A stretch of DNA of 32,000 bases, taken from assembly GCA_030167145.1 (NCBI GenBank), contig CP126532.1, positions 2,340,001-2,372,000 on the forward strand, written 5' to 3'. A model generated the notes under the pieces. That model did no database searches, was not told the DNA's origin, and saw nothing but the letters and a program-made list of their open reading frames with translations. The translations under genes were made by a program, and so were the position numbers. Of the stretch, positions 1 to 32,000 are shown one piece after another (position 1 is the first letter of the stretch; each line of letters opens with the position of its first letter). Origin of the DNA: Ktedonobacterales bacterium. Its GTDB lineage: Bacteria; Chloroflexota; Ktedonobacteria; Ktedonobacterales; JADMIN01.

Positions 1-402
1 CACGTTCGGATCAGTCCTGTGCCATGGTGGGGCAAATGTCACATCAAGTTCGCGCTGAGATTTGGGTCCCATATGAGAGCGCATCCATGTAAAGGATATA
101 CTTGCTGGGTCCATCATCTCCATGAATCCGGCTCCGATGAGGTCGTGTACATACTCATCTCCATCGTCTAAGGCCTCTTCAAAGAAGTTGAGCAGCCTGC
201 CGAGGGCATCCTCGGCGTTCGTAGCACTTGGGTCAGTGGCTTCCAGAGATTTGTAGAGCGTTTCAGTCCATCGCTCGACATCGGCGATGAAAATGTATTT
301 CAACATTCCCTCGCTTTCATGTTTCATGTACAGCGTGTACATCTCAGGAACTCGCGCCAGCAAACGCGCAAGGAAATTAGTATAGGTAATGGTGCTCGGC
401 AT
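1..402 (-). CDS. hypothetical protein (starts at 402; 3' end runs off left edge of window)
   Basis: Absent from the ORF track because it is open-ended. My minus-strand translation from ATG 402-400 reads MPSTITYTNFLARLLARVPEMYTLYMKHESEGMLKYIFIADVERW...DEYVHDLIGAGFMEMMDPASISFTWMRSHMGPKSQREL with no stop to position 1. The region is AT-richer than the window average. No catalytic motif recognised. Confidence 0.5.
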   Translation of the reverse strand, partial: MPSTITYTNFLARLLARVPEMYTLYMKHESEGMLKYIFIADVERWTETLYKSLEATDPSATNAEDALGRLLNFFEEALDDGDEYVHDLIGAGFMEMMDPASISFTWMRSHMGPKSQRELDVTFAPPWHRTDPNV

Positions 403-476
403 GATATGTCACTTTCCATCACACGCATAGATCACGGTTGCGATAGTGGTAGCCAGACAGGCGAAGCAATATCCCA

Positions 477-809
477 TTATGATGGCAGGTTGGTATCAGG
501 AGGATGCTCTGCCTTGTGCTGTGCCTCTACAAACATCCCGACAATGACCGCTAGTATGACGGCTATGACGGCAAGAGTTGCGATGGTCTGTAGGAGACCA
601 GAGATTGGGGAATCAGTTATCAGCCCATTGGTGCCACTGACGATCAAGATGCAAGCGAGAGCTTCCTCCGCGACAATACTCGCTACCCTTGCAGGGTGAG
701 ATCTTGGCGGCGGCAGGAAAATACGAATCTTCGAGAGATACGGAGAGCATGCGGCAAGGAGGATTCCCAGGATGATACTCCCAACCGGCACATATCCTGG
801 CTCAGGCAT
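477..809 (-). CDS. small integral membrane protein (2-3 predicted TM helices)
   Basis: 110-aa ORF with hydrophobic stretches (VGSIILGILLAAC; LLQTIATLAVIAVILAVIVGMFV). Good RBS GAGGGAG about 5 nt before ATG 809. The overlapping plus-strand ORF 319-699 looks non-coding. Confidence 0.5.
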   Translation of the reverse strand: MPEPGYVPVGSIILGILLAACSPYLSKIRIFLPPPRSHPARVASIVAEEALACILIVSGTNGLITDSPISGLLQTIATLAVIAVILAVIVGMFVEAQHKAEHPPDTNLPS

Positions 810-1001
810 GTTCTCCCTCGCTTTGATTCTTCTCCGCTATTATAGGACAGCCTCATCGGTATTGGAAACAGCTATTCTGGCGCTGATTCTGACGCTTTGG
901 GTGTCCCGTGAGCACGGGATAGATAGCGTTGGCTTTCGCGCAAGCGAACGTTTGTGCTATGGTGTGCGTGCAAGCACATCGCGCAATACAGAGGGATAGC
1001 C

Positions 1002-1613
1002 ATGAAGCACGAGACTATCGCGTCCTGGGCGGAGCCTGTGCCGGGCGCTGCGCCGATGAGCGCGGACGATCTGTTGAAGCTGCAAGATGGCGCATGGCGC
1101 TACGAGTTGGTGGAGGGGGTGGTGGTGCGGATGACGCCGACCGGGCTGGAGCATTTCGATGTGACGCGCAGGTTGTTCCGCGCGATGGATCGCTTCGCCG
1201 AAGAGCGCGACCTGGGCATCGTCACGCTGCCTGATACTGGCTTTGTGCTGACACGGCCCGGTGAGCGTGATACGGTTCTCTCGCCCGACATCGCCTTCGT
1301 GAGCGCCGCCAGCGCGCAACACCTGCCAGCGCCCGGTACGCCCGAACGCAAGAAATATCTGCCGCTGGCCCCAGACCTGGCTGTGGAGGTGGCCTCGCCC
1401 GACCAGCATCACCCAGAGATGGCGGAGAAAGCGCGACGTTACCTGGGTGCGGGCGTGCGGCTAGTATGGGTGGCGTGGCCAGCGACACAGCAGGTGGATG
1501 TGTGGCGCGCGGGCAGCGACGCGCCGGTGGCGACAGTGGATGGCTCTGGCACACTGGATGGGTTGGATGTCTTTCCCGACTTTGTGTATCCGGTGACGCA
1601 ACTGTTTGGGTGA
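1002..1613 (+). CDS. Uma2 family (DUF820) PD-(D/E)xK putative endonuclease
   Basis: Sequence YELVEGVVVRMTP...SPDIAFV...APDLAVEVASP is the typical Uma2 core. Start chosen at ATG 1002 (MKHETI) behind GAGGGA. GC3-rich codons. Confidence 0.85.
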   Translation: MKHETIASWAEPVPGAAPMSADDLLKLQDGAWRYELVEGVVVRMTPTGLEHFDVTRRLFRAMDRFAEERDLGIVTLPDTGFVLTRPGERDTVLSPDIAFVSAASAQHLPAPGTPERKKYLPLAPDLAVEVASPDQHHPEMAEKARRYLGAGVRLVWVAWPATQQVDVWRAGSDAPVATVDGSGTLDGLDVFPDFVYPVTQLFG

Positions 1614-1649
1614 TCTTCTGTAGCGGAACAATAGATGAGAGGAATTGCT

Positions 1650-1910
1650 ATGGCGAACGCGAATCGTGGGTTGAAGCTGCGCTGCCGCGACGGGCATTTC
1701 GAGATGGCGTCGTTCGAGTTGAAGGGGCAGCCGGAGGGCTTTTGGATGTGGGTGTCGTGCGACTTTGGCGGTCCAGCCAGCGGCCACTGGCTCGCGCCCG
1801 ATCCCGCGCAGACGGGGAGGGTGATGGTCACGTCGCAGGCGTATTGCTGGCCCTCGGCGGTGGGGGCGTATGAAGCGCGCGACCGCTGGGAAGCGCAAGA
1901 GGAGGCGTAG
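1650..1910 (+). CDS. small hypothetical protein (86 aa)
   Basis: RBS GAGAGGA 7 nt before ATG 1650. Third codon positions are mostly G/C, as in neighbouring real genes. No recognised domain. Confidence 0.5.
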   Translation: MANANRGLKLRCRDGHFEMASFELKGQPEGFWMWVSCDFGGPASGHWLAPDPAQTGRVMVTSQAYCWPSAVGAYEARDRWEAQEEA

Positions 1911-1921
1911 CGCGGCGCAGC

Positions 1922-2497
1922 ATGAGCATTCCGCCGTCCGCACCGCTGCTGGTGGTGATTACCGGAGCACCCTGCACGGGCAAGACGACGCTGGGCCAGC
2001 GCCTCGCGGAGCGGTTCGCGCTGCCGCTGATCAGCAAAGACGGCATCAAGGAGATCCTCTTCGACACGCTGGGATGGTCGGACCGGGAGTGGTCGCGACG
2101 GCTGGGCGGCGCGAGTATGGCGCTGCTCTTCGCGATGGCCGAAGCACAGGTGCGCGCGGGGCGTTCGGCTATCATCGAGGCGAACTTTTCGCGCGGCTAT
2201 GACACGCCGCGCTTTGCGGATCTGCGAGCGCGGTATGTGTTTCGCACGCTGCAAATCGTCTGCGCCGCGCCGCCGGATGTGGTGGTGGAGCGGTACATGG
2301 CGCGCTGGGAGGCGGGCGAGCGGCATCCGGGGCATGTGGAGAGCGGGCAGCGTGACGAGCTGGCGGCGGCGCTGGGTGACGGACGCTACGGGCCGCTGGA
2401 GATGGGCGGCGAGGTGCTGACGCTGGATACGGCTGACCTCGGCGCTATCAGCTATGACGAGGTATTCGCAGCGGTGGCGCGGCTGCGCGAGCTATAA
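1922..2497 (+). CDS. P-loop NTPase / AAA_33-type kinase-like protein
   Basis: Walker A GAPCTGKTT near the N-terminus, followed by LISKDGIKE. About 190 aa, typical of small phosphotransferases of this fold. Confidence 0.85.
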   Translation: MSIPPSAPLLVVITGAPCTGKTTLGQRLAERFALPLISKDGIKEILFDTLGWSDREWSRRLGGASMALLFAMAEAQVRAGRSAIIEANFSRGYDTPRFADLRARYVFRTLQIVCAAPPDVVVERYMARWEAGERHPGHVESGQRDELAAALGDGRYGPLEMGGEVLTLDTADLGAISYDEVFAAVARLREL

Positions 2498-2531
2498 ACT
2501 GTGATTTGGGTTTATCATCATAAGTATTTAT

Positions 2532-2560
2532 TGGACTTTTGAACGAAGACGGTTTATACT
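2532..2560 (+). promoter_or_regulatory. sigma70-like promoter candidate (TGGACT-17 nt-TATACT)
   Basis: -35-like TGGACT at 2532-2537, 17-nt spacer, -10 TATACT at 2555-2560. No convincing ORF downstream. Confidence 0.3.
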
Positions 2561-2789
2561 CGCTCCTGTGATGAGGAACGTATGGGTTGGTTCCATACCG
2601 ATCATCCAAGGCGAGAACTCTGTGGGCGGTTTCCACATGATGTTCGCGCAAGCGGCATACGGGCTGATTTTCCGTAGTGGTCGCGGTGTGGGCGGGCTGA
2701 TTTCCGCACCACCACAGCGGCGGGGATGGCTGTTTCTCCTTCGCCACGCCAGCGTCGCGGGCTGCTTCCGCAGACTGGTCATCGCAATT

Positions 2790-2813
2790 GGGGCAAGCTA
2801 GGCTTGCCCCTTT
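2790..2813 (+). terminator. intrinsic-terminator-like hairpin
   Basis: GGGGCAAGC-tag-GCTTGCCCC (9-bp stem) followed by TTT on the plus strand. On the minus strand it lies about 50 nt after the 2863 stop but lacks a U-tract. Confidence 0.4.
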
Positions 2814-2862
2814 CGTGTGTCTGCGAGCAACTATTCCTACTCGCGAGTGGAGTGGCGATATG

Positions 2863-3627
2863 TTATTTGGGCAGGGGCAAGAGCATCCGCACACGCTGTT
2901 GGTAGATCTGATACACCTTCCCGAAGCTGGCGAGCAGATCGCGCTCTTCCAGGTGAATACCAAGCAGGATGTACGCAGTCATTGCTATCGCGAAGAGCAG
3001 GTGGCCGGTTGTCATGTGTGGGGTCGCCCAGAAGGCGAGGAGAAAACCTACCATCATCGGGTGACGCACCAACGTGTAGAGCGCTGGGGTTTTGAAATCA
3101 GTCGTGGTGTATTGCCTGGCCTGCCAATGGAGGTACACTTGACGAAGGCCAAATAGATCGAAGTGGTTGATCAAAAACGAGGAGATCAGGACGATAAGCC
3201 ACCCCACGACGTACAGGCCCAGCAGCGCCCAGCGCCAGGGTGTCTGCTCAACATTCCAGATGTCTCCGCGTATAGGAAGCCATTGCCAGTAGAGCAATAC
3301 TAGCGCCAGGCTGGCAAACAAGACATACGTGCTGCGCTCAATTGGAGGCGAGATGAAGCGCATCCACCACCGTTTGAAGGTGGCTCGAGCCATGATGCTG
3401 TGTTGCAGGGCAAAGAGGCTGAGCAACGCCACATCCACCAGAATCGCGTGCAGGGGCGAAGCCGTAGGGCCAGAGTCAAGGGATTTGGGAACATAGAGAT
3501 CGCCGACAAAGCCCGGCGTGTACACGAGGACACCCAAAAAGATCGTATAACAGAGCGCGCCGTATATGAGCGCCAATGTGGCATGTCCGCGCCGCGTGCT
3601 GGGTTTCGTATCGAAAAGTGTCGTCAT
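2863..3627 (-). CDS. ICMT/PEMT-superfamily membrane methyltransferase, MddA (methanethiol S-methyltransferase)-like
   Basis: Polytopic membrane protein with LQHSIMARATFKRWW, ERSTYVL and VRHPMMVGFLLAFWATP motifs characteristic of this methyltransferase family. RBS AGGAGG 7 nt before the ATG. Confidence 0.8.
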   Translation of the reverse strand: MTTLFDTKPSTRRGHATLALIYGALCYTIFLGVLVYTPGFVGDLYVPKSLDSGPTASPLHAILVDVALLSLFALQHSIMARATFKRWWMRFISPPIERSTYVLFASLALVLLYWQWLPIRGDIWNVEQTPWRWALLGLYVVGWLIVLISSFLINHFDLFGLRQVYLHWQARQYTTTDFKTPALYTLVRHPMMVGFLLAFWATPHMTTGHLLFAIAMTAYILLGIHLEERDLLASFGKVYQIYQQRVRMLLPLPK

Positions 3628-3870
3628 TGCGCTTCCTCCTTCGGTCTCTTCTGCTCATCGTCTGGCTTATGCTGTTGGCAGTTCTACCAGCTTTCTCTTT
3701 CGGGCCACAGTCTGCGTCTTGAAGCAAGGTGCGAGGACACTAGCGGACGCGCCATTCGGTGACATGTTCCGGCGGGTCGTGCTTCAAAGCGCTCTTGTAG
3801 TCTGAGCAAGGACGGTATACTCTGGAAAACAGTCTACAGATCCAGCGTTTCCGCAACGTCCACATGCGTC

Positions 3871-3943
3871 GCGAGATCATCCAAGATCATCCGAGATCAT
3901 CCAAGATCATCCGAGATCATCCGAGATCATCCGAGATCATCCA
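3871..3943. repeat. tandem repeat, 10-bp unit CCRAGATCAT x7 (plus partial)
   Basis: Sequence gcgagatcat ccaagatcat ccgagatcat ccaagatcat ccgagatcat ccgagatcat ccgagatcat cca. Each unit carries GATC. Intergenic, 63 nt upstream of ATG 4006. Confidence 0.97.
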
Positions 3944-4005
3944 TGCGAAGGGCAAGCATTGCATGGGGTAGGGTGTGAACTATCTACTGGAGAGGCGGGA
4001 ATAGG

Positions 4006-5607
4006 ATGGGCCAGCTCGCATTGCGCCTGTTCGGGGCGCCTCAAGTAGCCTACAATGGGCGGCTGATATCGCCGCGCTTTCAGAAAGAACTCGCGCTGCT
4101 CATCTACCTCGCGGGAACGAATCGTCCGCATACTCGCTTGGCGCTGGCAACCCTCTTCTGGCCGGAACATGACCAGTCAAGTGCGCTCGCGGCGCTGCGC
4201 CGAACCCTGTATCAGGCGAAGGTGGATACAGGAGAAGGCACGCTGGAGGTGACGCGGCAAACGGTCGGTTTCTCTGCTGAGACAGAGGTGCAGGTAGACA
4301 CACGGAGCTTTCTCACTGCCGGTCAGTTGTGTAGAGGACATGCCCATCCTCCACAGGCGCCATTCGCTTCGTGCGCTGCCTTGCTCGAAACGGCTATCAG
4401 GCTCTATGCTGACGATTTCTTGACCGGATTTTCTTTGCCAGACAGCCCTGTGTTCGATGAGTGGCAGTTTTTTGAACGGGAAGGATTGCGAGCCGAATAT
4501 TTGCGCATCGTGGCACTGCTGACGACGTACTATGAACGCCAACAGGCTTACGATCAAGCAGTAGAGATGGCGCGGCGCTGGCTCAGTCGCGAGCCATACC
4601 ACGAACCGGCCCATCGCGCGTTAATCCGCCTGTATACGCTGATGGGGCAACCTGCCGCAGCCGCGCGCCAATATGACCTCTGCAAGCGTCTGCTTTTCGA
4701 GCAACTGGGGGTGCAGCCGCATACGGAAACGGAACGGCTCTACCAAGCTATCAAAGATCAGGACAGAGACCTTGTGGTTCGCCAGGACACGCATTACACG
4801 CGACGGGGGACGACGTATCTGGCATACCAAACGATTGGTACGGGCGCCGTTGATGTGCTCGTCGTCGGCGGATTTATCTCGCATCTGGAGCAACTCTGGG
4901 AAGAGTCCGATCTCGCGGACTTCTATCAACGACTCGGCGCTCTAGCTCGCATCATCGTGTATGACAAATCTGGCGTTGGCCTGTCGGATCGCGCTGGCAC
5001 GGGGTCCTCACTAGACTACCAGATCGCCGATGCTCTGGCGATGATCCATTTGGCCAGATCGCGGCGTGTGATCATTTTCGCCGTCTCGGATGGGGCGGCG
5101 GCCGCCATTCAGATGGCGGTACGGTATCCGGAGCAGGTCGCCGGGCTGGTGATCTATGGGGGGCAGGCTAAAGGCGTCCAAAGCCCAGAGTACCCGTGGG
5201 GGTTGACGCCGGCACAGTATCAGCGCTGGATAGAGAAACTGGTGAAGGGGTGGGGGGGTCCAATCAATCTGGAGTACTTCGCGCCTTCACGAGCGCAGGA
5301 CCAGCGATTGCGTCAGTGGTGGGCGCAAACACAACGATTAGCGGCTAGTCCGGGGGCGGTGAAAGCGATTTTGGAGGGCATACGCGATGCGGATGTGCGT
5401 CCGCTCCTTGAGCACATTCGTGTTCCAACCTTGGTACTCCACCGGAGCGGCGACCGCTGTGTGCCGGTGGAGTCAGGACGCTATTTGGCGAGCCACATCC
5501 CCCAGGCGCGTTATGTGGAGCTTTCAGGGAACGACCACTGGTGGTGGATAGGCGATACGCGCCGCCTGATCGAAGAGCTCGAATACTTCATCGAACATCA
5601 GCGCTGA
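4006..5607 (+). CDS. SARP/AfsR-DnrI-type winged-helix + BTAD transcriptional activator fused to a C-terminal alpha/beta-hydrolase-fold domain
   Basis: The N-terminus LRLFGAPQV...LALLIYLA...ALATLFWPE matches an OmpR/SARP DNA-binding domain. DEWQFFEREGLRAEYLR...HRALIRLYTLMGQPAAAARQYDLCKRLLFEQLGVQP matches BTAD. The C-terminal ~270 aa has a hydrolase fold (VLVVGGF, FAVSDGAAAA nucleophile elbow, LHRSGDRCVP, GNDHW). Confidence 0.85.
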   Translation: MGQLALRLFGAPQVAYNGRLISPRFQKELALLIYLAGTNRPHTRLALATLFWPEHDQSSALAALRRTLYQAKVDTGEGTLEVTRQTVGFSAETEVQVDTRSFLTAGQLCRGHAHPPQAPFASCAALLETAIRLYADDFLTGFSLPDSPVFDEWQFFEREGLRAEYLRIVALLTTYYERQQAYDQAVEMARRWLSREPYHEPAHRALIRLYTLMGQPAAAARQYDLCKRLLFEQLGVQPHTETERLYQAIKDQDRDLVVRQDTHYTRRGTTYLAYQTIGTGAVDVLVVGGFISHLEQLWEESDLADFYQRLGALARIIVYDKSGVGLSDRAGTGSSLDYQIADALAMIHLARSRRVIIFAVSDGAAAAIQMAVRYPEQVAGLVIYGGQAKGVQSPEYPWGLTPAQYQRWIEKLVKGWGGPINLEYFAPSRAQDQRLRQWWAQTQRLAASPGAVKAILEGIRDADVRPLLEHIRVPTLVLHRSGDRCVPVESGRYLASHIPQARYVELSGNDHWWWIGDTRRLIEELEYFIEHQR

Positions 5608-5712
5608 GCGCCCAGGTACACGACGTTTTTGTATTTCGCGGGTATGTTGCCTTCTCTATAACTTCGTGTTGTGAACTTCTCCACAGACACTACGCAATGC
5701 TGCGGACGGTGT

Positions 5713-5742
5713 TTGACAAGGCCGTAGCAAGTGGGCTAGACT
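5713..5742 (+). promoter_or_regulatory. sigma70-like promoter candidate for the lipase operon
   Basis: TTGACA (5713-5718), 18-nt spacer, TAGACT (5737-5742), about 75 nt upstream of ATG 5819. Confidence 0.4.
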
Positions 5743-5818
5743 CCTCTCAGGCGCGAAGCCAGGCTACCATTAACGTGCTTCATCGCGGTGTGTTGGCGGC
5801 GGAGAGGAGCGTACTGCT

Positions 5819-7504
5819 ATGGACCCTGCCCGGCGTCGAAGATTGCGTCTCCCTGTAGTGCTCACCTGTAATTTTCTGGTGCTCGCGTTTGTGCTCTCCT
5901 GCTGCAATCCTCCCAAGCCAGCGGCGATCCATGCGACGATTAGCCTGTGCGCGGTGGATGTGGCTCGCGCCGCTGACTTCCCGAATGACGCCTGCTATAC
6001 GGGAACGTTCCACGCGACGGGCGCCCAGCAGGCGCTGCACATCACGGCGGTGGACAAGAACGGCACGGCGCTGCCGAACGCACAGATCAAGGTGACGGTG
6101 GCGGGGGCGAACGCGCGCAGTGATAGCGTGACGACCGACGCGAGCGGCCAGGCGACATATCAGTATTCGGGCAGCCACACAGGGACGGATACGGTCAGCG
6201 CCACGCTGGGCAGCGATAGCGCCGCAAAGAGCGCGCATCCGGCGGTGATTCACTGGCTGGCGCAACAGCACGTGACGCATCCGGTGGTGCTGGTGCATGG
6301 CATCCAGGAGGACGCGACCGACTTCGCGCATCAGTTCGATCCGAGCGTGGTGGATAGCGATCAGGCGAGCGATGGCAGCAAACAGACGTGGACGGCGCTG
6401 ATCGAGGCGCTGAAGCTGACCTATGATCCCGCGTTTATGAAAGCCTTCTGCTACGTGGATGACGTGGCCTGGCGAACCACGCCGAGCGCGTGCCCAGCGG
6501 ATGAGGCGGCGCTGCGTGACTGCGACCCATCGCTGCCGCCGAGCAGCAGTGGCCCACCGTATCCGTGCATCAGCCAGGGGTCGGTGGATGAGAGCGCGGT
6601 GGCGCTGGCGCATGTGGTGGTGGATTTGAGCGCGGCGGCGGGCGGCAAGCCGGTGACGCTGCTGGCGTATAGCATGGGCGGCGCGGTCACGCGGACGCTG
6701 CTGGCGGGCTGTCTCAATTCGGCAGCCAGCGACCAGTCGCTCTGCCAGCAGGCGGCAGGCATGGTGAATGACACGATTTTTCTGGATGGCGCGCAGCAAG
6801 GCTCGTGGCTGCTGACGGTGAAACACGGCTTCAATGCGGCGACGCTCTCGGTGCAGAACATCACGCCGACGGCGCTGAGCGCGTTCAGTTCGGTGTTGCC
6901 GCTGATCGAGCAGAATATCTACGGCGTCGTCAACCAGAAGCTGGGCCTGAACCTGAATAATCCCGCAGAGACCGACCTGACGCCGCAGAGCGCGAATATT
7001 CTGGCGCACAACAGCGTGCAGCCCGCGACAAACGTGCAGATCTATACGTTCTACGGCGATGTGGAGTTCGGTATGGATGTGACGTACTTCATCTATACGC
7101 TGCCAGCAAATGCGTATTTGCCGATGGGCGATCTGGTGATGCTGGCTCAGGACGATAACCCGCTGGCCTCGCCGCTGTGGGGCGGTGGCTCGCTCTGCGA
7201 TAGCTGTGGGCCGCTGGTCAACGGCTATCACGAGAACGGGCGCTATCACGCCTGGGCGCTGAGGCAGAAATACACGGTCAACATCAATGGACTGGTTCCG
7301 ATACTGAGCGTGCCGGATGCGGTGTCGGCATTCCAGCAGGTGGTGAATTCGCCGGTGCAGCACTTGAATGTGTCGCAGCCGGTGACCCAGGCGCCCGGCA
7401 CGGCGATTCAGGTGGCCGATAGCACGCATCTGGCGGGCACGGCGACGACGGATATGCCATATGAAATTTTGCTGGTGCTGATGCATGGCGACGGCCTGAT
7501 CTAG
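5819..7504 (+). CDS. secreted (possibly lipoprotein) lipase/esterase-like alpha/beta hydrolase with N-terminal Ig-like (Big-type) domain
   Basis: Signal sequence ending VLSCC (lipobox-like). ITAVDKNGTALPNAQIKVTVAG...TTDASGQATYQYSG resembles a bacterial Ig-like domain. PVVLVHG oxyanion motif and AYSMGG nucleophile elbow. Confidence 0.8.
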   Translation: MDPARRRRLRLPVVLTCNFLVLAFVLSCCNPPKPAAIHATISLCAVDVARAADFPNDACYTGTFHATGAQQALHITAVDKNGTALPNAQIKVTVAGANARSDSVTTDASGQATYQYSGSHTGTDTVSATLGSDSAAKSAHPAVIHWLAQQHVTHPVVLVHGIQEDATDFAHQFDPSVVDSDQASDGSKQTWTALIEALKLTYDPAFMKAFCYVDDVAWRTTPSACPADEAALRDCDPSLPPSSSGPPYPCISQGSVDESAVALAHVVVDLSAAAGGKPVTLLAYSMGGAVTRTLLAGCLNSAASDQSLCQQAAGMVNDTIFLDGAQQGSWLLTVKHGFNAATLSVQNITPTALSAFSSVLPLIEQNIYGVVNQKLGLNLNNPAETDLTPQSANILAHNSVQPATNVQIYTFYGDVEFGMDVTYFIYTLPANAYLPMGDLVMLAQDDNPLASPLWGGGSLCDSCGPLVNGYHENGRYHAWALRQKYTVNINGLVPILSVPDAVSAFQQVVNSPVQHLNVSQPVTQAPGTAIQVADSTHLAGTATTDMPYEILLVLMHGDGLI

Positions 7505-7521
7505 CCGGAGGAGGAGAACCA

Positions 7522-8607
7522 ATGCGACGGACAACGTTCCGCGACGTGCGCGCGGCGCGCAGGCGGCGCGCAGACTCCTCCGCTGGCGGACGCTGGGCAG
7601 CGTTGGCGCGCTACCTTCGGGGAGCAGCGCCGCGCGGGTCGGCGCTGTGGTGGCTTTCGGCGACGCTCAGCCTGTTGCTGGCGGCGACGGCGCTCTCGGC
7701 GGCGAGTCCCGCGCCAGCGAGCGGCGCGTCACTCGCGGCGGCGCGTGCGAGCGTGTTGCGGATGCGAGCGGCGCCACCCACGGCGCTGCCCGTAGTGGCG
7801 CGCTGGACGGATGCGACCAACGGCACCGCGTATTCGGTGCAGTTGACCGATGTCGCCAATCTCAAGCCCGGTGGCATCACACGCGCGCAATTTACGTTTA
7901 CCACGCCCAAGGGCGATCAGCTCGCGGGGGTGCTGCTCGTAGCGCAACTTACGGACAATTCGTATGTGCAGAGCGTCGGTGAGGCGTTCTCGGCGGCGCG
8001 GATTACCTGCGCGAAGGGTGTGCTGGCGACGAGTGGGAGCGGCGGACAGACGATTGTGTATACGTTTGCGGCGCACTTCGACCAGTACGCGCTGGTGGCC
8101 TACGCGCACCTGGCCTATGCGTCCGCGCAGGATGATAAGGGCATAAGCGCGGTTTGCGGCGGGCAGACGGGGCAGCCGGGTGAGACGGAGCTAGATATGC
8201 TCTCCGGCTGCGACGCGACGACCTGCACCAGTCCACTCGACACGGCTGGCCCAACCGTCGCGAGCTATGATGCGGCGATGATTACGGCGGCGCGTGGCGG
8301 CGGGCCAGCGGCGTGGGGGCCGGTCTACAATGCTTCGTCGCAGACGCTGCGAGGGCAGTATGGCGCCGATCAGTTCGCCAGCGTGATGAGCGCGCTGGTG
8401 AACAAGAACGGACGCATCACGGCGATCACGCCGGTGGGCGGAGCGCCGCAAACGGAGTTTGACGCGGCGGGCCAGGGCTACTTCACCATCACGGAGACGG
8501 TGACAGTGGACCATGGTGGCGGCAAGACGACGACGGCGACCGTTACCTCGTACTACTTGCTCGAAGGCGGGCGCTGGGCGTTCTGGTTCTCGCAGCCAGC
8601 CGCTTGA
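7522..8607 (+). CDS. membrane-anchored/exported hypothetical protein co-transcribed with the lipase
   Basis: RBS GGAGGAGGAG just before ATG 7522, 17 nt after the lipase stop. Arg-rich N-terminus, then TM segment LWWLSATLSLLLAATALSAA. No recognised domain. Confidence 0.65.
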   Translation: MRRTTFRDVRAARRRRADSSAGGRWAALARYLRGAAPRGSALWWLSATLSLLLAATALSAASPAPASGASLAAARASVLRMRAAPPTALPVVARWTDATNGTAYSVQLTDVANLKPGGITRAQFTFTTPKGDQLAGVLLVAQLTDNSYVQSVGEAFSAARITCAKGVLATSGSGGQTIVYTFAAHFDQYALVAYAHLAYASAQDDKGISAVCGGQTGQPGETELDMLSGCDATTCTSPLDTAGPTVASYDAAMITAARGGGPAAWGPVYNASSQTLRGQYGADQFASVMSALVNKNGRITAITPVGGAPQTEFDAAGQGYFTITETVTVDHGGGKTTTATVTSYYLLEGGRWAFWFSQPAA

Positions 8608-8645
8608 CGGCTGGCTGCGGTGGAACGGGTCGCGGATATAGGGAA

Positions 8646-9749
8646 TCAGGCGGGATCTATGAAGATGCCGCTGACGACGGCGTTGATCGAGCCGGTGGCG
8701 TTGGTGATCTGGAGCGTGACGTGGCCACGGATGGTCCAGATCGCGTAAACGCCACTGGCGAAGTTGCTGAACGTCTGAGTATCCAGCACGGCATGGGTGG
8801 CGGGGTCATTGACGGTGATCGTCTCGGCGCGGTGCTGCTGATCCCAATCGAGCAGATACACGGCGAGCTGATGGCTTTGCCCGTCGAGGATGGTGACGTC
8901 CAGGGTGAAGGTGGTCTGGGAATACCAGCAGGCGGCAATGCGGTTGGCGGGATTCGAGACCGTTTGCGTGGCCCGCGCGTCTGCCGAGGTCGCGGCCCAG
9001 GTCAGCTCGGTCGCACCGGATTGCACAACCTCGAAGGCATCTGATAGCTGCTGGGTGTCGGCGACGACGAGCGCTCCCTGCTGGCCATAGACACCCTGCC
9101 ATGCGCCTTGGGTGGTGGTGTCCTGGTGGAGGAAGGTGGCGCCGGTGACGGGCAGCGGTGTCGCGGTCGGCAAGGGGGGCGTTTCGGTCGGCGTGGCCGT
9201 GGGCAGAGGACGCGCTGGACCGGCGATGTTGGCGCTGGGCTGGATGCTCGGCAGCAGATCGCCGAGCGACATGGCCGCCGCGACGCTGAGCGCCACGCTG
9301 ACGGTGGCGACGACGAAAAAGAGGCGTCGCGCGCCGCGATTGGCTCGCGGGCTGCGCTGCTGCGGGCGTGACACTGGCGCACGGCGGTAGGTGGGTTGCC
9401 CGGTCACGCGATAGGGATAAGATTCCGTTTGCAGTGGTTTGGTGAGCACTTTGGTGCGGGGGTTTCGCTCACGCGGGGCCGGGGGGCGGTCATCTATCCA
9501 GGCGCTGGTAGGAAGGCTCTGGTCGCGCGACGGTGGGCCATCGAATTCCCAGGCGCTGGCGCTGGTGAAGTGGCTTCGGTCCAGTGGCGGTGGGGCGGCA
9601 TCCTCCCAGCGGAACCAGGTCCTTGGCAGTGCAAAGTTGTCGTCGTTTATCTGCTCATCGGGTAGCGGGGGCAAGGGGCGCGTGATGCGTGCGCGGGCGG
9701 TGGATTTGTGTTGGCGCGCATCGGCCCATGGATCGGATGGGATGTCCAT
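8646..9749 (-). CDS. single-pass membrane protein: disordered cytoplasmic N-terminus, TM, Pro/Thr linker, C-terminal beta-rich extracellular domain
   Basis: TM LFFVVATVSVALSVAAAMSL and linker PLPTATPTETPPLPTATPLP. The C-terminal ~170 aa (TQGAWQGVYG...YLLDWDQQHR...NAVVSGIFID) looks like an uncharacterised beta-sandwich family. Confidence 0.7.
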   Translation of the reverse strand: MDIPSDPWADARQHKSTARARITRPLPPLPDEQINDDNFALPRTWFRWEDAAPPPLDRSHFTSASAWEFDGPPSRDQSLPTSAWIDDRPPAPRERNPRTKVLTKPLQTESYPYRVTGQPTYRRAPVSRPQQRSPRANRGARRLFFVVATVSVALSVAAAMSLGDLLPSIQPSANIAGPARPLPTATPTETPPLPTATPLPVTGATFLHQDTTTQGAWQGVYGQQGALVVADTQQLSDAFEVVQSGATELTWAATSADARATQTVSNPANRIAACWYSQTTFTLDVTILDGQSHQLAVYLLDWDQQHRAETITVNDPATHAVLDTQTFSNFASGVYAIWTIRGHVTLQITNATGSINAVVSGIFIDPA

Positions 9750-9920
9750 TGGTTCCGGCCTTTCCTGATGCGGATTGCGCTCGTTCTGGCGACCATGCGT
9801 TAAAGCTCATCATTAATGGTAATGATAGCAGATGGACAGCCGGTGTCCATCACATCGCCTAATCTCCTATGCCGGTGTCATGCGGAACAACAGGACAGAA
9901 TTGCTAACTTCGCGATAATT

Positions 9921-9950
9921 GGTAGAGGCGAGGCAGGCCTCGCCTCTACC
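9921..9950 (-). terminator. strong hairpin downstream of the holin-like gene
   Basis: GGTAGAGGCGAGG-cagg-CCTCGCCTCTACC (13-14 bp stem) 19 nt after the stop at 9969. The trailing sequence on the minus strand is only weakly U-rich (AAUUAUCG). Confidence 0.5.
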
Positions 9951-9968
9951 ACTGTGGGTGTGTGCGGC

Positions 9969-10310
9969 TTATGCGGGTGGCCGCATGGGCTGGGCGGCGG
10001 AGGCGGGTGCGGCTGCGCTATCTTTTGCGGCGATTGCGCCTGCCGTGGTATCGAGCGCCGTCGCGAGCGTGGGGTCGCCCTGCGCTCTGGCGTATTTGGC
10101 GAGCGCCAGCAGCGCGGCAACGGAGGCCGCCGCGAGCGCCGCGCGGGCGACATCGGCCCAATTGACGCTGCTCTGGCTGAGCGCGCTCGCCACCACAGGC
10201 AGGGCAGCTACCAGCGCGGCGCAGGCCAGCCCCTCTAGCAGTTTTAGCAATGCCCGCTCGCCCGGCGTTAGTGGCGCATAGGCATGCGCCCGCGCAAATA
10301 GTTTCAACAT
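9969..10310 (-). CDS. holin-like small membrane protein (2 TM, 113 aa)
   Basis: This is the C-terminal part of track ORF 9969-10922, starting at ATG 10310 behind AGGAAAGGAAGGAAAG. Sequence MLKLFARAHAYAPLTPGERALLKLLEGLACAALVAALPVVASAL...VARAALAAASVAALLALAKYA gives two TM helices and an Ala-rich tail. It lies directly downstream of the peptidase gene. Confidence 0.5.
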   Translation of the reverse strand: MLKLFARAHAYAPLTPGERALLKLLEGLACAALVAALPVVASALSQSSVNWADVARAALAAASVAALLALAKYARAQGDPTLATALDTTAGAIAAKDSAAAPASAAQPMRPPA

Positions 10311-10354
10311 TGTTCTTTCCTTCCTTTCCTTTGCGCTTTTCCTGTTGCTGTCCT

Positions 10355-11251
10355 TTACCGCAGCGATGCGAGCGCCGCCGCCAGCGCCTTGATGGCGGCA
10401 TTTGCCGCGTCGTCGCCAGGGGCGGGCGGCTGCTGTTGAAGCTGCGCGAGCTGCTGATAGAGGCCGCAGATCACCGCACCCGCGTCGCCGGTGACATGCG
10501 AGACGACGTTCGAGGCTTTGCCATAAATGAGCGCTGTGGCGTCTTCGAGCGCGGTGACGGCGAAGTCGCCGCCGAAGGGATACGCCTGCGGCGCGAGGCC
10601 CGCGACGGCGTTGGCGGTGGTTTTGTTGGCGAGCACGTAGGTCGCCTGTCCGTAGCGCAGTTCGTTGCCGTGCTGGTCGCGCGCTGCCACACCATTGGCG
10701 TCGCTGCTGTCGGTCCAATTGTCCATCTGATTCCTCTCCACTTTCTCCACAATCCAGATGCCCTGATACACACAATGCGCCAGCCGTTCGGTCCACCAGG
10801 CGCGGCTCTGGCGCTGATAGAAGCCGCCCCACGGATTCATCGCTACGAGCGTGGCAGCGTCGGGCGCGTCGCAGCCCGCGACCATGTGCGCGTAGCGCGA
10901 GGTGGGTGGCTCGTCGTTCCAATCGCTGGGAATCGCCAGCAGCACGGGATGGCCCGCCCCGATCTCAGTCGCCGCCCGCGCGACGAGGGCATCAGCCGCG
11001 CCGGATACACGCTGCATCCGCAGGCCGTAGCGCGCGAGCTGATCGGTGAACCGCGCGGGATCTTGCATGCCGACGTAGCCCTGGCCGTAGGCGGCGTCGT
11101 GCAGGGCATCGCCGGAGTAGAAGCCGCCCAGCAATCCCTGGCACATGGCGGCAAGCGCGGTGGGCACGCAATCCATGTTGGCATCTTCGGGCGGGTGACC
11201 GTCGCTGGTCGGCTCGGTCCGCTGGTCCTTGAGCGGCACGTTCACATTCAC
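10355..11251 (-). CDS. papain-fold C39-like cysteine peptidase domain protein (possible endolysin-type cell-wall peptidase)
   Basis: NMDCVPTALAAMCQ (candidate Cys nucleophile) and YAHMVAGCD...LVAMNPW (His / Asn-Asp) in the order seen in Peptidase_C39-like domains. RBS GAGGAG before ATG 11251. The C-terminal ~130 aa are unassigned. Confidence 0.65.
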   Translation of the reverse strand: MNVNVPLKDQRTEPTSDGHPPEDANMDCVPTALAAMCQGLLGGFYSGDALHDAAYGQGYVGMQDPARFTDQLARYGLRMQRVSGAADALVARAATEIGAGHPVLLAIPSDWNDEPPTSRYAHMVAGCDAPDAATLVAMNPWGGFYQRQSRAWWTERLAHCVYQGIWIVEKVERNQMDNWTDSSDANGVAARDQHGNELRYGQATYVLANKTTANAVAGLAPQAYPFGGDFAVTALEDATALIYGKASNVVSHVTGDAGAVICGLYQQLAQLQQQPPAPGDDAANAAIKALAAALASLR

Positions 11252-11481
11252 TTGCTCCTCACATCCTCTCTTCCTACCTCATCATCCGCATTCCGCAACA
11301 CGTTCATGCTTCGTTCCCGAAGGGTGGGCGGGCACGATGGGACGCCACCAACCGGCGAAGCTGGAACGACTGTATCACGTGGCGGCGTGAGGCGCGATGG
11401 GGACAGGTGCGGCCATGTGCGGACGAAGGGGGGCAAAGGGGGACATGAGTTGCATATTTCACCGCCAAACGGCATATTGCT

Positions 11482-11511
11482 TTGACGCGCTCGCGCTCCC
11501 CATGCTACACT
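11482..11511 (+). promoter_or_regulatory. sigma70-like promoter candidate for parA
   Basis: TTGACG (11482-11487), 18-nt spacer, TACACT (11506-11511). It is followed by a ~95-nt leader containing a long hairpin at 11556-11587. Confidence 0.4.
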
Positions 11512-11612
11512 CGTGGCCGTCGCGTTACACACGTCACACAACGTTGCCGCGCGGCGCGTGACCAGCGGGCACCCTGCTGGCGCACGCATCACCAGCGCCA
11601 GGAGATACCCCT

Positions 11613-12410
11613 ATGACCGCGATCTGTGTCGCGAATAACAAGGGCGGCGTCGGCAAGACGACCACCGCCGTCAACCTCGCCGCCGGGCTGGCCCGTCTCA
11701 ATTTCCGAGTCCTCGTGGTGGATGTGGATGGGCAGGCAAACGCTACGTATGCCCTGACCGGACGGGTACATCCCGTGCCGTCGCTCTATGATGTGCTGGT
11801 GGGCGACCGCAAGCTGGAAACTGTGCTGTGGAAGACCAACGAGGAGAACGTGTGGATTGTTCCTGGTGACGGGCGCTTGCAGAACGCCGATGTGGAGATG
11901 GCGTCGCGTCCGGGGCGGGAGTGGCGGCTGGCCAAGGCGCTCTACGGGCAGGACTTCGACTATATCATTTTGGATACGCCGCCGTCGCTGGGGGTGCTGA
12001 CGCAGAACGCGCTGGCCGCCGCGCATCGGGTGCTGATCCCGATTTCGCTGACGGAGTTCAGCCTGATTGGGATGGATAAGCTCGAAGCGACTATCGAAGA
12101 TCTGCGCGACCAGCTTGACCTGTATGATCTGGAGATCGCGGGGGTGGTGGCGACGTTCTACGAGAACACGACGACGGCGAATGAGACGTGGGGCATTCTG
12201 GAAAAGAAGTTTGAGGGGCGGATGCTGGAAACGCATATCCCCAAGAACCTCGATCTGGAGAAGGCGCACCGCGAGAACGAGAGCATTCTGAGCTTCGCGC
12301 CGAATAGCAGCGGCGGCCAGGCGTATATGCAGCTCGCACGGGAGGTAAAGCGACTTGTCCCAGCGCACACGCGCCCATACGACCGGCGGCGCTCCACGCA
12401 CTCCGCCTAA
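11613..12410 (+). CDS. parA: ParA/Soj-family partition ATPase
   Basis: Deviant Walker A NNKGGVGKTTTAVNLA, then VLVVDVDGQANAT and ILDTPPSLG (Walker B region). Confidence 0.92.
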   Translation: MTAICVANNKGGVGKTTTAVNLAAGLARLNFRVLVVDVDGQANATYALTGRVHPVPSLYDVLVGDRKLETVLWKTNEENVWIVPGDGRLQNADVEMASRPGREWRLAKALYGQDFDYIILDTPPSLGVLTQNALAAAHRVLIPISLTEFSLIGMDKLEATIEDLRDQLDLYDLEIAGVVATFYENTTTANETWGILEKKFEGRMLETHIPKNLDLEKAHRENESILSFAPNSSGGQAYMQLAREVKRLVPAHTRPYDRRRSTHSA

Positions 12411-12918
12411 GGCGAAGGCGACCAAGAACGCGGCGTCGCAACATACGACGCCAGCCACCGACACGGCAGAGCAGCGTGATACGGAGGCGCGGCTGCCGCT
12501 GGCGGCGGAGACGCTGGCGCGGACACTGCGCGCGGTGGCCGACGAACTGGAGCGCGACCCGGCGCTGGCGCGGCGCATCGCGGGGGCCGTGCGAGAGACG
12601 CCCACGGATGGGCCGTCCCCAGCAGAAGCGGCAGAGGAGCCAGCTACGCCGCCGAAGCGCCCCACACGCGCGTTCAAGCCGAAGCTGATCACCGGCGCTG
12701 GCCCGGAACTGGGCACGGGCATTCCCGACCCCTTCGCGCTGTACACTACGCTGGGCGAGGCGGGGCTGCGCGCGGCGCTGGATGAACTGCGGCTGGGCAC
12801 GCTGCGCGCGATGGTCCGCGAGCATGGGCTGGACCCCAGCGGACGCGCGAGCAAGCAGAACGATGCGGAGAAGCTGCGCGAGGTGATATTGCGGGCGGTG
12901 GCGGTGGCGAAGAGATAA
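12355..12918 (+). CDS. ParA-associated small protein (disordered basic N-terminus, helical C-terminal domain); possible centromere-binding/adaptor protein
   Basis: TTG start at 12355 sits 8 nt after a strong GGGAGGT and overlaps the parA 3' end by 56 nt. The C-terminus LRAALDELRLGTLRAMVREHGLDPSGRASKQNDAEKLREVILRAV resembles a helix-extended-helix (Rho_N/SAP-like) motif; that resemblance is weak inference. Confidence 0.6.
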   Translation: MSQRTRAHTTGGAPRTPPKAKATKNAASQHTTPATDTAEQRDTEARLPLAAETLARTLRAVADELERDPALARRIAGAVRETPTDGPSPAEAAEEPATPPKRPTRAFKPKLITGAGPELGTGIPDPFALYTTLGEAGLRAALDELRLGTLRAMVREHGLDPSGRASKQNDAEKLREVILRAVAVAKR

Positions 12919-12949
12919 ACTCCCCCTGGTAATTCGTGTGTCCGCATGC

Positions 12950-13177
12950 TATACTGCGTGGCAGAACAGAAGAGAACGTGCGATGGGCGTACCCGCGCCA
13001 ACGGATACGCCCATCTGACCCCGGCGCTGAGGCAACAGCGCGAGGGCTGCCCATAGGATAGCACGCGAGCGCGCATGACGCCTAGCTCGCCGCTGCTCCT
13101 ATCCCGCCCCCTTCGCATCTGCTCCCTCATCAGCGCCTCAAGTGAATTGGAGGCGTACCCCTATGCGATCCCCATGA
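12950..13177 (+). ncRNA. candidate structured RNA element, copy A (leader or sRNA) ending in SD + 4-codon mini-ORF
   Basis: TATACT at 12950-12955, a 10-bp hairpin at 12982-13015, and the conserved blocks TCTGACCCCGGCGCTGA (13014-13030), CAGCGCCTC (13131-13139) and GGAGGCGTACCCC (13149-13161). ATG 13163 opens MRSP-stop. Paralogous to 13782-14024. Confidence 0.45.
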
Positions 13178-13235
13178 CGGGTGTTTTCCGCTTATCGGCG
13201 CGATCCGCGTATATCGTCCTGTGGTGTTTCTTTTC

Positions 13236-13257
13236 GTGAGATATGCTCACCTTTTTC
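13236..13257 (+). terminator. weak terminator-like hairpin
   Basis: GTGAG-atatg-CTCAC followed by CTTTTTC. The stem is short (5 bp). Confidence 0.3.
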
Positions 13258-13405
13258 ACGCTCAAACGGAGGGAAAGGCTGCCTTTGTGGTAGCTCTCCT
13301 TGAATGCAGCGCTCTACTTTGCTATTGCTGGGGCAGTGCTGCTCAGCCTGAAATAATGAGCATTCGCGAAGAGATGGCGAAATTGATTGGCATGTGCGCA
13401 ACAAA

Positions 13406-13428
13406 GGGTATCACGTCATGTGATACCC
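13406..13428 (+). promoter_or_regulatory. perfect 9-bp inverted repeat (operator or RNA hairpin) just upstream of the SD of the short Ant-type gene
   Basis: GGGTATCAC-gtcat-GTGATACCC, followed by GGAGG (13433-13437) and ATG 13448. A positionally equivalent hairpin GCGTGTA-tga-TACACGC lies at 14173-14189. Confidence 0.4.
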
Positions 13429-13447
13429 CTGCGGAGGAACAAAATCC

Positions 13448-13762
13448 ATGGCAGATGAGCAAGGTGAGGTATTGATTCCTGTCGAGCAAACTTTGGTGTC
13501 GTTCCATGAGCGCCATATCGTGGCGGTTCGACTCTCTGACGGGCGCGTTGCCGCTGTTCTAAGTTCGTTGTGCGATGCACTGCAAATGCTTACGCGAGGT
13601 CAGGCACGACGCATCCACGCAGATGATGTGCTCAGCGAGCAACTCTTACCGGCCCGTATTGAGACGAGTGGTGGACCACAAACGATGGATGTGCTGACCG
13701 CTTGGGCAATTCCAACATGGTTGCGAAGTGCCCCAGTCTCCTGGACGGTACTTTGTGTGTGA
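13448..13762 (+). CDS. P22 Ant N-terminal-domain (P22_AR_N-like) protein, short/truncated paralog
   Basis: About 40% identity by eye to the N-terminus of 14236-15072 (VLIPVEQ..F..R.IVAVRLSDGRVAAVL..LC...MDVLT...IPTWL). It ends shortly after the domain, where the second repeat module begins. Confidence 0.65.
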   Translation: MADEQGEVLIPVEQTLVSFHERHIVAVRLSDGRVAAVLSSLCDALQMLTRGQARRIHADDVLSEQLLPARIETSGGPQTMDVLTAWAIPTWLRSAPVSWTVLCV

Positions 13763-13781
13763 CAATCGCATCGCATTATGG

Positions 13782-14024
13782 TATACTCGCCGCAGACATA
13801 CATGTGCGAACGCCGCCCGTGCTGGAAACACGAACGGCGCTCTGACCCCGGCGCTGAAGTTAGCAGCGGACAGGGCTTGTAGCAGCATAGCATGCGACAC
13901 GGGCAATAGCATAGACTCAACTGACATCACTCGCTCAAGCCGCACGCATCTTTGCTTCCCCTTTCCAATTTCTCACCCCAGCGCCTCCATATCCTAAGAG
14001 GAGGCGTACCCCATGGGAACTTGA
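13782..14024 (+). ncRNA. candidate structured RNA element, copy B (leader or sRNA) ending in SD + 3-codon mini-ORF
   Basis: GTGACA-17 nt-TATACT promoter (-10 at 13782-13787) and a hairpin at 13811-13839. Carries the same three conserved blocks at 13841-13857, 13979-13987 and 14000-14012. ATG 14013 opens MGT-stop. Confidence 0.45.
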
Positions 14025-14235
14025 TTCGTTTCCTGTGCAAGCCCCGGGCAAGCTCGATGAAGACACCACCTATTGGGCCGCACCTGCGCCCAAAAGTATC
14101 GCAGAAGGTTCATAGCGGTGTTCTGCGCTAGCGTCAGCGCGATCATATGGTAGCGAGGCGCATATGGGTGGGGCGTGTATGATACACGCGCGCTCCCTTG
14201 CTAGGTGAAAAATTGAGCACAGAAAGGCTGAACAC

Positions 14236-15072
14236 ATGGGAACTGACAGCGGGCAGGGGATGGGCGTATTAACGCCGGTAGACCAAGCCTCTATCCCATT
14301 CTATGGCCGCGACCTGATTGCGGTCCGACTTGCGGACGGTCGGGTATGCGCGGTGTTACGTTGGCTGTGCGAAGGCATGGGGCTGGATAGTAACGCGCAA
14401 TTACAGCGTATCAAGCGGAAAACAGCGCTACGCGACGATCTGGTACATGTACGGGTTATGACAGAGTATGGCGAAGCGCCTATGGCCGCACTCACCTTGC
14501 ATGGCTTACCAGGCTGGCTCTATGGCATAGACGAAACGCGGTTAGCGAAAGCAGAAGCACGTGCAGCCGTCATTCTATTTCAGCGCGAAGCTACGGATGT
14601 ACTTGCACGTCACTTCGAGCGCCGTCCAGCGGATCCACCTGCACCGCCAGACCTCGTGCCTGCCGAGCCGATCACCAAGCCCGAAGCACCGGGCGAAGGC
14701 GCGCCGTTTTCAGCCTGGCGCGCGTACTATCAAGGGATGCTCGCGTTCATAGATTGGCAAGCCGCTATTGAGCAGTGGCGCGGGTCGGTCGAAAGTCGGC
14801 TGGAGGGTGTCGAGGAGATCACGCGGCTGGTGCCGGAGATTCTCGACCGGCTGGGGCCGCAGACGCTGACGCCGGAGCATCAAGCAACGGTGAAGGCGTC
14901 AGCGAAGCGGCTAAATGAACTGACCGGCATCGCCTACGCGACGATCTATGGCGAGCTAAATGAGGCGTTCCATGTGGGCAAGTACAGCGACGTACCAGAG
15001 AGCCGCTGGCTGGATGTGGCGGCGTGGTTGCGGGCGCGGATAGCGGCTGCTGAGAAGCGCCACACGTCGTGA
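14236..15072 (+). CDS. phage antirepressor-like protein (P22 Ant N-terminal domain + helical C-terminal region)
   Basis: IPFYGRDLIAVRLADGRVCAVLRWLCEGMGLDSNAQLQRIKR...MAALTLHGLPGWLYGIDETRL follows the P22_AR_N pattern (vpF.G..., GLd...Q, gWL..I). Confidence 0.85.
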   Translation: MGTDSGQGMGVLTPVDQASIPFYGRDLIAVRLADGRVCAVLRWLCEGMGLDSNAQLQRIKRKTALRDDLVHVRVMTEYGEAPMAALTLHGLPGWLYGIDETRLAKAEARAAVILFQREATDVLARHFERRPADPPAPPDLVPAEPITKPEAPGEGAPFSAWRAYYQGMLAFIDWQAAIEQWRGSVESRLEGVEEITRLVPEILDRLGPQTLTPEHQATVKASAKRLNELTGIAYATIYGELNEAFHVGKYSDVPESRWLDVAAWLRARIAAAEKRHTS

Positions 15073-15097
15073 TGTATGTGCGTGGCTAGGGGATCGC

Positions 15098-15778
15098 TCA
15101 CTGCTCTGCGCTCTGCGCCAGCAGCCGGTCTACCAGGGTCACGTCGGCCTCTGCGAGGGTGGTGACCAGGGCATCGGCGCGCTCCAGGCCGGGAGCATCG
15201 GCTTCGCCCGCGCGGCGCACGGCCAGGCAACGCATGCCGCCCGCGTGCGCCGCCGCCACCCCGGCGGGTGCGTCTTCGATCACCAGGCAGCGCGACGGCG
15301 CGACGCCCAGCCGCGCGGCAGCGGCCAGAAAGAGATCGGGTGCAGGCTTGCCGTGCGGCACTGATTCGCCAGACACCATCGCTTGCAGATAGCCCCCCAG
15401 CCCCAGCAGGTCTACGATCAGGTTGATGTTCGCCTCTGGCGCTGAGGAGCCGAGGGCCTGCTGATAGCCCGCCGCGTGCAGCGCCGCCATCAGTTCGCGT
15501 GCGCCCGGCAGCGCATGCGCGGACTGCTTCAACAGGTCGCGATAGATCTGCTCTTTACGCTCGCCCAGCGCCGTCACGCGCTCAGGTGGACCAGAGACGC
15601 CGAACATTTGCGGAATCACGTCGGCGTTGCGGCGGCCAAACCCCGCCCAGAACGCCGCATCGCTGTAAGGGAAGCCGTGCTCGCGCGCAAGCTGCTGCCA
15701 CGCGCGGCGATGTTGCTCGGCGCTATCGAGAATCACGCCGTCTACATCCCAGATCACTGCGTCGCGCCCGCGCTCCAT
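15098..15778 (-). CDS. HAD-superfamily hydrolase (beta-phosphoglucomutase-like subfamily IA)
   Basis: Motif I WDVDGVILDS, motif III HGKPAPD, motif IV IEDAPAGVAAAHAAG. Start chosen at ATG 15778 (MERGRD, GAGGG RBS) rather than the track start at 15853. Confidence 0.88.
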   Translation of the reverse strand: MERGRDAVIWDVDGVILDSAEQHRRAWQQLAREHGFPYSDAAFWAGFGRRNADVIPQMFGVSGPPERVTALGERKEQIYRDLLKQSAHALPGARELMAALHAAGYQQALGSSAPEANINLIVDLLGLGGYLQAMVSGESVPHGKPAPDLFLAAAARLGVAPSRCLVIEDAPAGVAAAHAGGMRCLAVRRAGEADAPGLERADALVTTLAEADVTLVDRLLAQSAEQ

Positions 15779-16457
15779 ACCTGCCCTCGCTAGATGTCCG
15801 CGCATGTGCTGCCAGCAGCGACAACGGACGACGAGAACGTTCGCGTCCGTCACGTCCGTTCAGCCGCATGTACATGGCTTCACCTTATTGCATACCACCG
15901 TCCGCCAAAGTTGTGCCAATAGTCACATCGCGATACCAGTGAGCAGCCCCGTTCGCTTTCTCCTGCAATAGCGATCCCATAGCAAGGGGAGGAGATTAGA
16001 CCAATATGCGACAAAGTATGAACATACCATATACGCCTTACGTTATGGTAGAGCCGCAAAAGGGGCGACATGAACAACTTTTCATCTTTCCTGTTGTGCT
16101 TGTTCATGATTGCATAGAGTGAGAAAAGTATGTGCAAACAATATCCAGACAGCAGGCGGAATAGCCAATTGGTACTATCGAGACTGGCACTTGTATTGCG
16201 CGAGCGCCAACGGTGGTTATAGTCTGCATGATGCGCGTGAGACGTACAAATGTTCCACAAGGGGTGGTCCCACGGGAACTTTCATGAACGTCCATTTGGG
16301 CGCACGGGGATGACGGGATGCTGTGCTGGGGTGGAATGCGTCGCACGGATTGGCGGCGCTGGGAACCGGAAGCGGTCGCCGCTAGGTCAGCGGCGCTCCG
16401 GTGTGGGGGAGAGGTGCGGTGGTACCGCGCGGATCCTGTCGAGTGGAGGTTGGTATT

Positions 16458-17405
16458 TTGCTGTCAACACGGTTGAAGTCTGGCGGGCGCTTTCTGTCGC
16501 TCGCCTTGTTGGGTGGTATCACCCTGAGTCCGGTCGCGGCAGCGCCGATGCGCGCCGCGCCAGTGGCATCGAACACGACGCTCACGTGGATCACGTTCGA
16601 AGGCTCGTGGCTTTGCCGCAGTTGGTCCAGTGGCGGTGTTCTCGGCAATGCGCGCCAGCAGCGCATGGATGGCGTCACCGAAGTGCTGCTCAAGCATGCT
16701 GGCACGGATGCGTACACCACCGGAGATGCGCTGGTTCACTGCACGTTGCGCTGGCATGTGGATGCACAGGGGCGGTTGATCTCGGATGCGCCGAGTTGGG
16801 TGCCGAACCCTACGGGAGCGTGGCCTGATACCCCTAATGATGTGCCGGACCCCGCATATGCGGTGCAGCGCCAGTATGCGCGCACGCCCGCGGCGAAGTC
16901 CGCGCCAAAGGTAGTGAAGCATCTGCCCGCGCCGAGGTCTGCATCCCACAGCAGCAAGTCGTCCACTGGCGGAGGCACCCCGCCGCCACCGCCGCCCAGC
17001 GGCGGCTACAACCCCTGGCAGCCGGTGCCCGGCCATCCGACCTATACGATGCACGACTTCGCGGGTGATCCATGGTCGCAGTTCTTCGGCGTCTGCACGT
17101 GGTACGCCTGGTACCGGCATCAGAGCGAGCCGCTGGAGAAGCTGGGTCCGGCCACCAACTGGCCGTCCGCCGCGCCGCACTATGGCCTGCGTGTCGGCAC
17201 GACGCCGGTGGTGGGCGCGTCGGTGGTCTTCATGCCGGGCGTCGAAGGCGCGGGCAGTGGCGGCCATGCCGGACACGTCGAGGCGGTTCTCGGCGGCGGC
17301 TGGTTCATCATCTCGGAGATGAACTTCTACTGGAATGGCGGCGGCTGGGGCCGCGTGGACTGGCGTTACGTCTATGTCCATTCCGGTGTGTACTTCATCT
17401 ATTAG
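16458..17405 (+). CDS. secreted CHAP-domain peptidoglycan hydrolase
   Basis: The C-terminus FFGVCTWYAWYR (Cys) ... GHAGHVEAV (His) ... ISEMN matches a CHAP domain. Poly-Pro linker GGGTPPPPPPSGG. Signal-like LSTRLKSGGRFLSLALLGGITLSPVAAAP. Start proposed at TTG 16458, 8 nt after GGAGG (track start is 16401). Confidence 0.8.
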   Translation: MLSTRLKSGGRFLSLALLGGITLSPVAAAPMRAAPVASNTTLTWITFEGSWLCRSWSSGGVLGNARQQRMDGVTEVLLKHAGTDAYTTGDALVHCTLRWHVDAQGRLISDAPSWVPNPTGAWPDTPNDVPDPAYAVQRQYARTPAAKSAPKVVKHLPAPRSASHSSKSSTGGGTPPPPPPSGGYNPWQPVPGHPTYTMHDFAGDPWSQFFGVCTWYAWYRHQSEPLEKLGPATNWPSAAPHYGLRVGTTPVVGASVVFMPGVEGAGSGGHAGHVEAVLGGGWFIISEMNFYWNGGGWGRVDWRYVYVHSGVYFIY

Positions 17406-17520
17406 TTTCCATCTCAGCCTGTCATCCCTGGGCGGAGGAGCCGCCCACACCATGTATGTATGTCGCGCCCGCTACTACTGGCAAACCGCTGGTGGTGGCG
17501 GGCGTTGGCGTCTGTAGCTG

Positions 17521-18015
17521 CTAGGCGCTCTCTTCTTGTCGCGGCAGCGCGGCGGGGCCGATGACGCGGTGATGCAAGGGCGAGGAGAGCACGATGGAGG
17601 TGTTCGATGAGCCGTAGGGTGTGAGGCGGGCGATGACGTCTTGCAGGTGCGCCACCGAAGAGACAACGGCGGTCAGCGTCATGCAGTCGTCGCCGGTCAC
17701 GTCGTGGCATTCGACGATCTCAGGGCAGGATTCGATGACGGCGAAGATGCGCGCATATGGCTCTCTGGACGCTTTGAAACGGATGATGGCGGTCAGCCCC
17801 AGGCCCAGCTTTGCCGGATTGACCGTGGCATGGTAGCCGGTGATGATGCCCGCCGCTTCCAAACGGCGGATGCGGTCGGCCACGGCGGGTGGGGTCAGGC
17901 CGACACGGCGGCCAAGGTCGGCATACGAGGCGCGGGCATTCTCTTGCAGGGCGCAGAGCAGCTCCCATCCGGTCTCGTCGAGGAGTCTTTCGGAATCGTT
18001 TATCATATGGGGCAA
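17521..18015 (-). CDS. Lrp/AsnC-family transcriptional regulator
   Basis: HTH LLCALQENARASYADLGRRVGLTPPAVADRIRRLEAAGII plus a C-terminal RAM/AsnC_trans_reg domain. Divergent from the permease gene. Confidence 0.9.
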   Translation of the reverse strand: MPHMINDSERLLDETGWELLCALQENARASYADLGRRVGLTPPAVADRIRRLEAAGIITGYHATVNPAKLGLGLTAIIRFKASREPYARIFAVIESCPEIVECHDVTGDDCMTLTAVVSSVAHLQDVIARLTPYGSSNTSIVLSSPLHHRVIGPAALPRQEESA

Positions 18016-18032
18016 TCACTTTCTGTTTGCGC

Positions 18033-18049
18033 CAGATTGACGCAATCTG
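18033..18049. promoter_or_regulatory. palindrome CAGATTG-acg-CAATCTG in the Lrp/permease divergent intergenic region (operator candidate)
   Basis: Perfect 7-bp inverted repeat between the two divergent start codons (18015 and 18139). Confidence 0.3.
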
Positions 18050-18138
18050 CTTTGGGATTTCCATTCCTTTCCGCCACATTTCTTTCTATCATATCATCGC
18101 GGATCTATCCATCCGGGCGGGGAGAGGAAACACGCGCT

Positions 18139-19437
18139 ATGGCGACGACGACACTGAACGGGCAGGCGTTACGCAAACATCTTACGTTGACTGATGGCTT
18201 CGTCTTATACACGAGCGCGGTATTGGGGCAGAGCTTGATCGTGCTGCCATCCATCGCCGCGCGGCATGCCGGGCCGTGGTCCGTCCTGGTGTGGGCGGCG
18301 CTGGCCGCTGTGTCGTATCCGCTGGCGCGCATCATGGCTGAGCTGGGCGCGCGCTATCCGTCGGCGGGCGGGGTTATTACATTCATCGGGCACGGCCTTG
18401 GCCAGCGGATCGGCTGGCTCACGGGTATCCTGTATCTGGCGGCGATTGTGGTGGGCGGTCCGGCGACGGCGCTGGTCTTTAGCGAATATGTGGGCAAGCT
18501 GATCCCGCTGCCCGCGTTCTGGCCCTTCGTGGTCGCGGGGGTGGTGCTGGCGGCGCTGATCGTGGGGAACTGCTTCGATGTGTCGCGGGTGATGCGATTC
18601 CAGCGGTGGGGATTCCTCGGCTGCCTGGCGGCAATTACCGTGGCGCTGCTGCTCGCGCTGCCGCATGTGACGGCGGCGCGGCTCACCGATGTACATGGAT
18701 ACGATCTGGCGGGGGTGGCTTCGACGGGGCTGATCTGTTTCTTCGCCTTCGTCGGCTGGGAGAACGCGGCCTTTTCGGGCGAGGAATTCGCGGATCCGCG
18801 CACGCTGGTGAAGGCGCTGGGGCTGGCCGTTGTGGCGGTCGGGGCGCTGTTCGTGCTGCTGGGGGTTACGGTGGTCGGCAGCCTGGATCGGGGGGTGATC
18901 GCGACGAGCGATGCCTCGCTGGCTGATCTGGTACGTCTCTCGCTGGGTGTGGCGGCGACGCGCGTGGCGGCGGCCATCGCGCTGGTGCTGATGATCTTGT
19001 TCATGTTCACCTGGGCGCGCAGTGCGACACGGCTGATCTATGCGCTGGCACGCGAGGGGTTGCTGCCGCGTGCGCTGGCGGGGGTGGATGCGGCGACGGG
19101 CGCGCCGCGCCGGGCGGCGTGGGCGCTGGGCGGCGCGTGGGGAGTGGCGCTGGCAGTGCAGTTCATTCTGGGCGTACCTATCGAGACATACATTCAGCTT
19201 TCCAGCGGCAATTTCTTGTTGACGTATGTGCTGATCGTGCTGGCGGCATGGCGGCTGCTGGATACGCGGCGGTATCTGCTGGCGCTGGTAAGCGCGTCGC
19301 TGGCGATCCTGTTGCTGGTGGTGGCTGGATTCCAAAGCCTGTGGTATGCGCTGGCGACAGCGGTGGTGTTCGCTGCGGTGATGGCGGTGCGGCGGACCGT
19401 TGGCGCGCGGCGGTATGCCGCGAAGGATGCGGGCTAG
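18139..19437 (+). CDS. APC-superfamily amino acid permease
   Basis: About 12 hydrophobic segments, with YPSAGGVITF and FVGWENAAFSGEEF motifs typical of APC transporters. Real start is ATG 18139 behind GGAGAGGA; the track ORF start at 17641 is an antisense read-through of the Lrp gene. Confidence 0.85.
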   Translation: MATTTLNGQALRKHLTLTDGFVLYTSAVLGQSLIVLPSIAARHAGPWSVLVWAALAAVSYPLARIMAELGARYPSAGGVITFIGHGLGQRIGWLTGILYLAAIVVGGPATALVFSEYVGKLIPLPAFWPFVVAGVVLAALIVGNCFDVSRVMRFQRWGFLGCLAAITVALLLALPHVTAARLTDVHGYDLAGVASTGLICFFAFVGWENAAFSGEEFADPRTLVKALGLAVVAVGALFVLLGVTVVGSLDRGVIATSDASLADLVRLSLGVAATRVAAAIALVLMILFMFTWARSATRLIYALAREGLLPRALAGVDAATGAPRRAAWALGGAWGVALAVQFILGVPIETYIQLSSGNFLLTYVLIVLAAWRLLDTRRYLLALVSASLAILLLVVAGFQSLWYALATAVVFAAVMAVRRTVGARRYAAKDAG

Positions 19438-19458
19438 CGGCGCGTATCGCTTGGCGGG

Positions 19459-19932
19459 CTAGATGCGCATATCGAGGATATGGGTGGGGTGGTTTGGAAT
19501 CGTGTGGAGGTGATGTTGCAAAAAGGGCGGATAGATGGTGAGTTCGGAGAGACGGCTGAGGGGATGCCAGGCGAAGGATAAGCGCACGCCGCCATCCATG
19601 ACCTCGAAAGCGTCGCGCTGGGTGGCGAGGCGCGAACCTGCTTGAAAGGACATGCGGTAGTAGAGGCCAATGCCATGTACGCGCTGATCGTCGAGCGCAA
19701 GGAAGCTCTCCACGATCCACAACAGGCGCTCCACATGAATTTCTTGCGCCAGCTCTTCGCGCATTTCGCGGGCAAGCGCCTCGGCAGAGGTCTCGCCGAT
19801 CTCTACCCGTCCTCCTGGCAGTATCCAATAGTTGGCGTCGTCCATCGTGTGGAGCAGGATGTGCTCATCCTGTATCGCCACTCCGGCTGTCCGATACGTA
19901 AATCGGTGGTTGTGCTGCGTGAAGTCAATCAT
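19459..19932 (-). CDS. NUDIX hydrolase
   Basis: Nudix box GGRVEIGETSAEALAREMREELAQE. Start chosen at ATG 19932 (MIDFTQ). Confidence 0.88.
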   Translation of the reverse strand: MIDFTQHNHRFTYRTAGVAIQDEHILLHTMDDANYWILPGGRVEIGETSAEALAREMREELAQEIHVERLLWIVESFLALDDQRVHGIGLYYRMSFQAGSRLATQRDAFEVMDGGVRLSFAWHPLSRLSELTIYPPFLQHHLHTIPNHPTHILDMRI

Positions 19933-20086
19933 TCTGTTGTTCTTCTCATAAGCGCCCTCTTTGCCGACTGATAATGAAGAGATTATGCGCCGCGAGCGTG
20001 GTAGAATGCTATCGCATGAAGCGCATGCGCGAGTGGACGGCTGAAGCGCATACACGGCTTGGCCTGGATGATGAGCTATCAGTGTT

Positions 20087-20470
20087 ATGAGAAAGTCACT
20101 CGATACGTGGCAGATCAACATGCTCCTTACAGGGCATTCGCTTGGAGTTGAGATTCCAGCTCCATCTAAGCATTGCCGCGCGTTTATGCTTATTCATAGC
20201 TTTAGCATCGCGCCGGGAAAGTATGGGCATGGACATACACGGCCCTCAATTTTTCTGAATGCCGATCATAGCGATGCACGCTTCCGCATCAGGGTTTTCG
20301 AAATTGATGAGGCGCATATCCATTTCGACACCTGGGATAGAGATCGTTATGAACGCGATATCGCATCTCAAGCAGATATTGTCAGCATCGCCCAATTGGA
20401 AGAGGCGTTGAGCGCCTATCTCGATGACTTTTCGGCTCTGGTTGATCCTATAAAGCTCGGCTATTGCTAA
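20087..20470 (+). CDS. hypothetical protein in an AT-richer islet
   Basis: 127-aa ORF. The C-terminal half (RFRIRVFEIDEAHIHFDTWDRDRYERDIASQADIVSIAQLEEALSAYLDDF) looks protein-like. The start is uncertain and no domain was recognised. Confidence 0.35.
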   Translation: MRKSLDTWQINMLLTGHSLGVEIPAPSKHCRAFMLIHSFSIAPGKYGHGHTRPSIFLNADHSDARFRIRVFEIDEAHIHFDTWDRDRYERDIASQADIVSIAQLEEALSAYLDDFSALVDPIKLGYC

Positions 20471-20498
20471 TCCTGCGTATGCATGCTCTTGAGGAAAC

Positions 20499-20527
20499 CT
20501 GACACCACTTGTCATGATGCGTACACT
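20499..20527 (+). promoter_or_regulatory. sigma70-like promoter candidate upstream of the ABC exporter
   Basis: CTGACA (20499-20504), 17-nt spacer, TACACT (20522-20527). This leaves a ~170-nt leader before ATG 20703. Confidence 0.35.
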
Positions 20528-20702
20528 ATCTTGGAGTATGGACCTGCCCGAATGTACGATGTCGTGTGAGGCGCGGTTCGTGTATGCTGGCAGCACGTAT
20601 GCGATTCGATGCCGTCCACTCGCGTCATACGCTTCTTGTGCAGTGGCGGTTTTCCACGCTCTCGCATCTGGCATTGCCACGAGACATCTTGATAGGACTT
20701 CT

Positions 20703-22565
20703 ATGATTAGCATGCACGGTCCCTTTCGCACCCGCCAGCGCGCCAAGGGCGACAACCTCACCCGGCAAAAGATCGCCGTCGCGTTCACCAGCATGCCCCG
20801 CGTGCTGAAGCTCGTCTGGAATATTCAGCCGTTTTTCACTGCTGTGCTGGGGCTGCTCTATGTGTTACAAGGCTTTCTGCCGACGCTGACGGCGGGTGTC
20901 ACGGCGCTGCTGATTGACGCGATTGTGCAGGGCGTGCGCACAGGCGGCGGGAGCGCGGCGATCAATCGCGTGATCTGGCTGGTGATCGCGCAATTCGCGG
21001 TGCAGGGGCTGAGCAGCCTGTTGCAAACGCTCTCCAACGTGGTGCAGCAGTTGTTGCAGGAGAAGACGACCTACGCCATCCAGTTGCTGCTGATGGAGAA
21101 GGCGAACACGCTGGACCTCTCGTTCTTCGAGGATGCGGAGTTCTACGACAAGCTGCAGCAGGCGCAGCAAGAGGCTACCTTCCGCCCGGTGAATATGATC
21201 TCGCAGACGTTCGGGCTGGGCCGCACCCTGGTGACAATGATTACGATGCTGATCGTGCTGGTACACTTGGCGTGGTGGCTGGCGATCATCGCGCTGCTGG
21301 CGCCGATTCCGGCGTTCATTGCCAACGTGCGCTACGGCTGGTGGGGCTATCAACTGATGCGCCGCCAGTCGCCGCTGCGCCGTGAGATGCTCTACTACGG
21401 CAATCTGCTCACTACCGATACGTATAACAAGGAGATCAAGCTCTTCACGCTCGGCGCGTTCTTCACCAACCTCTATCGCTCGCTCTCCAACCGCTTTTAT
21501 AAGGAGTCGCGGGGCATCATCGTGCCGCGCTATCTTGCCTCGTTCGCGTGGGGGCTGGCGAGCCTGCTGGTCAATGCGGGGGTGTATTTCTACGTCGCGC
21601 TTCAGACGCTGCTAGGTCGTATCTCTATCGGTGCGCTGACGTTTTATACGTCCACGGCGATTGGGCTAGGCAATAGCTTTCAGTCGTTGCTTAACGGCAT
21701 TTCGGATACCTATGAGAATACGCTGTACGTGAATACGCTCTTTGGCTTTCTCGAATACAAGCCGGCTATCGTCAGTCCACCAAATGGCCGCAAGCCCGAT
21801 ACGACAGGGTTGACTATTGAGTTCAAGCATGTCAGCTTCACCTATCCTGGCCCGGAGCGCAAGGAGCCTGCGCTGCGCGATGTGAGCTTCACGATCCACG
21901 CGGGCGAAGCTATCGCGCTGGTGGGGCGCAATGGCGCGGGCAAGACAACTATCGTCAAGCTGCTCACGCGGCTCTACGACCCCGATGACGGGCAGATTTT
22001 GGTCAATGGCCACGACATCAAGGAGTACGATTTGCCCGCGTTGCGGGCGCAGATTGGCGTGATCTTCCAGGATTATGTGACGTACTTCCTGACCGCCGCG
22101 CGCAATGTGGGCGTGGGGCGCGTGGAGACGATTGACGACCGCGCGGGGATCGAGGCGGCGGCGGCGAAGAGCGGCGCGGATGCGGTGATCGCGAAGCTGC
22201 CGGAGATGTATGATACGCAGCTTGGCAAGTGGTTCGATCAGGGGCAGCAGCTTTCCGGCGGCGAATGGCAGAAGATCGCGCTGGCCCGCGCCTTCATGCG
22301 CGACGCGCAACTGCTGATTCTCGACGAGCCGACCAGCTCACTCGATCCGCAGGCGGAGTACGAGGTGTTCGCGCGCTTCCGCGAGCTGACGGCTGGCAAG
22401 TCGGCGGTCTTCATCTCGCACCGCTTCAGCACAGTACGGCTGGCGAACCGTATTATCGTGCTGGAAGACGGCGGCGTGTTGGAAGAGGGCACGCACGAAG
22501 AGTTGCTGGCGCGCAATGGGCGCTATGCCGAGCTATTCAACCTTCAGGCTGAGGCGTACCGTTAG
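20703..22565 (+). CDS. ABC transporter, fused permease/ATP-binding protein (type I exporter, MsbA/MdlB-like)
   Basis: Six-TM N-terminal domain. Walker A GRNGAGKTT, signature LSGGEWQKIALARA, Walker B LLILDEPTSSLD, H-loop FISHR. Start placed at ATG 20703; 20712 is also possible. Confidence 0.9.
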   Translation: MISMHGPFRTRQRAKGDNLTRQKIAVAFTSMPRVLKLVWNIQPFFTAVLGLLYVLQGFLPTLTAGVTALLIDAIVQGVRTGGGSAAINRVIWLVIAQFAVQGLSSLLQTLSNVVQQLLQEKTTYAIQLLLMEKANTLDLSFFEDAEFYDKLQQAQQEATFRPVNMISQTFGLGRTLVTMITMLIVLVHLAWWLAIIALLAPIPAFIANVRYGWWGYQLMRRQSPLRREMLYYGNLLTTDTYNKEIKLFTLGAFFTNLYRSLSNRFYKESRGIIVPRYLASFAWGLASLLVNAGVYFYVALQTLLGRISIGALTFYTSTAIGLGNSFQSLLNGISDTYENTLYVNTLFGFLEYKPAIVSPPNGRKPDTTGLTIEFKHVSFTYPGPERKEPALRDVSFTIHAGEAIALVGRNGAGKTTIVKLLTRLYDPDDGQILVNGHDIKEYDLPALRAQIGVIFQDYVTYFLTAARNVGVGRVETIDDRAGIEAAAAKSGADAVIAKLPEMYDTQLGKWFDQGQQLSGGEWQKIALARAFMRDAQLLILDEPTSSLDPQAEYEVFARFRELTAGKSAVFISHRFSTVRLANRIIVLEDGGVLEEGTHEELLARNGRYAELFNLQAEAYR

Positions 22566-22828
22566 ATGCGTTTCTCATACTCGCGGTGATCGCCAATCCA
22601 GAGCCAGGTCATGGTATCGCCTTGCCTGATCCCAAGAGCGCGATAGTGGAATGTGGCGCGAACCGACCATAGGGGTGGTGGCGGATCCGAGCTAATCAAC
22701 TCGAAATTGAGGCTGGGATGGAAGGGATTGGCTTTCCAAAGCAGATACGATTTCTTCGCTTCCGCTTGTATGTCTTTGGGGAGTTTGCGATAGGCACGGC
22801 GGAAGGCGGGCGTGGTTTTGGATTTCAC
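22562..22828 (-). CDS. type II toxin, RelE/ParE superfamily
   Basis: 88 aa. AFRRAYRKLPKDIQ...NPFHPSLNFELI...WSVRATFHYRALGIRQGDTMTWLWIGDHREYEKRI matches the ParE/RelE-like pattern. Its start overlaps the upstream gene stop by 4 nt (ATGA). Confidence 0.8.
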   Translation of the reverse strand: MKSKTTPAFRRAYRKLPKDIQAEAKKSYLLWKANPFHPSLNFELISSDPPPPLWSVRATFHYRALGIRQGDTMTWLWIGDHREYEKRI

Positions 22829-23052
22829 GCCCAGTCCTCATCAGGACTGTCTTCCAGAGTGCCATTTTCTTCGGCTTCCGCTGCCTCAGCGCGCAATTGC
22901 GCGAAAAAAGCTTGTGAGCCAGGCTGGCGGAAGAGTTCGTGCCAGCGCACATTATCGAGCAGTGTTTCTTCCCAGAGCGCCGCCAGTTGCTCCTGTTCGT
23001 TTGGTGGGAGTTTTTCAGCGGCGGCGATCACCGCGCGCAGGCGGTCAATCAT
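22825..23052 (-). CDS. putative cognate antitoxin (75 aa)
   Basis: ATG 23052 behind GAAAGG. MIDRLRAVIAAAEKLPPNEQEQLAALWEETLLDNVRWHELF... with an acidic C-terminus. Translationally coupled to the toxin. Paralogous to 26733-26948. Confidence 0.6.
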   Translation of the reverse strand: MIDRLRAVIAAAEKLPPNEQEQLAALWEETLLDNVRWHELFRQPGSQAFFAQLRAEAAEAEENGTLEDSPDEDWA

Positions 23053-23183
23053 AGGTCTGGCCTTTCTGCTGGTATCACGGCAATTTCGCATGCAGAACAC
23101 CACGATACCAACAGGATACCATAGAACATGGGGAGAGGGAGGTGTGATATGCGCCTCCCGGCTCGGACGGGCGCGACGCGGTG

Positions 23184-23582
23184 TTATGCGGGAAGGGCGA
23201 GGAGATCGGGTTCGACCCACTGCGCTCGTGCGGCGGCGCTGGCCATCGTCTCGCGCCGCCAATGGTGGTACGGCAGGTCTTTGTCGAGCAGTTGCGGAAA
23301 GGCCGCGAGGAACGTCGTGAACTCGGTAATATCGGGGCGGGCTTCCAGCATATGCGCGACGATGCGAATCCAGGACTGCGTGAGGGTCTCGTGGTACTTC
23401 TCCGCGTGTCCGTGGTGCGCGGCAAAGCGCTGGATGCCAGCCGTAATTGTCTGGGTGGCGTCCTCGCGGCCAAGCCGACGGATGAGAAACCAGGCCAGCC
23501 GCAGGTGGTCGCGATGATGAAACTGTTCGTTAGGCAGTGCGCCACTCAGGAAGGCTTGCGCGAAGTCTTCATCGTTCATCAT
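23184..23582 (-). CDS. hypothetical helical protein co-transcribed with marR-family gene
   Basis: ATG 23582 behind GGAGGAGGAA, overlapping the MarR stop (ATGA). 132 aa, His-rich (HHRDH, AAHHGHAEKYH). No family recognised. Confidence 0.65.
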   Translation of the reverse strand: MMNDEDFAQAFLSGALPNEQFHHRDHLRLAWFLIRRLGREDATQTITAGIQRFAAHHGHAEKYHETLTQSWIRIVAHMLEARPDITEFTTFLAAFPQLLDKDLPYHHWRRETMASAAARAQWVEPDLLALPA

Positions 23583-24004
23583 GTGAGTTCCTCCTCCAGA
23601 GCATGGAGCACCCGCAAGAAGCTGGCGATGTCGTCGGCATTGGTACGGGCGAGCACACGAGCTTCGATGGCGCGCAAGGTCGCGCTGATCTGGTCCGCGA
23701 TCTGCTGGCCCGCTGCGGTGAGTTGCACCAGCACCATACGGCGGGATGTGGGATGCGGCGCGCGTGCAACCCAGCCGCGCGCTTCCAGACGATCCAGCAG
23801 GCTGGTCAGGGTGGAGCGCTTGTGGCCGAAGCTGTGATGCAGGTCGTTGATGGAACACGGCGCGTGGTGGGCGAGATAGGCAAGCACGTGGGCATCGGCC
23901 TGGGTGAGGCCGATGCCATGGAAGGCGCGTTCGATTGCCAGCGCCACGGCGTGCGTGGCCCGCTCAATCGCTGGCACGATAAGCGGGGTGTCGTGCGTAT
24001 TCAT
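23579..24004 (-). CDS. MarR-family transcriptional regulator
   Basis: GLTQADAHVLAYLAHHAPCSINDLHHSFGHKRSTLTSLLDRLEARGWVAR is a MarR winged HTH. Start at ATG 24004 (MNTHD). Confidence 0.88.
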   Translation of the reverse strand: MNTHDTPLIVPAIERATHAVALAIERAFHGIGLTQADAHVLAYLAHHAPCSINDLHHSFGHKRSTLTSLLDRLEARGWVARAPHPTSRRMVLVQLTAAGQQIADQISATLRAIEARVLARTNADDIASFLRVLHALEEELT

Positions 24005-24014
24005 ACGATTACGT

Positions 24015-24043
24015 AGTATACGAACTCGTATCATTGATGTCAA
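24015..24043 (-). promoter_or_regulatory. consensus promoter TTGACA-17 nt-TATACT with embedded palindromic operator; near-leaderless marR transcript
   Basis: The minus strand reads TTGACA (24043-24038), 17-nt spacer, TATACT (24020-15). The ATG lies only 10 nt after the -10 box. Palindrome ATACGA-ac-TCGTAT at 24018-24031 overlaps the spacer and -10. Confidence 0.55.
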
Positions 24044-24059
24044 GGGCAGAGGTGCGCGG

Positions 24060-24476
24060 TCAGTCAGTTTCAGCGGGGGAGTTTGCCGTGATTTCGGCGA
24101 AGATCTCGTGGATGTTGCCATCGGGATCGGCAAAGCATGCGGTGTGCTGGCCCCACGGCATATCGGCGGGCGCGGTTATGGGTCGCGCGCCTTTGGCGAC
24201 CAGCGTGGCATAGGTGGCGTCTACCTCGGCGGGCGTGGCGCAGGGGAAGGCTAGCTCGAAGCTGTGGCCACGACTGGGTTCGCTATAGCCGGGGTCGCCG
24301 GTTATGTTGGCCATCTCTGTGCGAGCGCAGACTGAGAAGCGCACGCCTTGCGTCGCGAACTCGATGTATTCGCCGGAGTCATTCTTGACCGCCAACCCCA
24401 GGGCATCGCGGTAGAATGCCGCCAGGCGCGGCACGTCGTCGGTGAGGATGGTAATCAACGCGATAGTTGGCTGCAT
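24060..24476 (-). CDS. VOC-family (glyoxalase/bleomycin-resistance fold) protein
   Basis: 138 aa from ATG 24476 (RBS GGAGA). ...FYRDALGL...FELAFPC...MPWGQHTACFADPDGNIHEIF is typical of the VOC fold. Confidence 0.85.
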   Translation of the reverse strand: MQPTIALITILTDDVPRLAAFYRDALGLAVKNDSGEYIEFATQGVRFSVCARTEMANITGDPGYSEPSRGHSFELAFPCATPAEVDATYATLVAKGARPITAPADMPWGQHTACFADPDGNIHEIFAEITANSPAETD

Positions 24477-24657
24477 AGCGGTGTCTCCTTCTGGTCGGTG
24501 AAAAGTAACGATTGGAGCATCTGTTCCAGTGTAGCGCACAAATCCTGTCAGTTTCTGTCGGGAATCAGCAATGAATGGAGATATTGCGCGAGAGTATTCC
24601 AACTGCGAGATGGCACCAGCGTACATGGGAGCAGTGCCACGACAAGGAGGGTTTCCG

Positions 24658-25296
24658 ATGCGCCGTAGCAATGCGCCGTCCTGGCGGATCGCGTGTGACT
24701 TCCCCGAAGACCTGCAATTCGCGGCATACATCGGCCAGCAAGAGCAGTTCAGCCTCGCGTCCGATGCGCCCCCGCGCGATGCCGCCGAGAGGGCGTGGCG
24801 CGTGTGGTGGGAAGCGCTGCCGCACTGGCTTGAGGAGCGCGACATGCAAGCGCAGCAGATGGAGCGAGCGACACCACCCGTATCCGCGCAGGAGCAGATG
24901 CGCCAGATTGGTGCGCTGTACACCGCGCGCTACGATCCGCCGGATTTCGCGTCGCTCGCCGCAACGCCCGCGCTGCGCGATCTCTGCCGCCAGCACTGGC
25001 CGGTGTTTCAGATGCTCTGGTCGCCCCCTGGCGGCGAGAAGATGGTTCTCGCGACGATGCTCGGCGATCAACTGCGCAATGTGGCGCTAAACCGCATGGT
25101 GCGCGACTGCGCGAGGGTCGCCGGGAAGCGTGAGAGCGCGCCCTTTTTGCTGCGAATAGACTTCACACGCTGGCCAGCGGACTACCTGCGCGTGCTCTCC
25201 AACACCCATATTATGCTTGGCGCGGGCTATCTGGCCGCAGCGCGGATGGCGGACTTCGCGGGGCTGCTGCGCGAGTATGTGGCGCTGCTGGTGTGA
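24658..25296 (+). CDS. hypothetical protein (212 aa)
   Basis: ATG 24658 lies 7 nt after AGGAGG. GC3-rich codon pattern. No domain recognised. Confidence 0.6.
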   Translation: MRRSNAPSWRIACDFPEDLQFAAYIGQQEQFSLASDAPPRDAAERAWRVWWEALPHWLEERDMQAQQMERATPPVSAQEQMRQIGALYTARYDPPDFASLAATPALRDLCRQHWPVFQMLWSPPGGEKMVLATMLGDQLRNVALNRMVRDCARVAGKRESAPFLLRIDFTRWPADYLRVLSNTHIMLGAGYLAAARMADFAGLLREYVALLV

Positions 25297-25318
25297 GCGC
25301 GAGATTGCCGACCGCTTA

Positions 25319-25327
25319 TGCTATAAT
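25319..25327 (+). promoter_or_regulatory. extended -10 promoter element TGcTATAAT
   Basis: TG at 25319-20 and TATAAT at 25322-27, about 120 nt upstream of ATG 25451. No good -35. Confidence 0.4.
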
Positions 25328-25450
25328 GTATACGAGGGGACGCTGTATAAGTCACGCGCAAGAGCCTCCAAAACGAGTGATATAACCCCGGACAGCACTT
25401 CATAACGATCGCTGGGATGTTCACAGAGGTGTCTCAGAGGAGTAAGGTAA

Positions 25451-26146
25451 ATGGCGCAACCTGGGGATGTTTTATCTTTTCTCGACATGTGTCAAGAGGA
25501 AGGCGGAAATCTTCAGCGCGGTATGAATTATCACTTGCGCGGAGGATTGAGCGTCATCCTGATGAGTTTGCGACCAGGTGCGCCTTACAATGATCAAATT
25601 GCGGATAAAGGCAATGTGCTAATCTATGAGGGTCACGATGCAGTGCGTGTCCAGGGTGGATCTGACCCGAAAACAATCGATCAACCAATGCGTACCGCAG
25701 GTGGGACATTGACCCAAAATGGACAATTCTTCTATGCAGCCGTGGACTTCAACCATGGCCGGAGCGAAGCAGAATTAGTCAAAGTCTATGAGAAAATCAA
25801 AGACGGTATTTGGGTTTACAACGGCTTGTTTCGGTTAGTGGACGCTTGGAAAGAAAAGTACCAGGGTCGGTACGTCTTTAAGTTTCGTCTAGAGCTTAAT
25901 GAAGCGAATGGAGCTGCAAACAAACCAACAAGTCGTGAAATCGAGCATGTGCGTATAATCCCTACTGCAATAAAAATCGAGGTGTGGCGACGCGACGAAG
26001 GCCGCTGTGTGGTGTGCGGAAGCCAAGACAATCTACATTTTGACCACATCATCCCTTATTCTAAAGGGGGATCGTCGCTCATAGCATCAAATATCCAACT
26101 ACTGTGTGCTAGGCACAACCTAGCGAAGAGCGATAACATCGAGTAA
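25451..26146 (+). CDS. SRA(YDG)-like domain + HNH nuclease; probable type IV modification-dependent restriction endonuclease
   Basis: C-terminal HNH: CVVCGS...LHFDHIIPYSKGG...NIQLLCARHNLAKSD. The N-terminal ~150 aa (GLSVILMS..GAPYNDQ...NVLIYEGHD...DQ...VKVYEKIKDGIWVYNGLFRLVDAWKEKYQGRYVFKFRLE) follows the SRA pattern seen in SRA-HNH enzymes. AT-richer than flanks. Confidence 0.75.
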   Translation: MAQPGDVLSFLDMCQEEGGNLQRGMNYHLRGGLSVILMSLRPGAPYNDQIADKGNVLIYEGHDAVRVQGGSDPKTIDQPMRTAGGTLTQNGQFFYAAVDFNHGRSEAELVKVYEKIKDGIWVYNGLFRLVDAWKEKYQGRYVFKFRLELNEANGAANKPTSREIEHVRIIPTAIKIEVWRRDEGRCVVCGSQDNLHFDHIIPYSKGGSSLIASNIQLLCARHNLAKSDNIE

Positions 26147-26158
26147 GGAATCATTTTC

Positions 26159-26227
26159 GTGATTCGCGCCGTCTACTTCGACCTCGACGATACGCTCGCC
26201 GATAGCGCCTTTCCTCAGTGGACATGA
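26159..26227 (+). pseudogene. 22-codon remnant of a HAD-hydrolase N-terminus
   Basis: GTG ATT CGC GCC GTC TAC TTC GAC CTC GAC GAT ACG CTC translates to VIRAVYFDLDDTLADS (HAD motif I DxDxT), then a stop after 22 codons. Confidence 0.5.
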
Positions 26228-26260
26228 CTGTATGGCTGGCCAAACATCACGGTAACGAGC

Positions 26261-26572
26261 TTAGCGGGTTTCGCTGGGAGTAGGGTGTTGAGGTAGGAGA
26301 CCGATAAGTCCCCTGAGCGCGCGATTGACCGCTTCCGAATCTGGGAAATACGCACGCACATCTGGATCTAGCACAACGGTTCCCGCTCGCGGCGCAATTT
26401 CACGGACTTCCCTCGTGCCGTCGCTTCTCTGGATGACCATCGTATAGCCGTTGCGCATAGCTATGGCATGTTTGCCTTGTATACTGTGCGAAAAGTCATA
26501 TTCTGGAGCCATACTGTCGTCTTGGTCCTGTTGATCCTGTTGGTCTTGACCACTAGATCTCTTGTTGCTCAT
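26261..26572 (-). CDS. brnA: BrnA-like antitoxin
   Basis: ATG 26572 behind GGAGA. PEYDFSHSIQGKHA... and VVLDPDVRAYFPDSEAVNRALRGLI match the antitoxin pattern usually paired with DUF497/BrnT toxins. A QDQQDQQDQDD low-complexity insert is present. Confidence 0.65.
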   Translation of the reverse strand: MSNKRSSGQDQQDQQDQDDSMAPEYDFSHSIQGKHAIAMRNGYTMVIQRSDGTREVREIAPRAGTVVLDPDVRAYFPDSEAVNRALRGLIGLLPQHPTPSETR

Positions 26573-26735
26573 AGGTTCTCCGTTCGGCTCCGGTGGCCAG
26601 TCGGCAACTAATGATGCGAATGGTTTCATCTTGTTCGGTGTAGATTACCACGAGGAGACGGTGCCTCGTGGAGTAGCGCGCGTCACAGGAAACGCTGAGT
26701 GGTATACTGGCTGTGCGTGATGGGAGGGCGATATG
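26553..26735 (-). pseudogene. brnT: 5'-truncated brnT (DUF497) toxin remnant
   Basis: My translation reads ...DARYSTRHRLLVVIYTEQDETIRIISCRLATGAERRTYEQQEI-stop, matching the C-terminal half of BrnT (vv.t.r...iRIISaR.At..Er..Y). The frame is closed by TAG at 26736-38, has no plausible start, and the N-terminal ~35 aa are missing. Confidence 0.55.
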
Positions 26736-26948
26736 CTAGACGAGCGACTTCAGGGACTCCTGCAACATCTCGAACAACTTGCGCCCGATCAGCAGCAGAG
26801 GCTCGCAGACTACATTGAGGAATGGCTGGATGAGTTGGAATGGCAACGCATCCTCAACGAGCCAGGTCCAGATGCGTTGTATGAGGCTGCTATCAAGGAA
26901 ATGCAATTAGGGGAGACACATCCCCTGCGGCGCTGGGATTTCGTATAA
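26733..26948 (+). CDS. orphan antitoxin-like protein, paralog of 22825-23052
   Basis: RBS GGGAGGG before the ATG. LLQHLEQLAPDQQQRLADYIEEWLDELEWQRILNEPGPDALY aligns with AAAEKLPPNEQEQLAALWEETLLDNVRWHELFRQPGSQAFF. No toxin ORF follows. Confidence 0.55.
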   Translation: MLDERLQGLLQHLEQLAPDQQQRLADYIEEWLDELEWQRILNEPGPDALYEAAIKEMQLGETHPLRRWDFV

Positions 26949-26984
26949 GAGGCATAAGCTCCCGTATACCCAGTATATACGGCC

Positions 26985-27359
26985 ATGATGAGCACTCCAA
27001 TGACGAATGACGCATTAACACGATTGCGCGCCATCTGTCTGGCCTACCCTGAAGCGACTGAGCAAGGCGGGGTGGGCGACCCGACGTTCAAGGTGCGCAG
27101 CAAGATCTTCGCCATGCGGCACGGCATGGATGGGCGCATGTCTCTGTGGCTCAAGGCGCCGCCGGGCGCGCAGGATGTGCTGGTGCGGTCGGATTCAGCG
27201 CGCTACTTCGTGCCGCCGTATGTGGGGCATCATGGGTGGGTGGGCGTGTGGCTGGATGTTGCGGTCGATTGGGATTTTGTGGCGGACCTGATAGACGAAA
27301 GTTACCGCATGACCGCGCCCAAACGGCTGGTTGCGCTGCTGGATCAGCAGCTTTCCTGA
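26985..27359 (+). CDS. MmcQ/YjbR-family DNA-binding protein
   Basis: LRAICLAYPEATEQ...DPTFKVRSKIFAM...FVPPYVGHHGWVGVWLD...IDESYRMTAPKRL is typical of the YjbR family. Confidence 0.85.
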   Translation: MMSTPMTNDALTRLRAICLAYPEATEQGGVGDPTFKVRSKIFAMRHGMDGRMSLWLKAPPGAQDVLVRSDSARYFVPPYVGHHGWVGVWLDVAVDWDFVADLIDESYRMTAPKRLVALLDQQLS

Positions 27360-27467
27360 GAGAAGCACGAGCCAGCCTATCTGGAAAGAAGCAAATCCGG
27401 CGTGGCCTCCGTGCCACACCGGACCCTACTCACTTCGCCGCTCTGTCGCGCAGTTTGCTAGGATGCG

Positions 27468-27938
27468 CTAGGAGGCGCGCAGCAAACCGAGCGTCGCTTC
27501 GATGTCACCCCAGACCTGCTGCCGCCGCGTCTCATAGGTCGCTGGGCGCGCGGCTGGCTCTTCGCGGACCAGCAGCCAATCGCGCAGCGCCTCGGCCCAG
27601 ATCTCCTCCGGGCGGCGGCCCATGCGCTCCGCTTCGCGGGCCGTTTCGCGCAACAGCCGGATCTCCAGCCCGCGTTTCGCGCGGCGCTGCGCCTTGGCCA
27701 GCGGCCCAGATTGCGCCGCCCGCTCGACCGCCTCAAAGTGGCGCAGCGCGCCGTAATCCAGGCTGGCGCTACCCAGCCCATAGCCATCCGGCGCGATATG
27801 TACCTGCCGCGCCGCCGCCACCGCGCTGGCCACCCGTGGCCGCGAGAGCACCGCTGCCCGCCGCCCTGTGCTCCGTTCTCCGTTCGATTCGACGGCGCGC
27901 TCTGTCCGCGCCGCCTGCCTCTGCCACCAGAAATGCAT
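27468..27938 (-). CDS. hypothetical protein with possible ribbon-helix-helix (CopG-like) segment
   Basis: ATG 27938 lies 8 nt after GGAG, with GC3-rich codons. KRGLEIRLLRETAREAERMGRRPEEIWAEALRDWLL resembles an RHH strand-helix-helix. Two other overlapping ORFs here look like Arg-rich artefacts. Confidence 0.5.
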   Translation of the reverse strand: MHFWWQRQAARTERAVESNGERSTGRRAAVLSRPRVASAVAAARQVHIAPDGYGLGSASLDYGALRHFEAVERAAQSGPLAKAQRRAKRGLEIRLLRETAREAERMGRRPEEIWAEALRDWLLVREEPAARPATYETRRQQVWGDIEATLGLLRAS

Positions 27939-28085
27939 GACTGCCACTCCTCGCTCACTCGCTGATGTGCCGTCCACTGGAAACTCCGCACTCCATCACC
28001 GCGCTACGTTATAGAACTTATGTTCTAGATTATAGAACGCGGCACAGCCGGTGGAGGTAACGAATGGGACACTGAGAGATACGGG

Positions 28086-30023
28086 CTAGCCACCATTCCC
28101 ACCTTCGCCGCCATTCCCACCTTCGCCGCCATTCTGGCCAGCGCCCGGCGTGGTCACGGGGATTGGCGGCAGTGGTGGAATGAGCGTTGGCTGGTAGTCT
28201 GGCGTCGCGGTCGCGTCGGGATCGGGCGTGATGGTTGGGGTGGGTTCAGGCGTGGTGGTTGGCTGCGGCGTCGGGGTGGGGAGCGCCACATTCACTGTGA
28301 AGTACACGTCATCGGTGGCGAAGAGCGCGCCGTCGTGCGCCATATTCAGCCACGCCTGATAGACCCCTGGCCGCGTCGGCGCGACCAGTGTCAGCGTGAA
28401 CGTGACGGTGCGTCCGGGATTCACCTGGTAGTCACCCAGGCTCACGTACAGCCCAGGCGGGCAGTTCGCATGTGGGTGGCGAATCGTGTCGCAGATCAGC
28501 CGGTACGCGCCTTGCTCCGTCCACGCTGATACGCCGGAGTTCAGCAGCGTGAAGACCACCATGAAGGTCTGCTGCGGCGCAACATTCGGCGGCGCGGTGA
28601 GTGTCACCAGTGATGCTTTATCTGCTGAGGCGGGCGGCTGGAGCACCGTTGGTGTCATGGGTAGGGTCGTGGGGGTTGCGGTTGGCGCGGGTGCGCCTCC
28701 TGGTTGCGATGCTTGCGTGTTCGTCGCCAGTGGCGCTGAATTCGAGTTGGTGGGCGCCCCATCGTAGCCGTACAACGTGCCCAGCGGCTTCGCGCCAATC
28801 GCCAAGACGACAGCCACCATGAAGAGCGCGGCGCACGCCCCAAATATGCCGAGCTTGCGCCAGATGCGGCGACGTGGCGGTTGCGGCGGCGCGGCGGAGA
28901 TGACGACTGGCGCGTAGCCGTAGGGCTGCGCGTCGTAGGTTGGCGCGATGCCACCCGCGAGTCGCGTGCCCATAGGGCGCAACTGCGCGCCACGCCGCGC
29001 CGCCAGTTCGCGCGGCGACCAGACGGCGGAAACGCCTGCTCCCCCGCGCTTGCGCCAGCGTCCGCGTGCGCCCTGCCCTGGCAGCAGCACTTCCACATCG
29101 GGCACGCTCGTCAGGTCGCGCGCCGTGGCGTCCACCTCGTCATCCAGGCCCGCGCGCAGCGCCGCCGCGAATGCCGCCACTGAGGGGAAGCGTTGCGCGG
29201 GATTCCTGGCCAGCGCCCGATGAATCGCCGCCGCTATCGCCAGCGGGACCGCTGGATTGAGCGAGCGCAGCGGCGCGGGTGTGCCGTAGAGATGGCCGCG
29301 CATCTGCGCCGCCATGTCGCCCAGATACGGCGTGCGACCGGCGAGCAACTGATATGCGATCACGGCGAGTGAATACTGGTCGCTGGCGGGGCTTGCCGCG
29401 CCCTGAAACTGTTCTGGAGCCATGTAGGCCACGGTGCCGAAGACGACGCCATCTTCCGCCGGAGTTCCCACATCACCCGCGATGCCAAAATCGGCCAGCA
29501 ACAGACGCCGCTGTCCGCTTGGATCGGCTTCTACCAGCACATTGCCCGGCTTCACATCGCGATGTATGACGCCGTGATCGTGCGTATATTGTAGCGCCGC
29601 CGCGATTTGGCCGATCAGCCGCACCGCCAGCGGCACTGAGGTGGGCAGACGCAGCGTATGCGACGCGCGCCCGCGAATCGCGTCGGCGAGCGAGCCTTCG
29701 CTCGCGTACCGCATGACCAGATACAGGCAGTCACGGTCTATGCCCGCGTCATGCACCGGCAGGATATTGGGATGGGTGAAGTGCGCCAACAGCCGCCCTT
29801 CGCGCAGAAACCGCGCCCGCACGTCGGCGCGCTCACCCGTGGAGAGCGCTTGCAGCGAGCCGTCTTCAGGCCGCACCAGTTTCACCGCCACCTGCCGGTC
29901 GCCCAGGCGTATCTGCTCGCCCAGATAGACCTCGCCCATGCCGCCCTTGCCCAGGCGGCGCGTGAGCCTGCACCCGCCGATGGTCTGGCCCACAAGCTCC
30001 GGTTCGGCGGTTAGATGTGGCAT
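28086..30023 (-). CDS. transmembrane Ser/Thr protein kinase with extracellular Ig-like (NBR1-like) domain and Gly/Asn-rich tail
   Basis: Hanks kinase motifs GKGGMGEVY, VAVK, HRDVKPGNVL, DFG, APE. TM LGIFGACAALFMVAVVLAIGA. Extracellular FMVVFTLLNSGVSAW...VTFTLTLVAPTRPGVYQAWLNM. Tail GGEGGNGGEGGNGG. Start taken at ATG 30023 (alternative 30047). Confidence 0.9.
   Translation of the reverse strand: MPHLTAEPELVGQTIGGCRLTRRLGKGGMGEVYLGEQIRLGDRQVAVKLVRPEDGSLQALSTGERADVRARFLREGRLLAHFTHPNILPVHDAGIDRDCLYLVMRYASEGSLADAIRGRASHTLRLPTSVPLAVRLIGQIAAALQYTHDHGVIHRDVKPGNVLVEADPSGQRRLLLADFGIAGDVGTPAEDGVVFGTVAYMAPEQFQGAASPASDQYSLAVIAYQLLAGRTPYLGDMAAQMRGHLYGTPAPLRSLNPAVPLAIAAAIHRALARNPAQRFPSVAAFAAALRAGLDDEVDATARDLTSVPDVEVLLPGQGARGRWRKRGGAGVSAVWSPRELAARRGAQLRPMGTRLAGGIAPTYDAQPYGYAPVVISAAPPQPPRRRIWRKLGIFGACAALFMVAVVLAIGAKPLGTLYGYDGAPTNSNSAPLATNTQASQPGGAPAPTATPTTLPMTPTVLQPPASADKASLVTLTAPPNVAPQQTFMVVFTLLNSGVSAWTEQGAYRLICDTIRHPHANCPPGLYVSLGDYQVNPGRTVTFTLTLVAPTRPGVYQAWLNMAHDGALFATDDVYFTVNVALPTPTPQPTTTPEPTPTITPDPDATATPDYQPTLIPPLPPIPVTTPGAGQNGGEGGNGGEGGNGG
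28093..28128. repeat. 18-bp tandem duplication inside the kinase 3' end
   Basis: ccattcccaccttcgccg x2 (plus a partial copy) encodes the GGNGGE repeats. Confidence 0.85.
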
Positions 30024-30307
30024 CCCATGCCCGCTTTCCTTCTCCATAGGGGTCAACCTTGTAGATGGCTGCTGGTGGCGCTGTGCGATGGAAGATTGTG
30101 GCGTGTCTCTTCTGTGCAACCCCCATGCCAACAAGCGCGGCAGTATGTGTCAATTCGCCACGAATAGACATAATGGGCATCTCATCCAAACCCCGACCTC
30201 CGACTGTACGTATTCTATTCCGCAACGGAGTACCGTTCTCCCGTTGCGCGACCGGCCAGGACAGGCTGCGAGCAACGCGAGCAACCAGAACACGAGGGCA
30301 CACCCCC

Positions 30308-32000
30308 ATGACCGTATCCGCTTCCATCCTGCGTGAGCGCGAGGCACAGATCCTTGCCGACGAGCGCCGCCTGGCCGAAGAACTGGGCGACTGTCTCCGC
30401 GCGTTCCAGTCGTCCAGCGAGGACGCCGAAACGCTACGCCGGGTGATCCAATCGCTGCACGAACCGTTCTTGCTTGTCGTGGCGGGCGAGTTCAATGCGG
30501 GCAAGAGCGCCTTCATCAATGCGCTGGTCGGCGAGCGGGTGCTGGCCGAGGGTGTGACGCCGACGACAGCGCACGTGACGCTGCTGCGCTACGGCGAAAC
30601 GGGCAGTTCGCGGCTGCGCGCCGATGGCATCGAGGAGATCTTCTCGCCAGCGGCCTTCCTGCGCGACATTGCCATCGTGGATACGCCGGGAACCAACGCA
30701 GTGCTGCGGCATCACGAGCAATTGACCAATGAGTTTATTCCGCGTAGCGACTTCATCCTCTTCGTCACCTCCGCCGACCGGCCCTTCACCGAGAGTGAGC
30801 GCGCCTTTCTGGATCGCATTCGCGCATGGGGCAAGAAGGTGGTGCTGGTGCTCAATAAAGTGGACCTGCTGCGCACCGCCGACGACGCCGCCGAGGTGGT
30901 GGGCTTCGTTCGCCAGCACAGCACGGCGCTGCTGGGCGCGTCGCCGGATGTGTTTCCGCTTTCGGCGCGACTCGCGCAGGAAGCCCGACAGGCCAGCGCG
31001 GGAGATGAGGGCGTGCGTCTATGGGAACAGAGCCGCATGGGCGCGCTGCGCGATCATCTGCTGCGAACGCTGGATGACGAGGGCCGCGCCCGCCTGAAGC
31101 TGCTGAGTCCGCTGGGGGTGATGCAGCGGCTGGCCGTCACGTACCAGGGCGAGGCGGCCAAACGCGCGGCGCTGCTGGATGAGGACGCGCGCACCGTCAC
31201 CAATATCGAGGCGCAGATCAGCGCCGCCGCCGAGGATATGCGCCAGGCGTTCGAGCAGCGGCTGCGGGCGGCCCGCGCGATTCTGCTGGAATTGCGTACA
31301 CGCGGCGACACATTCTTTGACGATACGGTGCGGCTGCCCAGGGTGATTGACCTGGCGCGCGGCCAGCGCATCCGCGATGAGTTCGAGCGCGAGGTGATCG
31401 CCGATACGCCCGCGCGGATCGAGGCAGCAGCCAACGACCTGATTGATTGGATGGTGGAGCAGGAGCACCGGCTGTGGCAGAACGTGAACGATTATCTCAC
31501 GCGCCGCCGCCAGACCTCGGCTTCAGCTATCGCCACGTCTGACGCGGGCAGCGATGAGCACGTGATCGGCGGCGTGGGCGCAACCTTCGACTTCACGCGC
31601 CGCGCGGTGCTGCAACGGGTCGCCACCGCCGTAGACCGCGCCGTGCAGACGTATGACCGCGACGAAGAGGCGCAACTGCTCTCGGCGTCGCTGCAATCCA
31701 CGGTGGCTACCGCTGCGCTGGTGGAGGTGGGTGCAGTGGGGCTGGGCGTGGGACTGGTGGTGCTGGTGGGGACGGCTGCCGCCGATGTGACGGGCATCCT
31801 GGCGGCGGTGGCGCTGGGCAGCCTGGGGCTGGGCATCCTGCCGTTGAAGAAGCGTCGCGCTAAGGCGCAGTTTGCTGAGCGCGTTCGCCAGCTTGACGAG
31901 AAGCTGACGGCCACGCTGCGCGAGCAATTCGAGCGGGAGCTTGAGGCGGGCGCGCAACGGCTGCGCGAAGCGCTGGCCCCGTACACACGCTTCGTGCGCA
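30308..32000 (+). CDS. bacterial dynamin-like GTPase (BDLP family), 3' end beyond window
   Basis: Absent from the ORF track because it is open-ended. My translation from ATG 30308 gives MTVSASILRE...LLVVAGEFNAGKSAFINALVG (G1), DTPG (G3), LNKVD (G4). Later a hydrophobic paddle ALVEVGAVGLGVGLVVLVGTAAADVTGILAAVALGSLGLGILPL. Confidence 0.85.
   Translation, partial: MTVSASILREREAQILADERRLAEELGDCLRAFQSSSEDAETLRRVIQSLHEPFLLVVAGEFNAGKSAFINALVGERVLAEGVTPTTAHVTLLRYGETGSSRLRADGIEEIFSPAAFLRDIAIVDTPGTNAVLRHHEQLTNEFIPRSDFILFVTSADRPFTESERAFLDRIRAWGKKVVLVLNKVDLLRTADDAAEVVGFVRQHSTALLGASPDVFPLSARLAQEARQASAGDEGVRLWEQSRMGALRDHLLRTLDDEGRARLKLLSPLGVMQRLAVTYQGEAAKRAALLDEDARTVTNIEAQISAAAEDMRQAFEQRLRAARAILLELRTRGDTFFDDTVRLPRVIDLARGQRIRDEFEREVIADTPARIEAAANDLIDWMVEQEHRLWQNVNDYLTRRRQTSASAIATSDAGSDEHVIGGVGATFDFTRRAVLQRVATAVDRAVQTYDRDEEAQLLSASLQSTVATAALVEVGAVGLGVGLVVLVGTAAADVTGILAAVALGSLGLGILPLKKRRAKAQFAERVRQLDEKLTATLREQFERELEAGAQRLREALAPYTRFVR

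Follow-up and report, generated by a model that had tools for sequence, protein, structure and literature searches.

A candidate sense/antisense RNA module upstream of antirepressor-like genes in Ktedonobacterales

The window analysed here, a 32,000-nt stretch of Ktedonobacterales DNA, contains two diverged copies of a structured element, copy A (12947-13177) and copy B (13759-14024), that are members of one homologous family (Table 1). The elements are an undescribed, Ktedonobacteria-specific regulatory module found before antirepressor-like genes. We read each copy as a compact sense/antisense module, an antisense-RNA-controlled translational switch, and we judge this reading slightly more apt to be right than wrong. 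Comparison of the family's sequences brings out two promoter motifs, hairpins with the strand that each favours, and covarying helices of two kinds, one long-range and one sequestering the Shine-Dalgarno (SD) sequence.

The initial annotation described two copies that have three identical blocks in common, arranged alike and embedded in diverged sequence, and this description holds. Allowing three mismatches, TCTGACCCCGGCGCTGA matches the window at two sites, 13014-13030 and 13841-13857, against 0.17 expected by chance; block 2 (CAGCGCCTC) lies at 13131-13139 and 13979-13987 and block 3 (GGAGGCGTACCCC) at 13149-13161 and 14000-14012, while the overall identity of the copies is 67%. The suggested search for further homologues produced 16 distinct copies, whose sole sources are Ktedonobacterales genomes or soil metagenomes; these 16 sequences, several of them closely related, form our comparative set, and their genomic contexts are unrelated. 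A covariance model built from the homologues gives copy A 92 bits (E ~ 3e-23) and copy B 85 bits (E ~ 3e-21), both beyond chance, and the scores across the family are 59-102 bits. A genome-wide scan with a 19-base pattern gave at least 120 loci, the pattern being too loose: among the 120 matches listed, 118 are what chance provides in GC-rich genomes, and two (L038 and L095; L numbers denote loci) are real.

The elements had been judged by eye to match no known riboswitch class, and Rfam returned no confident family match for the region. At gathering thresholds the whole window has no match in Rfam 15, riboswitch classes, sar, SymR and ctRNAs included; permissive thresholds gave chance-level hits alone in the element region (SymR, 27.9 bits against 61; ctRNA_pGA1, 16 against 45), and six homologous loci had no recurrent match. 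No tRNA or tmRNA identity was found. Nor is there a sign of phage or plasmid origin: blastn against phages and plasmids found no match, IMG/VR gave neither a pattern match nor a protein match, and the neighbours of the elements are chromosomal housekeeping genes (ParA, permease, ABC transporter, FtsH, sucCD), a context that is not that of a prophage. A literature search on regulatory RNA in Ktedonobacterales found nothing relevant.

Table 1. Features of the two element copies and their downstream genes (window positions)
Feature	Position	Strand	Remark
Sense promoter A, extended -10 TGCTATACT	12947-12955	+	conserved motif
Sense promoter B, GTGACA-17-TATACT with TG (TGGTATACT at 13779-13787)	13759-13787	+	
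Predicted antisense RNA A, ~85 nt	12965-13048	-	predicted ends
Predicted antisense RNA B, ~83 nt	13795-13877	-	predicted ends
P1 / SL2 hairpin A, 14 bp	12982-13015	-	pairing selected on minus strand
P1 / SL2 hairpin B	13808-13842	-	A·C mismatches on plus
Block 1 A (UCUGACCCCGGCGCUGA): linker CUGAC, lower P2 stem CCC, then GGCGCUGA	13014-13030	+	
GGCGCUGA in A, long-range helix 5' strand	13023-13030	+	
Block 1 B; long-range 5' strand GGCGCUGA at 13850-13857	13841-13857	+	
P2 / SL1 hairpin A, CCC-G-GCGCUG / 6-nt variable loop / CAGCGC-GA-GGG	13020-13046	.	
P2 / SL1 hairpin B	13847-13875	.	
P3, variable long hairpin of sense leader	13053-13103	+	DNA holds putative antisense promoter (-10; CTAG block at -35)
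Antisense promoter A, extended -10 TGCTATCCT (plus strand AGGAUAGCA)	13055-13063	-	sequence motif
Antisense promoter B, TGCTATGCT	13884-13892	-	sequence motif
Block 2 A; UCAGCGCC (13130-13137), long-range helix 3' strand	13130-13139	+	
GCGCCUC within block 2 A, P4 5' arm	13133-13139	+	
P4 hairpin A, GCGCCUC / loop / GAGGCGU	13133-13156	+	encloses SD GGAGG of block 3 (13149-13161)
Block 2 B (CCAGCGCC, 13978-13985) and P4 GCGCCUCC / loop / GGAGGCGU (13981-14007)	13978-14007	+	block 3 SD inside
Mini-ORF A, AUG CGA UCC CCA UGA, after block 3 SD	13163-13177	+	
Mini-ORF B, AUG GGA ACU UGA	14013-14024	+	
Truncated P22_AR_N (Ant-like) gene A, 104 aa	13448-13762	+	Pfam E = 1.4e-7, profile positions 3-80 of 115
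Full-length P22_AR_N (Ant-like) gene B, 278 aa	14236-15072	+	PF10547 E = 8e-20

Both TATACT boxes noted at the outset (12950-12955 in A, 13782-13787 in B) are present and belong to a conserved extended -10 motif; the GTGACA-17-TATACT arrangement of copy B also stands, with 10/12 matches and a TG preceding the -10. TGnTAYAnY or a near variant is found in 15 of the 16 homologues, 9-22 nt (mostly 11) 5' of a conserved GUGCGA, and L134 has CGTATGCT as its sense -10 instead. A third copy of the TGCTATACT-type motif, at 26700, lies 26 nt 5' of an unlisted small ORF with an SD.

On which strand has the structure been selected? Hairpins said to keep their position with different sequence directly 5' of block 1 are found as described; we call them P1. 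In the homologue alignment P1 has double changes at 13 of its 14 pairs, and 99.1% of its cells pair on the minus strand versus 88.3% on the plus strand. Its non-Watson-Crick cells on the plus strand are 23 A·C or C·A versus 2 G·U, in nine columns and several lineages; in copy B three A·C or C·A mismatches of the plus strand become G·U on the minus strand. In copy A the dG of P1 is -21.7 (plus) versus -27.1 (minus), in copy B -13.6 versus -25.4, and on average about -18 versus -27 kcal/mol. A control class of hairpins ('type-2') lacks strand asymmetry of this kind. P1 covariation favours the antisense strand, then, and that of P2 and the long-range helix is compatible with the sense strand.

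On the minus strand the invariant block AGGAUAGCA becomes TGnTA(T/A)nCT, which is the extended -10 motif of the sense promoter, here facing that promoter. Within this motif the TG, T1, A2 and T6 are invariant, variation falling at the spacer base and at positions 3 and 4 of the hexamer. The motif is kept in 15 of 16 copies, L134 having TACAAT instead, likewise 6 nt from AGCCCU, and its conservation extends to copies in which P3 leaves it unpaired (L121, L038). P3 is otherwise variable, apart from a conserved CUAG at the -35 position of the putative antisense promoter and a basal stem that covaries at one position (G-C, C-G or A-U by subtype); in L134 it is a 4-bp hairpin only. Because P1 is near-perfect on the opposite strand and the conserved block looks like a minus-strand promoter, the most fitting reading of the conserved 5' half of the element is a small antisense RNA gene. 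Two ideas give way here: a purely sense-strand riboswitch-like aptamer, since the compensated hairpin forms a near-perfect helix on the opposite strand only, and the conserved 'aptamer' blocks as sense-strand features, since one most-conserved block is an outward-facing promoter motif on the opposite strand. The broader proposal of the initial annotation, that the elements act at the RNA level and are not a neutral duplication, gains from the existence of homologues and the strong covariation of the hairpin.

If the minus-strand -10 sets its start 6-8 nt further downstream, the predicted antisense RNA of copy A would consist of a 5' AGCCCU, SL1 (the complement of P2), the linker GGGGUCAG, SL2 (the complement of P1), and UCGCAC with a U-enriched tail. 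Fold z-scores of the antisense regions are -3.77 on minus versus -2.78 on plus in A, and -2.22 versus -0.53 in B. Two observations speak against the antisense reading, however. The tail 3' of SL2, only modestly U-rich with ~41% U in 8 nt and 1-5 U's, is not a canonical terminator, and CUGACCCC and GUGCGA are almost fully conserved, which goes beyond what cis complementarity requires.

Blocks 1, 2 and 3 are mutually complementary, a property absent from the initial annotation that forms the core of the proposed switch.

Block 1 has alternative partners, pairing either within the local hairpin P2 or with block 2 in an 8-bp long-range helix, and block 2 otherwise pairs with the SD sequence in block 3 to form P4. 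Since both pairings overlap in block 2, where they share GCGCC, the long-range helix and P4 exclude each other. The long-range helix, counted as block 1 with the adjoining first loop base against block 2, is paired in 97.3% of cells with four double-changed pairs, a covariation reached in 0/500 shuffles, while slid controls give at most 1 such pair; the first loop base itself appears as A-U four times, G-C eight times and U·G once. P2 includes the GCGCTG-loop-CAGCG hairpin that was reported, and is found, in copies A and B; its local helix has compensatory changes at three pairs (L134, L135), and its loops are hypervariable between copies. P4 pairing is kept with changed sequence in L124 (CGCCUUUU/GAAAGGCG), L134 (CGCCUCGC/GCGAGGCG) and L133 (GCGUCUCC/GGAGGCGU). 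The local and long-range states lie 0-9 kcal/mol apart, and the minimum free energy structure may be either. Against the switch reading, L135 compensates its local hairpin fully but its long-range helix only partly (6/8 pairs). When the 5' 85 nt are blocked in silico, SD accessibility falls from 0.22 to 0.01 in L126 and from 0.13 to 0.02 in L124, and is unchanged in window copies A and B; the direction fits the switch model, but the effect is small and the SD is mostly paired either way.

Two further pairings of the 5' GUGC were considered and rejected, one with GCAC of the P3 arm (checked by hand on the alignment) and one with GCGC of block 2 (suggested by RNAalifold); in both, mismatches are uncompensated in L135, L136 and L038. 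No terminator was found after P4, and the single plus-strand intrinsic terminator candidate 3' of the element (13236-13250) is weak, at chance level and not conserved.

A leader with two exclusive folds invites a different explanation, a sense-strand riboswitch or protein-binding leader in which the sensor for some ligand or factor is made up of P1, the linker, P2 and P3, binding picks the long-range helix or P4, and the match to an antisense promoter is incidental. The elements do resemble translational riboswitches with an SD-sequestering platform in their exclusive anti-sequestor and sequestor helices, both supported by covariation. Cis-antisense pairing does not account for the invariant unpaired GUGCGA, CUGAC and AGGGCU, and one leader before three unrelated gene types (P22_AR_N, Bro-N-like and Cas1) suggests a shared signal. 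Unlike those riboswitches, however, the elements match no known aptamer class and have no Rfam family, and an antisense RNA gene explains the would-be sensor half better: its main covarying helix pairs perfectly on the opposite strand and carries A·C mismatches in the sense leader, AGGAUAGCA is promoter-like (TACAAT in L134) and is kept where unpaired, and the hypervariable loops fit antisense specificity determinants. We regard a riboswitch or protein-binding leader as unlikely.

The opposed promoters might also act mainly by transcriptional interference, the minus-strand hairpins serving only as terminator or insulator, with no RNA-RNA pairing. Two conserved convergent promoter motifs ~100 bp apart agree with such a scheme, as does the position of SL2, which directly precedes the sense promoter on the minus strand. 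It would leave unexplained, however, the covariation of the long-range helix and P4 on the sense strand as well as a conserved SL1 stem with variable loops, and as the whole account we find it improbable.

How would the antisense-controlled switch operate? We infer from the alignments that both RNAs are produced, where their ends lie and in which direction regulation runs. The sense promoter TGCTATACT would yield a leader of ~200 nt, and the opposite-strand promoter TGCTATCCT, ~100 bp downstream and facing it, an antisense RNA of ~85 nt. The latter would comprise SL1, with a conserved stem and copy-specific loop, the conserved linker GGGGUCAG, and SL2, a GC-rich 14-bp hairpin that probably terminates or stabilises the RNA; it would be an exact complement of the leader's first ~85 nt. 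Block 1 of the sense leader (GGCGCUGN) could form P2 locally or pair long-range with block 2 (N'CAGCGCC), and a block 2 free of block 1 would pair with the SD sequence as P4. Antisense RNA bound to the 5' leader would thus sequester block 1, close P4 over the ribosome-binding site and turn translation off; where antisense RNA is scarce, the long-range helix would form and leave the ribosome-binding site open. Collision of converging polymerases may add to the effect.

What do the switches control? Each element had been placed upstream of an Ant-type gene, and the identity of the genes stands, both ORFs being P22_AR_N; the elements are not directly upstream, as block 3 and the Ant start codon are 286 nt apart in A and 223 nt in B. 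Gene A ends where the copy B promoter starts. Gene B matches phrog_524, anti-repressor Ant (1.7e-23), and has at least 327 homologues, the named ones being from Ktedonobacterales. The leader is no universal trait of the Ant-like family, as it is present at 7 of the 13 Ant-like proteins whose loci were fetched. Across the element family the genes 3' of the leaders are P22_AR_N, Bro-N-like and one lone Cas1. A firm Bro-N label was rejected for the second type; since its fragments have no Pfam match and a full-length homologue scores 24.2 bits, below the cut-off of 25.6, we keep to 'Bro-N-like'.

At six loci (L038, L124, L126, L127, L130 and L134) the block 3 SD serves a real downstream gene. At six others (window A and B, L095, L123, L131 and L150) no real gene follows the P4 SD, and the Ant ORF, which has a separate SD, is found 220-430 nt beyond it, so that coupling to Ant translation is uncertain there. 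In the window, block 3 precedes only an ORF of 3-4 codons; mini-ORF A is possibly a vestige of an ancestral gene start. The absence of a conserved reading frame, claimed earlier, agrees with loop-length differences that are not multiples of 3 and with the failure of the sole candidate small ORF: the segment 13184-13249 resembles ORFs in L095 and L150, but it lacks an SD, and those two differ by non-synonymous changes alone and by a frameshift. What is conserved at 13184-13249 looks like a second promoter-like motif, TTTCCGC-N17-19-TAT(A/C)TC.

Could the elements be DNA-level operators, or a decaying duplicated promoter-leader devoid of RNA function? The inverted repeat GGCGCTG-N7-CAGCGC, with conserved arms and a variable spacer, is operator-like, and block 3 in the window is no longer before a real gene. 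Yet compensatory change is extensive in P1 and present in P2 and the long-range helix, the wobble bias is strand-specific, and conservation extends over 16 loci in unrelated contexts, so we hold this to be very improbable.

In work by Liao et al. 1987, the Pant and Psar promoters of P22 reportedly stand face to face, and sar is said to be 68-69 nt long. The antisense RNA sar controls P22 ant (PMC2629481). The module resembles this immunity I region in that its regulated gene has the P22 Ant N-terminal domain (PF10547) and in that a small antisense RNA, here predicted from sequence, would arise from a promoter within the ant leader facing the sense promoter; a leader-less relative, L148, moreover has an Arc-family gene directly 5' of its Ant-like gene, although the window has neither an Arc nor a Mnt gene. 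Unlike P22, the module is chromosomal, not part of a prophage, and occurs in several paralogous copies, and it has no sequence or Rfam similarity to sar. The predicted RNA also differs in covering leader positions ~1-85 and not the ribosome-binding site, the SD being ~100 nt further downstream; because it covers the leader's 5' end, it would act indirectly, via alternative structure.

Indirect action of that kind is known from plasmids: in IncB/IncI-alpha an antisense RNA blocks an activator pseudoknot, and in pT181 and pIP501 it induces attenuation (PMC5415839). As with these countertranscripts, the module would pair a stem-loop antisense RNA with a complementary 5' leader that has two exclusive folds, and a 5' segment would pair downstream against an inhibitory structure until the antisense removes it (PMC5415839); variable loops on conserved stems likewise resemble incompatibility determinants. 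The genes of the module are Ant-like, Bro-N-like and Cas1, however, not replication genes, its predicted output is SD sequestration and not transcription termination or a leader peptide, and it has neither sequence homology nor similarity to plasmid records.

SymR/SymE (RF01809) offers a third comparison, a ~75-nt two-hairpin RNA encoded antisense to its target's 5' UTR. An end-to-end alignment of the SymR model to predicted antisense RNA B (13805-13877 on the minus strand) scores a sub-threshold 27.9 bits (gathering score 61), but neither copy A nor the homologues match, and the resemblance is one of shape only. It is relevant to the idea that the element serves mainly to make the minus-strand RNA, which would act in trans as a small RNA or resemble the antitoxin of a type I toxin-antitoxin system, its 17-nt core reaching other copies or targets. 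That this core is identical in paralogues otherwise 67% identical accords with such a role. Against it, no small toxin ORF is conserved, the candidate after block 3 shows no coding constraint, and the SymR score is low and confined to copy B; we think it quite improbable.

The paralogous switches may, more speculatively, form an RNA-based 'immunity group' network outside any phage, in which the shared 17-nt core (CUGACCCCGGCGCUG or its complement) would allow any antisense RNA to contact the leader of any copy, and the variable loops would give copy specificity. Such a network would coordinate numerous antirepressor-like regulators on the chromosome and, with them, at least one lone Cas1 gene. 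We offer this as a conjecture that we would sooner doubt than defend.

These observations carry a caution for riboswitch hunts, as covariation and conserved blocks in a 5' leader can stem from a gene on the opposite strand, and counts of G·U versus A·C pairs reveal the strand under selection. The two -10 boxes and three complementary blocks provide mutable handles on the function of the abundant P22_AR_N genes. If confirmed, the module would represent a phage antisense check on an antirepressor rebuilt from unrelated sequence, fused to a structural switch of the plasmid copy-number type and spread over chromosomal paralogues. It would also be the first regulatory RNA family that we have found described for the Ktedonobacterales (Chloroflexota), a group with essentially no RNA biology on record.

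The initial annotation described two diverged copies, A and B, of one structured element, each upstream of a P22-Ant-type gene, and its particulars held up. The 17-mer of block 1, TCTGACCCCGGCGCTGA, occurs exactly twice in the window, with no extra match at three or fewer mismatches (chance expectation 0.17); the shared blocks CAGCGCCTC and GGAGGCGTACCCC recur likewise, the latter exactly, and all are embedded in surroundings only 67% identical between A and B. A TATACT box opens each copy, in B as GTGACA-17-TATACT with a TG upstream, and hairpins of different sequence stand at the same position in both. The two downstream ORFs encode the P22 antirepressor N-terminal domain (P22_AR_N; such genes are here called Ant-like), and the truncated first one ends exactly at the copy B promoter. 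A truncated-then-full tandem layout is also found in other Ktedonobacterales contigs (L144-L146; L numbers denote homologous loci from Ktedonobacterales genomes or soil metagenomes). The window is not a prophage; neighbouring genes encode ParA, a BTAD-hydrolase, an amino-acid permease, an ABC transporter and a HAD hydrolase. Directly upstream of copy A, a ParA-type ATPase gene and a 187-aa ORF without any family match overlap, and the two are a possible partition pair. A 10-nt unit, CGAGATCATC (with an A/G variant), is repeated in tandem 50 nt upstream of a gene fusing a BTAD transcription-activator domain to an alpha/beta hydrolase.

Positions of features in the window and, where a handle is given, in homologous loci
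Feature	Position	Strand	Remarks
Block 1	13014; 13841
Shared block CAGCGCCTC	13131; 13979
Shared block GGAGGCGTACCCC	13149; 14000
Hairpin, copy A	12982-13015
Hairpin, copy B	13808-13842
Predicted antisense RNA A	13048 to ~12965	minus	inferred ends
Predicted antisense RNA B	13877 to ~13795	minus	inferred ends
SymR near-match	13805-13877	minus
Truncated Ant-like ORF	13448-13762		104 aa; P22 antirepressor domain, E = 1.4e-7
Full Ant-like ORF	14236-15072		278 aa; same domain, E = 8e-20
Second hairpin, window	13403-13430; ~14168-14198
Second hairpin, L131	5790-5990		three tandem copies
Second hairpin, L134; L135; L144; L154	2987; 2986; 2482; 1956
TTTCCGC-N17-19-TAT(A/C)TC	13192-13225		also L095, L150, L123, L131, L147
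ParA-type gene and 187-aa ORF	11613-12918
CGAGATCATC run	3872-3953		~80 nt, roughly eight units
BTAD/hydrolase gene	4006-5607
Fifth TGnTAWnCT match	26700
Divergent box pair	26642-26708
Unlisted ORF	26734-26949		~71 aa, good SD
ORF beyond minus box	26261-26629
Minimal leader, Cas1-only gene and Ant-like gene, L134	1290-3870
Arc-family and Ant-like genes, L148	2247-3334

How widely is the element distributed? The 278-aa protein has at least 327 homologues, those with a named source all from Ktedonobacterales (Chloroflexota). The further homologues that the initial annotation called for were found by DNA pattern scan in two Ktedonobacterales MAGs (L038 and L095, among the matches listed) and nine soil-metagenome contigs, and a search with covariance model R1, built from 14 copies, found the element at 7 of the 13 Ant-like protein loci fetched. 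Scans and search combined give at least 16 distinct copies, scoring 59-102 bits. Neither the window element nor the six homologous loci searched matched an Rfam family, a literature search returned no relevant paper, and the element was absent from IMG/VR, GenBank phages and PLSDB plasmids. The copies lie in unrelated chromosomal contexts (sucCD/ftsH; protein kinase/sigma factor; phospholipase D; glycosyltransferase/ABC transporter).

Comparison of the copies establishes a shared order of promoter motifs, hairpins and helices. On the plus strand an extended -10, TGCTATACT, is followed after about 11 nt (22 in A, 16 in B) by an invariant GNGCGA, the 14-bp hairpin P1, a CUGAC linker, hairpin P2 (CCC-G-GCGCUG, a variable loop of 6-8 nt, CAGCGC-GA-GGG) and AGGGCU. 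Then come a near-invariant AG(G/C/A)AUA(G/A/C/U)CA at the base of the long variable hairpin P3, a C/U-rich linker, block 2 (N'CAGCGCCUC), hairpin P4, with the Shine-Dalgarno (SD) of block 3 as its 3' arm, and a start codon. This codon starts the real gene in L038, L124, L126, L127, L130 and L134; in the window, L095, L123, L131 and L150 extra sequence is interposed, and 220-430 nt downstream the Ant ORF is preceded by an SD of its own. The window P4 SD serves only 3-4-codon ORFs, and the module here may influence transcription or the stability of the RNA, or may be partly vestigial.

Blocks 1, 2 and 3 form a chain of complementarity. In an 8-bp long-range helix, GGCGCUG and the first P2-loop base pair with block 2 (N'CAGCGCC). 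In alignment A4, with P3 excised, this helix is paired in 97.3% of cells and four of its pairs carry double changes, a level that 0 of 500 shuffles attained, the slid controls showing one at most. The first loop base and the base before block 2 are A-U four times, G-C eight times and U·G once, with copy B of the window the sole mismatch; this covariation lies beyond what the local hairpin can explain. Independent compensations occur in L136 (GACGCUG/CAGCGUC) and L134 (GGCGCUA/UAGCGCC). Within the local P2 helix itself three pairs are compensated, and in L135 compensation is fuller in the local than in the long-range helix. GCGCC of block 2 is common to the long-range helix and P4, and the P4-SD pairing is kept through changed sequence (GCGCCUC/GAGGCGU, CGCCUUUU/GAAAGGCG, CGCCUCGC/GCGAGGCG, GCGUCUCC/GGAGGCGU). 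When the two states are forced they differ by 0-9 kcal/mol, and the minimum can be either one.

Is the leader also read on the minus strand? On the plus strand P1 contains 171 Watson-Crick pairs, 2 G·U and 23 A·C or C·A, and is free of other mismatches. Since an A·C on one strand corresponds to a G·U on the other, P1 pairs in 99.1% of cells on the minus strand (16 sequences) against 88.3% on the plus, and is about 9 kcal/mol more stable there. The A·C/C·A mismatches occupy nine columns in several lineages, which excludes a single inherited event, and a second hairpin class in the same loci has no such strand bias. Fold z-scores are -3.77 (minus) versus -2.78 (plus) for A and -2.22 versus -0.53 for B.

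The invariant block AGGAUAGCA reads TGCTATCCT on the minus strand, a TGnTAWnCT extended -10 identical in pattern to the sense promoter. Eight TGnTAWnCT matches occur in the window, where 3.2 are expected; four belong to A and B, two as sense sites and two as antisense sites, and a fifth lies 26 nt upstream of a small ORF that has an SD. TG, T1, A2 and T6, the most important positions of sigma-70 extended -10 promoters, are invariant in the antisense box; its variable positions are the spacer base and hexamer positions 3 and 4. L134 carries TACAAT in its place, also 6 nt from AGCCCU. A conserved CUAG within the variable P3 falls at the antisense -35 position, and AGGAUAGCA is kept even where P3 leaves it unpaired (L121, L038). 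Elsewhere in the window TGGTAWnCT boxes form a divergent pair, the plus box a predicted driver of an unlisted ORF and the minus box 13 nt before another.

With a start 6-8 nt downstream of the minus -10, the predicted RNA would begin at AGCCCU and run through SL1, GGGGUCAG and SL2 (SL1 and SL2 being complements of P2 and P1), ending near the sense promoter; the SL2 tail is only modestly U-rich. The sole Rfam near-match, far below threshold, is SymR, likewise a two-hairpin cis-antisense RNA, aligned end to end. Which RNAs are transcribed, where they end and in which direction they regulate are predictions from sequence. Two convergent promoters would yield leader and antisense RNA with an overlap of about 85 nt. 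By pairing with the leader, the antisense RNA would remove block 1, leaving block 2 to close P4 over the SD; when no antisense RNA is present, block 2 would be kept off the SD by the long-range helix. Blocking the antisense target in silico lowered SD accessibility, in the expected direction and only weakly. The low U content of the SL2 tail, the L135 compensation pattern and the 3-4-codon ORFs of the window fit this mechanism poorly, as does the complete invariance of CUGACCCC and GUGCGA, which cis pairing does not call for. A metabolite riboswitch is less well supported than an antisense-controlled switch, and we consider it unlikely.

The antisense-controlled module would work like sar control of P22 ant (PMC2629481) and like plasmid countertranscripts, which block an activator structure or induce attenuation (PMC5415839). 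It shares no sequence similarity with either, its predicted antisense RNA leaves the ribosome-binding site uncovered, its setting is neither phage nor plasmid and its output is not a terminator; it is therefore not a member of those families.

Two further motifs occur near Ant-like genes. A second conserved hairpin, (UUAC)ACAAAGGG(G)-N5-8-(A/G)UCAU or AUGAU-N5-8-(C)CCCUU, is found immediately 5' to the SD in most P22_AR_N genes of Ktedonobacterales, whether these have the large leader or lack it; the stem covaries, the loop occurs in either orientation, the hairpin has no strand bias, and the block 2:SD helix encloses it in L038, L126, L127 and L135. Between leader and Ant gene, TTTCCGC-N17-19-TAT(A/C)TC may be a second sense promoter; an ORF overlapping it was rejected as coding, having no coding constraint.

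The gene after the element is P22_AR_N in most copies. Three are small and Bro-N-like, one homologue scoring 24.2 bits against a cut-off of 25.6. In L134 a minimal leader lacking the long P3 stands directly before a 485-aa Cas1-only gene (Pfam Cas_Cas1, 1.9e-41), and an Ant-like gene comes next; in the 6.9-kb stretch fetched no further cas gene was called, and the lone Cas1 is under the same predicted RNA control as in the other copies. In L148 a 69-aa Arc-family gene directly precedes an Ant-like gene without the leader, the arc-ant order of P22 immunity I, in a chromosomal setting beside glutamine synthetase.

As judged by comparative sequence evidence, the element is a real, previously undescribed RNA regulatory family, best classed as a novel form of antisense-controlled leader switch, and would as such be of relevance to RNA and phage-regulation specialists.

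Follow-up and report, generated by a model that had tools for sequence, protein, structure and literature searches.

In IS10, RNA-IN and RNA-OUT are transcribed from convergent promoters, and the antisense RNA is a stem-loop able to pair with the very 5′ terminus of the mRNA. In phage P22, the promoter Psar is located inside the ant leader and faces the ant promoter, and in the c4-icd-ant system of phages P1 and P7, translation of the first ORF governs ant through Rho coupling; the sar and c4 families are both included in Rfam. Antisense control of antirepressors has precedent, with ant of P22 being controlled by sar (PMC2629481) and ant of P1 by c4, an RNA complementary to a site by the ribosome-binding site (RBS) of a small first ORF (PMC8198154). 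The hok mRNA follows a fold-back logic of its tac, ucb, and SD-mok elements, together with the Sok antisense RNA (PMC9841398).

The locus described here differs in geometry from both the sar and c4 systems. It lies in a window of 32,000 nucleotides (the whole stretch of DNA analyzed) within a contig of chromosome size (5.07 Mb, G+C 62%) from a Ktedonobacterales bacterium, and is present there in two copies, A and B. On balance, each copy probably represents a module combining an antisense RNA gene between facing promoters with a fold-back Shine-Dalgarno (SD) leader before antirepressor-like genes. Such a module would join two mechanisms usually found apart, namely convergent-promoter cis-antisense RNA and hok-like anti-SD fold-back. 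A preliminary description had taken the locus for an SD-sequestering switch of the riboswitch type, built from three competing helices on the mRNA; this reading is partly supported by the results below.

Setting and distribution of the core and leader

Copy A is preceded by a ParA gene (11613–12410) and then a 187-aa ORF of no assigned function, and is followed on the plus strand by a truncated P22_AR_N antirepressor-like ORF (13448–13762). Downstream of copy B is a full-length antirepressor-like gene (14236–15072, plus strand), the 278-aa product of which matches P22_AR_N in Pfam (E = 8e-20) and PHROG 524 (anti-repressor Ant); a HAD hydrolase gene convergent to it is separated from the ant stop codon by 25 nt. 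The two copies share a 17-nt block, TCTGACCCCGGCGCTGA, identical at 17 of 17 positions, and an SD block, GGAGGCGTACCCC, identical at 13 of 13 positions, with an ATG 1–2 nt behind.

Searching with the Ant protein as the query led to five Ktedonobacterales MAG loci, with the upstream element present in all five. At least three true homologs (L087, L173, and L184) were among the matches listed in a metagenome scan with a permissive pattern, and R1, a covariance model built from the core, located further cores upstream of Ant paralogs and orthologs chosen by protein identity. The distinct cores or leaders found number 14, all from Ktedonobacterales assemblies. Each of the 14 cores precedes, on the coding strand, a P22_AR_N, Bro-N, or zinc-finger/Cas1-domain ORF, and where a zinc-finger/Cas1-domain ORF lies behind the core, a Bro-N/Ant gene comes next. 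The genome studied here contains at least four paralogs of the core-ant unit, including a copy between sucCD and ftsH (L218) and a fourth paralog (L220) whose contig begins inside the core, and which was therefore missed by R1 and recognized by reading. Ant genes without a core were also observed (L235, L222–L224, and L232–L234).

Viral contigs scanned for block 1 and for the pattern of hairpin P2 (both described below) yielded no true core, and all matches were rejected, as they either encoded LTPAL or were terminator hairpins of no relation to it. No Rfam 15 family matches the window at gathering score, no Rfam model covers the cores of eight homologs, and ARAGORN detected no tRNA or tmRNA gene at 12800–14300. 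Between 12850 and 14300, Rfam searches at E ≤ 10 gave three chance-level matches (E 0.75–9.3) and a weak match to SymR (RF01809), and no match to the sar or c4 models. The SymR match (27.9 bits, E = 0.009), which falls in copy B and on its minus strand, is the sole Rfam signal not at chance level, and SymR likewise is an antisense RNA with two hairpins that overlaps a 5′ UTR. However, the SymR gathering score of 61 is far above the score obtained, neither copy A nor the eight homologous loci give a match, and a symE-like gene is absent here. A literature search found no published description of the core or leader element. As judged from these sequence comparisons, the core and leader together are a putative regulatory module of Ktedonobacterales, undescribed so far and absent from Rfam.

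Strand of the core and the facing predicted promoter boxes

The core, which contains block 1, is approximately 75 nt long and consists of two hairpins. In copy A, it spans 12978–13048 (82.8 bits with R1) and reads on the minus strand 5′-AGCCCUC-P2′-GGGGUCAG-P1′-UCGCAC; in copy B, it spans 13804–13877 (80.2 bits), again on the minus strand and with P2′ followed by P1′. Both are predicted antisense sRNAs, that of copy A in cis. The 14-bp hairpin P1/P1′ is located at 12982–13015 in copy A (minus strand; inverted repeat I6), where it covaries and its plus-strand mismatches are all A·C, and P1 of the copy B core is located at 13808–13842.

The core hairpins are selected on the minus strand. Across the 14 cores, P1 on the plus strand comprises 167 Watson-Crick cells, 2 G·U cells, 27 A·C or C·A cells, and no other mismatch, and on the minus strand, the A·C cells become G·U. 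When that strand was aligned with plain MAFFT, P1′ was 99.0% paired, with compensatory changes in 12 of its 14 pairs, and the observed pairing was reached in none of 500 shuffles; at one P1′ position, a U·G wobble is conserved in 8 of the 14 sequences. Taken together, the minus-strand stem-loops have 97.1% of their cells paired, with compensatory changes in 15 of 20 pairs. The minimum free energy (MFE) is lower on the minus strand for every one of the 14 cores, the plus strand being 4–14 kcal/mol worse, and the mean energy of P1 is −25.8 kcal/mol on the minus strand versus −17.3 kcal/mol on the plus strand (Wilcoxon p = 0.0002). For copy A, the fold energies are −47.8 (minus) and −40.3 kcal/mol (plus), with the minus-strand fold consisting of two clean hairpins, and for copy B, they are −41.8 and −29.2 kcal/mol, respectively. 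P1 and P2, the two local hairpins, both covary strongly; for P2, the long-range helix (6 G·U vs 4 A·C), and the SD hairpin, the balance of G·U and A·C does not point to either strand.

Extended −10 boxes flank the core on both strands. On the plus strand, TGnTATACT-like boxes were found 11–31 nt before GTGCGA in 11 of the 14 homologs; these include TGCTATACT (12947–12955), the predicted promoter of the ant leader in copy A, and the predicted box TGGTATACT (13779–13787) in copy B, which has GTGACA 17 nt upstream. In subfamily 2 (L071, L073, and L221), no plus-strand −10 box can be recognized close to the core. The minus strand has a box 6–7 nt before AGCCC in all 12 homologs with enough sequence, of the type TGnTAT(C/G)CT in eight, TGnTACCCT in one, and TACAAT in three. 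In the window, these are TGCTATCCT (13055–13063), the predicted promoter of the antisense RNA in copy A, and TGCTATGCT (13884–13892), its predicted counterpart in copy B, each 6 nt before AGCCC. The TACAAT boxes are those of subfamily 2 and are unrelated in sequence to the others, yet occupy the same position at the same distance, which is hard to explain otherwise than by a promoter and speaks against an RNA structure. Moreover, TGNTATVCT occurs six times in the window against an expectation of 1.5, and four of these six matches form two face-to-face pairs flanking the two cores. On the plus strand, the minus-strand element appears as a conserved "P3" box, the reverse complement of an extended −10 element (TGnTATCCT, TATGCT, or TACCCT).

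These results bear on the riboswitch-like reading of the preliminary description, which is contradicted by the selection of the core hairpins on the minus strand and by their own minus-strand −10 box; nor was a ligand, or a link to the Ant or ParA proteins, indicated by anything in the analysis. A riboswitch is therefore unlikely. In its fullest form, such a reading would have a P1-P2-P3 aptamer on the plus strand bind a metabolite or protein and thereby toggle P2 against the long-range helix, with no antisense RNA involved. The conserved junction nucleotides GUGCGA, CUGACCCC, and GAGGGCU would fit this proposal, as would the covariation of both alternative helices and their near-isoenergetic folds. 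It is nevertheless improbable, given the 27 A·C against 2 G·U cells of plus-strand P1 and a plus-strand fold that is the worse one in every case. In addition, the "P3" boxes are accounted for by a minus-strand −10/−35 pair, including the TACAAT swap, the neighboring genes are antirepressor-like or of mobile-element type rather than metabolic, and no Rfam riboswitch matches. More generally, a G·U/A·C strand test of this kind can overturn a plausible sense-strand "riboswitch" reading.

Minus-strand selection and the minus-strand −10 box together point to the core most likely being a cis-antisense sRNA gene, as predicted from sequence, between convergent promoters. No hairpin with a U-tract terminator was found 3′ of P1′ on the minus strand, and P1′ itself may be the 3′ hairpin of the predicted RNA. 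The strand asymmetry also led to rejection of a sense-strand processed RNA like P1 c4: this locus shares with P1/P7 a small structured RNA at the start of the ant operon and a small first ORF, but c4 is processed out of the sense transcript and has its target site downstream, whereas the RNA selected here is on the opposite strand.

The arms of P1 vary freely in sequence while keeping their complementarity, unlike a sequence-specific operator, and this makes it quite unlikely that the core instead acts at the level of DNA as the signal of a mobile core-ant cassette, that is, a minus-strand ssDNA hairpin or an operator palindrome whose plus-strand pairings would be incidental. An ssDNA hairpin seen by a recombinase or replication protein would, like an RNA, tolerate G·T, and several other observations favor such a signal: the unit is multi-copy and scattered among housekeeping genes, breaks of short-read assemblies fall inside the core, some copies adjoin Cas1-domain, integrase, or D5 primase genes, and the minus-strand −10 box lies between the arms of an inverted repeat. 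However, the orientation of the core and its distance to the downstream gene and to the −10 boxes of both strands are constant, the other end of the gene has no matching element, and no HUH or Y1 transposase was found nearby.

As a predicted cis-antisense RNA gene, the core resembles IS10 in having convergent promoters and a stable stem-loop antisense RNA at the 5′ end of the mRNA. However, the IS10 overlap of approximately 35 nt includes the start codon, which the overlap here does not, and the target here is no transposase. The likeness to P22 immI lies in the P22_AR_N antirepressor target and in a facing antisense promoter, here predicted, inside the leader. Unlike sar, which overlaps the ant RBS, the antisense RNA here would overlap the 5′-terminal ~75 nt of the leader, 115–140 nt before the first SD and, in the window, more than 400 nt before ant. 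Furthermore, the window contains neither arc nor mnt, and the core has no sequence or structure similarity to sar.

Alternative pairings of the mRNA leader

On the plus strand, the leader consists, in order, of TGnTATACT, a spacer of 11–31 nt, GUGCGA, P1 (14 bp), CUGACCCC, P2 (with arms GGCGCUG/CAGCGC), and GAGGGCU, followed by the boxes GGAUAGCAYGCG and GCCUAGC, a C/U-rich linker, and the distal element YCAGCGCC. In copy A, block 1 (CTGACCCCGGCGCTGA) and the local hairpin P2 are located at 13015–13041, with GCGCTG (13024–13029) pairing with CAGCGC (13036–13041). The linker (13107–13129) is C/U-rich and G-poor, a pyrimidine-rich tract being present in nearly all homologs, and the distal element TCAGCGCC (13130–13139) is the complement of block 1 and overlaps the anti-SD CGCCTC. 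The SD block, the AUG at 13163, and a mini-ORF, MRSP* (13163–13177), follow at 13149–13177. In copy B, the distal element CCAGCGCC (13978–13988) overlaps the anti-SD CGCCTCC, and the SD block, the AUG at 14013, and the mini-ORF MGT* are located at 14000–14024. All of these elements are on the plus strand.

The pairing partners named in the preliminary description were largely found where it had placed them. In copy A, these are GGCGCTGA (13023–13030), CAGCGC (13036–13041), and TCAGCGCC (13130–13137), together with CGCCTC (13134–13139) and GAGGCG (13150–13155) of the SD helix. In copy B, GGCGCTG (13850–13856), CAGCGCC (13979–13985), and the SD-helix partners CGCCTCC (13982–13988) and GGAGGCG (14000–14006) likewise stand, whereas CAGCG is at 13864–13868 and not at 13865–13869. 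Three mutually exclusive helices can indeed be drawn in both copies and are conserved, each with at least one independent compensatory change, and homologs keep the alternative pairings, a point on which the preliminary reading had been staked beforehand. Thermodynamic folding of both copies places the alternative states a few kcal/mol apart. In copy A, the state with the long-range helix is the MFE structure, and the state with P2 and the SD hairpin lies 3.1–3.6 kcal/mol higher; in copy B, the MFE structure is the one with the SD hairpin, and the long-range state lies 5.2 kcal/mol higher. When either P2 or the long-range helix was forced in modeled ensembles, the accessibility of the SD differed only slightly.

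The SD hairpin (CGCCUC/GAGGCG) and its AUG are present in seven leaders, namely copies A and B, L218, L220, L071, L073, and L221, with a seventh, inner pair that varies between C-G, U-A, and G-C. The hairpin is wholly absent from the "direct" leaders L069, L070, L072, L173, and L225. A GC-rich "T" hairpin (AAAGGGG…CCCCUUU) directly precedes the Ant SD in L069, L070, L072, L173, L225, and L226, and also precedes both Ant ORFs of the window and Ant genes without a core. In copy A, this hairpin, AAAGGGTATCAC-GTCA-TGTGATACCCCT (13403–13430, plus strand), is located just 5′ of the SD of the truncated Ant ORF, and in copy B, an imperfect version (14170–14197, plus strand) lies 5′ of the Ant gene. 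The C/U-rich linker might conceivably pair with the G-rich arm of the T hairpin as an anti-terminator, or be a loading site for Rho.

Within one sequence, the long-range complementarity is at chance level: compared with dinucleotide shuffles, the pairing of block 1 with the 330 nt downstream gives z = +0.3 in copy A and −0.1 in copy B. It becomes meaningful when homologs are included. At 8 positions in 12 leaders, 89.6% of the cells are paired in register versus 31–52% when the strands are slid, and none of 5000 permutations reached the observed pairing, in a test for which the distal anchors were set by eye, the sequences are related, and GCGC is palindromic. The helix is in register in 11 of the 12 leaders, L225 being the misfit, and cognate pairs of block 1 and distal element are more stable than non-cognate ones (P = 0.0009). 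Double changes convert GC to AU in L226, L073, L221, and copy A, and to UG in L070; they include GACGCUGA:UCAGCGUC in L226, GGCGCUAG:CUAGCGCC in L073 and L221, and GG:CC in L218 versus GA:UC in copy A. In L226, block 1 has A in place of G, and it is the distal element, not the local P2 arm, that has the compensating U in place of C; in L070, the long-range helix is lengthened to 12 bp (z = −2.8). RNAalifold, applied to six long leaders, predicted a 4-bp closing helix between 5′ GUGC and distal GCGC; this helix is short and GCGC is palindromic, so it was kept only as a weak rival.

The register-specific pairing and the permutation tests, the L226 change compensated in the distal element rather than in the P2 arm, the 12-bp helix of L070, and the retention of the SD block and AUG in all four paralogs of this genome speak for the switch, and make it rather unlikely that the antisense sRNA is real and the plus-strand switch is not. 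According to that alternative, the distal YCAGCGCC would resemble the P2 3′ arm through ancestry and GC-rich palindromy (GCGC), the SD hairpin would either act constitutively as a damper or be left over from the start of an ancestral gene, and regulation would depend solely on formation of the duplex, cleavage by RNase III, or interference between promoters. It draws on the single-sequence duplex being no better than shuffles, on the self-complementarity of GCGC and its RNAalifold pairing with 5′ GUGC, on the barely shifting modeled SD accessibility, and on the lack of conservation of the mini-ORF peptides.

For the switch, the likeness to hok-type fold-back that had been noted beforehand holds, with block 1 (tac-like) pairing with the anti-SD (ucb-like) and thereby freeing the SD of a small upstream ORF. 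As in hok/Sok, a 5′ element (tac; here block 1) alternates between partners, one of which is an anti-SD (ucb; here CGCCUC), the SD of a small upstream frame is gated (mok; here the mini-ORF), and the promoter of a small antisense RNA, here predicted, lies inside the leader. The two systems differ in that no toxin ORF is found here, the downstream gene being antirepressor-like, and no Rfam family matches. In addition, block 1 has one arm of a local hairpin as its other partner rather than the 3′ end of the mRNA, and the antisense RNA would cover the tac-like element rather than the RBS.

Gated frames and the proposed mechanism

In L071, L073, and L221, the AUG behind the SD hairpin starts a real gene (zinc-finger/Cas1). 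In the genome studied here, it starts MRSP*, MGT*, MYSP* (L220), or a non-conserved ORF of approximately 40 aa, and the SD block and AUG are kept in all four paralogs (4/4) despite divergence of the surrounding sequence. No conserved peptide was found behind the gated SD, either in the mini-ORFs or in the overlapping ORFs of 16–37 aa. A type I toxin reading was rejected, as there is no conserved peptide or small hydrophobic toxin ORF. In copy A, a 21-aa ORF (13174–13239, plus strand) begins at an overlapping ATGA, and a terminator-like hairpin with CTTTTTC (13236–13258, plus strand) overlaps its stop codon; this layout, which is not clearly conserved, would allow translation-dependent read-through.

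Because the gated SD in the window opens only ORFs of 3–4 codons, it is not the ant RBS. The Ant genes start 285 and 223 nt beyond it (copies A and B, respectively), and each has an SD and a hairpin to itself. Given so tiny a gated ORF, any effect on ant, 220–290 nt downstream, would be indirect.

From the computed conservation, covariation, strand asymmetry, and boxes, we infer that the antisense RNA is expressed, as well as its 3′ end and the direction in which it would regulate. Two facing promoters approximately 100 bp apart would define the module: the plus-strand promoter (TGnTATACT) would start the leader of the antirepressor-like mRNA, and the minus-strand promoter (TGnTATCCT or TATGCT) would start an antisense RNA of approximately 75 nt, with hairpin P2′ followed by P1′. 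This RNA would be a full complement of the leader's first ~75 nt, including block 1 (GGCGCUGA). Block 1 could then have one of three partners, namely the local P2 arm, the distal YCAGCGCC, or the antisense RNA, and the distal element would overlap the anti-SD CGCCUC, which otherwise would close a hairpin over GGAGGCG-N6–8-AUG. With the antisense RNA absent, block 1 would hold the distal element, leaving the SD open and the first frame translated; with the antisense RNA bound, block 1 would be in a duplex, and the distal element would close the SD hairpin. The antisense RNA is thus the likely trigger of the proposed switch. In addition, the duplex of leader and antisense RNA may be cleaved, and the facing promoters may interfere with each other. 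Any effect on ant might be exerted via translation-coupled read-through or RNA stability.

To our knowledge, no RNA regulators are known in the phylum. If confirmed, the module would be the first system of regulation by RNA to be defined in Ktedonobacterales (Chloroflexota), and would add a new, covariation-supported family of antisense RNA and leader outside Rfam. Its targets would be antirepressor-like genes and Cas1-solo operons, in several copies scattered along the chromosome.

A further-reaching proposal, at present speculative and rather doubtful, is that the units are a family of semi-autonomous core-ant cassettes, some of which drive Cas1-solo operons, and each of which has an antisense RNA to itself; the variable P1′ would confer copy-specific "immunity", and the invariant fold-back of block 1 and the distal element would be the hok-like translational gate common to all. 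If true, antirepressor-like regulators would be under the control of a network addressed through RNA. In such a network, the antisense RNA of copy A could reach the identical SD blocks of both copies via a shared 9-mer, GGCGUACCC.

Sequence repeats around the core

The Shine-Dalgarno (SD) blocks of both copies, which lie just before the AUG of a mini-ORF, repeat a 9-mer of the 5′ arm of hairpin P1 in the copy A core, with GGCGTACCC found at 12986–12994 in the P1 arm and at 13152–13160 and 14003–14011 in the SD blocks. Since the P1 arm and both SD blocks have this 9-mer in common, the antisense RNA predicted for copy A would be able to base-pair with the SD–AUG spacers of copies A and B as well. 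The predicted minus-strand promoter of copy A is bracketed by an inverted repeat, AGGATAGCA (13055–13063) and TGCTCCTATCC (13096–13106), that recurs in the homologous loci L072 and L226 and may serve as an operator or form a stem in the RNA. In another homologous locus, L087 (minus strand), the start of the core is partly duplicated just upstream of the core: ATGTGCGACAGGCGCATC and then ATGTGCGATGGGCGCATCC occupy the interval from the −10 box to P1.

The Ant leader and the truncated copy A gene

The SD of Ant, the antirepressor-like gene downstream of both copies, is directly preceded by a conserved GC-rich hairpin (13403–13430 and 14170–14197), consisting of an AAAGGGG stem, a loop containing UCAU/AUGA, and CCCCUUU. 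The same hairpin was found just 5′ of the Ant starts in L069, L070, L218, L222, L225, L226, and L233; it occurs even where the predicted antisense core is missing. L218 has a tandem duplication that takes in the hairpin together with its SD and a pseudo-start. This element could function in attenuation or as an operator bound by a protein.

The Ant ORF of copy A (13448–13762) is truncated to 104 aa, covering the P22_AR_N part only, and stops 16 nt short of copy B's extended −10 box, suggesting a tandem duplication in which the first gene has decayed. Further upstream, within 13163–13258, a 21-aa ORF overlaps the mini-ORF MRSP* at ATGA. A terminator-like hairpin with CTTTTTC after it contains the stop codon of the 21-aa ORF (13237–13239) in its 5′ arm, an arrangement that would allow translation-coupled read-through.

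Copy number and genomic surroundings

The 5.07-Mb genome contains at least four core–ant paralogues, some of them among housekeeping genes (e.g., sucCD|ant|ftsH). Short-read contigs of the same organism start within the core (CGGACAGGGCTTG; L002 1–13, L220 1–13, and L219 1–42), and these starts are assembly breaks at a multi-copy repeat. Immediately 5′ of copy A, in otherwise chromosomal surroundings, lies a ParA-type ATPase gene whose end overlaps the next ORF (187 aa; the pair spans 11613–12918). This ORF had no family match and is possibly a partition partner.

A subfamily of cores precedes zinc-finger and Cas1-domain ORFs (L071 991–2327, L073 1048–2585, and L221 3461–4918), which form a single fused ORF in L221 and are split in L073. 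In all three loci the next gene is of the Bro-N/Ant-C type, and in L221 a D5_N primase gene lies alongside the zinc-finger/Cas1 ORF. These loci may represent a Ktedonobacterales element of the Cas1-solo or casposon-like kind.
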